Assembly: GCF_963506605.1 (NCBI RefSeq)
Contig: NC_083280.1
Location: 36,208,001-36,272,000, forward strand
Source: Zootoca vivipara
Lineage: Eukaryota
Reading direction: 5' to 3'
Length of the DNA: 64,000 nt
Shown here: piece by piece, positions 1 through 64,000 of the stretch
Position numbering within the stretch: position 1 is the stretch's first letter
How the letters are laid out: each line of letters begins with the position of its first letter
The notes under the pieces: model-generated
What the model was told of the DNA's origin: nothing
Databases searched by the model: none
The model's input: the letters and a program-made list of their open reading frames with translations, nothing else
Translations under genes and position numbers: made by a program

Positions 1-156
1 GAATCCCATAGGAATGCATTGGGAGAAAAAATTCGTAAGTCGAAGCAACCCTATCTAAAAATTCATAAGTAGAAAAAATCCTATCTAAACAGCATCCAAG
101 ATGGCGGACGGAGCTCCGTTCGTAAGTAGAGTTATTCGTAAGTAGAGGTACCACTG
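1..156. mobile_element. Tc1/mariner-type MITE, right part (same family as 33251-33493)
   Basis: Ends in TIR ...gtaagtagaggtaccactg followed by TA; near-identical to the corresponding part of 33251-33493. Confidence 0.85.
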
Positions 157-303
157 TAGATAACCACAATCCCAACCCACTACATTAGTGGGATTACACC
201 CACTTTGTTATGTATAGAAGTTCTCATTCTGGCCAGCAGGGGTAGACTGTATATAGTTTTCACTCAGGTCCCCGTCAGTTAATTTAGACGGGAAACCTTG
301 GGC

Positions 304-544
304 CAAGGGTAGGCAACCTCAGGCCCATGGACCGGATGCGACCCAACCGCCTTCTCAATCTGGCCCATGGAATCAGCATTTTTTTACATGAGTAGAATGT
401 GTCCTTTTATTTAAAATGCATCTCTGGGTTATTTGTGGGGCATAGGAATTCGTTCATTAATTTTTTTCGAAATATAGTCCGGCCCACCACATGGTCTGAT
501 GGACGGTGGACCGGCCCACGGCTGAAAAAGGTTGCTGACCCCTG
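304..544. mobile_element. hAT-type non-autonomous element
   Basis: 8-bp TSD CCTTGGGC at 296-303 and 545-552; related copy at 15533-15768. Confidence 0.85.
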
Positions 545-790
545 CCTTGGGCTGTTGTTGTTACAATGTTGTCAGCTGGCTGCCTATAAAAGCATATAAA
601 AAACTAAGCTGTTCAGTCAGTTAACACATTTTATGTTTTATTGTATCTTCCATCACTGTACCCTTGCTATAAGGATGGTTTAATGCTACAGTATTTGTCT
701 CTCTCTGCATGTCACAATGTATCCCAACACATATGGCCATGCCAGAATGCCAATTCAGTTACAAAGCAAATCTAAGATGGTAGCATCGTA

Positions 791-1024
791 CCCTGTTTCT
801 CTGAAAATAAGACGTAGTCATAAAATAAGCTGTAGCAGGATTTTTAAGCATTCAAGGAATAAAAGCCATACCCTGAAAATAAGACATAGTGATAGGCGCA
901 GCAGCAATGCCAGCCGCAGCACGAGGAGGAAAAAAAATAAGACATCCCCTGAAAATAAGCCATAGTGTTGTTTTTTTAGGAAAAATAAATATAAGACGGT
1001 GTCTTATTTTCAGAGAAACACGGG
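791..1024. mobile_element. Tc1/mariner (Tigger-like) MITE
   Basis: TIRs ccctgtttctctgaaaataagac / gtcttattttcagagaaacacggg flanked by TA; internal aaaataag repeats. Confidence 0.8.
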
Positions 1025-1479
1025 TACTTAGTTTAAGTTTTTCTTTAATAAGCACTATTTTACACCAAGGTTTCAAAGAGACCCCAAGAAAGTATAAAGT
1101 TAAATAAGCCTTCAAAACACACACACACAACCAACAACCACCATAAAGAAACTTACTTTTTCGAATGTCAAAATGATTAGATATTAGATAAATTAAATTA
1201 AGAAAAACTCAAGGTTACCTAGGAGAAGGGCAAATGACTCAGCCCAAAGCTACGACAAAGCTGGTAAGGAACGCTTTCTACACAATACTAGCACCGCCAC
1301 AAAACGTATTAGATTTGGCCCCCTTTTCCACCCCATCGGCAGCAGATGAAGCGTTCCCGCCACTGCACCTCCGTAGCGGGAGAGGCTGTGTGCACCTGTG
1401 GACTTTCACCCTGCCACCCGTCTGTAAAAGGCACAGACATGCTGCCACAGCAGGGAAATTGCCGACAGCCTATACAGGT

Positions 1480-2210
1480 ATCTAAGGGAGTGTGGCGAAG
1501 AGGCTGCGCCATCCTGCAGCTGCCGCGACCCCTAAGCCTCGCATACCGGGAAACCGAAGGAGTTCGGCCCGGTGTCCCCCTGCCAGCAGGCCCTCCACCA
1601 GCTTTCTGGTCTGCGTGCTTTTGCCAGCTCGGTCCACCCCTTCCAGCACGATCAGTGCGCCTCGCCTGCCAGCCATGGCGTCTCCCCTTCTCAGTCAGCA
1701 GCGAAGGGAAGGCGATCGAACGACAACTGCAGCTTCCCGCGCTTTTGGCGCAATCACAGAGTAGTCCTCCAGCGCATGTAGAGAGGCTCTCGTGTAACCA
1801 TGGTGACCAAACCCTCGCGCGATCACGGATAACACAGCAAAGCGGAATACTGTAGTTTAGTCTGGAAAAAGCAAAAGTCGACTGAGCGATCAAAGAAGCC
1901 GACTGCGCGGTGCTCGACAGGATTAGTCTGTCGGAGCCGCTTTCTTTCTAGGCGTTTTTTGTCCATCGCGCTGATATTAACCCTTAGTTGTGTTTGGACG
2001 TAAGGTATAAAATACCAAAGCAAACACACTCAAGAGCACAACGCTTCTCTGATCTCGGCGAAACAGACTTGCCAGTAAACTTGTACTCTTAATGTGGGAA
2101 AAATCTCGTTACGGGCGTCCGTGTTTTGTAGCTAAATCCCTCGGGAATTCGAGGGCGCGCGCTTTTTGCATGCACCCATGGGATCCTGACGAGCGTTTCG
2201 CGCATTCACC
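1480..2210 (-). promoter_or_regulatory. CpG island / DTYMK promoter with E2F-like sites
   Basis: CpG-rich; TTTGGCGC at 1744-1751 and TTTCGCGC at 2196-2203. Confidence 0.6.
1547..1676 (-). CDS. DTYMK: Thymidylate kinase (dTMP kinase), coding exon 1; remainder lies beyond the left edge of the window
   Basis: [23 protein letters not shown]-loop through LLRFP; 130-nt exon ending at G|GTATGC donor. Confidence 0.95.
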
Positions 2211-2914
2211 CACCCACCCACACTCCATGATGCCCTTTTAACATTTAGAGGGTTATTTTAGGGGGGGGTGTTATTGGGTTGTTTTTATTTTGAATATATA
2301 TATATAAAATAACGCCAGGAGTTTTGGAAGGGTGGGTTTAATAAAACCAAAAAACTTAAGTAATGAAGCCCGTTATAAGTGGGGGCATTAAACCGTCCTC
2401 CTTTTTATGTAATTAACTCAATAAAGCTTTCAGAATTACGTGCAACCATATATATTTTCCTCTATTACTGTATGAATAAAAGTCGTATGTTTACATATTT
2501 ATCTGTAAGAATGATCTTTCCTTCCATGTTGACGGTAACTAGAAGCGTCTAGTCCACACTGGAAGCCCCCATTCTCCGCAAGGCTTACCTGGGCTATAAG
2601 CCACACTGAAAACCGTGCCACTTCTTACAGAGTAAGCACGCGTAGGATTGCGCTGTGCGCCATGGTACATAAAATATATTCTCTCTACACACACACATAC
2701 TCTTTGAAAAAAGAGATATTTTATGGGTACAGTGAATAAGGGACATCTCGAGGAGGTGCCAATGCAGGGAGGCTTAAGGGGCTAAAAGCAGTGTGTTTCT
2801 GTTCTTGGGTGGATGCAGAAATCCTGAGAAGGTACAAGCATCGCTCCCCTTTTATTTTTTTACTCCGCTAAGGATACTTATGCTGTAAAATACAAGCAGC
2901 TTTCCAGGAGACTG

Positions 2915-3720
2915 ACACGCGTTTACTCTGCCACGTCCATACAGCCCTAACCCGCGAGCTCCCGTGCACTTCTATTTGAAAGAAGCTCCGTCGGCTTCAG
3001 TGGCGTTTTCCCTTCCAAACAGACACGCGTACGCCTGGGACCGCGCGGTAAAGACGTAGCCGGGCCTGCGCGGGAATTACGACGGGAGGAAGAAAAAAAC
3101 AACACGCGCCCCCCGCGAACACCGGGAAACGGCCCATTCTGGCCGACGGCGAACGAACGTTGACGTCGTATTCCCCCGCCACGCCTCCTCATTCATATGC
3201 AGCGGCGGCGTCCGATTGGCCAATAGGCGCCGGCCTCTCATGACTATGCAATGAGAGCCCCGACCGGCCATTGCGAAGGTACCCGCGTGACAGCGGCGAG
3301 CGCGGCGGGGTCGGAGGGTGGGCGTTGGCTGGCCGGCTGGCTGACGCGAGATGGCGGCGGCGGCCTTGTACCTGGAGCACTACCTGGACAGTGAGTGAGT
3401 GCGGCGGCGTTGGGCAGAGGGAACTTACTGGGAGGAAAGCAGGCCCAGGCCAAAACCGGGCGGGGGGGGGCCACGCCGGCAATTGCGGCTGCGTCACACA
3501 GGCCCGGGGAGGGAGGGAGGGAGGGGGCGGCGGGCGAGGTTTCTTGCTGCGTCATCGCGACGCGTAAAGGAGGAATCTCCACGACGGCGTTCTAAGGGTG
3601 CAGATGCGTTCCTTGGCCACCAGGGGCCGCTCCTGTTCTACTCCTATGAGCGCCGCCTGTCAGACGAGCAGCAAAAACATCCCCCCGCAATGCTTTTAAG
3701 GCGCGTCGTGTTGCGCATTT
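2915..3720 (+). promoter_or_regulatory. CpG island / ING5 promoter
   Basis: Dense CpG around exon 1; palindromic double CCAAT box ATTGGCCAAT near 3215, CRE-like TGACGTCG near 3161, YY1-like GAGATGGCGGC over the ATG. Confidence 0.7.
3351..3390 (+). CDS. ING5: Inhibitor of growth protein 5, exon 1
   Basis: MAAAALYLEHYLD(S); donor A|GTGAGT. Confidence 0.93.
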
Positions 3721-5618
3721 TCCAGAATTGCCACCTAAAAATAAATAAAAATGTCAGGGTTCCTATTCTTTCCCCAGTACAAATTCAGCAAGTCAGGTGG
3801 TGAGGAAAGCTTCGTTATTTGTAGACGGCTGTTGAATTCAACATAGGAAGCCAAGGCAGGGCATAGGTAATGCTAATAATAGGTAATACTAATACTATTA
3901 ATAATACAGTAGTCGCTTTAATATTCCCATGTATTCAGCCCCGTGTGTCAGTACTTCGTTAGCAAAGCTGCCGACCTCTCAACTCAAAAGACATAAGGTT
4001 ATTTTACTCTTAAAATCTGTATGCTGCTATATTGTCAGAACCTCTAAGCAGTTTATAATATACAGTATACACATTAAAGTTATGAATAAAAGACAATAAA
4101 AACAAGCTGACCTAAAGACAACACAAGTTTTCATAAAATGTATGCATCTCAGTGCTTGTTAACTTTACATACCTTGTGCAAATGTGTTGTGCAGTAGGGA
4201 AGCAGATGCTCACCAAATGCATAATTGGAGTAGAAAGCTTCAAACACAAAGACACCCAAGAAGCAAAAAAAAATATGATTTTTTTGTCGAAGGGGTAGCA
4301 GACACACTTCCTTAGCCATAGCACCAGCTGGGCTTGGAATGCTTCAGTCTCCTCCCTCTTTAGCAGGCAAGTGAAATTTCCTGCTCCGGTATGGGACTTG
4401 TATTTGAAGAGTCTCCATGTTTATTTGTTGAAAGGATGTCATTTGGTGCATGGGCATTGAAACCCCCTGCAAAAGAGGATTAGGCAGATTCATGGAGAAT
4501 AACGTTATCAATGCCTACCAGCCATCATGGCTATGCTTTGCCTCCATGGTAAGAGTAGCAATAACACTTCTGAACACTAGTAGCTGGAAACTGCAGGATG
4601 GGAGAGTGCTTTTGTGCTCAGGTACTGTTTGAAATTTTCCCACAGGCATCTGGTTGGCCCCTGTGACGACAGAAAGCTAAGCTAGATAGGCTATTGTCCT
4701 GACCCAGAAGGCTCTTCTTGTGTTCTTATAGTGGGACCATAGAAAAGAATAATATACTTCTTCTGGACTCTACGTGAAAACTGAACTTGTAGATGTTTGC
4801 TTCCTTGATGGGCAGAGCAATCCTAACCATGGCCAGGTGGCAGCAGGACATAACTGCTGCAGCCCCACTGCTCACACTGAGGAGGGTGGAAGAGCGGGCA
4901 GAATCCTGCTATGCCAGCCTGGAGCTGGCATACTAATTGGGCCAGATGCCATCCAATGATGGCAGTAGGACTTACTCAAGTTCTAGTGGGTCCCAGAGCA
5001 GCTTAGTTCTTCCCCACTCCTGGAATGCCCTATTTTGAGGCTTTCTGTTGAGTACTAGCGGAAACGGGGAGCTCCACAGTGGAGAAGTGGCACTGATGCC
5101 ACTCCACGGGCAGAGACCAGTGGGGCTGCTTTGGGATGGGCAGAGGGAGACCTTTGCTCTGGCTTGGATGGAGCTGGGAGGTGAAGTCTTAACAACTTCT
5201 AGAGGGCCCCAGGTTCCCCATCCCTCCTGCACTTCAACCATGGCTTAACATTATATCTGAACAAGGCCACAGTGACATGTGCAAAGGTACCTAGGTTGGT
5301 GGTAGCAATGAGCTCCATGACTCTCTGATCATTCAGAGATTTCAAGCAGAGAAGATTCCCCTTGGGATCCAGCCAAAGGTTTCCTGGACTCTGGTACCTG
5401 CCCCGTAGCTAGTGGGAGCACCCAGCTCAGCATGCCATATATACAACAGGGACCAGATAAAGAAGAAGGTGGTAGGGTAAGGTATTAATTGAAAATAGGG
5501 TACCTTGCGAGGTTTGTGGGTACTTTTTGTTATGTGTAGTTGGTTTGTGAACACAACTTTTATATTCAGAAAGTTATGGTAGAGAGAGGACTGCAGCATT
5601 TCTATTTTTGTATTTCAG

Positions 5619-5690
5619 GCATTGAAAACCTCCCTTGTGAGTTGCAAAGGAACTTCCAACTTATGCGTGAGCTGGATCAGAGAACAGAAG
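5619..5690 (+). CDS. ING5: ING5 exon 2
   Basis: [23 protein letters not shown]; ttttcag acceptor, G|GT donor. Confidence 0.95.
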
Positions 5691-5952
5691 GTGTGTTCAG
5701 GTATTCTGGTTCACGGATCTTCTTGAAGTAATGTGTGCTCAGCTCATATTAGATTTGCACACATCCGAGATTCACTTGTCATATATTTTCACTGGGAAGG
5801 TGAGAAGTAGCCCATAGCAGAGTACCTTCAGCCTCCCAAGTTTTTGCTATTTCAGTGCAACATGAAGATGGGGTGTGTGTGTCATAGTGTGGCCAACAAC
5901 TGATTCCATTGTTTCATGTGCACCACTTCTAGCAAAGCTTGTAGGAGCAGTG

Positions 5953-6030
5953 CTGTATAAATACAGCATATAAATATAAATATAGCATATAAATACAGCA
6001 TATAAATATAAATACAATGCTGTATTTACA
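5953..6030. repeat. AT-rich minisatellite (ATAAAT / ACAGCAT units)
   Basis: Visible tandem degenerate units. Confidence 0.55.
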
Positions 6031-6221
6031 TTTGAGTTTGACAAAGGCGTGTGAAGGACTGTAGATGTGTATGAATTGATCTTGCAAGCACAGTCTTACT
6101 ACTTTTTAGTCAGGTGTGCCCTACTAAGGTTGGAGAACATGCCTGCTCATTTGAACTTTTAGAAGCACAACTCAAGAATTCAGCTGGGGCATGTGCTTTG
6201 GTTAGTTGCAAGTATTTTAAA

Positions 6222-6575
6222 ATAATAATAATTATTATTATTATTTATTATTTATACCCCGCCCATCTGGCTGGGTTTCCCCAGCCACTCTGGGCGGCTT
6301 CCAACAGAAAAATAAAATAAAACAATCGATTAAACGTTAAAAGCCTCCCTAAACAGGGCTGCCTTCAGATGTCTTCTAAAAATCTGGTAGCTGTTTTTCT
6401 CTTTGACATCTGATGGGAGGGCGTTCCACAGGGCGGGCGCCACTACTGAGAAGGCCCTCTGCCTGGTTCCCTGTAACCTCGCTTCTCACAGGGAGGGAAC
6501 CTCCAGAAGGCCCTCAGAGCTGGACCTCAGTGTCCGGGCAGAATGATGAGGGTGGAGACGCTCCTTCAGGTATAC
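6222..6575 (-). mobile_element. LINE 3' fragment (L2-like) with (TTA)n tail
   Basis: cccgcccatctggctgggtttccccagccactctgggcggc motif, recurring at about 22106-22365, 27995-28278, 35920-36015, 40032-40410 and 52075-52208. Confidence 0.75.
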
Positions 6576-7031
6576 TATACTAAAATGAGGGAACAAAGGA
6601 CCAATTAAGTGGTCAGATGAGAAAGAGGACAAGACTCCTTCACTTTTAATTGTTGTGTAGCTGAGGGGATGTCTGCAGGTGTAGCTTGCATAACAAGCTG
6701 TGCCTCCTAAAATTTTTTACACAGCCACTGAATGTGCAGAAGCCCTGTAAATTTTCTCCCCTGGCTACCCCAGAGGGGACATTTCTTTCATGGTTTCTGA
6801 AAACGTTTCAAATTGTGAAGCATATAGTTTGATCCTAAATCAATTTACTTGCAAATAATCTCACTGAGTTCAATGGGACTTTTCCCCCAAGTAAATGAGC
6901 TTTGGGTTGCAGCCTCACAGCTCAGTCGAAAATTAAGACCCATGGAGCTCAATGAGGCTTACTTCTCAGGTAAGTGAGTACAAGGCTGCAGCCTCAGTCT
7001 CACGCACATACTGTCTCCCATTGCTCTTCAG

Positions 7032-7198
7032 ACAAGAAAGCAGAAATCGACAGTCTTGCTGCTCAGTACATTTCAACAGTGAGGAGTCTGTCATCAGAGC
7101 AACGGGTGGAAATCCTGCAGAAGATTCAGAATGCTTACGCAAAATGCAAAGAGTACAGTGATGACAAAGTGCAGCTGGCCATGCAGACCTATGAGATG
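7032..7198 (+). CDS. ING5: ING5 exon 3
   Basis: [14 protein letters not shown]...[17 protein letters not shown]; AG/GT boundaries. Confidence 0.95.
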
Positions 7199-8197
7199 GT
7201 AAGGTTAGATTAGGTAGACTGAGGACTTGTGTTTCAAAATGAAAAATCCACCCTCTGTATTTCTTACTTCTCCCATAGCTACCTTTGAAGCTTGTATTAC
7301 AGGTACTAGTCTTTCTGGGTAATTAGTAGCTGTTGACTGACACAGACATGAGGACCCAGATAACAGGCAGGCTTGCGTCATACATTCTCTACTTCAAAAG
7401 AATCCTGATGTGGACTGGGATTGTGTACAAGGTTGTGACCTCCCCCTGTTTAATCTTTTACAGCCTGGGAGCAATGGGGCAAAGTGATAGTGAGGCGAAA
7501 GTTGCTGGCACTTGCTGGCAAGCAAGTGGATTTGTCAGCAGTGCATTTATCAAAATTCACTGGAATATTACATTGGAGAGAAAGTTGTGTTGTGAGGCAG
7601 TGCAGGAATCTTCACTGCTTTGAGATTCCAGGCTATGGGGTTTATAGTGAGGGCCAATAAAACTAGACTTGCTAGGATTCATGGCACTCTGTTGTAGGAA
7701 GGGTGTGAGGTGGTCAAGGACCTGCCACATTTCCTTAATCTGTACATATGTGAATGACTGGGTATTTCCAGACAACCTGTTCATTGAGCATTCACCCCAG
7801 TTTGTTAACACAAGTTTATGGGGAGCTTAGATGTTGGCTACTTAATGAACATTCGTTCTGATTTGTTTGTGAGGTTAGAGGACATTGAGTCAAAGCAAGT
7901 GTTAACCCAGTGCATTTTCATGTCACTTTCCTTAATCACCAAAAATCTGAGCTTTAGGGGAAGCAGGTTTCTTTCACAAGACCTCCCAATCAACTATATT
8001 TTGCAACCTGAATTTGCTGGTCTGTGGTTGAATCCCACCTGAAAATAGGAACAGTCTGGAAGTGTCCCAAGACTACAGAGGGACTTTGTGACCACCTTTC
8101 CCTGATAGCTGATTTTGTTGCTCCCTAAATGGTCTGTAATTTGCGTTTGTGTGGTACCCACAAACACCCAGAAAAGTTAACAATGAGCGGCTGTGGT

Positions 8198-8199
<2 letters not shown>

Positions 8200-8230
<31 letters not shown>
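8200..8230. repeat. (CA)n microsatellite
   Basis: Seen directly. Confidence 0.9.
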
Positions 8231-8232
<2 letters not shown>

Positions 8233-8387
8233 ATCCACAGGTCAGATGAGAGAGGCGATCAGGTTTGTTGAGGTGCATTGAAGTGATAAATACCAGAAAA
8301 GGAAGATAGGAGGTTGAATCCGATGATTTCTAGAGATATTTTTGGGTTTTGTTTTCTTTAGCTGTGTGGTCTCTCTTTCTGATGTAG

Positions 8388-8499
8388 GTAGATAAGCACA
8401 TTCGACGGCTGGATGCTGACCTGGCACGATTTGAAGCTGATCTGAAGGATAAGTTGGAAGGCAGTGACTTTGAAAACCCTGCAACGCAAAACCTAAAAA
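8388..8499 (+). CDS. ING5: ING5 exon 4
   Basis: [37 protein letters not shown]. Confidence 0.95.
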
Positions 8500-9743
8500 G
8501 TGTGTACATTATGAATAGTGTCATCTCACTGTGAGGAAATATTTCTATAAACTTTAAAATATATTATTATTATTATCATCATCATGATCTTTTAGACTTA
8601 CAAAACATTTAAAAACATAAATACTAATACATTATACCATAAAAAACACAACAAAACAACTTCCATAACAGCTGCACGAAGCTTTGGCAGCACACTAGTA
8701 CCAAAGCAAACATCTTATGTGAGTCTTAGTTTTTCTTGCATTTGGTTTCCATAATTTTGGCATAAAGCAGGCAAAATTATGTTGATTAAGTTAATATTAA
8801 GAAGAGCCCTCCTACCTCACATCGCAAATCCACCTGGTCCAGTTTTGCTTTATAACCTGTGTAAATTCTTCCACAAGGCCTTGTGCATGGACAGTGGCTT
8901 CAAAGTTCCTGAGTTCTTACTCATACAGGAAATAAAGTAATACCAAGTTTCTCCAAATTCATTTTCTAGTCCTTTAGCTTCTCTTAGTAAGCTTTTTTGA
9001 TAAAGCAGTTTGCCTGTGGATTGCATTTTGTTCCTCTGAAATTATATATTTGTTGTAAGAGCCTATATAGAACAAAAATTCTATTAAAGTAAGAGTCTAG
9101 TGCACAATGTTAACAGGGTAAAACTAGTAGTATTTTTTATGATTATACATATAATCAGCTTAGGGTGATTTTGATGAGCTATTTTCATTTGAATTATTGT
9201 CAGATTGTAGACACACAAGAGGCAAATATGTCAAACATTAGTTTACTAGGTACAATCTTCAAAGGGAGCAACCCTCATTTGACTTGATGGGTCTTACTTC
9301 TAAGTAAACCTGTATAGGATTTTGCTGTTAGATTTTTTTTGAATGTACAAGTAGAGTACATTGTTATTTATCTTAATGCCCCAGCTGACATCGTACAAAA
9401 AGATACATAAGATTGTTGTTTAACAGGTAGTATCTTAGTGATTTTAGTTAGTTACGAATTTTACAAATGTTAGGTTCAGATAATAGGGGAAGTTGTGCTG
9501 GATAAAGTTGTAGGATTTTTTCAATGTTTAGCTACATCAGAGGTTGCGTTGGCAAATGGCTTCTGAACAAGGATCACATTCCAATTTGTGATCCCTCCTT
9601 ATATAAAGTCTAGAAGAACAGATTGGGGGGGGGGAGAAAAATTAATCATTTTTGAATCATTATGGTGCTTCAAAATAATTATAGTATAAAACCTCTGGTT
9701 TTTCTTCTTATGGCGTAGTTAACCAGAAATAACTGTCTTTCAG

Positions 9744-9837
9744 AGGGGCGAACTCCAAAGGATAAGAAAAGCTCTCGGGGTCGAGGCCGGCGAACATCCG
9801 AAGAAGATGTCCCAGTAAAAAAGAAACCAAAACGAAG
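9744..9837 (+). CDS. ING5: ING5 exon 5 (basic NLS region)
   Basis: GRTPKDKKSSRGRGRRTSEEDVPVKKKPKR; splice phases match flanking exons. Confidence 0.93.
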
Positions 9838-10107
9838 GTAATTGAATGCAGTCTGCCGTTATCTTGTTCAGAGCAGCTTCCATTTGATTTTTTGCCAATG
9901 TGCCATGGTAACCAGATTTATTGGTATGCTTAGTTTCCCATGCTTTCTCTATACTTTCTCCACTTTTGCTGTGTTGGTACTCTTCAAACTAACTGACCTC
10001 CCAAATAGTTCTAGTTAGTTTCAAACTCGGTGTGTGTGTGTGTGTAATTACCAATACTGTAATCACTGGCATTTACTCAATATTTGTTCACGTTTCTCCC
10101 ATTGCAG

Positions 10108-10243
10108 GTCTGAATTAGCTGATACCATCCTGTCGGTTCATCCTTCAGATGTCCTGGATATGCCGGTGGATCCCAACGAACCTACGTATTGTTTGTGTCA
10201 CCAAGTATCCTATGGAGAAATGATTGGCTGTGACAATCCTGAT
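10108..10243 (+). CDS. ING5: ING5 exon 6 (PHD finger start)
   Basis: [33 protein letters not shown]. Confidence 0.96.
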
Positions 10244-10568
10244 GTAAGTACTGAGATAACCCAATGTGGCAGTACACACGCCTCCCTCTTCAAACCCCAT
10301 CCAAGTGACCACTAGAAGCTGCTTCCAGACTTCCCCTGGTTTCTGAGCACAAATTTGAAAGCACTATTCTACAACAAAACATTGTAGCTTATATATTTTA
10401 AATGAAAAGGCAGATCTGGGTCTTAGGACTCACTGGATTTGATACTTCACTCCATATTTGAAGTTGTTTGTGCACCTCTCGTACACATAAAACCCTGAAG
10501 TCATGTCTACACCACAAGCTAACTTGCTTCTATTTTCCTGCCCTGGAATCTTCGGATGAAGGTAAGGA

Positions 10569-10748
10569 CAGTGGTACCTTGGAAGACAAACGCCTTGGCT
10601 CCCAAACAAATTGGCTCCCGAATGATTGAAACCTGGAAGTGAGTGTTCTGGTTTTCAAACAATTTTTGGAAGCCAAACATGCAGCTCAGCTTCCGCAACT
10701 TCTGATTGGCTGCAGGACGCATTCTGTTCAAAAACCAAGGTACGACTG
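10569..10748. mobile_element. Tc1/mariner-type MITE
   Basis: cagtggtaccttgg ... ccaaggtacgactg TIRs, TA at the right end. Confidence 0.7.
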
Positions 10749-10935
10749 TATACAAAATTTAAAAGTAATAATAATAATCATTTACGTCATGCTTTACAAG
10801 CCATTTGCAGTGAGTAGTGCATCCTGTGTCTGCAAAAACCAACCAGGCTCCCATTTCTGTTAAATCTGATAAGATAAAGCAGTGTTGTCAAGCTCTCTAA
10901 GAAAAAACTTATTTTTATTCTTCCCCAAAATATAG

Positions 10936-10997
10936 TGCCCAATCGAATGGTTCCATTTTGCTTGTGTGGACCTCACCACGAAACCCAAAGGGAAATG
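10936..10997 (+). CDS. ING5: ING5 exon 7 (PHD finger)
   Basis: CPIEWFHFACVDLTTKPKGK(W). Confidence 0.96.
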
Positions 10998-11395
10998 GTA
11001 GGTGTCATGAATAATAACTTTCTACACTTGTGTTTTCTTCAGTTAATTTTCCTTCATTTATACTTTCTTCACTTTACCATAACAAAAGCACAAAGGTCCT
11101 TGAGCGAAGGCTCACAATCTAAAAGAGACAGCAAAGTGATATAAAGGGATGGGGCGGCCTTTGACGACCTGGTGCCTTCCAAATGTTTTGGACCACAGCT
11201 CCCAAAAGCCACAGCGGCATGGCTATGCTGGCTGGAGCTGACCGGAGCAGCTGTTCAAAACATGGTGAAGACTAGAACCAGGAAGTTAAATGTATATATA
11301 ATTCTTGAGTTTTATTTTCCCCCAAATGTGAAATGCTCCCAAAGTAATGCATTGAACCAAACACACTGATTCTTTTTCTTTTTTTTAACCCTTAG

Positions 11396-11435
11396 GTTTT
11401 GTCCTCGCTGTGTTCAGGAGAAGAAAAAGAAGTAA
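11396..11435 (+). CDS. ING5: ING5 exon 8 (last coding exon)
   Basis: FCPRCVQEKKKK-TAA; the 8 exons total 723 nt = 240 aa + stop. Confidence 0.95.
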
Positions 11436-13097
11436 AATGGGAATGTACAGTCTGAAAGAAGAAAAAGTTTAATATATTCGTACATGTTGCAATATTTTAT
11501 TCTATCTTTTTTGTCACTTACCTATCTTGTTTGATTTGATATTTAGCAGTGGCCAGTCATTTTTCTTAACATGGGGGGGGGGGAGAGAGCTATCCTAATG
11601 AGAAAAGGAGGATGTGGAGGAGGTTTACTGTGGTGATGGTCGCCTGGGTTACACACTTCTGTGGCACTGCAATCAATGTTATGAAGTACTAAGAGTAGCC
11701 CTGCACTGGAATTTCTGCTCACGTACGAAAAGTCTGTGAAATTGCCTATATGGCCTTGCAGGTGAACGATGATTTTTTTTGTTTTGTTTTGTTATCAACA
11801 GAGTAGTCACTCTGCTCCGCACAATATTTATGAAGGATTTAAAATCTTTAACTGCATCTTTACAGAACCTTATAACTACTGTCAAGGAAGGAATGGTGCT
11901 GCTCTGTTCCTCGGTTGCAGCAAGCAAGGAATTGTTTCTTACAAAGGCAGATGAAAAGTAATGGGTATTATTTTGGTAAGGTGTGTTCCCCAAGTAAATT
12001 TCAAGAGTAGTACACCTGTTCCAGTTGCTTCTGAGTTGTACACTACTACTCTGAAGTCATCTATCCAATCCTGATGGTAAGCAATGAATGCTTAAATTGA
12101 GGCATAAAATGTCTAGGAGATAGCAGTACAGTATAGTTTGATTCACTCATGAAACAAAAATAAGGCTTATTTTTCATTGGCTAAGCTATTAGATGTTAGA
12201 CATTAACAGTAAGGAAAACCAGATGTAAACTTTTTTTAAAAAAGGAAAGATTGACTGCAAAGCACTAAAAGCAATTTGGTGTAATTTTATACTGAACTTT
12301 TATCTGGTGTGAGATGTCTGTTCTCTGTAAGCACCCAGATGCCAGCCAGTATAAAATGTAAATGTGAGTGCCCCTTAAAGCAGCTTTGAGTTGGGAGACG
12401 GACAATTATTTTTTTCAGGAAGCTGGTAGAGCCATCGTTGGCTGTGATGCACACAATATCAGATCCACTATCCTTTCTGATAGTGCAGGGGGTTTGGATC
12501 CAGAGTGTTCCTTTCATGAGCCCACCCAGGAGTGGCTGTGGGCAGGATTTCTGGATTGCAGTGGGTTGTACTAGTAAGCCCTCGGGGTCCCTTCCATCTC
12601 TGCAATTCTATGAATGGAAGGGCTTCTTCCAATTGCAGAAGGGATTGAGATCCAGTGGAGGCTCACACCGGAGGAAGTGGAGGAAGGCAGATTTCATTTA
12701 TTCCCTCTACATCTCCCCATGCCGCCTCCCACACTGTTAAGGAGGGTCACCCAACTTCTTGGCATGGTTTTGCAGGGGGGAAGGAAGAATGATGAAAATC
12801 ACCCCTCCCTCCTTTGTGAGCATCCCCTGGGCAGAACTCCATTCACGGGAACTGGATTCATGCCAGGGTTTGCAGACTTTATATGTAACATCAAAAACAT
12901 GCAAATGTTGTTTGACCAAAGACAATATATAGGGAGATAAAAATTATACATCATGGATCATGTTGACTCTGTCATACCAATATTTGTTAAAGACAGTCAT
13001 CTGTCTCCAGCTTTGCATTTCTCAGCTAAAGGCTGGAAAACGCAGGTCAAGAAGGATGGATAAATAATATTATGTACAGTGGCTAGTTTGTCTAAAC

Positions 13098-13233
13098 CAG
13101 GCATCCCCAAACTTCGGCCCTCCAGATGTTTTGGACTACAATTCCCATCTTCCCCGACCACTGGTCCTGTTAGCTAGGGATCATGGGAGTTGTAGGCCAA
13201 AACATCTGGAGGGCCGCAGTTTGGGGATGCCTG
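13098..13233. mobile_element. 136-bp hairpin hAT MITE within the probable ING5 3' UTR
   Basis: caggcatcccc...ggggatgcctg TIRs; 8-bp TSD GTCTAAAC. Confidence 0.9.
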
Positions 13234-15267
13234 GTCTAAACTGTGCTTGCATTGTGAGATAACGTTGATTATTTGGATATGGTGATTAAAAAACAGGTAG
13301 AATATAGCACACACGGCTGTTATCTGTTCCAGTGGTGTGCAGTTTGTTAAGGATTCAGGTGTACCCCCAAATCACAGTAAGGAGTTATGCTTGCACCACA
13401 TGATACCTGCAATATTGCACTAATCTCACTTCCCTTCTGGAAGGTAAAGGAGAAAACTATCACACAACAAAAATGTGGAGTTAACAAGTGTAGCTTTGAA
13501 TTGAGACAAGGTATATTTGTTTTTTCTGAAAGGACATGGTTTGGCTTTTTTTATGAAAGAACACAAGTCCTAAGTGCTTATTGCGCATGACATTGATTTT
13601 GCATGGTTCGTAGGCAATTCAGTGAAAGTATTCTTTATTTGTATCACTTTACTTTCTATAGCTACATCTAGTTTTCAGTGATCACATGCACATTTGCATT
13701 GCCCACATAAGAGTGAAATACGGTAATTTTGGAGGTTTGGTTGTCATAACTTGCTCTCAGAATGTTTTGTCTCTGCATAGTGTTCTGCTGTTATCAGGCT
13801 TAAGTACTTACTGGAGTAAGTTGTCACTCGTGAGAGTTACCCCCTAAATATCATGCACACAACTATGGAACTTAATGCAACCAATGAGGACATTAGACCA
13901 TTTAAGTCTTTCATAACCTTGTGCCCTCCAGATGTTTTTAACTACAGTTGCCTTAGTCAGTGTGGCCAATGGTAAGAGATTATCAGAGTTGTAGTCCAAC
14001 TTCTGGAGGGCAGTAGGCTGGATATGGTTGTCCTATGAGACAGCATTTTCATATAAAGTTTGGGGTGCACTAAATTAGCTTTTCCCAACATGGACCTCTT
14101 GAGATGTTTTTGACTACATTTCCCTTTAGTCTTTGCCAGCATGGCTGTCCAAAACATCTGGAATGCTCCAAGTTGGGAAAACTGTTTCTCTTTTAATGCA
14201 AAGCAATCCTGCACAAGATGTGATCCACCAAGCTGCACGTAGCTCCAGCAATGTTATGGTTATTGAGATGCTTGACAGTTCCCTGGCTTTTGCAATCTTG
14301 ACTACAAAATAGGAAATGAACCTGATGGCAACAACACATAGTGACTTGTAGATGGATTTTTTTGGGAGGGGAGGGTCACAGCTTTTGCAGTGTGCATTTA
14401 GATTTTAGTAGGAAGTCTTATGAGACCTCATGAATCAGTAGTTCAGTTATCGATAATGGATATGTGTTTTAACTTCCCATAAAGTCATGTTAGCTTCTAC
14501 TATAATAGCAGTGGCTTTCAAGATCTATTTCCCCTTTTTTCCACTTAAGTTGTATCTTAGATAATGGAAAACTAGTGCTATAGGTTGGCATACATCTTGA
14601 AAGTCCTTAAAATGTGTTTGGGGGTAGGAAGTTAGTACTGCCATGTAGGTATTGAAGCAACGTGGACCTGTTACTTTACCATAAACTAGAACCAAGATCA
14701 TGTTTCCGTCCCAAGGAATTGAATGTTTTGTTTCCTTTGAGGCTCCAGACAGTAATGAAGATGTGGTGGTGGCGGCAATATTTCACAGCACGGTTTCTGG
14801 TGCTGTATAGTGTTGAACTGTACACTACAGATGTCACATGTTGCTGTCTTGACTATAAACTGATTGTCAACCAGATCATGTTGTTTCAAGTTTTTTATAT
14901 CCATGCTGATAATGAACATTGGGCACTCTGGTCTGTGAAGAATGTATTCTCCTGAATTTTGAATGTATCCTGTTTAATAATAATTACTTTTGTCAGGATT
15001 TAGAGCACAGGAAAAAACTGAAGATAACCTTCCCCTCCTTTTTTTTTTTTTACAAAAAGATAAACCTACATATTTTGTGGTTGTTGCCTTTTTCATAGTT
15101 TATCTCACAAGTAATCAAACGACACAGCCTATACTTTCTTGTCAAAGGAATTAGATTTATGTTTTCTTTGTAAATGGAAGAGAATATTAGAAATCTTTTT
15201 ATTAAAATGTGAAAATGTTTATCTGTATTTTTGATCATGTTATAGATATAATAGGTATATTGTTACA

Positions 15268-15273
15268 AATAAA
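15268..15273 (+). terminator. Probable ING5 polyadenylation signal
   Basis: AATAAA after an AU-rich UTR-like tract, followed by a GT/T-rich element. Confidence 0.5.
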
Positions 15274-15532
15274 GTATTTTTGAGAACAAACAACTGCATG
15301 TTTTGTTTGCTTCTGATGTATAGTGTGCAAATGGCAAGTTCATGCTACCAACAAAATGTATGTAAATATACTTCTAGCATTTAGTTGGGTCTTGTGGAAA
15401 ACGCTGATTACTTGCATGTATAAAGGTGGACAAGATAATCTTGGATCCTGTGAATTGTCAAACCCAGCTAAATGCACTAAGGTGACGTAGAAATTTGAGA
15501 GAACACTGAAGTGTCATTTGGTTGATCTATTC

Positions 15533-15768
15533 CATGGGTCCCCAAACTAAGGCTCGGGGTCCGGATGCGGCCCAATCACCACCTAAAGGAATCAGCATGT
15601 TTTTACATGAGTTGAATGTGTCCTTTCATTTAAAATGCATCTCTGGGTTATTTGTGGGGCATAGGAATTCGTTCATATTATTTTTAAAAAATATAGTCCG
15701 CCCCCCCCCCCCACAAGGTCTGAGGGACAGTGGACCGGCCCCCCGCTGAAAAGGTTTGCTGACCCCTG
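15533..15768. mobile_element. hAT-type non-autonomous element (family of 304-544)
   Basis: Shared core gaatcagc...tttaaaatgcatctctgggttatttgtggggcataggaattc; ends gctgacccctg. Confidence 0.8.
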
Positions 15769-16149
15769 ACTATTCTGAAACCAGAAAAAGTACTATGTTG
15801 GAAATAAATTCCCAAACCCACTAATAATCAAAGAATAATCAAAGTCACAAAATCATTAACAAAACTCTTCATGAGGGTGGATGTTAAGCAAAAGGGAAGG
15901 GGGGAAAACTTGACGAAACCACAAAAGAGCATCCTTTGCTTTGATCTTAAGTATATTGATTACAGCAACCATGAGTACCAAACTGCAAAACCTAGCACAC
16001 TACCACTGTTCATCCATGTACAAAGCTGGATCTTTATCGGTGAAACGGTGCCGGATGCGATTCTCAGATCTAGATTGCAGCACCTGGTACAAAGTTTCAA
16101 CACTAGTTTGGAAACAGTGGTGCTGATAACAACCTAAATCTCTTCCCTG

Positions 16150-16263
16150 TTCCTCTGCTGACAAACGTCAGCTCCCTCTGCCAGTAAAGCGAAATGAGCG
16201 CCGCAACCCCAGAGTCGTTCACGATTGGACTTGACTGTCAGGGGTCCTTTACCTTTACCTTTA
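16150..16263 (+). mobile_element. Sauria SINE 3' fragment
   Basis: gagcgccgcaaccccagagtc and (ACCTTT)n tail. Confidence 0.75.
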
Positions 16264-16969
16264 GGCTTGACTGTCTACGTGCATCCCCTGTTGGTACTTA
16301 ATAGGCAGAAGAGAGAACCAACAAATTAGATGGCAAAGGCAAAAAGGAACTCTTACAGCTCTGCATGGGAAAGACTGAAGTTGCTCTTTGGGTACAGGTT
16401 CAAATATGTGAGGGTGTGGACTACAGTTTAATTCAGTGGCTGCTGTTTTCTACACTTTTGAAAAGCTACATTTCAGCTGTGCAAGTCTAAACACGCAGGC
16501 AAGAAACACATTAGCACAGATCAAGGACCCATTCCAGCTAGGCAGAAGCATTCAAGGAGGGTGTGGGTGAAAGAGATGTCTTGGCAGAGGGGGCAGAGCC
16601 TGGGAAGCGTTTGGAGGGCCAGACAGATGTCTGCTGGGCCGTATTCAGCACTTGGGCCTAAGTCTCTCCAGGCCTGGTGGGAGGAGATGTGCATATCTCG
16701 TTCGAGGCAAGTATTTTCAATCAGTAATGTGGATAATACGAAAAGGGTAAGAACAGGGCTTATTACCATCAGGCAGTATATAAAACTTGTGAAATAAAGA
16801 TAAATTCTTTCTGCATCTCTTTTTGCCTCAGAGCAGCTTACAATAAACCCCCCCCCACACACACACACACAAAATGGCAAATTAAAATGCATCTAAAGTA
16901 TTATTAACTTTAAAAGGGCTGAAAATAATGGAGCTAATATGACAAGATATGCGAAAAGGTAGATAGGCA

Positions 16970-17460
16970 GACTTAACGCGCTCGCGCGTGCGCACAAACT
17001 CCGAGCGCATCCTCCCCGCGGCTCCGCTCCTTTCTTGGCTCCGCCCACACGGCGCGCCTCTTCTCTGTTTGGTCCGGAAAACAGCACGAGGGGGAGGAGC
17101 GAGCGAAGAAGCGACCGGAGGAGCTGCCTAACGAGAAGTGCGTGAGATCCCGTGGGCCCCGTTCAAGGTGAGCGCAGAAAGGGCGGCTGCAAGGGCGCGC
17201 GCTGGTGATTTCTGGGCTTGGCCGCGTCTTTGGCTGCGGCCGGTTTCTAGCGAGCTGCCTGCTCTCCGGAGGCAGCGGTGCCTGGGCTTGCACTTCCCTC
17301 CCGGTCCTAAACACCAGAATCAGCTCCAGGAAAAGGGGCGAATCTAGGTCTGACACCGCGTCTTGCTCTGACATCGATCGCCTTCACTTTATGTTTGCAC
17401 CCAAACAGTGACTCTGAGGGACCTGAGGCTCCCTCCTCTTCCCCGCAAGATAATTCGCGG
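16970..17460 (+). promoter_or_regulatory. D2HGDH CpG-island promoter and probable non-coding first exon ending at 17167
   Basis: CpG-rich; NRF1-type GCGCGTGCGC at 16984-16993; GC box near 17041; donor AAG|GTGAGC at 17167/17168. Confidence 0.65.
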
Positions 17461-17745
17461 CCAATAATAACATGCCTAATGGAACTTCACAAAGGAAACA
17501 GCCATGTTAATCCGTTACAGCAAAATAAACATATATAAATAAACTGGCTTATAATACATGCCAGCTAAGTGCATGGCAGTTTTAAGAGTGCAGGAGAGGG
17601 CACCTCCTTGTCCCAGAACGCTTACAATCTTAAAAGTTCAATACAGGAGATCATGAGGAGGAGGAGAGGGAAGTGGAAACGGAAGCAACAGCAGTTGTTT
17701 CAGTTGGATTTGCTTCAGTTACAGACTGAATTTGAGTAGGGCAGG

Positions 17746-18097
17746 CAGGTCCGGATTTAGGTTTGATGAGGCCCTAAGCTACTGAAGGTAATGGGACCCT
17801 TTATATGTCCGACTGTCCTTTGTCAACACCAAATTGTCGCTGTTTTTTGTGTTGAATACTGTATATGCTATATGGTAATTTATGGACCTAATAGGTATCT
17901 AAAGCCATTTGCACATAACAAATAGGAGACTACACAAAACACAAAACACTGTTGCTGTATGTAGGTTTTATTTTATTTGTCTAACTTATAGTTTGGAAAT
18001 GTACATCACGGTTTTTTTTCCTTTAAATTTTTTGGGGGGGCCCAAGAGAGTGGGGCCCTACGCTATAGCTTGTTTAGCTTATACATAAATCTGGCAG
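17746..18097. mobile_element. hAT-like non-autonomous element
   Basis: Imperfect TIRs caggtccggattta ... taaatctggcag; gggccc subterminal motifs. Confidence 0.55.
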
Positions 18098-18410
18098 GTA
18101 AGGGCAACCTCTGGCACTCCAGATATTGCTCCCAGCATCCATGGCCATTAGTCATGCTTGATGCTGGGGCTGATGAGGGTTGTATAGAAACAAGAGGGTT
18201 GTGCTTTTCTTCTATGTTGTTTCATTAATGCTGTGTCCTGAAGCTATCCTACCTGTGATCGTGATCTTTCACTTCCTGAAGGAGTTCTCTTTCATGGTTA
18301 CCTCTCCCATGAAAAGAGATAGCTGAAAATAAAATAAATCGAGTCGAGTGCCTTTCGGAGGAAGTTGATCAAACTGGGTGTTTATTTTGCTTTTGCAATT
18401 CAGGTTCTTC

Positions 18411-18816
18411 ATGGCTGTTGTTTGCAGCCTTGTCCGGCATTTCCCGTTTAGACACCGCTGGTCCTTACCAAGGTTGCAGATTGGATGCCAGAGAAAAGCC
18501 TTGGCTGTGTGGACATGTGGTTTCCCCCGGTCCAAATTTAAGAAAGAAGGAACAGGGCCATTGAAGAGAGAAGTGCTCACCATGCCTTCCATCCGATGGA
18601 GCATCAGTCACTTGGCCAAGAGAGGTCTGCATGCTACCCAGCTTCACCTCCAGGAAGTGATGCTCACCAGCGAGCGATATAGGGTGCAGAGGCTTCCCTT
18701 TGCCCATGTTTCCAGTACTGATGTGTCTTTCTTTGAAAACCTTATGCCTGGCAGAGTCATCACAGATTTAGATGAACTGAAACTCTTCAATGTGGACTGG
18801 CTGAAGTCTGTAAGAG
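18411..18816 (+). CDS. D2HGDH: D-2-hydroxyglutarate dehydrogenase, mitochondrial, first coding exon
   Basis: Acceptor before 18404; Arg-rich presequence, then [13 protein letters not shown]...NVDWLKSVR(G); alternative in-frame ATG at 18582. Confidence 0.88.
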
Positions 18817-19215
18817 GTACGTTATTTTGACAAACTGCTTTAAGTATTTTCTACACCAGCCCAATTGGGTTGGACTAGAAATTTCATGGCTGTGCTATCT
18901 GGGGCTGATGGGAGTTGTAGCCAAAACACCTGGCAAACATCAGGTTGGGGAAAGCTGGGCTGTACGTACTGGAAGCCATTCTCCAGAGTCTGAGGCAGGT
19001 GTGTTTCTCAGCGTCACCTGGAGATTCTGGGGACTGAAACCTGGACCACGTGCTCTGCCACCGATCTCCAGCTCTTCCCCTTAAGGCTATAAATCTGCAA
19101 TGTACGTTTTGTTACATGCACATGAAGTTTTAACCATATTAATCAGCACAGGTATATTTTTATTTGGGAGGTAGTAGGGGAAAGTGTTGTGTGGGCGAGC
19201 TTCTATTCATGTTTC

Positions 19216-19305
19216 CATAGCTGCCAAGTTATCCCTTTTTTACAGGGATTTTCCCTTATGCTGAATAGGCTTCCTCGCGAGAAAAGGGAAAACTTGGCAG
19301 CTATG
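19216..19305. mobile_element. 90-bp hAT MITE (catagctgccaag termini)
   Basis: TIR catagctgccaagtt / aacttggcagctatg; flanking TGTTTC duplication. Confidence 0.8.
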
Positions 19306-19345
19306 TGTTTCAGATGAATGTTCTCACATCTTGTTTACATTACAG

Positions 19346-19403
19346 GCTGCAGTAAAATATTGTTGAAGCCACGGACAACAGCAGAAGTATCTGAGATTCT
19401 CAG
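19346..19403 (+). CDS. D2HGDH: D2HGDH coding exon 2
   Basis: CSKILLKPRTTAEVSEIL(R). Confidence 0.93.
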
Positions 19404-20630
19404 GTAACATAAAAACTGTGTTTCCGTGAACTCAATAAACAGCATTAGAGATGTCTATATTTGGAGACTGTGCCTTACTTCTGTCTTGCTCACCTGTGTT
19501 TTAAGATATGTATATTATCTTGTTTTTCATCACTATGAGTCATATTCAGAAGCCATATGATGATATCCCAGAGTCCTTTCTTATGTGTCTCTCTCTGTAT
19601 CCTCTCTGATAGACAGAGGCACATCAACACCCAGTACAAGCATTAGGTCAGTACTCTTTAAAGAGGAATCTATATTCACCTTCTTTCCTTCCTTCCTTTT
19701 CTCTCTGTGAGCAGCAGCTGAATCATATAGAGAGTCAATCACATTTGAAGGTGGTCTGTTCTCCTGTCTAGCAGCTTTTACCATTAGGAAGTTTCTTCAG
19801 CTGTTAGCGAGAATCTGCTTCCCTGCAGTTTCCTCCCATCAGATTTAGTCCTGTCCTTTAGAGTAACAAAGAGCAAATCTTAGCTTTTAGTGTGTTAGCT
19901 AAACTGAAAAAATGCCTCCATAAATATAGTACAGTATTCTGTTTGTGTTTTTATTACTAAATAAGTTAATTGATGATAGATGAGATGATTTCAAATAGAA
20001 TATGGTTCCTAACGTGCATGTACTGTGAATCTAAAAGCTATAGGAGTGGTTTCTTAGTCTCTTTTCCTATGTACTTTTCTCCCTCATTGCTTGTTTTCCC
20101 CTCTTTGTATGATGTTTAAGTGAAAACTCCATGAAATTAAACTAAGGGTGAGCTAGCTGCCCACTCCTGTGTTAAAAGGATGCATAGCATCTCAGGGCTC
20201 ATTTACACATGCAGGTAGATAGGTCTACAATCATGTGGCAAAAAGTGTGAACCGAGAGCCCATGCAAGACAGCTTGCAGCCACTTCCAAGATCCTGGTCA
20301 GACTTCCCCCCATCACTGCTACCACCGCAACTGCAGGCAGGCACATCACACCGGCTATCTTCGTGTGTACCACTTAATTTACACTTGCGTGGCACCTTCA
20401 TATTCTTTAGGATTTTGAATCTCAACCCACTATTTGAAGTCTTACTGAAGTAATGGGATTAGTGTGCGTTTTAAAACTATTGAGTAGTAGCAGCCAAGTT
20501 TACTCCTGAATCAGTCTAGAACGTTGATCTTAAAAAAAGACTTTTTAGTTTCACTAGGATCGCCTTTTCAAAGGCATTATAAAATGCCCTTAGGAACAAG
20601 ACCCCATGGGCAAAATGTGTTCCCTTTCAG

Positions 20631-20770
20631 GTACTGCCATGAGAGGAACTTGGCTGTGAACCCTCAGGGGGGTAACACTGGCCTCGTTGGGGGCAGCGTC
20701 CCTGTCTTTGATGAGATCATTCTCTCCACAGCTCTTATGAACCAAATCATCAGCTTTGACAACGTTTCTG
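20631..20770 (+). CDS. D2HGDH: D2HGDH coding exon 3 (FAD-binding)
   Basis: [32 protein letters not shown]. Confidence 0.96.
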
Positions 20771-21380
20771 GTAAATATATCTTCCCAGGGCAGGGAAAAT
20801 GGCTACACTATCTCATTCTCCTAAATTAGGGAGTAGGGAGTGTAGCCCTCCAGATGTTGCTGGTCTGCAACTCCAGTCATTCCTGGCCATTGGCTCTCCA
20901 AAAACATATGGAGGCCCACAGATTCCTCAACCCTGTCTTAAGAGTTTCCATCAGGGAGGACAAAATGGGAGGTTCTTGAACCCTGAACGGCAGAGCTGAT
21001 TCCTCCCTCTGCCAATAGCAATGGGATGTAAGCTCAAATAAAGGGGAGGCGAAGGTGGTTTTCTATTCAGAAGTGTTGGGAGGTCATTGCCTAGTAGCAC
21101 AAGCCAGAAATAACAGTTGGACAGCAAGAAGTGTTATTCTGGTTGTGTTGCTGGCATTAAATGAAAGAATTGGACAATGATGGCAATAAACAAACAAGAA
21201 AACCCACCTCTCAGATCCTTGATGCTGAGGCTGGTTGGGCAGGGGGGAGAATGTTACTTCGTTGCCAAGCCTCTGATCCCCCTCTGACAGACAGTAGATT
21301 TCTTTGGGTTTAAATTACGCCAACAGATAAAGGAAGTTTGCATTCGTTTCTCAGACTGTAACTGGATACTGATTTTTCAG

Positions 21381-21574
21381 GAATCCTTGTTTGCCAGGCT
21401 GGCTGCATTTTAGAAAACCTCAACCAGTACCTGGAACAGCTGGATTTCATCATGCCGCTTGACCTCGGAGCAAAGGGCAGTTGCCACATTGGAGGGAACG
21501 TAGCTACAAATGCCGGCGGCTTGCGGCTCCTGCGCTACGGCTCTCTCCGAGGGACAGTCCTAGGGCTAGAAGTG
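21381..21574 (+). CDS. D2HGDH: D2HGDH coding exon 4
   Basis: [13 protein letters not shown]...[41 protein letters not shown]. Confidence 0.96.
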
Positions 21575-22105
21575 GTAAGATGAAACTTGGAAAACTGCTT
21601 CCCATATTTTATCTTCTTCTTGTCCTTGGCCATCGGAGGGATGAACTAGAGGTCCACAAAGCCCTAGCTGGTGGCCCATCAGCCCCCTTGACCTGATATG
21701 GCACCCAGACATGGGTGGGAAGTCCAGGAGATAAGCAGATGTTCATCCTCATCATGTCACTGAGCTGGTTGGGGAGGTTTCAACCTCTCTGCCTACCCAG
21801 CGCCACCATCGGGATACAGATCACTCCCTCCTCCTCACTCACCAAGTGATTGTTCTCACAAGCAGTTGCGAAGGGAGAAATTGTATCTGTATCCTGTACA
21901 TGAACCTGCCTGCCTGCCTGCATATCTTCCCCAATGTGGATATCATGTGTGTATGCACACACTGGTGTGTATGTGTACATATGCTGTGGTGTGTGTATGC
22001 TAGCTGTGGGTGGCCATGCCCACATCATAGCCCCACTCGGACGTGGTCCCCTGGAGATGTGGGAAGGTGGTGACTTGGCCCTTGGACCCCAAAAGGTTAG
22101 CCACC

Positions 22106-22365
22106 CCCATCGTTCAGCCCGGACACTGAGGTCCAGTCCAAAGGCCTTCTGGCGGTTCCCTCACTGTGAGAAGTGTGGAACGCCATACCATCAGATGAAC
22201 AACTGTATCTGACTTTTAGAAGACATCTAAAGGCAGCCCTGTTTAAAGAAGTTTTTTAATGTTTGATGTTTTATCGTGTTTTTAATATTTTGTTGGGAGC
22301 CACCCAGAGTGGTTGGAGAAACCCAGCCAGATGGGCGGGGTATAAATTATTATTATTATTATTAT
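22106..22365 (+). mobile_element. L2-like LINE 3' fragment with (TTA)n tail
   Basis: Same family as 6222-6575, opposite orientation. Confidence 0.75.
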
Positions 22366-24139
22366 TTTATTAATTTTTTTTCTCTCATTGCAAATATACT
22401 TATAGCATACAGTTTAGATAACGTCTCCCCCTCCCTCCCTTTGAACTTCCCTCAACTTCCATTTCTGATTTATTATCCTCATTATTGTATTCTGCTATTT
22501 TCTACAAATATCATATTTTTCTTTTATTACATTATTTGTTCCCTATCCATAAAGTTGTGAATGTTTATTAAAATCCTACCATCAAGTCAATATTCTTTCT
22601 TTGTTTCTGCAAATATAATATAAAGGGTTCCCACTCTTTTTCAAAATCCCTATTGTCTTTATCCCGAAGTCCGTCTGTCAGCTCTGCCAACTTCGCATAA
22701 TTCATCAGGTTTTTCTTGCCATTGTTCTTTTGTTGGAATTTCTCCAGTCTTCCAGTTCTGTGCTATCAATATTCTTGCCGCCGCCGTAGCATACATGAAT
22801 AACGTCCTTTTCTCTTTTGGCAGATCTTGCCCTAAAATACCCAACAGAAAGGCTTCTGGCTGCTTAACAAATGTTATTTTAAACATTTTTTTAATTCATT
22901 GTATATCATTCCCCAATATACCTTAACACTTTTGCAATCCCACCACATATGGTTAAAGGTCCCTTCAACCTCTTTGCACCTCCAACACTCCCTCTATTCA
23001 TTTTTACCGGTGATATATCTCATCTATACATCATCTTCATATAATTTTATTTTAACAATATACAGTCCGTGAATTTCAAATTTACTTTCCAAACTTTTAT
23101 CCAATCTTCGAATTGTATATTGTGACCTATATCTTGCGCCCATTTAATCATAACTGCTTTTACTTCCTCATCTTTCGTTTCCCATTCCAAAAGGATATTA
23201 TACATCTTCGTTAATAGTTTTTAGTTATCTTCTATTACTTCCTTTTGGAATTTGGAAACCATGTATTAAAAGCCTTTCTTATTGTCCTCTTTGAAGATAT
23301 CTTTTAGCTGCCTATGATGTAACCAATATTGAAGATGTTCTTTTATTTCAAATATAGATATTTAGCAATATTCTCAGTTTACCATAGATAAACGAGTAGT
23401 GCTATAAACAAGTACAAATGTTATTTTAGAAACCTTGATGAGTTACCATTTTTAATGACCTTCAATGAGAGAGAGTTGTACAGTTCCCTTTCTTGGTGTT
23501 TTGGTCCATGAAGATGCTAAACTTCTGTTTCCATAAAGAATTCTTCCACTCTTGTAAATTCCTGTTCTAATATTCCCAACAGTTTGAATCTAGCTTGTAA
23601 TCCAAAAGTCTTCCAACAAAGGAGACAAATTATAATCCAAATGATATTTGTAATCCAGGTGAAGTCTACTCTCCAATAAATACCAGTAGTATCTCCAGCA
23701 GTTTTAATCCACTGCACAGCCCTGCTCAACCAAGGTTCTCTTTTTCTTTTCTTTTCCTTCTCCCACTTTTCCAGGCACTTCACCTCCCTGAGGTTAATCC
23801 CCAGTTATGGCAAAGGGTTCCCCTGCCAAGCTTTGGTAGGATTTGCAAAGATCCAGGGTCCTTTTTCTTTTTCATTCATAAAATCCACCTCTCCATTCAT
23901 AAAAGACTTCACTCCATTCATAAAGGCTCCACTTTTAGTTCATAAGGATAGTAGTTCATAAGGTCAGATTCTTTGTATCCAAAAAAAAGAGGGTCTGTTA
24001 CTCTTTTGCCACATGCAGGTTAACTTGTAACAAGGTGCTGATGGATTTTCAAAAAGTCTTTACCATTCACAAATCTTCGCTGCAGTTTCCGTTTCCCAAA
24101 ATACGGAAGTCGACTTCCTTTTTAAACTCCATCTTCGCC
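22366..24139 (-). mobile_element. L1/Tx1-clade LINE: ORF2 3' end joined to an apparent 5' segment
   Basis: Minus strand encodes CWRCKEVEGTFNHMWWDC (CCHC knuckle) and LFMYATAAARILIAQNWK; T-tract (poly-A) at the left end. Confidence 0.75.
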
Positions 24140-24205
24140 AAATTATTATTCTAGATGCAAATTTTAATTAAAAATGTCTATAGTCATTTGGCCATAAATA
24201 CCTGG

Positions 24206-24461
24206 TTTGGACTCCTGCAAACCTAGCAGTCCAAAAGCATGTCAAGGTGCAAGTAGATAAATAGGTACCGCTACAGCGGGAAGGTAAACAGCGTTTCTGT
24301 GTGCTGCTCTGGGTCACCAGAAGCGGCTTTGTCATGCTGGCCACATGACCTGGAAGCTGTACACCGGCTCCCTCGGTCAATAACGCGAGATGAGCGCCGC
24401 AACCCCAGAGTTGGTCAAGACTGGACCTAATGGTCAGGGGTCCCCTTTACCTTTACCTTAC
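24206..24461 (+). mobile_element. Sauria SINE, 5'-truncated
   Basis: gtgcaagtagataaataggtaccgc body and (ACCTTT)n tail. Confidence 0.85.
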
Positions 24462-24887
24462 CTTGTTTGGAAAGTCTGCTGCTTGAGGTGGCGGATCGTG
24501 GCTTCAGCTATTGGAGTGCGATTTAGCCGTGAGCGAACTCTAGCTGCTGTCTCCCCCCCCCCCCTGCCGATGCAGTGGCAGGGCTCCGTGAGCGTGCGAG
24601 TTTCTTAAATTATTGTTGTTGTTGTTGTGTTGTTGTTGTTTCACTCCCACTTCAGATGTGCATCCTGTTAATTATTGAATTGTAATCTCTTCATTCCATT
24701 TCAGATCCAACTTTGCTGCTGTACTGTCTTTTTTAAAAGTTCCCTCCTGAAATATTCTGTGTGATGGCAACTAATTAATTTAACCGAAAATGTTATGTTT
24801 AATCTTATTGTAGCCTTTAAAAAAACAAAACAAAACACACGCCCTCTCAAATATATCAAGGAATTATCTAAGGATGTCCTCTTCCAG

Positions 24888-25056
24888 GTGCTGGCTGATG
24901 GCTCTGTTTTGAACTGCTTGTCATCTTTGCGGAAGGACAATACTGGCTATGACTTGAAGCAGTTGTTCATTGGGTCTGAGGGGACCTTGGGCGTCATTAC
25001 GGCAGTATCCATTCTCTGCCCACGAAAACCCAAGGCCGTGAATTTGGCATTTCTTG
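24888..25056 (+). CDS. D2HGDH: D2HGDH coding exon 5
   Basis: [38 protein letters not shown]. Confidence 0.96.
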
Positions 25057-25114
25057 GTAAGAGCCATTCTCCTCTCTATTTTCAGAAGTGTTATTTGTAA
25101 CTACTAGAGGTATT

Positions 25115-25476
25115 CCCAGGTGGCGCTGTGGGTTAAACCACAGAGTCTAGGGCTTGCTGATCAGAAGGTCGGCGGTTCGAATCCCTGCAACGGGGTGAGC
25201 TCCCGTTGCTTGGTCCCAGCTCCTGCCCACCTAGCAGTTAGAAAGCACATCAAAGTGCAAGTAGATAAATAGGAACCGCTCCGGCGGGAAGGTAAATGGC
25301 GTTTCCGTGCGCTGCTCTGGTTTGCCAGAAGCAGCTTTGTCATGCTGGCCACATGACCTGGAAGCTGTCTGCGGACAAACGCCGGCTCCCTCGGCCTATA
25401 GAGCAAGATGAGCGCCGCAACCCCAGAGTCGGACACGACTGGACCTGATGGTCAGGGGCCCCTTTACCTTTACCTT
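25115..25476 (+). mobile_element. Sauria SINE, near full length
   Basis: ggtggcgctgtgggttaaacc head, ACCTTT tail, TSD TAGAGGTATT. Confidence 0.9.
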
Positions 25477-25734
25477 TAGAGGTATTTTAGCAATACTAGA
25501 CTTGGACACAACTCTGCTTATGGTGAAACTGGTACAGCCCTCAAAGACAAATTGGTTGTATTTATATTTTGTTTCCACTGAATATGATGACTGACTTATT
25601 AGGAAAGGTTGGGATAAGAACAGAGAAAGCAATTGGCATAATCAGCAGGGTAAGAGCAGAAAATGCAGTTAACGTAACCAACAGATCACTTTTCACATAT
25701 GTCTGGAATAGTTCTGGGCTGAGCTTCAAAATCA

Positions 25735-25930
25735 GGGTGTGTGATGGTCATACAGGCAGCAGGGTGAATTGCCTGCCTGGCCCAAAGGTTGCAGATATTG
25801 CCTGCCGCTCAGATAGCCTGGTGGACAATGCTAGGGAGGAGTCAGTGGTCATGGGACATGTTGGCACCAATGACATGGGGAAATGTAATCATGAGGTCCT
25901 GGAAGCAAAATTTAGGCGGCTAGGTAGGAT
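25735..25930 (+). mobile_element. CR1 LINE ORF1 (esterase domain) fragment
   Basis: VNCLPGPKVADI...VVMGHVGTNDMGK matches the CR1 ORF1 CLPGAKV / HVGTND motifs. Confidence 0.75.
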
Positions 25931-26455
25931 GCCTGATTCAACAGGCTCGTCATACTTGCTTAATAATTCACTGACCCAAGGAACTGCAAATAAGTTATAG
26001 CCAAATCCTAACCAGGTCCACTCGGAAGTTATTCCTATTACATTCAATGGGTCTTATTCGGGTAGGTGGGGTTAGGATTGCAGCCTTAAGCTATTTTATG
26101 GGTGTCATTCCTAAAGCTGCTGTTAATGTTGTTTTGCAGCATGGAAGTATAAAGGAACATGCAACGTCTCCAGCCTGAAGAATTGGGGTTGGGGGGAAAG
26201 TTCTGTGATTAGCAAATAAGTTGTCCTTTTCATTTTTTAATATAATAATAATAATAATTAATAATTAATAATAATAATAAATATTATTTGTACCCCAGCC
26301 ACTCTGGGCGGCTTTTACAGTTTTGCACACATGTGGCTCGTTTCTAGAAGGCTTTTTGATGTGAATAGGTGTGGTGCCATGCTTCCCCTTAGTAGTTTTT
26401 TGTTTTTTTAATGCAACTCTCTTTTCCATTGTTTTCTGTTTTCCTTTGTGTAAAG

Positions 26456-26599
26456 GTTGTCCAAGTTTCTCTCAGGTCCTGAAGACTTTCACTCTCTGCA
26501 AGGGCATGCTGGGAGAAATTCTGTCTGCCTACGAGTTCATGGACAACGAGTGCATGAAGCTGGTTGAGCAACACCTCAAATTAACCAACCCAGTCTCAG
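26456..26599 (+). CDS. D2HGDH: D2HGDH coding exon 6
   Basis: [29 protein letters not shown]. Confidence 0.95.
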
Positions 26600-27641
26600 G
26601 TACCAGCTGGCCATATGCAAAATTCACAGGAGGGATTCCTTCACCGATTCTGGGGGGGGGGGGGGGATAGAACCAGATGGTTGAATTGAAATGTAGAGGT
26701 TCCCTAGGTGCTTTCTGTGCTTGCTACTACTCAGTTGTCTGCTGTAGTCTTGAATGAATTTATTGCTCACATTCCCACTACATCATGGATTTTGTAGTCT
26801 TAAAAACTGCACAGGACCTATACGCACATATTATACCTGATGTTGCCTTGCATCAATATTTTCGTTGTTTTGTTAAACTTCTTATTTAGTGTTTACACAT
26901 TTTTAGCAAGCATTACATACATACCTAATGTTATATGTATGCACCTTTCCATAGTTAAAACCATGCTCAAGGCTGCTTAAAATACATAATTACAAACATA
27001 ACAAAAGTAGTTAGAAACAATAAATAAAACATCAAAAGGTACACAACCAAATTTAAACCATTTCCCTATAAATAATAACATATAAAATAAATATACCAAA
27101 AATTAATATCAATAACAGCAGGAACCCTCACCAATACCCCAGTCTATGCATTTTTTACACCACATATAATTGAGAGTTGTCTACCATTTTCACAAATTCA
27201 CAGAGCAATCTAAGGAAGGTGTGGGCAGGAGAATCTGGAACCAAAATGTTTAAACCAAATTCCACTTTTTCTGAATTTTGGCAACTAGTCTAATAAAAAC
27301 AGGATATAGGCCAGGAAACTGTGTCATGTGAGGCATTCCGCAGATTCATTTTTCTTTGGAGATTTCTTTTAGGTTCGTAATACTAGAGAAACAGATTTTT
27401 GATAAAAAAAATAAGATGGCTGCTAATGTGACTTTCCTCCTCTCCTTTGGTTGAACCATTTTGGGCAGGTTGGCAGGATCCACCGAAAGTGTCTTTTAAA
27501 AGATCCAAAATTTCAGAGAAACACCGTTTTCTTAACTTCTGCGTGGTGCGGCAGGAGTCACTCCAGTGAATATAGTGTGATTTTTAGCTGTTGCAACTGA
27601 TAGTGACTGTCTGCTTTCTGATTCTGCTTTTACAACTCCAG

Positions 27642-27784
27642 AAAGTCCTTTCTATGTGCTAATTGAGACTTCAGGCTCCAATTCTGCCCATGATGAGGAA
27701 AAGCTGAGCCACTTCCTGGAACATGTCATGGCCTCTGGTTTGGTAGCGGAGGGAACTCTGGCTTCAGAAGATAAAAAAATTAAG
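27642..27784 (+). CDS. D2HGDH: D2HGDH coding exon 7
   Basis: [47 protein letters not shown]. Confidence 0.95.
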
Positions 27785-27994
27785 GTAATTTCCCATTTCT
27801 CCCTAACTGTGCTTGGGTCGGGGCTCTGATTTGAATCTGAACTGCGTACCAATGGATGTTCAAATATTGGTGTATGTGGCATGCAACAGTGATCCCAAAT
27901 TGCTAGGCATTCCTCAAATAGCATTGTCTAATTAATTAATTAATTAATGTTTGCTTTTACTAAATTTATGTCCCTCCCTTCTTCTCTGAAGGAG

Positions 27995-28247
27995 CGTCTC
28001 CACCCCCATCGTTCTGCCCGGACACTGAGGTCCAGTACCGAGGGCCTTCTGACGGTTCCCTCGTTGTGAGAAGCCAAGTTGCAGGGAACCAGGCAGAGGG
28101 CCTTCTCGGTGGTGGCGCCCTCCCTGTGGAACGCCCTGTTTAGGGAGGCTTTTAGTGTTTAATAGATTATTTTATTTCATTTTTCTGTTGTAAGCCACCC
28201 AGAGCGGCTGGGGAAACCCAGCCAGATGGGCGGGGTATAAATAATAA

Positions 28248-28278
<31 letters not shown>
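27995..28278 (+). mobile_element. L2-like LINE 3' fragment with (TTA)n tail
   Basis: Same family as 6222-6575. Confidence 0.75.
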
Positions 28279-28279
<1 letters not shown>

Positions 28280-29022
28280 GAAAGGAGCCCAGGGAAGCAA
28301 ACATCAAGAGACAAAATAATACAAACACATTTAAAACAATTCCAAGGCAGGTGCAGACTGGGAAAGATTTCAGCTTAGAAAGCTTGAAAGAGGAAGGTAT
28401 TCAATAGCCACCGAAAAGGCAGTAGAACCGGCACTGCCTAATATTAAAGGGAGAGGATTCCAAAGAGTAGCTGCCACAAGACGGAATACCGTGTTCTTAT
28501 ATTGTTCAGAATGGACGTCCGGATAAGATGGTACCTGCAGGAGTGCAGTGATCAGTTGGGTATATAAGAGGTGAAATGATCATTCAGGCCTCCAGGTCCC
28601 AAGCTCTGTATGACTTGATACACCAAAACCAGCACCTTGAACTTAACCTGGTAGCTAATTGGCAGTCTAATCTCCGTTCAAAACTAATCAGGACAAATGC
28701 TGAAACAGGTCCTTTAAGACTTGTGTGCGGCTGGTCCAATTGGAATGCTGCAAAGGAAGACACAGCTGCTCTGGAATCGCTCATTGGAATGACAAAATAA
28801 TGTCAGCCCAGCACTAAATAAACTTTTGGTGATTGGTTGAAGCTAGCCTAAGCTCATTATTTCTTTGAAGATTAATTGGTTCTTTTAACATAAACACCCA
28901 AGTATCCGAGATGACTTAGCCAGCAGTGTTCAGATAGCAGGTCACTTTTGTAAAGCCATCCATGTGGAATGAAAACGAAAGCATTTTGTTTCCATCCAAG
29001 TCACTGCTTGGGTCCATTGCAG

Positions 29023-29188
29023 GCGCTGTGGGCTTTGCGGGAACGGATCACAGAGGCCTTGACTTGCGATGGATCCGTTTACAAATACGACATTTCTCTG
29101 CCTGTGGAGAAACTCTATGATCTGGTGACGGACATGCGGACACGGCTGGGCGGAAATGCCAAGAACGTGGTGGGCTATGGCCACCTAG
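29023..29188 (+). CDS. D2HGDH: D2HGDH coding exon 8
   Basis: [13 protein letters not shown]...[16 protein letters not shown]...VVGYGHL(G). Confidence 0.96.
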
Positions 29189-29469
29189 GTAAGCTGGAAT
29201 GTGCTTGGAAACAAATGGCCTTTACTGATTTGGATTTAGGGTTCTTATAGCAAAGCACTGTATAAGGAAGGCCTTGGTTCAGCTCTCACCTGCTCTAGGG
29301 GGTTGGACTAGATGACTCTTGGGGTCCCTTCCAACTGTACAGTTCTAGGAGCTGCTGGATGGTTTTCGGTCAGCTTCTGTCTCTCAGCCTCAGCCAAAAG
29401 TAAAAGAGTGATGAAATAACTTCACCAAAAGAAAATGAAACGGTCCACTTGCTATCTGAAAGGAGGTTG

Positions 29470-29731
29470 CTGATGATAGAAGAAGAAAAAGAAGAGTTTG
29501 GATTTGAATATCCCACTTTATCACTACCTGAAGGAGACTCAAAGCAGCTAACATTCTCATTTCCCTTCCTCTCCCACAACAAACACTCTGTGAGGTGAGT
29601 GGGGCTGAGAGACTTCAAAGAAGTGTGACTAGCCCAAGGTCACCCAACAGCTGCATGTGGAGGAGTGGAGACACAAACCCGGTTCACCAGATTACAAGTC
29701 TACTGCTCTTAACCACTACACCACACTGGCT
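29470..29731 (-). mobile_element. tRNA-derived MIR/CORE-like SINE
   Basis: Minus-strand head gccagtgtggtgtagtggttaagagc; gtgactagcccaaggtcac core; (GAA)n tail. Confidence 0.7.
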
Positions 29732-30346
29732 CTCAGGAGAGGGGAGGAGAGGGGTTTAGTTTTGTTTTTACCATGGTACATGACTTACAGAATGGCCTCC
29801 CCAGGCTAGTTCAGTTGGTGCCAACTGTGATGTCATTATGACAACTGGGAAATACATTTTTATTCCTCATGGGCATTCCAGCACATAGTGTGAGGTAGTT
29901 TTTATCTGCTCTGCCGATCTTTCACTGCTGTTATTTGTTCTGCATCTTGCTTTCAACTGTGGTTTTTACCTATTTTTTTGTTTTATTCTTTTTTTATTGC
30001 ACTGGTAGTTTACTGGAGAGTGGCCTCTAGAAATCCCTTGGACCATGAATACCCAATGTGTTGCCCTCCAGATGCTATTAGACTACAACTCCCACCAACC
30101 CTAGCCAACGTGGTCAGTGGGATAATGGGAATTGTATTCCAGCAGCTTCTAGAGGGTGCCACTTTGTCTACCTTGCTTTTAGACAAATAATATTAATGAA
30201 TAATCTTCATTATATTTTAAAATAACCCTCTTTTCTAGAACAAAGAGAGGAATTAGGGGGAGCCACTGCGCTGGATGTTCCAGTAATTGAATGTGTTTTC
30301 TGCTTTCTCTTTTGAAACCCACCAATTTGGGACTTCGCTTTGGCAG

Positions 30347-30609
30347 GAGATGGAAACTTGCACCTGAACATCACAGCAGATTCCTACAGTCATTCCCTGC
30401 TGGAGACTATTGAGCCATTTGTGTATGAGTGGACTTCCCAGTACCGTGGGAGTATCAGCGCAGAGCATGGTCTGGGCTTCAAGAAGAAGCATTATATCCA
30501 CTACAGTAAGCCCCGGGAGGCCGTCCTTCTCATGCAGCAGTTCAAGGCCATGTTGGACCCCAAAGGGATTCTAAACCCTTACAAGACATTGCCGGATAAG
30601 GCTGCATGA
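30347..30609 (+). CDS. D2HGDH: D2HGDH last coding exon
   Basis: DGNLHLN...[13 protein letters not shown]...[17 protein letters not shown]; the 9 exons total 1683 nt = 560 aa + stop. Confidence 0.96.
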
Positions 30610-31094
30610 TGGTGACTATGAAGAACAGGATCCGGAGACCTTTGCGTGGAGGTTGTCTAGCACGGAAGCTGTAAGCAAATTGTGAAACTGCAACGTGAAA
30701 TGGAGGTTTGCTCCCCACCCACCCCCAACAAAAGAAATAGTAAAGGAGTTGAATTGTCCTCCCAGTATTATCTATCTACCAAGCTCTGAATTATCCCAGA
30801 AGCAGAGAAGACAACATTTGTTTTCTAAGGCTCTTTCCTTCAAAGCTTCCGATTGCTCCCCATTTTTAGGGCTTTGTTCTTATCTGAATACAACGTGTAG
30901 GAGTGGAACTTGGGATAAGAGAACAATTTGCAGGAGGAAATTCGTGGGATAGCTTCTCTTGCCCTCTGTTGCAGCTGCATACATTCAAAACACAAAGCAA
31001 CAGCTGCAGGATTTGCAAGGACCTTGAAGAAGAAAAGAGGGTATTCTGTGCTTTGAACCAAGTGTGGGAAACATTTTACCTTTCTTCGTGGAAA

Positions 31095-31100
31095 AATAAA
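31095..31100 (+). terminator. Probable D2HGDH polyadenylation signal
   Basis: AATAAA about 490 nt after the stop codon. Confidence 0.5.
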
Positions 31101-31596
31101 ACCTGTAATGAAAATATTACCTCAATTTCTCTACGTTTCAAAGCAGTCCTTCTTTATAGGTTCCCCATTCTACAAAAACTTAAGTTGGAGATTGGAAACC
31201 TGTGGCCCTCACATCACCCATCATTACTGACCATTGGCCATGTTTGCCTGGGATTGATGGGAGTTAGGAATCCAAAACATCCAAAGGGAGCACTGGGTTG
31301 GAAAAGGCTGCTCAAGTTGTCTTCCTCAACCGGGTGCCTTTCAGAGGTTTCAGAATACAACTGTCATCAACTCCACCTAACAGCCGGTCACTGTTCTGTG
31401 ACCGCTGAACATGTGTCCTCTCTTCATTGGGCTGTTTGGGTTTCCAACCCCCTCTTTCCCCCCCTTAAGAATATCTACTTCACTGAATGTTGGTGTTGCC
31501 TGAAGCTTGCTGCTACCTCCCATTTGTGGGTGGGTGGTACGTTATAATTTAGCTGCATAATGAGTCATACTTAGATGGTGAACATGCTATCCGTAT

Positions 31597-31823
31597 ACAC
31601 TAGTACCTCCGCTTATGAATTCGTTCTAGAGGTCTGTTCTTAACCCGAAACCGTTCTTAACATGAGGCACACTTTCGCTAATGGGGCCTCCTGCTGCTGC
31701 CGCGCAACTTCCGCTTGCATCCCGGGGCAAAGTTTGCAACCAGGAGCATCTACTTCCAGGTTAGCAGAGCTCGTTACCCGAAGCATTTGTAAGGAGGACA
31801 GTACGTAACATGAGGTTACACTG
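31597..31823. mobile_element. Tc1/mariner-type MITE (degenerate)
   Basis: TA-cactagtacctc ... gaggttacactg-TA; related to 57548-57768. Confidence 0.6.
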
Positions 31824-31883
31824 TATTGGATACTTGGTGGAATGTAAGAGTCTTTGTTAGACAGTGGGGTTTATTGGGTGGGT

Positions 31884-32088
31884 GGGGCTATAGTTCAGTG
31901 GTTAGAGCATACTCTTGGCATGCAGACAGTCCTGGGTTCAATCACTGGCATCTCCAGTTAAAAAGATCCGACGGCAATTGATTATAAAGGCCCTGAGGCC
32001 AAGCAGAGCCACTGCCTGGCAGAGTTGACAGTTCAGAGCTAGATGGACTAGTAGTCCTGACTTGGTATAAGGCAGCTCCTTGTGTTCT
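31884..32088 (+). mobile_element. tRNA-derived squamate SINE (Squam3-like)
   Basis: A/B-box head ggggctatagttcagtggttagagc...ggttcaatc, then SINE body; second copy at 42759-42945. Confidence 0.7.
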
Positions 32089-33068
32089 AACGCTCTCATG
32101 CAAGTACTTGATTGACACCCAGTGCCCTTTTAAATATGTTATGAGAGGGGGGATTATTGGTTTTTTTCTTTCTTGTTTTTATTATGTATTTTGTATTTTT
32201 AATATTGCAATTTTATGTTGTGGACCGCCTGGGATCTACTGGTGTAGGGCAACATACAAATTTAATAAATAATAATAATGACTTCAGCATGGCCATAGCT
32301 CAGAGGATGAACAACCCCCTACACTGACTTCCAGTTCCATCAGCCTGTGGCAGAGCTGTTGTGCTTGGCTCCCCATTGGCTCGGCTCCCCATTCAAGCCT
32401 CAGGTTGGCTTTTGGTGTATCTCCACAATCTGGTTGGGATGGAATAATAATAATAATAGTAATAATGATGATGATGATGATAAAGGTTTGCCTGTTCAGA
32501 ACTGGAGGAGTTACCATTTGGTCATCCTACTATAGTTAACTAGTGCCTCTGGCACTCATAGTTGAATTCAGCATGGCCATAGAACAAATGAATTCTGTTA
32601 ACTGTAGAAACTATTGTACTTTCCCAGGTGTGAAGTGTAGTCCTTTTACTCACAAGAATCTTGTTGTTTCATTCACAGAACATCCATCAAAGGTGGGTGG
32701 TAAATAAACAAATAAAAAGCAAGTGCCCTTTTAATGTGTAAAGAGAGGAGGATTAATGAGCAGCAAGTCCTGACTTCTGCCGCCTGGGGGTGCCATGACA
32801 GCTGCCGCCCTAGGGAGTAAACCACACTGGCTTTCAAATGAACACATGGTAGGCTTGTGTGAAAGTCCATCTTTTGAGGAAATGATTTGGAACTAATGTT
32901 GCTGATGAGAGTGGCATCCTTCCCAATACCATAGGAATCTTAAGTATTGTGCAGTATGTTGTTGTATTACAGTATGTTCTTTGTTTCACTGTTTGCAGTC
33001 CCTTTTAGACCGAGATTAACTACATAAGAAAGGCATCATTACTGATGACTGTACAGGGAAAGAAAATT

Positions 33069-33167
33069 CCGACCTGAGGGGCTCATCTTCCAGCGTCATA
33101 ACTTTTATATGCCTGTTGTCTTTGTCCATGGAGTTTTCTTGGCAGGGATACTGGAGTGGCTTGCCAG
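33069..33167 (-). mobile_element. BovB/RTE-like fragment abutting the GAL3ST2 relic
   Basis: cgacctgaggggctcatcttccag...gtccatggagttttcttggcagggatactggagtggcttgcca resembles BovB (recalled, not searched). Confidence 0.6.
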
Positions 33168-33936
33168 CTGATGCTGATTGCTGAATACTTTGATGAGTCC
33201 ATGATCCTTCTGAAGAATATGTTATGCTGGGACCTGGATGATGTGGTTTACAGTGGTACCTCTACTTACGAATTTAATGTGTTCCGAACACACATTTGTG
33301 AGTCGAAAAAAATTGTAAGTCGAATCCCATAGGAATGCATTGGGAGAAAAAATTCGTAAGTCGAAGCAACCCTATCTAAAAATTCGTAAGTAGAAAAAAT
33401 CCTATCTAAACCGCATCCAGGATGGCAGACGGAGCTCCATTTGTAAGTAGAAAAATTCGTAAGTAGAGTTATTTGTAAGTAGAGGTACCACTGTATTTCA
33501 AACTGAACACCAGGAGCTTAGTGTTTAGACTCTGAGTCCAGAAAACAAGGAAAAGGCGAGAGATTGGTGTGCTCTGGACTGGAAACTTTACACACATTTC
33601 AATAACACCTTTTGGATTAAGATCCAAGAGAGGATGGACATAAAGACTTTGTACAAGGAGGTCGAACTTCTGCAGAAGAGACAGAAGGAACTGATGGAGA
33701 TGTGCCTCTTGGAGGAAACAGCAGTTGATGGAAGCAAAATCATAGACAATAAACTGAAGCCCTTGCAGATGGGGTATGCGAAAATCTTGGGCTATAACCT
33801 CAAGAAGGATTTAGACAATAAGACCCAGACGATCTGCCAAAAGATGATCATGCCCGAGCTCCAGTATACAGCATATCTGTACAGTCACCAGTTCCCAAAC
33901 AAGACGAGAAAACCCATAGACTTCCCCACTCAATAA
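33168..33936 (+). pseudogene. GAL3ST2: Galactose-3-O-sulfotransferase 2 relic (3' half of last exon, disrupted)
   Basis: LMLIAEYFDESMILLKNMLCWDLDDVVY/FKLNTRS...WCALDWKLYTHFNNTFW...KILGYNLK...CQKMIMPELQY...QFP; MITE in the Tyr codon, frameshift, TAG at 33526-33528; syntenic position between D2HGDH and NEU4. Confidence 0.88.
33251..33493. mobile_element. 243-bp Tc1/mariner-type MITE inside the GAL3ST2 coding sequence
   Basis: TIRs cagtggtacctctacttac / gtaagtagaggtaccactg; TA TSD at 33249-33250 and 33494-33495. Confidence 0.92.
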
Positions 33937-35676
33937 AACAAGATTTGCTTATGATAAGGATATACAATTGTGCTGGTAATATAGGGCAATGTAGTCTCAC
34001 TGGAGGGCAAATGGGGCACTGCCCCACCCACCTCAGGATGCCCTCACTTGTCTACATTCCTATTTGCAACCAGTCCAGGGGGTGGAACTGGCTATTGTCT
34101 TAATTCCAACTAGCAGAACTGATTGGTTCTGCAAGCCATTGCCCCAGCTCCACCTACTGTTGGTCTCCCCCGCCCCTGCCCTGCCCCCGTCACAGTGGCC
34201 CAAGCCACCACTGTATAGTCTCAAGTCTCAGTGGTAAAAGACCCTGCCTAATTCGGCATCTTTGGTCTAATCCTCTTTTAAAGCCATCTAAATTGGTTGT
34301 CATCACTTTGCAGTGCTTTGGTCCCCAGTAGTTTGCAGCCACTCTTCTCTTTAGTACATACTGTATCAATAGATGAACCAGGTAATTTTATTCAATGTTA
34401 GTCAATGTGATGCTGTGATCTTCTAAATATGGGATGGGAACACATATTACAACTCACTGAATGACTATTTTTATAGAAGGTTCAAGTTCCCACAGCCTTG
34501 TACATGGTTTCATCATCCTTTAGTCAGTTTTGCTCTTATGCTGGAGAGTTACTAGATAACCATTATGGCTCTGAACCATGAGGCCCTCTGAAATCAATTT
34601 CCTGCAACGTATTGAAAGCTCATTTTGTTTTGGTTTCATTCCATCTTCTAGGCCTTCAGTTGTCACAGTCCCCTTTGTCCTCAGGTTTCTGCTCCTTGCT
34701 TTGTTTAGTCTCCGCCTCCCCACTTTTCTTAATGGGAACATTTGGACTCGGCTCAGTGAACTGGAAGTAACTCTGTCAGCATGAATCCTAGTCGCATAAC
34801 ATGTCAATTGATTTGTGACTGAAATCAAAATACAAGAAAGTCTAGCCTATGTTAACAGCTGCTCCAGTTCAAGAAAAACAGCAGTTTAAGTCCCCCAATG
34901 CATGGGGGTTAGAAATGAGGAAGAAATTAGAATCAGTTCCCACTCAAAGGTATGCCAACCAACTTCATACTTCCTGAAACAATGCAAGAACCAAATCACA
35001 GCCATCCTTCAAAATCTGCACTTCTCCAAATTTTGCAATGCAGTTTTCCAGGCAAGTACAAGAATGCATATAGTAGGGTCAAGTTGCATAAAATGCATAT
35101 GTTAGTTGTCAGCTGAACAGTGCTAGCTTATGCATCTTTACTTTGAAGTAAGTCCCACTGTGTTCAGCGAGACTTACTCTCTAGTAAGTATGTTTAGGAT
35201 TGCAGCCTGAAGCAATTTTTGTAAAGGCTGGGGAAAGCTTGACAAAATGCAGAAGATGAGGGTCAAGATGATGGCGAAGGTGAAGGGCACTGCAAAACAC
35301 CTGAACAAAAATTGTTTGCTAGCATGAAGGACATGAGGATAATGCTAATTCCTGTTTCTGAGGTTCTAAGGTACTGCAACCATGTGCCATTTTCTTTTTC
35401 TTTTGAACGGTGGTCACAAACTGTTATTTTCCACCACTTATTTAACATAAGCAAACACATATTGCACCAATTATTATTATTATTTTAAAAAAGGTTTGTG
35501 CAAATGAACTAGGCTCCAAGGCTGGCCCTATCATTAGACAGCTTTTTCGGGTGTCATGAATGGTCATCAAACTGTTGTTTAGTTAATTATTATTGTACTT
35601 TTGCAGGGAGAGAGAAACCATAGAGCTTTCTCTCTCAGGTGCCCAAGTAACTTGGCTGGCCATGGGCACTCTAAAC

Positions 35677-35812
35677 CAGGCATCCCCAGGCTGCGGCCCT
35701 CCAGATGTTTTGGCATGCAACTCCCATGATCCCTAGCTAACAGGACCAGTGATGGGGGAGGATGGGAGCTGTGGTCCTGAGCATCTGGGGGGCCAAAGTT
35801 TGGGGGTGCCTG
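35677..35812. mobile_element. 136-bp hairpin hAT MITE
   Basis: TSD CTCTAAAC; family of 13098-13233. Confidence 0.88.
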
Positions 35813-36517
35813 CTCTAAACCTTGTTTAATGCTGATAAAAGGTTCAAAAAGATAAACAAATGGAACCAGGTTAGCTTTGCCATGGTTAAATGTCTTTCTA
35901 ATGTCTGTATTAAATGTATTTTAATGTAGTTTTAATCTCTGTTGGAAGCCGCCCAGAGTGGCTGGGGAAACCCAGCCATATGGGCAGGGTACAAATAATA
36001 AATTATTATTATTATTAAAATTATTACTAACATCTTTATCAAAAACCTGGAAATATAGAGTACAAGCTCCCTGCAATGTTTCTAGATACAAGCAACATAA
36101 TTGCCTGATGAGAACAGTTTAATGACATGAGCAGCTTTTCATTAGGAAATAATGCATTCTGTTTATCAATAAACTATCAGAGGCATATGGACTGCAGCTA
36201 ACATTGTGTGTACTCATAATGTGTACTCTGGTGGGGCTGCATTGGAGTCAGAGTAAATGGTACTTAATGTGTACACAGTCAAAGTCAATAAATTCTGATG
36301 CTTACACCCTCTCATCGAAGCATCCTCCAAACATAAATATCAGTTGCCATCTGGTACCCTATCCAGGTCACCCATCCTACTTCACGGACCTTCGGGGTTG
36401 TCTAGTTCAAGTACCGTATTTTTCTTACAGTTCTTAATCTCTAAAGAAGGAACAGCAGGCAAGTCTTGAAATTGCCCAACAGCCAAACAGAGAATTATAG
36501 GTAGGTAGTTATATTAG

Positions 36518-36857
36518 GGACGCAGGTGGCGCTGTGGGTTAAACCACAGAGCCTAGGGCTTGCTGATCAGAAGGTCGGTGGTTCGAATCCCCGCGACGGG
36601 GTGAGCTCCTGTTGCTCGGTCTCTGCTCCTGCCAACCTAGCAGTTCAAAAGCACATCAAAGTGCAAGTAGATAAATAGGTACCGCTACAGCGGGAAGGTA
36701 AACAGTGTTTCTGTGTGCTGCTCTGGTTCGCCATGCTTTGTCATGCTGGCCACATGCTGGCCACATGACCCGGAAGCTCCCTCGGCCAATAACGCGAGAT
36801 GAGCGCCGCAACCCCAGAGTCGGTCACGACTGGACCTAATGGTCAGGGGTCCCTTTT
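36518..36857 (+). mobile_element. Sauria SINE
   Basis: gggacgcaggtggcgctgtgggttaaacc head and full body. Confidence 0.88.
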
Positions 36858-39106
36858 AGGTATATGTTATTTGTTATCTGTACAAAGTATGGCTTTGTAA
36901 TCTACACAGGTGTTACAAAGGATAAGACAGTTTCCCCAGAATTCTGTTCCCAGGCTTTACTTTGAGGAAGGAAGGGGTAGAAATTCAGATTATAAGGTCC
37001 CTCTTCCCAGACTTTAAGGCTGCTAGACTGGTTTCTTTCCATTTGCACAGATAAAAGCAGAGTAAAGCCACATAAGTCAATGGGCTTACTTCAGCACTAT
37101 AAACATTAGAGAGGTGAACATGGCATTCTCCCTTCACTGCCATTACACCGGACATATGATTCTGATTATGGAGATGTGCAGCTAATGAAGTCAACATATA
37201 CAGACAGATAGGTATGCCCCGTGAGAGTTTCCCAGTTAGTTAAAAAAATAAAAATAAAAGGGAAAATGATGGTCACAGGTATCTGCACATGGACATTGCT
37301 GACTGTGTCCTCACTGTGCTCTGACAATGAAGTCTTTGTCCTCCATTTGCTGATTAAGCTGCTGGCTCAGTGCTTTCCCCCCAACCATGGAACAAGTAGC
37401 AAGCCCACTGGGTCAGAGGTAGAGGGAAGGGGGGTGCTTGAGAGTCAGAACGTGACGAATGAAATAAGGCATCACATAAGCAGGGAAGGAAGCTGCTGAA
37501 ATTGCATCGGTCAGCAAAGCGGAATTTGTAAAGGGCTCAGATGAAGACAGATCAACATAAATAACTGATCAGTGGCTTTGGGGACAAAAGACCACCTACC
37601 AAGCAGAAAGGGGGCAAGGTTTGTGGTTTCATGCTTGTTTTTCTTCTGTAGTCTCTGTAAGTTTCTAGATGTCTCCTTCCTTATTTGGGGCATGCCTAGA
37701 TGGACTAGGATTTTCTCCCTCCATTCCTTATACTTGTAATATCTCTTCTTCCAAGAAGGGATTAAGAGGAGATTCTGCAGTGTACAGTAGTGTGGGCACT
37801 GCTCCTGTCTTACCCGTCTTTCAGCTGCTACTATCCCCTCCCCAGATAGTGTATCTGTGACACTCACCCTACTTCCTCTAAGAAATCATAAAACAGTGCA
37901 GAGTGCAGTGCTTACCTAGGCCATTCCTGTTTTTTCCACCGATGCTTTGCTCTTTCCTACCAAGCCACCATCTGACATAGTGTTGCTGCCTGCACTGTCT
38001 CTTACAGTTCTCAGTGGCCTCCATTCAGTTCCTTTGAAAAAAAGAAAAATCACACAAAGAGCAATACAAATATTTTTGTCTGCAGTGTTCGAAAAGCTAT
38101 CTGTGTGGACTCTTTGGTACTATAGTGGGACCTAAACCTTTCTCCTGAAATTTATGGATCCTACAATAATTGTGTGTCTGGTTACCATTTTTAAATGAAG
38201 ATGTTTTTCACTTATTAATTTCTTGTCACCTTTGTTGTATTACGAGCCCCTGCAGACTTGCCTGTTAACGTGGGCGTATCCTACAACATCTCCTTGACAC
38301 AATAGTAGTGCGTTACTGGTGGGTTTATTCCGCTTTAGTCTAGTTTAGTTAAACATCATTGCCGCCTGGTGGGGCTGTTGCAGAACAAAAGTAGCAGAAA
38401 AATAAACCAGAACATTTTGTGGTATAAAAAGTTGTGGTATTTCAGCAGGAAGTTATGGGATATGCAGTGATTGGAAATAAAGCAGGGTGACCATTCCAAA
38501 ACATTTGAAGGGGCAAAGAGTTTTAAAAGCAGGATTGTGTCTAACCACCCAGAAAGCATCATGAGCACAAATCGTCATCAAGGTGCAACGAAAGGCTGTC
38601 TGGAGAGGTGCTGTGTCTATTCCCCTCGTGTTATTGTTTCTATTGTGTTTATCTATAGTGATGGATTGATTATGGGTCCTACTTGTAGACCTCTTGCCAA
38701 TTTAACTCTCTTGGTTAAGTTGCCTGTTTTTGTATTGTGCATGGGAGGCGATGTGGGTTGGGATCCTGGGACATCATCCCGGCATACCGGCCATCACTGC
38801 TTGTCAGTTGGTGATTGCCAGGCATGACTAATGTGGAGCTAAGCATCATCAAGAAATGTGGGTAATGGGGTAGAATGGTCAAGGATGAGGTCGGAATGGC
38901 TGCTGGTGAGTCGGCTTTAGATTTTACTAACATTCTGTTTTGGGGGATGGGAAAGGATTACATAGGATTACAACAACTATGTTGTGGTGGCCGGCATAGC
39001 AAGACCAGAAGATCACAGTCACATCCAACACTGTAGACTGACAGATTTACCCATCCCTAGTTACACAAAAAAGTCTCTGAGTAATTGAAAACGTATTTAA
39101 AAAATA

Positions 39107-39465
39107 GGTAAAGGTAAAGGCCATAAAGTAAAGGTAAAGGGACCCCTGACCATTAGGTCCAGTCGTGACCGACTCTGGGGTTGTGGCGCTCATCTCGCGT
39201 TATTGGCTGAGGGAGCCGGCATACAGCTTCCAGGTCATGTGGCCAACATGACAAAGCCGCTTCTGGTGAACCAGAGCAGCACACGGAAACGCTGTTTACC
39301 TTACCTATTTATCTACTTGCACTTTGACGTGCTTTCGAACTGCTAGGTGGGCAGGAGCTGGACTGAGCAACGGGAGCTCACCCCGTCGCAGGGATTCGAA
39401 CCGCTGACCTTCTGATCGGCAAGCCCTAGGCTCAGTGGTTTATCCCACAGCGCCACCTGCGTCCC
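39107..39465 (-). mobile_element. Sauria SINE
   Basis: (AAAGGT)n tail at left, head at right. Confidence 0.88.
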
Positions 39466-40031
39466 TATTAAAAAATAGTCATAAGTAAAAAAAAATACAT
39501 TATAATTTGAACATATTCAAATGAAGACATATACAAGTAATAAAAATTAGAAAAAGCAAAAAACAAAAAAACAAACCCCATAACAACAGTAGAAAGCTTT
39601 GGAAGCACACTAGCAGAAAACAACACCATCATCATTCATCCAAAATCTGGGGGAAATGTACTTTTTTTCCTGGCACTGAAAAAAATGTCAGCGAAGGCGC
39701 AAGGCAGACCTCACTGTTCCACAAAGAGGGTTTATTAAAAGAATTCGAACAGGCCTGCAGCAAGTTCTCTCCTAGGTCAGGAGTGGGGAACCTATAGCCT
39801 CCCAGAAGTTGTTGGACTCCAACTCCCATCATCCCCAACCCAACATGGCTGGCTATCGGAGATTATGGGAGTAGCAGTGCAACAACATGTGAAGAGCCGC
39901 AAGTTCCCCATCCTTGTCCTCAGCCAAAGGAAGGGATGGAATTAGGTGTTGTGAGGCTTGGGTGCACATTGATTTGCTGTCCTTGAAGACAACACACACC
40001 CTTCAAAGATTTCACAGGTTCTCTGCTTACA

Positions 40032-40079
<48 letters not shown>

Positions 40080-40410
40080 TTATTATTTATACCCCGCCCA
40101 TCTGGCCGGGTTCCCCCAGCCACTCTGGGCGGCTTCCAACAAAACACTAAAATACAGAAATCCATCAAACATTAAAAGCTTCCCTAAACAGGGCTGCCTT
40201 GAGATGCCTTCTAAAGGTCTGGTAATTGTTGTTCTCTTTGACCTCTAGTGGGAGGGCATTCCACAGGGTGGGTGCCACTACCGAGAAGGCCCTCTGCCTG
40301 GTTCCCTGTAACTTGGCTTCTCATAGAGAGGGAACCGCCAGAAGGCCCTCGGAGCTGGACCTCAGTGTCCGGGCAGAACGATGGGGGTGGAGACGCTCCT
40401 TCAGGTATAC
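40032..40410 (-). mobile_element. L2-like LINE 3' fragment with (TAA)n microsatellite tail
   Basis: Family of 6222-6575; ends about 80 bp before the NEU4 acceptor. Confidence 0.78.
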
Positions 40411-40440
40411 CGGACCAAATGTTTGCTGTGAGGTTTTTAA

Positions 40441-40752
<312 letters not shown>

Positions 40753-41278
40753 TGACAGGACTGAAACTTAAGGCGTAGAGGAAATTATCTGTGACATCCT
40801 TGTGAGTTTCCCACAGGCATCTGGTTGGCCACTTTGAGAAGAGGATGCTGGACTAGATGGGCCTGATCTAGCGGACTGTTCTTGTATCTGTCTCTGCGAT
40901 GCGCTTTCTTTGCCACTTCTTTTGTTGTCAGGAATAATATAACTGGTGCCTCTTGATACTCTAAAACTCCCACCTTGTTCAGCCACACATATAGCAACCG
41001 TAATAACCAAGAATGGACCAGAGCAAATTAAATGATCAATATAGTAGTGCCTCTGGTTATGAACTTAATTCCTTGCGGAGGTCCATTCTTAACCTGAAAT
41101 TGTTCTTAACCTGAGGTTTATACCTGGTTTCTCTTTAAGGTTTCCAGACTCAAAAGAGAGCAGGGCAATTAAAGGCACAGAAGTCCTGTTCTCTATTGAG
41201 TCTGGAAACCCTACCGGTAGATGCCGGGGAAGAAAAATGAATTGGCTTCCTAACTCTTTTACCATCTTTCTTTGCCAG

Positions 41279-41534
41279 TGGGAAGATATGCGAGCCCTTG
41301 AAACAGCAACTCTGGCACACCATCGGTCCATGAACCCTTGCCCTATCTATGATGAGCTTACAGGCATGGTTTTCTTGTTTTTCATTGCTGTCCTGGGCAG
41401 AACCCCTGAAGCCTTTCAGATCATCACAGGCCAAAATGCTGCCCGCCTCTGCTACGTGTCTAGTTCTGACCAGGGCATCAGCTGGAGCCATGTGACTGAT
41501 CTCACCCAGCAAGTTATTGGCGTGTCCATTGAAG
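41279..41534 (+). CDS. NEU4: NEU4 coding exon 2
   Basis: HRSMNPCPIYD...SSSDQGISW Asp box. Confidence 0.95.
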
Positions 41535-42758
41535 GTACGAGACACAGGAGCAGTTTACTTAATGAATGAATTATGAAATGTATATACCACCTTTGCTCCC
41601 AAAGGAATCCACAGTGACAACCAAGAAGCAACAAAACAATATTAATAATAACAAATCTTTAAAGCATCTTAAAAATAATTTAAATACAGATCCAGGCTGG
41701 GAAAGATCTCATCTTAAAAGATCTGTTGAAAGAGAATATGGTCTTTAGCAGGATGACAGCATACTTACCAACTGACCCACTTCCCACTGTGACAGTACAG
41801 CAGCCATTTGGAGCACTTTGGTCTCACACAATTTCAGGCCAAGAACTTGCTCCCCGCCCCCAGCCCCAGCACCTTTTCTGGGCCCGCAATCTTGCACAGG
41901 ATTTTGGACCAGGAAAATGGTGTCCTGGATTTGGGCCCCATTGTGTTGGAGGGTGTGAAACACAGACAGTGCCTGCCTATTATTCATGGGGAGGGAATTT
42001 AAAGGGTTGGTATCAGAACACTAAAGGCCCAATTCCTACATTGTCTGGACTAGACCTCCAGATAAGGTGGTATCTATAGGAAGCTTTCCCCTGCAGAGCA
42101 CAGTGATCAACTAGATATATAAGTGGTGAGATGATCTTTTATGTTAATAAAGGAGAAGGAATGGAAAAGGGATACATTTAATGAGCATTCATTCTGATTC
42201 ATTTGTGAGGAGGTTGGGTGATGTTGCATCAAAGCAAGCAACTTGGCTGACACTTTTTTCATTGTAAAAGCTTTGATATTTGGGGAGAGAGGGTTTGTTG
42301 CACAAGAGCTCCCAACCAACTATAACTATGCTATCCGAATTTGTTGGTTTGTGACAGTGGCAATCTGGGAATGCCTAAAGAGTTTTGTGGCACCTCAAAG
42401 AGTAACACATTTATCAATTTATTATAACTTATCCAGAAGTTTGATTGTTTCCATGTGGCATTAAATCACAACAATGGTTTTTTGTCCCACTAGAGGTGTT
42501 CACTGACAGAGCAAAGTTTGGATGAGTGTGCTATCAGCTTTCTGTTCATTTTGCATACCAAAAAGCTTTAATTGAATTGTCACAGACTATGTAGTTTGAA
42601 CTTCATTGCCATTTGATCCCACTGTTTGCAACTTTATTTCTTGACATGTCCTCCTCACTTGTCAAATGAGAACAAAACTTCATGCATCTGATGAAGTGGA
42701 CTCTGTTATACAAAAGCTGGCGCCATAATAAATGTGAACTTCATTGCCACTTAGTGGA

Positions 42759-42945
42759 AGGGCTGTAGCTCAGCGGTAGAGAATGTACCTTTCATGCAGA
42801 AGGTCCCAGGTTCAATCCCTGGCATCTCTAGGTAGGACTGGGAGAGACTCCCTCTCTGAAAGCCTGGAGACCTGTTGTCAGTCAGCGCAGGCAGTCCTGA
42901 GCTAGATGGACCAATGTGTCTGACTCCATATAAAGCAGTTTATAT
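42759..42945 (+). mobile_element. tRNA-derived squamate SINE (Squam3-like)
   Basis: gggctgtagctcagcggtagag...ggttcaatccctggcatctc head, then SINE body. Confidence 0.72.
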
Positions 42946-42995
42946 TCATGACTGTTGTCATTGTTCCTGACACTGTCTTTTCCCTTTTGCTTCAG

Positions 42996-44047
42996 ACTGG
43001 GCCACTTTTGCGCTAGGCCCCGGGCACGGCATTCAACTGAAGTCAGGCCGCCTGCTATTGCCAGCCTATGCTTACCACATCGACTGCAAAGAGTGCTTTG
43101 GGAAGCTCTGCAAAACCACCCCTCATGCTTTCACCTTCTACAGCGATGACCACGGGCAGAGCTGGCAGTTTGGCGAGTTCATCCCAAACCTGCAGACCGT
43201 CGAGTGCCAGATGGTGTCGGTGGATGAGGAGGACGGCAGCAACGTGCTCTACTGCAACGCCAGGAGTCCTCTGGGCTTCCGGGTGCAGGCCCTCAGCACG
43301 GATGATGGGGCCGTATTTCACTCAGGCCAGCTGGTGCAGCGGCTTGTGGAGACCCCGCACGGTTGCCATGGCAGCATCATCGGGTTCCCAGCTCCGCTTT
43401 ACTATTTGCAGCGCAACACTTGCGTATTCCAGAGAGACACCCGCTCTGATAAAGATGTGGGCTTCCTACCTCAGGGTTGGTCTGATGAGAAACACCCACC
43501 TAGTCTTGCCTCACCTACCCCTTTTTTCTGCAGCCAGTCTCTGAGCCACCGACAGCCTCAGGAAACAAGAACTTCTAGTGTCTGCTCTGGTCACCTCTCA
43601 TCAGGTAAAGGACATGCTGATCCAGAACATGCTAAAGCTGGAAGTATTTCGCAATCGGGCTTTTCTTTCCAAATGCCAACGTGGGTGCTGTATTGCCACC
43701 CAACGAGCTCCAGATCCCGAGTCAACCTGGGGATTTACCTCAGCACCTTTCCTAGGGATGCTGAGAGCTGGACTGAGCCCTGGGTTATTTACGAAGGCCC
43801 CAGCGCCTACTCCGACCTGGCCTACATTGAGCTGCCTTATCCAGACTTGTCAATAACTGGGATCCCAGCCATAGCTTTTGCCTGCCTGTATGAGAACGGG
43901 GTGCGGTCCCCCTATGAGCAAATATCCTTCAGCATGTTCACGTTGCATGAAGTTCTTCAGAACATTCCTCTCGCAACTTCTGCCCCAGGTTTGAAGCAGC
44001 CGTCAGGTGGTAGAAAGAGAAAGGGGAAGAGTTGTGTTATTTCTTAA
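42996..44047 (+). CDS. NEU4: NEU4 last coding exon
   Basis: WATFALGPGHGIQL; Asp boxes SDDHGQSW and STDDGAVF; NEU4-type Ser/Pro-rich insert; EGPSAYSDL; the 3 exons total 1509 nt = 502 aa + stop. Confidence 0.96.
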
Positions 44048-44328
44048 AGGTCATGGCAGAGGGTCAAACTTAATGTCATGCTAAAGATGTCACTAGAAAC
44101 CATGTCAATTTTTATATTACTAATATCAAGCGCGAAGGCAGATTTTCATAGAGAATGCAGCAAGCAAGAAGGAGTAGAGGTTTAATCTTTCCCTCCTGTT
44201 GTATTCTGCTGAGTTTGCGTTTTGTTAATTTTGCCCCTAGGAGCACCCAGTAGCTGAGGAAGGAGGTGGAAGGAAGGAGAAGAGAGAGGGAGCTAAGAAT
44301 ATGGTTGAGAATGTGGCTGGAGGTTATC

Positions 44329-44334
44329 AATAAA
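44329..44334 (+). terminator. Probable NEU4 polyadenylation signal
   Basis: AATAAA about 280 nt after the stop codon. Confidence 0.55.
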
Positions 44335-44791
44335 GCTCTATTTGAAAATCATTAGAATATCTTTCTTCTGGTTGAAGGAATAATACAAAACCCCTACAAG
44401 TAGGAAAGCATAATGCAAAAGCCCATGGGATTCTTTCCAAAAGAATTATCTCAGATATCCATTCAAACTCCAGTTCCTATGCTATCACCACTACTTTGCT
44501 TTCAAACAATGAAACACACAAAGTAGAGAAAGCGACCTATGCACTTAGACCAGCCTTCTGTATTGGCTTTTTGGAGGGGGGCGGGAGCAGGGGGGGGCAG
44601 GGAGTGGGAAATCCCCTATGTGCCAAATGGATGCTGATATCAGCTAAAGGGATTTCATTCAGGACAGTGGTATTAGCTGTATACCCCCTGCCCGGCACCA
44701 GCACCTTATGCATAAAAAAACCAACCCTGCACATTAGATGCAAAGACACATAAATGTCACATCTACTTTAGCCCTGTAGTAAGAGAGTGAA

Positions 44792-45140
44792 GGGACCCAG
44801 GTGGCACTGTGGGTTAAACCACTGAGCCTAGGGATCAGAAGGTCGGCGGTTTGGATCCCTGTGACGGCGTGAGCTCCCGTTGCTTGGTCCCAGCTCCTGC
44901 CAACCTAGCAGTTCGAAAGCACGTCAAAGTGCAAGTAGACAAATAGGAACCGCTATAGCGGGAAGGTAAACGGCGTTTCCATGTGCTGCTCTGGTTTGTC
45001 AGAAGCGGCTTTGTCATGCTGGCCACATGACCTGGAAGCTATACGCCGGCTCCCTCGGCCAATAATGCGAGATGAGCGTGCAACCCCAGAGTCGGTCACG
45101 ACTGGACCTAATGGTCAGGGGTCCCTCTACCTTTACCTTT
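44792..45140 (+). mobile_element. Sauria SINE, full length
   Basis: TSD AAGAGAGTGAA at 44781-44791 and 45141-45151. Confidence 0.92.
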
Positions 45141-46303
45141 AAGAGAGTGAAACCTGTCAATTTTCTTAAAGCTCTTCCTGAGCAATCAGGACCTGACTAG
45201 CTTGGGCCTGCCACCTGCTGGCCAATGCTTGACCATTGTGTCTAGAAGAAATTTCTTCCCTGGGACAATAAAAAGGATGGGTTTCCAAGTCAGGCTCTAG
45301 AGAGCTCCTCTAGATTGCTGCTTTATTGCAGGTGTATTCTGCAACAAACTCTTAACAATAGTGCATTAGTGGTGGATGTTTTTTCTGCTTTAGTTTGTTG
45401 TGGAATGAGTGCTTCCCCAAAGCTTCCAGGTTATTGCTGCCTGGGAGGGGCTATAGCACAACCGAAGCAGAACAAAAATAAACCAGAACATTTGTGGTAT
45501 AAAAAGTTACAGCATTTCAGCAGGAAGTTACAGGATATGCACTGAATGGAATTACTACCCCAAAGCGTTTTCAGGTACAAAAAAACAGGATCGCATGTGA
45601 CTGCCTGATAGCATAATGAACACAAATAAAAAGGATGTCTGGAGAGGACCTTTGACCCAATATTAGGGCATTAGTGGCGGATTTCTTCTGCCTTTGGGGG
45701 AGGAGCTGTTACCAATTACCCATTCATGATGTCTCAAAAACCTGTTTACAATATTAAGCCATCATCTGAAAACTCCCTTTGTTTTTGAGGTGAGGTGAGG
45801 CAATAGTGTTACAGTACAGTCAATTCAGGTGTGTAAGGATTGTGTCACAACTGAAGTGAAAAATAAACACTTGAGGGAAGTGGAGGACAATGGGGAAATT
45901 ATGGAGAATGCAACCATCCAGAATGAATGCTATCTGACTTCTCAGAAATAAAAAGAGTGGGTGAATGGTATCAGAAATGAAGAAAAGTGGCACCACGGTG
46001 ACATCTGGTAGCCTTGAAATCTATTATAATAAGTATCTTTGGCTGAAATCACTTTTAAAATGTATAGAAAAATAGGTATCTTTATTTATTTTCACACAAG
46101 TTTTTAGCAGCTTCAATCAACAAGGCCACCTATCATGATGGCAATTAACACAAAACAAGGTCTGAACATAACACACCAAGGCAATTGTTTTCTGACAAGT
46201 TTTGAATGTTGTGGAAGAAGAAATACAGGTCATCCCACTCAAAATATACCCCCTTCTCTCTCGAAAATAATAAGTCTCCTGAACCTACTCTTGTAACAGA
46301 AGG

Positions 46304-46388
46304 TAGGGTTGCCATATTACCAAAGATGAAAATCGGGGCAAAGTTGCTGAGCTTATTTTTGGGGAAACACGGACATATGGCAGTCCTA
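46304..46388. mobile_element. Short hAT MITE (tagggttgcca termini)
   Basis: TIR tagggttgccatat / atatggcagtccta; CAGAAGG duplication. Confidence 0.7.
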
Positions 46389-49028
46389 CAGAAGGTATAC
46401 AAAACACAGACCTGGAAACACAGCTCTCCTGCCCTACCCTTCCCAATTAATCTTCAGCAGCATAATCAGGAAAATACTGTATTGCAATTCATTAAAAATG
46501 AGCTGTTCGTACAGATGTACATTTGTTTCCCTTAATTTTCAACTAATTAAACACCAGTCTTAATATGAGTATTTAAAAGTATTGAATGGATTTTTGGGTT
46601 GTGCGGCTTGTCAGCTCTACACATTCCCTTCATCCAGGGGTGAGGAACTTGTGACCTTTCAGATGCTGCTGGCCTCCAACTTTCATCAGCCCCAGGCAGT
46701 CCAGCCAACGGTCCTGGATGTTATCTAGGAACTTCTGGAAGTCCATAGGTTCCCCTTCCTGGAGGGTGGAAATGTGTGCGGTTTGGTGAAGAGAATTCAG
46801 GAAGGCAGTTTCCATTTCTGGAGCCCTGCAGGCCCTCAGGGGCCTCTCCTGTGAGCAAAACAGATTAGAACTGTCTCCTTGATGTTGCTCTGTCTTGTTC
46901 CTAGACCATCCTTGCCTTTGCTTGAGAAAATGTACACGTTTCTAGCATTTGACTAGCTCTAAACTTTAAAGTCTGACTAAAGCAGCACTGATCCCTTTCT
47001 TAGACCAATGTATTAGGTGGCTCTTAGTGGTGCCTCTTTCCACCTGCCAACCAATCCACAACATAGACCTGTGAACTGATGATGCCAAGAACTCAAAAAT
47101 ATGTTGCTCATCAGGTTTGGCCTTCTCAATTGAAGGGCCTGTGGCAAAGGAGGCAGAAAGTAGAGCCCCAAAGCCAAAAGACCTGATACAAACTGAAACT
47201 TTGTGCAAAAAATCTCTATATTCATGCCTCCTGTGTAGCCATTCCCCCCCCCCTCCCAGAACAACCCAACATGCTTTCTGCCTTGATTTCCTGCCGGCAG
47301 GAGTGTTTGAATTTTAGATATAACATGAACATGTGTTCATTCAGCATAGGAAAGGAGACTTGGGTAGACGTTAAGGAAGTATAAATAATTAAATAAATAA
47401 CACAACAACATTACTGAGATCAATAAACGCAGGTCGTCATTCTAGATCTGTGACATTGTAAGCATTTCCTTAGTGACAGCAGTTCCAGTCTACACCTCCT
47501 GACAGTAGCTGACAATGATGCCCATGGAAGACAATGATATTCCTTGCACTGAAAGGTGGGCGGTGGCTCATTACCGTCTGGCAAGCAGCATCTTGAGGCT
47601 TCAGGAGCAACAGAGGAATCAGAAATACGCAGAGGCTGCAGCAACAAAGGTTGATGATTGTGGATACAGGTTAATGCACATATCTTTGTAATCTCACATA
47701 CAGAGATTAAGTAAACAATGTCTGTCATCTTGATCCTAAAGATCTGATGTTGCAAACAATAAAAATGTGTGGGCCAAAGTATCTGAGTATGCTGGTCTGG
47801 GTGTTTCACAGAAATCTTCATCAGAGTTTGACTCAGTTTTCTCTTAATTATATATATACTCCCAAGCCTATTTAAATTGGTTCAATAAAATACATAGTGC
47901 AAGGGTGATTAATCTGGAGTCCTCTAAATGTTGCAGGACTACAACTCTCATCATTCCTGACCATTGGCCATGCTTGCTGGCATTGATGGGAGTTGAAGTC
48001 CATTACCTCTGAAGGGTCACAAGTTCACCTCTCCTGCTATAATGTAATTGCAAAAATGAGGGAAACAAACTGAAATGTTATTATTTTCAAAACTGCTCCA
48101 GGGCATGTTGTTTTCAGCTGTGAGCTGCCAGAGCTAGAACTAGGAACCAGTGCATTTTGCTTGGGGCTGGGTAAAGATCTGTGTAACTTTGGGACTCCAT
48201 GTTCTAAAATATTAGGAGCAGACGTTTTATTATTCTGTCCCAGAATCCTAGATTTCTTTCATGTCACCTGCCTGCCGTCTTCTTCTCATTCCATCTTGGG
48301 ATGTAATCTTTATGGCTACAACTTTAAGACTTCTTTTGTTGTTATTTTTTTGTCCCGGCCCTCCTCCCCCGCCCTTCTCACTACTTTGTGTAACATCCTG
48401 CCTGTTTAAGAGGTCTGGAGAAATCAAAAGCTTGCTCACTATTTTGTGATATTTTGATTGGCTCTAGCAAAAATATTACTGAATTGTGGGTTTTAGCATT
48501 CATCTTATGGGCCCACACAACTTCCTTTCCCCTCTTCTACTATTGCTGACTCTCCCTACTTACTCCCCAACTGCGCGCGCGCACACACACACACACACAG
48601 CACCTTTCCAAGCATCCACAAAGCTATTTGGTCTCTACCTACTGCTGAAACCACCACCACAACCCTGCTCTATTCCTTTTAATATTTCTAGCTGCTGCAA
48701 TAAGAGCCCGGTGATCTGTATCTTTGTTGCATGTCTGACTTTTATTGCTGTCTTTTTGGTAATGTGGTAATATGGAAGCTTTCCCTATTGGTCAGCCAGC
48801 ATTCATATTATGTTATTCCCCTTCCCACTATCACAAAGGTAACTACTCTGACCAACCGCTACCCTTCTTATTAGGTATCTGCGTTGACAAGGGTAGAAGA
48901 AATGTTAGCAACCATCATTTGCTTCTAACTTCCCCTGTTGGTGTGTGGATGCAGGCAGAGGGACCATTCACAGCCAACAACAACAACAACAACAACAAAG
49001 TCACAAAATTTTAGTGAATTCCTGTTAC

Positions 49029-49218
49029 CTATTTCTTTTCACATAAGCCACAGAAACATCCAAAAAAGCCATTGATGATCTGGAGAACAGCAAGGACCAT
49101 TTCCACTGTGCTGATGATTAAGAGAGCCGAGAAGAAATAGACATTCCAGCTCACAATATTATGTGGCTCGATGCACACTTTGTTCCAAAGGGGAGGATCA
49201 TACAAATAATTTTGAGTC
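49029..49218 (-). CDS. TM4SF19: Transmembrane 4 L6 family protein (TM4SF19-like), coding exon 4
   Basis: TQNYLYDPPLWNKVCIEPHNIVSWNVYFFSALL...INGFFGCFCGLCEKK-TAG. Confidence 0.8.
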
Positions 49219-49580
49219 CTTAAAGGAACAGATTTTGAATGAGAAAGTTGCAAGTGAAGAGACATTATAAACGAAGGATAAGGGAAAGCTGTTCAATCAG
49301 GAGATGTTATTTTTTGTACATTTTAAAATAATAATAATTTATTACTCATACCCTATTCCTCTGACTGGGTTGCCCCAGCCACTCTGGGAGGCTTCCAACA
49401 GAATATTAGAGAAAGATTAGGTAAAGATTTCCGGATTTACTGGGTTACTGAGTATGCTATCCTGTGCACCATTTTTCCTTGAATGGTTTTACACTTACAA
49501 TATAATATTAAATCTTGTCTTCGCTGGTTGCATTGTCTCAAGATCCATGTGGTTGCCCTTCCAACATCATCATTGTAGAA

Positions 49581-49716
49581 CAGGCATCCCCAAACTGCAG
49601 CCCTCCATATGTTTTGGCCTACAACTCCTATGATCCCTAGCTAACAGGACCAGTGGTCGGGGAAGATGGGAATTGTAGTCCAAAACATCTGGAGGGCCGA
49701 AGTTTGAGGATGCCTG
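49581..49716. mobile_element. 136-bp hairpin hAT MITE
   Basis: TSD TTGTAGAA. Confidence 0.88.
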
Positions 49717-50348
49717 TTGTAGAAGTTAGTAGCAGTAATAGTAATTCACCTGGACAGAAGATCTCTCTGCCTTAGGATTCCTTGCACTTGCAAGTGCCGC
49801 TGCTTTGTTGACATCCCAGTTCTACTGACCTTCCACTACGATAGAGTTCCTCAACAGTGATCCATGCATGCTAAGACTCCTTCACTTTCCCTCTCCCAGC
49901 AACATTTATCCCTACATATTCTTTGGTGCTTCTTGTGATTGCCAGTGCCCCCAGTCCAGTTTCTCTCTGTGTGTTTTGATGCACAGGACAGGTAATATTT
50001 CCCTGGGAAATAGCTCAAGCTAGCCTCACAATTTAATTCAGCAATGCAAATACGGTCTCCTGAACTACATGAGCCACGTCTAATGGGAGAGTCAGTAACA
50101 GAGAACTTGTTTGGAAACAATGACACAGTCAATATAATTGTTCTGTCTTCAGGAACAACAATATACAGAAAGACATATGCCCTTTCAGACATCCTTTTTA
50201 TTGTGCATTCACGATTATTTGTGCCCATGATGGGACTGGGACAGTTATATGTGATCTCACTTTCAATACTGTTTGTTCCTGCAAAAGCTTCAGGGCAAAC
50301 ATACTGTAGCTTCGTGCTTAAATTCTGCAACTTTTCATACCACAACTG

Positions 50349-50700
50349 CATAGCTGCCAAGTCTCCCGTATTCCCCGGGAAACCCCCGTTTTTCTAGCTG
50401 TTCCCAGTTTATTCTGGCGCGGCGGCCATTTTGGAACTGGGCAGAGCATGCTCAGAAGCGACTTTTGATGCTGCTTTGCCCAGTTCCAAAATGGCTGCAG
50501 CACGACTTCTGGCCTGCTACTTCCGGTTCAGTCCCTGATATTTAGCAATATTCTCAGTTTAGATCAGGCACCCCCAAACTTCGGCCCTCCAGATGTTTTG
50601 GACTACAATTCCCATCTTCCCCAACCACTGGTCCTGTTAGCTAGGGATCATGGGAGTTGTAGGCCAAAACATCTGGAGGGCCGTAGTTTGGGGATGCCTG
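50349..50700. mobile_element. Compound insertion: truncated catagctgccaag hAT element + short filler + 136-bp MITE (50565-50700)
   Basis: First element has only its left TIR; the MITE lacks a matching TSD. Confidence 0.7.
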
Positions 50701-51039
50701 CACTATAGCATAAGAGGGGGGCATTGGACAGCAATACTGTAGTATCACTCAGGAAGCATTACAGAAGAACTAATAAAGTGGAATGATGTTTGGGCAGTGC
50801 ACCATCCATTCAATCCTATACTGCATCAATTAGATGCTGCAGAATAGACCTGGCAAAAACCCCATCTCTCTGGAGGGCCTATCATCAAGTCATTGTTTGC
50901 AGCTCATTTTTTTGGCCATGACTCTGAACTCAATGGAGAATGGGTCTCAGTTTTCACCACTAAGCAAAAGCAGCTCTCGGCGCAGGTTAATAGGCATTGC
51001 TCTTCCATAAAATGACCCATGACCTCCAGGTTTCTTTAC

Positions 51040-51224
51040 CTGATGTTCGAGGACTGACTGTGTGTTTGAAGGAATGGATAATCCCACTGAGTCATCTGCG
51101 TCCCATTGTGGGTGGTGCAGCTATAAAAGCAGAGAGGTCCCTCTGTCAAGCCCACACCAGACAAAACAAAGCAAGCAGCTGATCCCAGCAAGGCCAGTCC
51201 TGATAATACAATGGAGAGAAACAT
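51040..51224 (-). CDS. TM4SF19: TM4SF19-like coding exon 3
   Basis: MFLSIVLSGLALLGSAACFVLSGVGLTEGPLC...WDYPF; L6-family GPLC and WxYPF motifs. Confidence 0.8.
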
Positions 51225-51921
51225 CTGTGGGCAAAAGAGGCATAGAAATTAAGGGCACTTCCAGATGATCTGATAACAGAGCATTGATCCTGACTTGTTT
51301 GCAAGGAGATGAGATGATGGCGGCTATTTAATGAGCGCTTACTCCGTTTTGTGTTCCAGTGCAGTTTCCTGTCACTTTCCTTATCATGAAAAGTTTGATG
51401 TTTTGAGGAAGTGTGATTATTGCTCAAGACCTCCCAGTCATTGATAATTGTGCAAGCTGAATTTGCTGGTACATTGACCGAATCCCACCCAAAGGTATTG
51501 ACAGTCAGGAAGTGGCCTAATTCCAGTTACGCAAGACCCCTTTAACTACACTACTGAACCTCAATAACTTCTGACTGCTACACTACAGGCACCAGGGTTT
51601 TTTTCCCTGCTCCAGCAACAGGCTGCAAGACTCCTGGATGGGGGAATGCACCCTCCAAGTTTGGATTAGGGTGGGGCGTGCCAAGGTCCTTGACCATGAC
51701 TAGTGACTAGTGGAGTCAGGTTGAAAAGTGTAGAGTCTGGTCCATTAGGACAAATGGGGTACTGCACCATTCACCTCTTTCATCCAGCCCCATCTGCCTG
51801 CCTTCATGTTGACAACCAGTCTAGGTCTGGCACTGCTTGTCAACTTCCTTCTCCTTGGTCTTAAGTCATATCAGGACCATACTCTCAAAGCACTGCAATA
51901 TTCCTTTAACAGTCTCCCAAA

Positions 51922-52066
51922 CAGTGCTTTTTTTCTTTTTAAAAAATGTTTAGGGGTACTCTCATTTTCCTACTCATTTTGAAATACTGCCTCTCAATGA
52001 TTCACAAAATGTTTAGGGGTATGCGTACCCCTGTGTGTCCCCCCCCCCCCGCAGGAAAAAGCACTG
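51922..52066. mobile_element. hAT MITE (cagtgctttt termini)
   Basis: TIR cagtgcttttt / aaaaagcactg; TSD (C/T)TCCCAAA. Confidence 0.78.
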
Positions 52067-52449
52067 TTCCCAAATAATGTTTAGGGAAGTTTTTAATCTG
52101 TGATATTTTAATGTATTTTGGTTATTGTTGGAAGCCGCCCAGAGTGGCGGGGGAAACCCAGCCAGATGGGTGGGGTATAAATAAAAAAATAATAAATAAT
52201 AATAATAATCCTTGTAGTCTGCTAAGGGCACTGAGAGTCTTTAGGAGACCCCCCATTCCCCTAACTGAGCCACAGTTTTCAGGGTTCCCTGGGAAGAGGC
52301 ATTGATTGTGAAACCACTCTGAGAACTATGAAAATGCTGAACTGTGTACAGTATCAAACTGGACCTTTGTCAAGAATCTGACTGTTAAGCCCTGCCATGA
52401 ACGTCGGGGGCCTTTCATAAGAGGAACAAATGAGCTACCACCCTCATAC

Positions 52450-52530
52450 CTTTTGGCAAGTTCCGCAAGTGCATGGGGCGTTCTTTCCCCTGAATCCAAT
52501 AACTGTGATCTGAACTGCGGCTGGGAAGAC
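52450..52530 (-). CDS. TM4SF19: TM4SF19-like coding exon 2
   Basis: VFPAAVQITVIGFRGKNAPCTCGTCQK; ccacag acceptor, AAG|GTATGA donor, phase 0/0. Confidence 0.78.
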
Positions 52531-52960
52531 CTGTGGAAGAGAGAAGTGATTCAGAATGAACACCCTTCTCTGCTAAGCAGGGGGAATCAATTTGATTTTG
52601 TTTGAATCTTAATGAGAAACTACCTCATTTGCACTTCTTGAGCCAATACACAAAGTGAAACTTATTGGGGTGGGATTCAGTTAACAAATTTCGCTAGCTC
52701 TGGGTAGCCCAGCAGCAGCACGGCCACAGGTAGAGTCCTGTAGTTGCGATCTTCAGCCTGGGAATCTGTGTGTTTGCTCATTCATACTAAGCCAAGCAAA
52801 GCAGGTTAGAGGGGCTTGCGGGAACCCTGGAATGTAGCTCGCTGCAGAACATAGCAGATACACACACAGAGACACGCATATATATAACATGTGCAGCAGA
52901 TCACTAGAAGAAACAAGCCAACCAGAGACTGCAAATCAAATGAAACCACACTCATAGCAG

Positions 52961-52962
<2 letters not shown>

Positions 52963-53008
<46 letters not shown>
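52963..53008. repeat. (CT)n microsatellite
   Basis: Seen directly. Confidence 0.9.
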
Positions 53009-53011
<3 letters not shown>

Positions 53012-53079
53012 TGCAAAGCAAACATGGAGTAGCATGTCACACAGAAGACGCATGCACAGCACCCTTTCAATGCACATGC

Positions 53080-53215
53080 CAGGCACCCCCAAACTGCGGC
53101 CCTCCAGATGTTTTGGCCTACAACTCCCATGATCCCTAGCTAACAGGACCAGTGGTCGGGGAAGATGGGAACTGTAGTCCAAAACATCTGGAGGGCCGAA
53201 GTTTGGGGATGCCTG
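53080..53215. mobile_element. 136-bp hairpin hAT MITE
   Basis: Family of 13098-13233; flanks GCACATGC / GGTTAAAC do not form a TSD. Confidence 0.85.
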
Positions 53216-53825
53216 GGTTAAACATTATAGCTCAGCCATCCTTTTTGATAATTTTCAGAAATCTGGGGAAGAATCCAATTAACTTGTCCTACCAACAAAA
53301 GGATGTATGGCTGTGGAACATCTCTCTCTCTCCACAATGTGTGCCCTGTGTCCTCCAAATCTGCTCCAGAGGGTTGGTGGAACCCCTAGAACAGATTTAG
53401 GGGTCCCATGGGGATAAGGGGGAGAGGGATGCTCCATTACACAAGTGTACATCATTGCACTGGTGGTAGCACTACATTGGATACAACCCTGGTTGGATTG
53501 GACAAATTGTCCTGAGCGTATCATGAATGGGATTTCCAGGCTTTGTACTGAGATTCCCTCTATTTCCGATGTTCAGGTGTAAGCGCCATTGCTTTTGGAG
53601 TCAAAACAGCACCCACCATGCACAAAAGGGAGGTATCAGTAGACTTGAGGAAAATCCTTAATTTGCAAAACTAAGTACCGGTATATCCTTGCTCTGGGTG
53701 TACCCTGCCCACCTCCAATGACAAAACCTTGTTTGGTTATTTAAAAAACAACAGCAACAGAAGACAAAAAAAGCAGGCCTTACAGTTTCCTACGCAGGTT
53801 CTTGACAGGAAAAATATCCACTTAC

Positions 53826-54002
53826 CAATAAGCCTCCTCCCCACACTCCTGGCATCAGCATAGCTTTCTTTGTGATGTGGCCCATCCGTAGATAACGCCA
53901 TTCCCAACTGGGAAAGAGCAAGAGAAGGTTGGCAAGAATGGAAAGCAGGCCCAGGGTCAAGAGGCATGGCCCCAGGATCCTAGCACACGTCCCCACGCAC
54001 AT
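53826..54002 (-). CDS. TM4SF19: TM4SF19-like first coding exon
   Basis: MCVGTCARILGPCLLTLGLLSILANLLLLFPSW...AMLMPGVWGGGLL; acceptor at 54018-54019; the 4 exons total 633 nt = 210 aa + stop. L6 family is secure, orthology is inferred. Confidence 0.8.
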
Positions 54003-54209
54003 TGTCAGCAGAGATCCCTGCAAAGATGAAGAGAAGAGTCAAGGGCTGTGTGAGCATTTCTGTTTTCTCTGGCTTTAGTGCACTTTGTTTGAGTACATGT
54101 GATCCACAATCCACATGTGTCCTGTAGTTTCTTGAGAAATATTGCTGATCAGTGTGTTTCCCCTCAAACCAGTGAAGGACTGGACACTGTTGAAATAAAT
54201 GTCATTGCC

Positions 54210-54732
54210 CAGGCCCGGCTTGCCCATTGACTCTAGTGGCGCAATGCACCACGGCGCCTGGGAGATCAGGGGGCGCTGAGGGGTGCTGAGGGGTGCCCCA
54301 GCAAGCGGGGCAGCTTCGCGGCGGCCTCCCTTTTCCCTCCACCAGCCGTGCCGCGAGAGCAGGGAGGGAAGCGAGCGGAACAGGGGCACTAGGACCCTGT
54401 TCCACTCTGCAGCGCCAGGGTAATCCCTCACCCCGGCGCTGCGTTTCATTGGTAGAGGTGACGCCACATGGCAGCACCTCTACCAATGAAACGCAGTGCC
54501 CTGTTGGCGGGAAGGAACCCGGCGTGGCCCGGCCTGCCCAGGGACCCTGCTCCGGTGGCATCGGACAGGCAGGCGGCCTCCGGCACAGCGCGCCCCTGCT
54601 GTGAGGTGCGGGGGCCGCCGTGAGGCTCCCGCCGCCCAGCACGCCAGGTAAGAGTTTTTCCCTTTTTTTATGAGCGGGGGGCACCCGAGGGTTCCCTGCA
54701 CCAGGGCGCCTGATGACCTTAAGACGGCCCTG
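54210..54732. mobile_element. GC/CpG-rich 523-bp hAT non-autonomous element
   Basis: 8-bp TSD TCATTGCC at 54202-54209 and 54733-54740; imperfect TIRs caggcccggctt / aagacggccctg. Confidence 0.88.
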
Positions 54733-55546
54733 TCATTGCCAGTTTGCACATGGAGTGTGGTATGCCATCTTGTCCTTTGCCAGACTGCCCCAGCCCCAAT
54801 GGTCTGCACTGGCTGTTAAAGGGCCAGGTACAGATTAGCCAGAGACACAAGACTTACAGAATATTGATAACTGCACACTGAAAACTTGTTAAAAGCAGAC
54901 CAAGAATGTGTCCATAAGGTATTTTGCCATGCCACCCACCCCTCGTCAACAGGGCAGAGGGAGGGAGAGTTAAATGGGATGGTTTGCAAATTTCCTAATG
55001 TGAAAGCAGCATTTCCTCTACTTGCAGGGGTTTAAGTGACATTGCTTAAGCAGTCAAAAATGGCACTGCCCTTGCACAAGAGGGAGGTTTGCAGATGTCT
55101 AAAAATACCTTTAAGAGCCTATGCGTGGGGTAGGGGTGGAGACTCTTCAAAACAGCTCAATGAGCAGAGTATACTGAGTGGTCATGGCATTGAATGCTAA
55201 CTGGTAGTTGGGGAGATAGGGCAGGGGGATGGAATGGAGTGGAGTATCCTCAGCAAGAACATTTCACACCACAATGTTTTCTAGCAGGCCCCACCCATTT
55301 ATTTTAAGGCTAGATGTGCTTTGGACAGCCAGGCTGATGACAACAAGGTGCAGACAGTGTCTCTGCAATGTTAGTTGCCTACCCAAGAGACCCTGAGCCT
55401 CTCCTGACTGTCTTTTCCATTACCTGGGCATGCAGCAACATGTCGTTGACACATGAATGGCACATTTTAAATGGATTTATACTGGACCATCTAGTCATCA
55501 CTCTACTTTATCGGTTGTTCGGTGATGTTTCCCCAGTGCTTCTGCA

Positions 55547-55670
55547 ACTCAGTTGGTTAGAGCATGGTGCTGATAACACCAAGGTCCCAGGTTTGATCCC
55601 TGTATGGAGCAGCCACATATTCCTGGGGTTTGGATTAGATGGTGTCCAACTGTACAGTTCTATGATTCTC
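55547..55670 (+). mobile_element. tRNA-derived SINE with CR1-type tail
   Basis: ctcagttggttagagcatggtgctgataacaccaagg head; ttctatgattct tail. Confidence 0.7.
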
Positions 55671-56165
55671 TGATAATTGCATCCAAACTTTAACTTTGCT
55701 CATTCCATCGTCCATGCTCCTGCTATCCCCGCTTCCCTTCCCCGCATCAGTAAGTCAAACTGCAATGCCAGGCCACCCAACTTCCATTTGCACACTTTAA
55801 TTTTTTTTATGTTTGGGTTGTGACTGGTGTGTTAAACCATGCTTGTTTGGGGGGGGGGGCGTGGGGAGGCGGGACCACAGGAATGCCAGCATATGTCATC
55901 TATAAGCAGTATGTGGGAGAGACACAAGAGTGCAAGCTTCTCTCCCCACACCTTTTCATGTTATTTGTGCTACAATGCCATGCAACCATATCACAACATT
56001 TAATTTTGACACTGCTAAGGTTTTTATGCTCAGGCTGTGATTCCTGTGCTATACCATAGCTCCTTCCAACACCCCGACAGGAACGCTGCTATACAGCATT
56101 GACGGAAAGTTTGTGAGAGTGGGTGCCTCACAAAGAAATGCATTTAATTTGGAACATTGCCAGGG

Positions 56166-56518
56166 CAAAGGTAAAGGTAAAGGGACCCCTGACCATTAGG
56201 TCCAGTCGTGACTGACTCTGGGGTTGTGGCGCTCATCTCGCGTTATTGGCCGAGGCGTATAGCTTCCAGGTCATGTGGCTAGCATGACTAAGCCGCTTCT
56301 GGCGAACCAGAGCAGCACACGGAAACATTGTTTACCTTCCCGCTGTAGCGGTTCCTATTTATCTACTTGCACTTTGATGTGCTTTCGAACTGCTAGGTTG
56401 GCAGGAGCTGGGACCAAGCAACGGGAGCTCACCCCATCACGGGGATTTGAACCGCCGACCTTCTGATCGGCAAGCCCTAGGCTCTGTGGTTTAACCCACA
56501 GCGCCACTCGCGTACCCT
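56166..56518 (-). mobile_element. Sauria SINE
   Basis: (AAAGGT)n tail and body. Confidence 0.88.
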
Positions 56519-57547
56519 AGTGCTATAGCACAACAAAGGCAAAATAATAGTAACTATCAGAACATCTGAGGTACAAAAAAACCATAGGATTTCACACAGC
56601 AATTGTTAATGAAGCAGCATGGCCATCCTCAAACTTTTACAGGCACAAATAGCATTGGATGCAGGAGTGCATATAACCACCCTGGTACCTGCAAGTCAAG
56701 AGCACAAATAATCATGAATGCACAATAGAAAGGACACCCAGAGCCCCCCCTTCCCCATTCCTTGTTGTTATTCTCTCCCCCAGGTGGATGGTTTTCATTG
56801 CCTTGTCCTATTTTCCCAATACACAGCTTCTCCTTAGGTCACAAAATTGGTAGCTGAGTCTGAGTCTGTTTGGGAAAAGATGCTCCCCTACCCAAATCCC
56901 ATATAACTGCTGTCTCTTTAGGCAATAACTCCAAAAACCTATGGAAATTCCACAAAGCATGATATCCTGTACAAAACACCCCTTACCACACCCATGTAAT
57001 TCAACATGGCCCTTTCCCTCTGGAGACTTATGGCTATATGGTTTTTTAAAAAAACACATATCGGTATTCCTTACTCCCAAAGAAATTCCAGAAGGATGTA
57101 TACAACTTAGTGAATTCAAACAGTTACAGTCGGAGATTATACAGGACTCTCACATACCCACACATGCCAGCACCTGGTGAAGAAGACCTCTTTATTTCAG
57201 CTGGCATTTCAAGTAAACAACCCCCCCCCCGCCCCAACATACATACCAAGTTTATAGTTAATTTTATCTAGTTATACTTGTTTATTTCATAAAATTTATA
57301 AACCGCTTGATTGCAAGAAACCTCAATGCGGTTTACAAAAAGATTAGAGAAAAAGATAATTTTGTCTCCGTTCTGTTGCCTTCTTGCACACTAGTTAGAG
57401 ACTATGGGTTGCCATTTGTCCTCTTTATTCTGGACAGGTCCTCATTTCATGAAAGTCATCATAGCGATCCATAGTTAAAAGCAGAAGTCAGCAAATGTGT
57501 TCTCTTTTTTGCTCCCTAAAATACGGCAACTCTAAAAGTTGTATATA

Positions 57548-57768
57548 CAGTGGTACCTCGGGTTACAAACGCTTCAGGTTACAGACTCCGCTAACCCAGA
57601 AATAGTACCTCGGGTTAAGAACTTTACCTCAGGATGAGAACAGAAATTGTGCTCCGGCGGCAGCAGCGGGAGGCCCCATTAGCTAAAGTGGTGTCTCAGG
57701 TTAAGAACAGTTTGAGGTTAAGAACAGACCTCCGGAACGAATTAAGTTCTTAACCAAAGGTACCACTG
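57548..57768. mobile_element. Tc1/mariner-type MITE
   Basis: TA-cagtggtacct ... aggtaccactg-TA. Confidence 0.85.
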
Positions 57769-58238
57769 TAAATGGTTGGAATGAAATGATGATAACCATC
57801 ACCACCACCACCATCTAACAATACCTGTACTGTGCTTCCATCTGGATAGCCACATACTATTGTAAATGGGTCACTGAGATATCACAAAAGGGTAGAAGAC
57901 ATCAGAATTTTTTGTTTTTTAATAACTGGATTTCCCCTAGAAATGGTAAGCCTTGATTAAATGGAGGCAGGGAGGAGGGAATATGGGTTGCCATTTGATG
58001 ATGACAACATTGTGCGGGCACTGCAGAAACATGAGGAATGCATGAGGAGTACTGATACAGTACAGCCAAGAAGAAGCAACACCTGTTTCAGTTTATAGTC
58101 TAGAAATGTCCTGAATCCATCTCAGCTGGGAAATGAAAAGTGAATTCCAGTTTCAGGTTCCTCAGCTCTTTGCCACCCCAGCAAACCCACAATCAGCTTG
58201 TCCTCACAGAATTAATTCTTCCCAGGTCTTTCACTTAC

Positions 58239-58386
58239 CTTTGAGAAACAGAAAGCACTGATGCAGATCCAAGGAACTGGTGGTATCAAGCTTGCGCTCA
58301 GCTCCAAAGGTTGGTGCCGTTGTTGCAATAATCCACACAAGAGAAATTTCTCTGGAAAAGGCAACAACAGCTGGCAACTATTTATA
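58239..58386 (-). promoter_or_regulatory. Putative TATA promoter and non-coding first exon of the TM4SF19-like gene
   Basis: Minus-strand TATAAA at 58381-58386; consensus donor AAG|GTAAGT at 58239/58238; the ATG exon has an acceptor, so an upstream exon is implied. Confidence 0.45.
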
Positions 58387-59313
58387 ATCTTCTGGCAACT
58401 GAAACCTGGGCAGGCCCCAAGTTATTTTCTCCCTAGATGGTCAGACCTGGATCTAACTAGTTTTTTTTAATCACACCAGTCACATGACCCATCTTCCCAT
58501 GATGGGCAAGTCCAACAGCTCCGTACCATTCTAAAGGAAAAAATTGCCCATAGAGGGAAATGACAAATGAGTGATTAGAAGAAAACTGTTTCTGTGAGGA
58601 AGTAGGCTTAAGGGCGGCAGTTGTACATGAAGCAAGCTTGCAACATGCTCAAACAAAACAATGCTAGAGGGATCGTGGTGCTGCTCTGTCTGTTGCAACA
58701 AAAAGAATAAAAAGGTCTCTCCAGGTGGTTGTTTATTGTGCATGCTTCATGCACAATACAGTCTGCGCGACATCAGCAGCATGAAAATGCCAGCTTATTT
58801 TGCCTACCGCCACCAAGAGATGCAGATTTGCACTGGGAGGTGAGTCCAATCATGTTAAAAAAACCAACAACAGTGATTGCCACATCCTTGACCACCAGGG
58901 ATGGGCTATCAGTGGGTCACATGACATAGGAGGTGCCCAATAGGAGCTGAGTACCTGTCTGGTAGGTGAAATTGCCACTAATGCCCCAGCCAAAGCTGCC
59001 TTTCTTCACACTGCAATTAACAAGAATGCACATATGTTATAGAAAGGAAACCTGCACAAACACATATATAAAATCTGTATAAAAAACCCCTGTACCTCTT
59101 GCTTTGAGAGACATATTTGGAGAAGAAAAGGCTAAGGAGTAAACCCTATACAAATCCAGAGTGGAGTCCCTAGACAGTTGGATGGTGCATTGCACACCTC
59201 CTTCTGGCAGCTCCTGCAACCAAGCTGGTGCCAAAAGTATTGCTCTGTTTTCCTTTGGACTACATCAGTGAGGCTGAGAGGGGGCGGTCTTGTAGTCTGG
59301 GCAGCCTGGACCT

Positions 59314-59443
59314 CATAGAATCATAGAGTTGGAAGAGACCACAAGGGCCATCCAGTCCAACCCCCTGTCAAGCAGGAAACACCATCAAAGCATTCTTGAC
59401 AGATGGCTGTCAAGCCTCTGCTTAAAGACCTCCAAAGAAGGAG
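59314..59443 (-). mobile_element. CR1 LINE 3' end
   Basis: catagaatcatagagttggaagagacc...ccatccagtccaacccc is the reverse of the CR1 3' tail. Confidence 0.82.
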
Positions 59444-59665
59444 CAGTACCTATTTATCTATTTGCACTTTTGACGTGCTTTCAGTCGAGAATGGTTGACC
59501 CATATAATGATACATTAATCCAGTGGTCCTTTACCCTTACCATTTTTAGTGCTCCATATTTCAGCTCCAGATTAATGTATCATTATATGGGTCAACCATT
59601 CTCGACTGACTTACAAAAGTCAGGTGGTTCCACCAAGAACAACAAAATTCCCTTTATAGTTATAT

Positions 59666-59670
<5 letters not shown>

Positions 59671-59720
<50 letters not shown>
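59671..59720. repeat. (CA)n microsatellite
   Basis: Seen directly; abuts the SINE head. Confidence 0.9.
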
Positions 59721-59725
<5 letters not shown>

Positions 59726-60067
59726 GCGCTGTGGTCTAAACCACTGAGCCTAGGGCTTGCCAATCAGAAGGTCGGCGGTTCGAATCCCCACGACGGGGTG
59801 AGCTCCCGTTGCTCGGTCCCAGCTCCTGCCAACCTAGCAGTTCGAAAGCACGTCAAAAGTGCAAATAGATAAATAGGTACCGCTCCGGCGGGAAGGTAAA
59901 TGACATTTCTGTGCGCTGCTCTGGTTCACCAGAAGTGGCTTAGTTATGCTGGCCACATGACCCAGAAGCTGTCTGTGGACAAACGTCGGCTCCCTCGGCC
60001 TATAGAGTGAGATGAGCGCCGCAACCCCAGAGTCGTCCGCTAACAGTCAGGGGTACCTTTACCTTTA
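59720..60067 (+). mobile_element. Sauria SINE embedded in a CA repeat
   Basis: ggtggcgctgtggtctaaacc head; ACCTTT tail. Confidence 0.88.
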
Positions 60068-60915
60068 CAGTGCACACACACGCACACACACAACTCACCA
60101 CACTGAAACAGCTGAAGTGTATAAATCACATTGCGATTTTCAGGGGGTGGAGGAAGAGGAAGGTTTGTTTTTGGCATTACTGGGGAAATGTTGCAACTCA
60201 CTCTTGTGTTCCAGCTACGTCACGTCAGCCACACAACTCTCTGTTTGGATCAGCTGTTTTGAGAGCAAGTCTGTTGTGGTGTTTTCCACTTTCACATTCC
60301 AGGCACTTCATATAGTGTTCGAACTCCTACAGAGTTCACACCAGTGCTAACAAGCGAACTACCACATGCTGATGTATCATCAACAGTAGCTGGCCTGGTG
60401 CCACTTATAAAACCACCGTGACAGCTGTCAATTGCGGAAGAGCTCAGAGTGCTATTTATTTATTATTGCATTCATAAATTATTATTGCAGATTGAGTGCC
60501 TGAATGCTATAGCAAGAATTTTAAAGTGATGGCCTAGCAGGGTGTGGATGGCGTGGGGCAATATTTGTACCCCAAGATATTTTGCGGCCTGAGACAGAGC
60601 AGCATATGTTGCCCCCCCCATAGGTCAGTGTGTATAGTACCCAAGGCTGGCCACATTTTGTGGGGAAGTGAGGCAGAAAAACCAAAAAGCCTCTGTTCTC
60701 CTCTGACACACAAAAATGGTAACCGTAATAAATTAACCAATAATTTGCAAAGCCATATGTGAAATCGGCTTGCCTCACTCTACCTAGTGGGAGAACCAGC
60801 CTGTTCCACTTCAGGCAGCAAAATGTTTTTGACCATTAATGCCAGTTGCCAAAGCAAGATTTTAGCAAAGCAAACCTGCACACACACACACACACCAAAA
60901 AGGGCATAAAATAAC

Positions 60916-61036
60916 CAGTGCTATTTTCTCTTGAAAAAGAGGTGCCCATGAACACCTCCCTCATTCTCTTAGAATGGCAATGGTGCCCACCTGAGAGGTG
61001 CCAGAACCGTCAAGTTCCAGCTGAAAAAAAGCCCTG
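60916..61036. mobile_element. hAT MITE
   Basis: 8-bp TSD AAAATAAC. Confidence 0.75.
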
Positions 61037-61286
61037 AAAATAACTATGATGGTGCATACTTAGAACAACGACTACTTTCATTCTCTCTCTTTTTTAAAAT
61101 TAGTTTTCCAAATTATTACAAATCACTTTAATACAATTTCTTAAAATCAGGTTTCCTGCTCCTGTTGCAAACATGTGTCGATCATTTCCTCCCATAGCCA
61201 CATCATCTCTTATTTAATGTCCAATTGATCCTTCACTTGTCTTTAGTCCATTCTTGCAGCTGACCACATTTTTTTCCTCCTTACAA

Positions 61287-61653
61287 CATAGCTGCCAAGT
61301 CTCCCACTGAAAAATGCGGGATCAGCAGCGGCGTGGCAACGGAAGTCACTTCTACGCATGCATAGAAGCAACTTCCGGTGCAGCTCTGCCCAATTTTTGG
61401 TGCCCAGGTATGGGCGGAGCGGCACCAGAAGTCGCTTCTTCGCATGTCCGAACATGCGTAGAAGCGACTTCCGGTGCCGCGCTACCCATGTCTGGGCACC
61501 AGAAATCGGGCGGCGCCAGGACCCAAAATGGAGCCTCCCTGGCTGGTAGGAAATCCGGGGGATTTACGGGATTTTTTCCAATCCGGGCTGCCAGCAGGAA
61601 ACGGTTTAAAATACGGGGGTTTCCTGCGAAAAATGAGAGACTTGGCAGCTATG
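61287..61653. mobile_element. 367-bp hAT element (catagctgccaag termini)
   Basis: TIR catagctgccaagtctc / gagacttggcagctatg; 8-bp TSD CCTTACAA. Confidence 0.9.
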
Positions 61654-64000
61654 CCTTACAAACAGTGCCTCTCTTACCTCTTATAAATATAAAATCTATT
61701 TCACGTGTGTAGTCATTCATATACGTTGTTGTTTCAGACCTGGTGTGCTGGGAGAATTAATTACGATCTTCCCTTGTTCAGTTCTTTGCAGTGTTTATCT
61801 GAATGGGACAAAGTCACATTCCATTCCTTCCGCTGTTTACCGACTAGCGTACGAGCTGCAGCCATAAATAACTCACAGAGTACATGTCCAGTTTCTGCCA
61901 TTAAAATTCCACTCTGCAGTTCTTCCTCAGCACACAGTTAAAAACAAAATCTTTTCTCAAATTCGGCCTCTATTCGGCAGCCGCTCATTCATCTTGCTCT
62001 GCATTGCTCCTTCACACTCCTGGTCCAATCCAAAGATGATTTTAAATAAAGTCCATTCAACCTAGGTCAAGGGGGGAGGGCATAATAAAACCTTGTTAAA
62101 TTCCTTGTTGAGCATAAATCAAGACTCCCACCCTCTCATTTCCATGGTAACAGACAGAATAACATAGCTGTGGCTGCAGACATCTCTTTCATTTTACAGG
62201 GGAGGACAAGAAGAAAAAAGACCATTTGAAAACTGTATGAAAGCACAAAGCACCTTGTCCTCCCCCTTCCTTTCCCGGCTGTTGTGAGGATTCTCAAGCT
62301 TCAGGGGGAAAATTCAGATACCTTCAAAGAGCCAAGCTCAGTCCTTTTGACAGCTGGTTGATTGCAGCACATTGTCATATGTTGGTCCAGGAGCCCCTCC
62401 TTATTAACGCCAATACTCCAGACTAAGGAGGAACCAACCACACATCATGCTGCCGGAGATGGAGGCTTGTCCATGACCAGTTTCATTCTCATGCTTTATC
62501 CTGGACTTGCACTTCTCTACAAAAATTGCCACAGCATCCACAGAGGGCATGTATGCACTGCAGACCTTCCTTTGGGTCTTTCTAGACCATTAAAGGCACA
62601 TGTATAGTCCTCTAAATGTTGCTGGGCTCCAACTCCCATCATTCCTGACCAGTAACTGTATTGGCTGGGGTTAATTGGAGTTGGGGTCTAGTAAGGGAAA
62701 GAGCCTTGCTCAGGGAAAATCCTTTTTTTGAAAAAAGGACAGGGCATCGATTCCAACAGTGGAAGAGTCACTACAGTGAGAAATGCTTAAATAAACAATA
62801 GGTGGGGATTTCAAATTGCCATGGGTGGGTGGGAGTGGAATTAGTGCATGATGTTCTGTATGTTTGCTGGGCTGATATTACCTGGATGTATTTGTGATAG
62901 TGATATAGTCTAGAGAAGATGAGTACTGCCTTCCACTCCCCTGAAGTAGTTTGGCCATCCTTATCTTTCAATTTTTTTCTCCATTTGTTAATTTAAGCAC
63001 TCCTATATTAGCAGTACACCTTGCATCACACGTAATAATTACTATTGAGCAACTGAACTGCTGCCTAAAGAGAGTGGGTGTGTCCTAGTTCTCCTCCCAC
63101 TCCAAATTTGTCAGCTTTAAAAAATAAATCTTGCAAGTTGGGTAAGAATTGTCCATCCAACAGCCACAATCATGCCTCCCTTATATCAGCATAACTTGCA
63201 GTTTTCATGTTCTTTCCCAGTGTGACTCTTGCAATCTTGTTAGCAAATGTACAGGTTTACATGACTGTGGAAAATACGGTCAGGCAACTTTAACTCTTTG
63301 AACCACGATGACTGAGGAAGTGAGTCGCCCCAGTCTCCACTTCTGCACTCTATTGCTTTGTAAAATATAACATTCTCACACACACATGGCACATTGAAGA
63401 GGAAACATTTGCTCCTCTTTAATATAGGTACAATTTTGACCCTTATTACACAATATCTGCAGATTTCCAGATGTTTTACAATTAGTCACAATCTCAGGTT
63501 CCCCATCTGTTAAATGAGGCAAATGTTTTATAGCATGTCTTTTAAACATTTAGGGTTGTTTTCAACTAGTGCTTCTTCAGAGTAGACACAATGAAATTAA
63601 TGAACCTAAGTTGATGATGATCATTAATTGAAATGGGTCTACTCTGTGGAAACAATAGTTGATGACAACCCTTCGTTCCTTAACAAATGGTACATATGTC
63701 CACAGGTTAATGGCCAAGCATGTTTTGCATGCATAAGGTTCCAAGCAGGATTAGAAATGACCCTTGTCTATAAATCATTGATAGTCATTGCCCAACAATA
63801 TAGGCAATACCAAGCTAGGACTAATGATTTGACTCAGTCTAAGGGAGCTGAGAACAGGCAGGGGAGGCTCTGCCAGCTTCTAACAGCAGCACTGAGCGGT
63901 GTCTCCTTCCTCTCAACCCCACTATACATGTCTATAATTTTTGCACACACCTTTTAACCTAGGTAACTGTCTTGCCAAGGATGCGGGTGGTGCTGTGGGT

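What the first reader, a model, noticed from the sequence alone, without database searches (positions are those of the whole stretch)
33069..33936. GAL3ST2 reduced to a multiply disrupted relic at its syntenic position
Seen: four lesions. (1) A 243-bp MITE with TA TSD splits a Tyr codon (GTT TA|MITE|TA T TTC = V-Y-F). (2) An 11-nt gap after TRS shifts the frame. (3) A TAG lies at 33526. (4) Homology begins abruptly at 33168 against a BovB-like fragment; I found no 5'-PAPS-binding FLKTHKT motif or TM exon between D2HGDH and NEU4. The remaining 3' frame (33529-33936) is still open, suggesting recent loss. Known: GAL3ST2 sulfates C3 of terminal galactose, the position also used by alpha-2,3 sialylation, and lies between D2HGDH and NEU4 in mammals. 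Inference: lineage-specific loss that could shift sulfo- versus sialo-glycans unless a paralogue compensates.
Basis: partly seen in the sequence, partly recalled or inferred. Interest (0 to 1): 0.7.

Follow-up and report, generated by a model that had tools for sequence, protein, structure and literature searches.

The report
Wall lizard's recently broken GAL3ST2 gene
In this lizard the gene for a sugar-sulfating enzyme (GAL3ST2) has lost its front half and is further broken by a jumping element and a frameshift that two close relatives lack, so the gene is dead here and likely died recently, but related enzymes remain and any effect on the animal is untested.

Summary
The loss is real. The GAL3ST2 orthologue between D2HGDH and a sialidase gene (NEU4 by position) survives only as the last two-thirds of its final exon, and no other piece of it was found in the genome.

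The TAG is present in only one of three same-species runs, so it is the youngest lesion. Homology starts at 33164, overlapping an internal 102-nt LINE fragment by 4 nt.

All three same-species runs carry the MITE junction and the frameshift. Two relatives about 3% diverged lack the MITE, one with an RNA contig that reads straight through. That brackets the loss between about 3% and about 1% divergence.

An ancient GAL3ST2-like paralogue with an open catalytic region lies 178 kb away, and four to five other family genes remain. A shift from sulfated to sialylated glycans is plausible but untested. There are hints of wider decay in Podarcis: the P. raffonei model lacks the front exons and changes invariant residues. 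No report was found in print or in this scan's notes. Verdict: a well-dated but ordinary gene loss.

The parts
30345..30609 (+). Last coding exon of D2HGDH, the upstream syntenic neighbour
   Evidence: Pfam FAD-oxidase_C E 3.9e-28; best PDB match human D2HGDH 6lpn, E 6.6e-35; exon start from a spliced contig of organism C
31487..31534 (+). Match to residues 1-16 of the P. muralis GAL3ST2 gene model (predicted 5' exon, not seen in the other squamate proteins tested)
   Evidence: tblastn 15 of 16 identical, E 0.001
32634..32696 (+). Match to residues 17-37 of the P. muralis model; last surviving piece before the deletion
   Evidence: tblastn 18 of 21 identical, E 3.6e-5; not covered by organism C's RNA contigs
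33066..33167 (-). Internal 102-nt fragment from the 5' region of a young LINE, standing where the front half of the gene was; 4-5 nt overlap with native DNA at each end
   Evidence: 101 of 102 identical to copies L033/L034, which carry an endonuclease ORF about 120 nt downstream on the same strand; organism B's contig leaves the window at 33070; the name BovB is recalled, not tested
33164..33250 (+). First surviving part of the last GAL3ST2 exon (from codon 218 of P0001 into the Tyr codon)
   Evidence: Pfam PF06990 positions 240-269, E 6.1e-11; 0 differences over 85 nt from organism C's contig
33251..33493 (.). 243-bp MITE with TA duplication (33249-33250 and 33494-33495)
   Evidence: absent in organism C (joint skips 245) and organism B
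33496..33528 (+). Exon continuation with the 4-nt deletion behind 33519 and the polymorphic TAG at 33526-33528
33529..33936 (+). Open 3' frame, residues 259-393 of GAL3ST2 and stop
   Evidence: Pfam PF06990 E 6.7e-38; nests with Podarcis GAL3ST2, support 100/99
41093..44047 (+). Sialidase gene (two coding exons seen), NEU4 by position; downstream syntenic neighbour
   Evidence: Pfam BNR_2; PDB sialidase-2 E 9e-44; NEU4 follows GAL3ST2 in human, mouse and chicken (PMC9971977, passage)

Best explanation
This is the dead remnant of the GAL3ST2 orthologue: its front 217 codons are gone, a MITE and a 4-nt deletion break what is left, and the gene likely died after this species split from relatives about 3% diverged and before its own populations diverged by about 1%. 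Shown: the lesions, the orthology, the absence of another copy, the MITE junction and frameshift in three same-species runs, and the uninterrupted state in two relatives. Inferred: the large deletion was closed by microhomology-type end joining that left or captured a LINE fragment, and it probably also removed the usual first exon. Which of the three shared lesions came first cannot be told; the TAG came last. The loss was probably tolerated because selection was already weak or the linked GAL3ST2-like paralogue and GAL3ST4 cover part of the job. The predicted effect is less 3-O-sulfated and more sialylated terminal galactose in mucosal glycans; this is untested.
For: Orthology: gene order and tree. 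No other copy: 11 of 11 family matches in the genome are assigned, 2 to the relic and 9 to other clades; no further piece in 262 kb without N around the locus. Not an assembly error: at 33526 each of X2, X4 and X6 (three studies) shows a single contig at about single-copy depth that begins 21-22 nt inside the MITE end and has no 4-nt gap; contigs of all three run from unique DNA 30-47 nt into the LINE fragment. Relatives: organism B's contig has 669 unlike bases before 33494, 4 gap letters and C at 33526. Organism C's 4,519-nt contig skips the MITE, has AGAC and CAG and 786 further bases upstream, enough for 650 coding nt plus a leader. Dating: 68 of 2350 (2.9%) differences to B, 42 of 1309 (3.2%) to C, 0.35-0.95% within the species. 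The MITE differs from the majority of 9 near copies at 3 of 243 sites, the LINE piece from its best copy at 1 of 102. RNA: 0 depth over 33600-33871 in raw run X21.
Against: The MITE-side overlaps (21-26 nt) are below the tool's 31-letter bar for bridging, X6's LINE overlap is 30 nt, and these are contigs, not raw DNA reads. X2 shares a study code with the best holder of the window, so only X4 and X6 are independent of it. One X4 contig spans LINE piece, exon and MITE start but has 524 unlike bases before 33118 and 12 gap letters, so the 5' deletion may differ between haplotypes (unresolved). The RNA blank is weak: about 6% of one run of unknown tissue was read, with D2HGDH itself at depth 2-5. 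The upstream 786 nt of organism C's contig were not seen, so its full reading frame is inferred. Compensation and glycan change have no direct evidence.
Confidence: 0.9

Rival explanations
1. The loss is one case of wider decay: GAL3ST2 has been under relaxed selection across wall lizards and is being lost more than once.
For: The P. raffonei model (P0102, 276 aa) lacks the TM and FLKTHKT exons and changes Tyr147 and Arg252 (each invariant in 27 of 27 other proteins) and Asn348 (26 of 27); it reads through the MITE and frameshift sites, so a loss there would be independent. Between the relic and organism C the listed coding differences are 11 amino-acid-changing to 2 silent (omega about 1.2; P 0.006 against omega 0.2), and C changes Lys386 (26 of 27 conserved). 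Position 339 is Ser, Ala or Gly in 26 of 27 others but Leu, Val or Met in the three Podarcis proteins and the relic.
Against: Only 15 of the 23 differences of that contig were listed; the other 8 are assumed to lie in the 3' UTR. The contrast with the D2HGDH control exon (4:3) is not significant (Fisher P 0.29), and C's own changes (5:2 in the worst case) do not reject omega 0.2 (P 0.18). P0102 is a gene model and may be mis-annotated. P. lilfordi and P. muralis have full-length proteins.
Confidence: 0.3
2. The relic is a dead partial duplicate or a null allele, and a working GAL3ST2 exists elsewhere in the genome or on other haplotypes.
For: The assembly may be incomplete; the TAG is polymorphic; one X4 contig has 524 bases not in the window; the gene is triplicated in mice (PMC9971977, passage).
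Against: No second orthologous sequence in two genome searches. One contig per run at 33526, each starting inside the MITE, in 3 of 3 same-species runs. The relic sits at the orthologous position.
Confidence: 0.06
3. The open 3' frame is kept for a new use, for example as a short protein or as part of a D2HGDH read-through transcript.
For: The frame is open for 135 codons and has an ATG at 33634 giving 100 aa. D2HGDH ends 2.6 kb upstream, and a D2HGDH-GAL3ST2 read-through RNA is reported in human cells (PMC8798317, table row and reference title).
Against: Both PAPS-binding motifs and the TM segment are gone. An open frame is expected about half the time at this age. No reads over the frame in X21. 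No AG tested between 33470 and 33560 has a strong pyrimidine tract, at most 11 of 17.
Confidence: 0.03
4. The loss was adaptive, removing a sulfated glycan used by a parasite or microbe.
For: GAL3ST2 changes the glycans that viruses bind in human cells (PMC12974462, abstract); rapid amino-acid change in the group.
Against: No test of selection was possible. In that paper the enzyme restricts infection, so loss would be expected to cost. Drift under weak selection explains the same data.
Confidence: 0.05

Closest known systems
GAL3ST2 (galactose-3-O-sulfotransferase 2, Pfam PF06990) of Podarcis lilfordi (CAI5775456.1) and P. muralis (XP_077786990.1)
   Same: 91-92% identical over the open 3' frame, same clade (100/99); the flanking genes are those reported for human, mouse and chicken
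   Different: Residues 1-217 absent; MITE, 4-nt deletion and a polymorphic stop; cannot encode an active enzyme
GAL3ST2-like paralogue of sauropsids and amphibians (e.g. Varanus P0105, Alligator P0108, Larus P0098)
   Same: Same Pfam family; present in this genome at C5:36.42 Mb with an open catalytic region and a GT-AG phase-0 intron; shares a scaffold with GAL3ST2 in Varanus, Egretta and Indicator, judged by equal contig lengths
   Different: About 48% identical to GAL3ST2, in a clade that also holds frog and teleost proteins; long stem region; substrate and expression unknown
Lineage-specific losses of terminal-glycan enzymes, e.g. mouse Fut3 pseudogene (PMC9971977, passage) and CMAH or GGTA1 losses (recalled)
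   Same: A single Golgi or sugar-modifying gene is disabled in one lineage and is predicted to change terminal glycans
   Different: Here the loss is very young, several paralogues remain, and no glycan phenotype is known
Tc1/mariner-type MITEs (class name recalled from the TA duplication and terminal repeats)
   Same: Short, non-coding, TIRs, TA duplication, many near-identical copies
   Different: The autonomous partner was not sought

Membership tests
GAL3ST2 orthologue | PF06990 domain sequence | tested here: met
   Two pieces, E 6.1e-11 and 6.7e-38
GAL3ST2 orthologue | Groups with named GAL3ST2 proteins, not with paralogues | tested here: met
   With Podarcis 100/99, Rhineura 100/98, squamates 100/99; the relic fills only 40% of the columns; no mammal protein was in the tree
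GAL3ST2 orthologue | Position between D2HGDH and NEU4 | tested here: met
   the sialidase is NEU4 by position, its paralogue identity was not tested separately
Active GAL3ST enzyme | Type II TM anchor and both PAPS-binding motifs in one frame | tested here: not met
   Residues 1-217 absent; motif roles are recalled; no solved GAL3ST structure matched
Unitary pseudogene | Disabling lesions at the native locus | tested here: met
Unitary pseudogene | No working copy of the same gene in the genome | tested here: met
   11 of 11 matches assigned; holds for this assembly
Unitary pseudogene | Working orthologue in relatives | tested here: met
   Full-length proteins in two Podarcis species and over 20 squamate entries; read-through RNA contig in organism C; activity not tested
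Unitary pseudogene | Null allele fixed in the species | tested here: inconclusive
   3 of 3 runs laid, out of 13 same-species DNA-like holders listed; contigs drop rare variants
MITE | Short, TIRs, target duplication, high copy number | tested here: met
   243 bp, 22 of 23 TIR, TA; 2322 candidates, 39 of 39 other scored copies 98% identical; 8 of 9 fetched copies flanked by TA, one misaligned by an indel
BovB/RTE LINE | Part of a non-LTR element with an endonuclease ORF | tested here: met
   Exo_endo_phos on the same strand in L033, L034 and L036, 3 of 7 loci; L033 and L034 are near-identical duplicates
BovB/RTE LINE | RT of the RTE clade, similarity to BovB consensus | not testable with these tools
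   No repeat library; the RT ORF found in L033/L034 lies on the opposite strand and belongs to another element

The most novel reading that the evidence does not exclude
GAL3ST2 is being shed repeatedly across the wall-lizard radiation: deleted in this species, independently crippled in P. raffonei and drifting in others. Sister species about 3% apart would then form a natural knockout series for galactose-3-O-sulfation of mucosal glycans and would test whether the unstudied GAL3ST2-like paralogue does the same job.
Probability: 0.25. Interest if true: 0.55.

Novelty: new member of a known kind. Interest (0 to 1): 0.3.

Why it matters
GAL3ST2 is described as the only human enzyme with strong activity on type 1 Lewis chains, and the mouse gene is triplicated, which hampers study (PMC9971977, passages). 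A vertebrate that lacks it, beside close relatives that keep it, is a usable natural comparison for sulfated versus sialylated mucus and for the role of the GAL3ST2-like paralogue. The locus also shows a gene dying in steps, with the last lesion still segregating. It does not reveal a new mechanism: single-gene losses with surviving paralogues are common.

Tried and rejected
Run search: no RNA holder listed on record. RNA contigs of X16 (same species) cover neither D2HGDH nor the relic, so they say nothing; X19 (organism E) has only a 182-nt piece of the 3' frame at depth 4.6.

Dating by the MITE copy at 1-156: rejected (93% identical, partial). The open 3' frame as proof of recency: rejected. 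An 11-nt deletion: rejected.

A search for truncated relatives of 74-237 aa found only 2 unnamed proteins at 68-69%. Neither search listed a lacertid other than the three Podarcis; this is no evidence of absence. No PDB match for GAL3ST2 at E up to 1.

The TM exon of the paralogue was not found by homology; one of 8 hydrophobic stretches, near C5:36,428,118, is a plausible candidate only. The names of the two C17 genes (GAL3ST1 and GAL3ST3 by recall) and of the C16 gene could not be checked (searches gave no result).

Literature: 'GAL3ST2'+'lizard' 0 papers; 'GAL3ST2'+'gene loss' 0; 'GAL3ST2'+'pseudogene' 20, none about a loss by title or abstract start among the 19 listed; 'Podarcis'+'pseudogen'+'sulfotransferase' 1, unrelated by title; family evolution 12, none relevant by title. 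Supplementary tables of genome papers were not searched and could list this loss.

Full report
What is there. Translation of 33000-34100 shows two pieces of a galactose-3-O-sulfotransferase in different frames, both scored by Pfam PF06990. The best protein match is Podarcis lilfordi GAL3ST2 (P0001, 393 aa). The relic covers residues 218-393. In a tree of 37 proteins it nests with three Podarcis proteins (100/99) inside squamate GAL3ST2. The animal is therefore probably a wall lizard or a very close lacertid. Nine of 123 long frames of the window have Pfam matches: four D2HGDH-type, two GAL3ST, two sialidase and one L6 membrane protein; PDB searches name D2HGDH and a sialidase. NEU4 follows GAL3ST2 in human, mouse and chicken (PMC9971977, passages), and D2HGDH-GAL3ST2 is a read-through RNA of adjacent genes in human cells (PMC8798317, table row and reference title). 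The position is the native one.

The lesions. The MITE spans 33251-33493 with a TA duplication and splits the Tyr codon. With it removed in the script, the frame runs through F-K-L-N-T-R-S and then shifts. Eleven bases stand where Podarcis has fifteen, and organism C's contig supplies the missing AGAC. The TAG replaces a Gln codon. The front 217 codons are absent from the interval, from 262 kb around it and from the genome. In their place is a 102-nt internal LINE fragment, about nt 140-240 of the element, without a 3' end. It overlaps native DNA by 4 nt on the right (CCAG, shown by organism C starting at 33164) and about 5 nt on the left (organism B's match ends at 33070). Such overlaps suggest microhomology-type end joining; that is inference. 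Capture of a filler and trimming of a longer insertion are both possible. The deletion holds at least 650 coding nt plus introns; its full size is unknown.

Other individuals and species. Four DNA runs were laid. In X2, X4 and X6, labelled as the same organism and from three studies, one contig covers 33526. Each starts 21-22 nt inside the MITE end and has no 4-nt gap, at about single-copy depth. These overlaps are below the tool's 31-letter bar, but they recur in all three. All three also join unique DNA to the left end of the LINE fragment. The TAG is T in X2 only. Organism B lacks the LINE fragment at the left junction, has 669 unlike bases before 33494, four gap letters and Gln. In the RNA lay, organism C has a spliced D2HGDH contig and a 4,519-nt contig that skips the MITE and continues 786 nt upstream; those bases were not displayed, so its intact frame is inferred from length. 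That contig does not include the two P. muralis model exons, so the usual first exon probably lay inside the deletion. Raw RNA run X21 has no depth over the unique part of the relic, but D2HGDH is only at depth 2-5, so silence is weakly supported. One unexplained X4 contig has 524 unlike bases before 33118.

Timing. From the listed contig pieces (4 of 8 rows for B, 6 of 8 for X4, 3 of 8 for C, all 8 for X2 and X6; short or repeat rows and the odd X4 contig dropped), the window differs from B by 2.9%, from C by 3.2%, and from X4, X6 and X2 by 0.95, 0.84 and 0.35%. The shared lesions fall between these splits. The MITE (3 of 243 from the majority of its nearest copies) and the LINE piece (1 of 102) agree with that; both comparisons use the best-matching copies and so lean young. 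The order among deletion, MITE and frameshift is open; the stop is last.

What remains in the family. Besides the relic the genome has six family genes. One lies 178 kb away on the opposite strand. It has both catalytic exons open with a GT-AG intron in frame and a long stem, and belongs to a 'GAL3ST2-like' clade of reptiles, birds, amphibians and fish. It is an old paralogue about 48% identical, not the displaced orthologue. Two near-identical GAL3ST4-clade copies lie 19 kb apart on C13. Three more lie on C16 and C17. In human cells GAL3ST2 sulfates core 1 and core 2 chains and presumably competes with sialylation, while GAL3ST4 covers core 1 only (PMC8789585, passages); raising GAL3ST2 lowers surface sialic acid (PMC12974462, abstract). 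So the predicted glycan shift is reasonable, and so is compensation. Neither is shown.

Wider decay. The P. raffonei model lacks the front exons and alters Tyr147 and Arg252, invariant in 27 of 27 other proteins. The relic and organism C differ by 11 replacement and 2 silent changes among those listed, but the control contrast is not significant (P 0.29) and 8 differences were not displayed. This is a lead.

Verdict. A real, recent, lineage-restricted unitary pseudogene, not found in the searches listed under Tried and rejected, of a well-known kind. Interest 0.3; about 0.55 if repeated loss across Podarcis is confirmed.

Noticed in passing
G000:C13:54474241-54476872 and 54493375-54496006 (L005/L010, L006/L009): Two GAL3ST4-clade copies 19 kb apart, 99.9% identical over 3.8 kb with identical last-exon protein: a very recent tandem duplication or an assembly duplication.
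   Followed up: partly
G000:C5:36419652-36424528 (L012, L013): GAL3ST2-like paralogue whose motif exon lies in a 375-codon open frame with a long low-complexity stem; candidate TM exon near 36,428,118. An old, apparently unstudied family member.
   Followed up: partly
P0102 (P. raffonei XP_053243417.1): 276-aa model without TM and FLKTHKT exons and with changes at invariant residues; possibly an independent loss.
   Followed up: partly
window 33118-33276, run X4 record 22: Contig with 524 bases unlike the window before 33118 and 12 gap letters, at about 60% of single-copy depth; possibly a haplotype with a longer or different junction.
   Followed up: no
window 49032-49292 (-): Exon of an L6 membrane (TM4SF) protein downstream of the sialidase gene.
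   Followed up: no
window 1-156: Partial relative of the same MITE, 93% identical, cut by the window edge.
   Followed up: partly
G000:C18:6242785-6245886 and 7016454-7019555 (L034, L033): Inverted pair 99.97% identical over at least 3.1 kb, 0.77 Mb apart, holding a LINE 5' end and an RT fragment on the other strand.
   Followed up: no
window 33932 and 34123: 33932 is A only in the window (G in all four DNA runs and organism C); 29 bases at 34123 are absent in X2 and X4.
   Followed up: no
window 25115-25478, 36509-36856, 39125-39473, 44791-45141, 56167-56519, 59717-60068: Six copies of a roughly 350-bp interspersed repeat, 80-89% identical.
   Followed up: no

What the first reader, a model, noticed from the sequence alone, without database searches (positions are those of the whole stretch)
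44009..44047. NEU4 ends in a polybasic tract plus a canonical CaaX box (GRKRKGKS-CVIS*)
Seen: C-terminus ...GGRKRKGKSCVIS-stop. Known: Cys-aliphatic-aliphatic-Ser is a farnesyltransferase substrate pattern, and an adjacent polybasic run is the second membrane-targeting signal of K-Ras4B. NEU4 is membrane-associated without a TM helix, and by recall human NEU4 ends in a degenerate CCWPS. Inference: reptile NEU4 may be a farnesylated sialidase on the cytosolic membrane face, an ancestral anchoring mode eroded in mammals. I do not know of this being described.
Basis: partly seen in the sequence, partly recalled or inferred. Interest (0 to 1): 0.7.

Follow-up and report, generated by a model that had tools for sequence, protein, structure and literature searches.

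The report
Conserved farnesylation tail on sialidase NEU4

Summary
Confirmed. Window 44009-44047 encodes GRKRKGKSCVIS-stop, the end of an intact three-exon NEU4 gene (502 aa). Cys stands fourth from the end in 115 of 120 sauropsid hits, 98 of 120 teleost hits and 67 of 73 placental rows, and in marsupials, platypus, a frog, bowfin and sharks, although the tail in front of it varies by over 50 residues. All 72 distinct endings obey published farnesyltransferase restrictions. CVIS is the motif of transducin gamma and ZAP-L; the commonest bird ending, CLVS, is that of GRK1. The tail is predicted disordered; no signal peptide or transmembrane helix was seen. Farnesylation of the lizard protein is likely (about 0.8) but untested. 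Against: some teleost models lack the tail, NEU4 is reported in the lysosome lumen, a cytosol-facing sialidase lacks obvious substrates, and the basic run may be a nuclear localisation signal. No paper linking NEU4 to prenylation turned up in four searches.

The parts
40516..40716 (+). NEU4 first coding exon (Met1 to Asp67; YRVP motif; no hydrophobic signal stretch in the first 20 residues)
41279..41534 (+). NEU4 second coding exon (first Asp-box SSDQGISW)
   Evidence: contig X1 41246-41470
42996..44047 (+). NEU4 last coding exon: rest of the beta-propeller, the low-confidence loop (residues 292-375) and the tail
43978..44032 (+). Predicted disordered linker and tail (residues about 480-498, pLDDT under 50) outside the propeller
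44012..44029 (+). Polybasic tract RKRKGK (5 K/R in 6 residues); also fits K[KR]x[KR], a monopartite NLS pattern
44033..44044 (+). CaaX box CVIS (Cys499 codon 44033-44035), predicted farnesylation site
44045..44047 (+). TAA stop codon
44329..44334 (+). First AATAAA after the stop, candidate poly(A) signal (not tested)
   Evidence: one contig (X6) ends at 44322

Best explanation
The lizard NEU4 ends in a basic run plus the CaaX box CVIS on a tail predicted to be disordered, and this tail is likely farnesylated on Cys499, trimmed and methylated, so that lipid plus charge would hold the sialidase on the cytosolic or nucleoplasmic face of membranes. Shown: the sequence, its conservation across jawed vertebrates, the fit to farnesyltransferase rules, and the lack of a signal peptide or transmembrane helix in the annotated protein. 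Inferred: synthesis in the cytosol, farnesylation (about 0.8), aaX cleavage and methylation, membrane binding as in K-Ras4B (about 0.65), and which membrane. The signal is ancestral to jawed vertebrates. Snakes mostly end in CAI[F/L/I], which would favour geranylgeranyl. Placentals changed to C-x-P-S with few basic residues, which would give farnesyl only, no cleavage, and a weak anchor that needs a protein partner (about 0.45).
For: Cys(-4) in 115 of 120 rows, 112 of 120 rows and 98 of 120 rows; two searches were scored on N-terminal regions only, so the tail was not selected for. The distance from the last blade to the end runs from 30 to 87 residues while Cys stays at -4. In 297 sequences (72 distinct endings) a2 is never D/E/K/R and X never K/P/R, whereas a1 is charged in 26; these are the restrictions reported for yeast FTase (PMC10320760). 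CVIS: Ydj1 HM 3.62 (cut-off 3), Ras HM 19.7; positive in 4 of 4 prenylation and 2 of 2 cleavage predictors (PMC9231725). CVIS = GNGT1, CLVS = GRK1 (both farnesyl), CAIL = GNG2 (geranylgeranyl) in a review table (PMC7674641); adding CVIS to ZAP-S transfers ZAP-L behaviour (PMC12582503). Residues 480-502 have pLDDT under 50 and the body matches cytosolic NEU2. No N-glycosylation sequon in the lizard protein, and the most hydrophobic 19-mer (1.71) falls on two predicted beta strands. The three NEU3-like paralogues of the same genome lack the motif.
Against: No experiment shows NEU4 prenylation; NEU4 was absent from one brain-cell prenylome's supplements (whether those cells express it is unknown). 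22 of 120 teleost rows lack Cys(-4); 17 are UniRef-only gene models, but 5 NCBI models (Salvelinus, Dallia, Lampris, Merluccius, Muraenolepis) may be real losses. Human-type CWPS is negative in 4 of 4 prenylation predictors and its direct Ydj1 enrichment is only 0.82. Most CXXX sequences pass the yeast screen, so passing is a low bar, and related sequences are not independent. Reviews report mammalian NEU4 in the lysosome lumen, at the cell surface, with an acid pH optimum, and bound to membranes through proteins rather than a direct anchor. Sialylated substrates lie mostly on the other side of membranes (established knowledge). One sequon column is shared by 29 of 68 NEU4 sequences.
Confidence: 0.7

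Rival explanations
1. The basic run is mainly a nuclear localisation signal, and with the CaaX box it would send NEU4 to the nuclear envelope as in B-type lamins rather than to the plasma membrane or ER as in K-Ras4B.
For: K[KR]x[KR] lies in the last 30 residues of 88 of 98 teleost and 53 of 123 sauropsid tails, and in 0 of 64 placental and 0 of 5 marsupial tails. A review reports that tilapia NEU4 lowered sialic acid on nuclear glycoproteins and glycolipids (PMC12428829). From memory, a 2018 Biochimie paper described importin-dependent nuclear tilapia Neu4; it was not retrieved.
Against: It does not explain Cys(-4) on its own. In sauropsids the run touches the CaaX box, and geckos and marsupials replace part of it with Trp, which suits membrane binding better than importin binding. 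Zebrafish Neu4 is described as membrane-associated (PMC10487903).
Confidence: 0.3
2. NEU4 is farnesylated, but the lipid serves a protein-protein contact or trafficking step (as in Spindly, PEX19 or Hsp40) rather than stable membrane anchoring.
For: Placental C-x-P-S endings score above the Ydj1 cut-off (3.95-5.30) but low in the Ras data (1.2-2.2) and are predicted uncleaved. A review says NEU4 membrane association depends on protein-protein interactions. A Lys at -9 or -10 is kept in 81-89% of rows in all three large clades.
Against: Non-mammalian tails carry 5.5-6.3 K/R in the 12 residues before the Cys and mostly canonical, cleavable boxes, the classic two-signal membrane anchor.
Confidence: 0.25
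3. The Cys is conserved for another reason (S-acylation, disulfide or metal binding) and is not prenylated; the CaaX likeness is incidental, and in placentals it is a relic.
For: The paralogue NEU3 is S-acylated (PMC5482835). Extra Cys near the end occur in 14 of 123 sauropsid, 10 of 64 placental and 22 of 98 teleost tails. CWPS fails the four predictors.
Against: None of these roles requires a fixed distance of three residues from the free C-terminus across tails that differ by over 50 residues, nor the exclusion of charged a2 and of K/P/R at X. An exposed CVIS in a cytosolic protein is a known FTase substrate.
Confidence: 0.12
4. The tail is an annotation or assembly artefact, or a chance motif of this one species.
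For: Four of 1416 frames in the window end in a strict CaaX by chance.
Against: Intact gene model, unspliced contigs across the stop, and the same ending in 115 of 120 sauropsid hits.
Confidence: 0.01

Closest known systems
Vertebrate sialidase NEU4 (BNR/Asp-box beta-propeller; human NEU2 is the nearest solved structure)
   Same: 99% to annotated Zootoca sialidase-4 over the last exon; three coding exons; long loop at 292-375; falls in the NEU4 clade (SH-aLRT 98, quick tree); neighbours match FAD-oxidase_C and Gal-3-O-sulfotransferase families, as expected from memory for D2HGDH-GAL3ST2-NEU4.
   Different: The papers read describe its membrane binding as extrinsic and unexplained; none mentions a CaaX box or prenylation.
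K-Ras4B type two-signal anchor (polybasic tract + farnesylated CaaX, CVIM)
   Same: Basic run directly before a Cys-Val-Ile-X box on a disordered tail.
   Different: Here it is on a glycosidase, not a GTPase; the run is shorter (5 K/R) and in teleosts is spaced from the Cys; placentals lack it.
Farnesylated CVIS/CLVS proteins: transducin gamma (GNGT1), ZAP-L (ZC3HAV1), GRK1
   Same: Identical tetrapeptides: CVIS in lizards, alligator and Dromiciops; CLVS in 26 of 123 sauropsid rows.
   Different: Those are shown experimentally; NEU4 is not.
Shunt-pathway CXXX proteins (Ydj1 CASQ, LKB1 CKQQ)
   Same: Placental C-x-P-S shows the same pattern in the yeast data: above cut-off with the Ydj1 reporter, low with the Ras reporter, predicted uncleaved.
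   Different: No C-x-P-S protein was found as a validated example in what was read; predictors disagree, and CWPS is the weakest of the set.
NEU3 (S-acylated membrane sialidase)
   Same: Paralogue with no signal peptide or helix, a lipid modification and a cytosol-exposed C-terminus in one study (PMC5482835).
   Different: NEU3 uses a reversible thioester; the three lizard NEU3-like genes have no CaaX.

Membership tests
NEU4 sialidase | BNR/Asp-box six-bladed propeller with F/YRIP-type motif | tested here: met
   YRVP at 22, Asp-boxes at 129, 202, 253; PF13088 E 2.6e-27; Foldseek to NEU2 E 3.7e-40
NEU4 sialidase | Orthology (tree, three coding exons, long loop, synteny) | tested here: met
   (quick tree only); exon count and loop as in PMC3431349
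NEU4 sialidase | Sialidase activity | not testable with these tools
   no assay
CaaX farnesyltransferase substrate | Cys fourth from a free C-terminus | tested here: met
CaaX farnesyltransferase substrate | Permissive a2 and X (aliphatic a2; X = S, M, A, Q, C) | tested here: met
   CVIS positive in published screen scores and all predictors; 72 of 72 endings pass the restriction rule
CaaX farnesyltransferase substrate | Flexible, accessible tail | tested here: met
   pLDDT under 50 for 480-502; a prediction, not a measurement
CaaX farnesyltransferase substrate | Access to the cytosol | tested here: inconclusive
   No signal stretch, helix or sequon in the 502-aa protein, but an upstream exon was not examined and reviews also report lumenal and surface NEU4
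CaaX farnesyltransferase substrate | Covalent farnesyl on the Cys, aaX removal, methylation | not testable with these tools
   needs labelling or mass spectrometry; not in one prenylome checked
K-Ras4B type polybasic + farnesyl anchor | Basic run next to the prenyl-Cys | tested here: met
   mean 5.5 K/R in 12 residues in sauropsids, 6.3 in teleosts
K-Ras4B type polybasic + farnesyl anchor | Same run present in therian mammals | tested here: not met
   mean 2.3 K/R in placentals, 2.0 in marsupials; no run of 4
K-Ras4B type polybasic + farnesyl anchor | Tail is necessary and sufficient for membrane targeting | not testable with these tools
   needs cell imaging
Shunt-pathway (farnesyl-only) CXXX, for placental NEU4 | Prenylated but not cleaved | tested here: inconclusive
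   Ydj1 HM above 3 for all seven C-x-P-x endings looked up and cleavage predicted for none of four; prenylation predictors split: CWPS 0 of 4, CQPS 1 of 4, CLPS and CRPS 3 of 4
Lamin-type NLS + CaaX nuclear envelope signal | Functional NLS upstream of the CaaX | tested here: inconclusive
   pattern present in this tail and in most teleosts; function untested

The most novel reading that the evidence does not exclude
NEU4 is a prenylated glycosidase in all jawed vertebrates, humans included: a fully processed, polybasic CaaX anchor in fishes, amphibians and sauropsids, a geranylgeranyl variant in snakes, and a farnesyl-only C-x-P-S form fixed in placentals. Its catalytic domain then faces the cytosol or nucleoplasm, its location depends on the mevalonate pathway and farnesyltransferase, and C-terminal tags would mask the signal, which could account for the conflicting locations reported for it.
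Probability: 0.4. Interest if true: 0.78.

Novelty: new variant of a known kind. Interest (0 to 1): 0.62.

Why it matters
How NEU4 binds membranes and on which side is unsettled: reviews list lysosome, mitochondria, ER and cell surface, and one states that no translocation mechanism has been reported for NEU4. A conserved prenylation site gives a one-residue test. If it holds, it fixes the topology as cytosol- or nucleus-facing, raises the question of what such a sialidase acts on, makes NEU4 location sensitive to statins and farnesyltransferase inhibitors, and gives a natural case of a lineage switching from a canonical to a shunt-type CXXX.

Tried and rejected
Literature: four full-text searches combining NEU4 with CaaX, farnesyl, prenyl or CWPS listed no paper on the link; the library lacks most subscription journals, main texts only were searched, and only the top 20-25 rows were seen. 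The primary NEU4 localisation papers were not held, so tag positions in them are unknown; PMC4454322 passages had none. The tilapia nuclear-localisation paper was not found. Storck 2019 prenylome not held. No NEU4 or CWPS in the main text of PMC11152559 (supplements not seen) or in the two text supplements of PMC3188499. The alignment supplement of PMC3431349 is a picture and its FASTA could not be read. The yeast GGTase-I screen gave counts of 0-12 for CAIF, CAIL, CVLF, CTIL, too few to read. No run is on record as an RNA holder; raw RNA reads X21-X23 had depth under 1 on the exon. The careful tree did not finish; the quick tree was used. A first gene model had wrong exon ends and was corrected. 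Rejected from known motif definitions, not by a call: PDZ ligand, PTS1, KDEL and KKxx signals (terminal residues do not fit); N-myristoylation (MG start not kept in teleosts). No complex was folded. Two look-ups of earlier scan findings returned nothing.

Full report
Observation. The + strand at 44009-44047 reads GRKRKGKSCVIS-stop. It ends the last exon of a three-exon gene (40516-40716, 41279-41534, 42996-44047) that gives 502 residues with no internal stop and four differences from the annotated Zootoca vivipara sialidase-4, P0002. Pfam finds BNR repeats, the fold matches human NEU2, and P0002 sits in the NEU4 clade of a quick tree (SH-aLRT 98). Contigs from four runs guessed to be RNA cross the tail and the stop without a joint. 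Among the differences listed, the 39-base tail holds one, synonymous, against 11 sites in the next 37 bases; 9 rows were not shown. Of 1416 stop-ended frames in the window only this one has a strict CaaX with 4 or more K/R before it.

Conservation. One search listed the best 120 of 847 hits, all named ones sauropsid; 115 have Cys at -4 and the other 5 are annotated as partial and stop in or before the basic run. That query contained the tail, so two more searches were scored on N-terminal regions only. (best 120 of 391): 112 of 120. Among 73 placental rows (71, 2) 67 have Cys(-4); I dropped 3 whose tails are not homologous (P0337, P0346, P0351), leaving 64, of which 61 have Pro at a2 (CWPS, CRPS, CLPS, CQPS commonest). 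Marsupials 5 of 5 (CVTS, CGTS, CVIS) and platypus CTTS. (best 120 of 1004): 98 of 120 teleost rows, mostly CSVS. Single rows add bowfin CSVS, the frog Staurois KKKGKCKTS, bamboo sharks CCPIT and elephant shark CCGVA. Amphibians and cartilaginous fishes are thinly sampled. The distance from the last blade to the end is 30-43 residues in placentals, 37-47 in sauropsids and 43-87 in teleosts, so the Cys is tied to the C-terminus and not to the fold.

Exceptions. 22 teleost rows lack the Cys. 17 are UniRef-only models with odd ends, and for three of them another model of the same species has it; 5 are NCBI models (Salvelinus, Dallia, Lampris, Merluccius, Muraenolepis) and may be true losses. I could not check those genomes. 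In the tree, 19 of 23 NEU4-clade rows (many chosen by me by name) and 5 of 39 other rows end in Cxxx. The three NEU3-like genes of this genome do not.

Fit to farnesyltransferase rules. Kim et al. 2023 (PMC10320760; parts 3-5 of 7 of the text and supplementary rows read) report that yeast FTase is limited mainly by D/E/K/R at a2 and K/P/R at X, with a1 free. Over 297 NEU4 rows with Cys(-4), 72 distinct endings, none breaks either rule, while a1 is charged in 26 rows spread over snakes, geckos, birds, placentals, characiform fishes and a frog. With uniform residues 68% would pass; the rows are related, so the nominal probability (9e-13) overstates the case. CVIS scores Ydj1 HM 3.62 (cut-off 3) and Ras HM 19.7; CLIS, CLVS, CFIS, CAIF, CDIS and CSVS score 4.0-5.1 and 9-18. 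Berger et al. 2022 (PMC9231725; passages and supplementary rows) call CVIS prenylated and cleaved in every predictor. A review table gives CVIS for transducin gamma, CLVS for GRK1 (farnesyl) and CAIL for GNG2 (geranylgeranyl) (PMC7674641, one passage). Appending CVIS to ZAP-S gave it ZAP-L behaviour (PMC12582503, passages).

Mammals. Placental endings score Ydj1 HM 3.95-5.30 but Ras HM 1.2-2.2. Direct Ydj1 enrichments are CLPS 2.54, CSPS 1.85, CQPS 1.83, CRPS 1.71, CCPS 1.45, CRPF 0.99 and CWPS 0.82, against 1.61 for the shunted CASQ and 0.49 for canonical CVLS. That is the pattern of farnesylated, uncleaved motifs. Against it, CWPS is negative in all four predictors and CLPS was in that study's negative training set, though the authors note that this Ras-derived set may hold shunted sequences. 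HM values are averages over neighbours, and the enzyme is from yeast. The basic run is gone in therians (about 2 K/R). Fixation of Cys, Pro and Ser while a1 varies among W, R, L, Q, S and C argues for continued constraint, so 'eroded' describes the basic run and not the Cys.

Structure and topology. AlphaFold2 on a 68-row alignment gives a confident propeller and pLDDT under 50 for 292-375 and 480-502. The protein has no hydrophobic stretch in the first 20 residues, no sequon, and its most hydrophobic 19-mer lies on two strands. This fits cytosolic synthesis. An acceptor AG just upstream of the ATG suggests an earlier exon, which I did not examine, so a longer N-terminus is not excluded. Reviews (passages only: PMC11416241; PMC12428829) place mammalian NEU4 at ER, outer mitochondrial membrane, lysosome lumen and cell surface, bound through proteins. 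The lumenal and surface reports conflict with a farnesylated cytosolic enzyme; NEU3 has the same unresolved topology (PMC5482835, passages).

Mechanism. Most likely NEU4 is made in the cytosol, FTase modifies Cys499, RCE1 and ICMT finish the tail (established CaaX pathway), and lipid plus RKRKGK hold the enzyme on acidic cytosolic leaflets. Only the sequence features are shown. The main rival is that the basic run is an NLS and the pair targets the nuclear envelope as in lamins; tilapia NEU4 is reported to act on nuclear glycoconjugates. The two readings share farnesylation.

Novelty. Four searches listed no paper tying NEU4 to CaaX or prenylation; the metazoan sialidase survey has no hit for prenyl, farnesyl or CAAX in its main text (PMC3431349). 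Subscription papers, the primary NEU4 localisation papers and most supplements were not visible, so prior mention cannot be ruled out. Both parts are known kinds, a NEU4 and a CaaX anchor; the combination appears undescribed. Verdict: real, conserved, testable; new variant of a known kind; interest 0.62.

Noticed in passing
P0146, P0132, P0171, P0187, P0137: Five sialidases outside the NEU4 clade also end in Cxxx: lamprey CPIL, bamboo shark 'sialidase-2-like' RKRGQHCCCTLF, killifish NEU3 CIIF, herring NEU3 CLLI and an 827-aa agamid model CLPS. The signal may predate the NEU2/3/4 split or have arisen again.
   Followed up: partly
P0008, P0009, P0011, P0015, P0016; P0353-P0357: Geckos (KKSWWRTCVIS) and marsupials (KNHWKSCVTS) both put Trp just before the CaaX box in place of basic residues.
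   Followed up: no
P0024, P0026, P0036, P0037, P0038, P0056: Colubroid snakes end in CAIF, CAIL or CAII, and Anolis, Phrynosoma and Heteronotia in C-x-x-F, suggesting repeated shifts toward geranylgeranylation; the yeast GGTase-I counts were too low to test this.
   Followed up: partly
P0434, P0458, P0426, P0477, P0459: Salvelinus NEU4 stops at LPRNTNS and four other NCBI teleost models lack the tail, while Umbra keeps one (CNIL): possible natural knock-outs of the anchor.
   Followed up: partly
positions -9/-10 from the C-terminus: A Lys five or six residues before the Cys is kept in 86% of sauropsid, 89% of placental and 81% of teleost rows, even where the rest of the basic run is gone.
   Followed up: no
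G000:C4:97.43-97.46 Mb (L002-L004): Three tandem NEU3-like genes; the search of the own genome listed no separate NEU2-like match among its 4 hits.
   Followed up: partly
window 39125-39466 and 44791-45139: Two copies of a roughly 340-base repeat (88-97% alike; looks like a Sauria SINE, label recalled) lie in opposite orientation on either side of the NEU4 coding region.
   Followed up: no
window 42759-42830 (+): ARAGORN calls a tRNA-Glu in NEU4 intron 2; many unrelated reads map there, so it is probably a tRNA-derived repeat.
   Followed up: no
window 30316-30609 (+), 33529-33936 (+), 49029-49292 (-): Neighbouring exons match FAD-oxidase_C, galactose-3-O-sulfotransferase and L6 membrane protein (TM4SF) families; the TM4SF-like gene points toward NEU4 from downstream.
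   Followed up: partly
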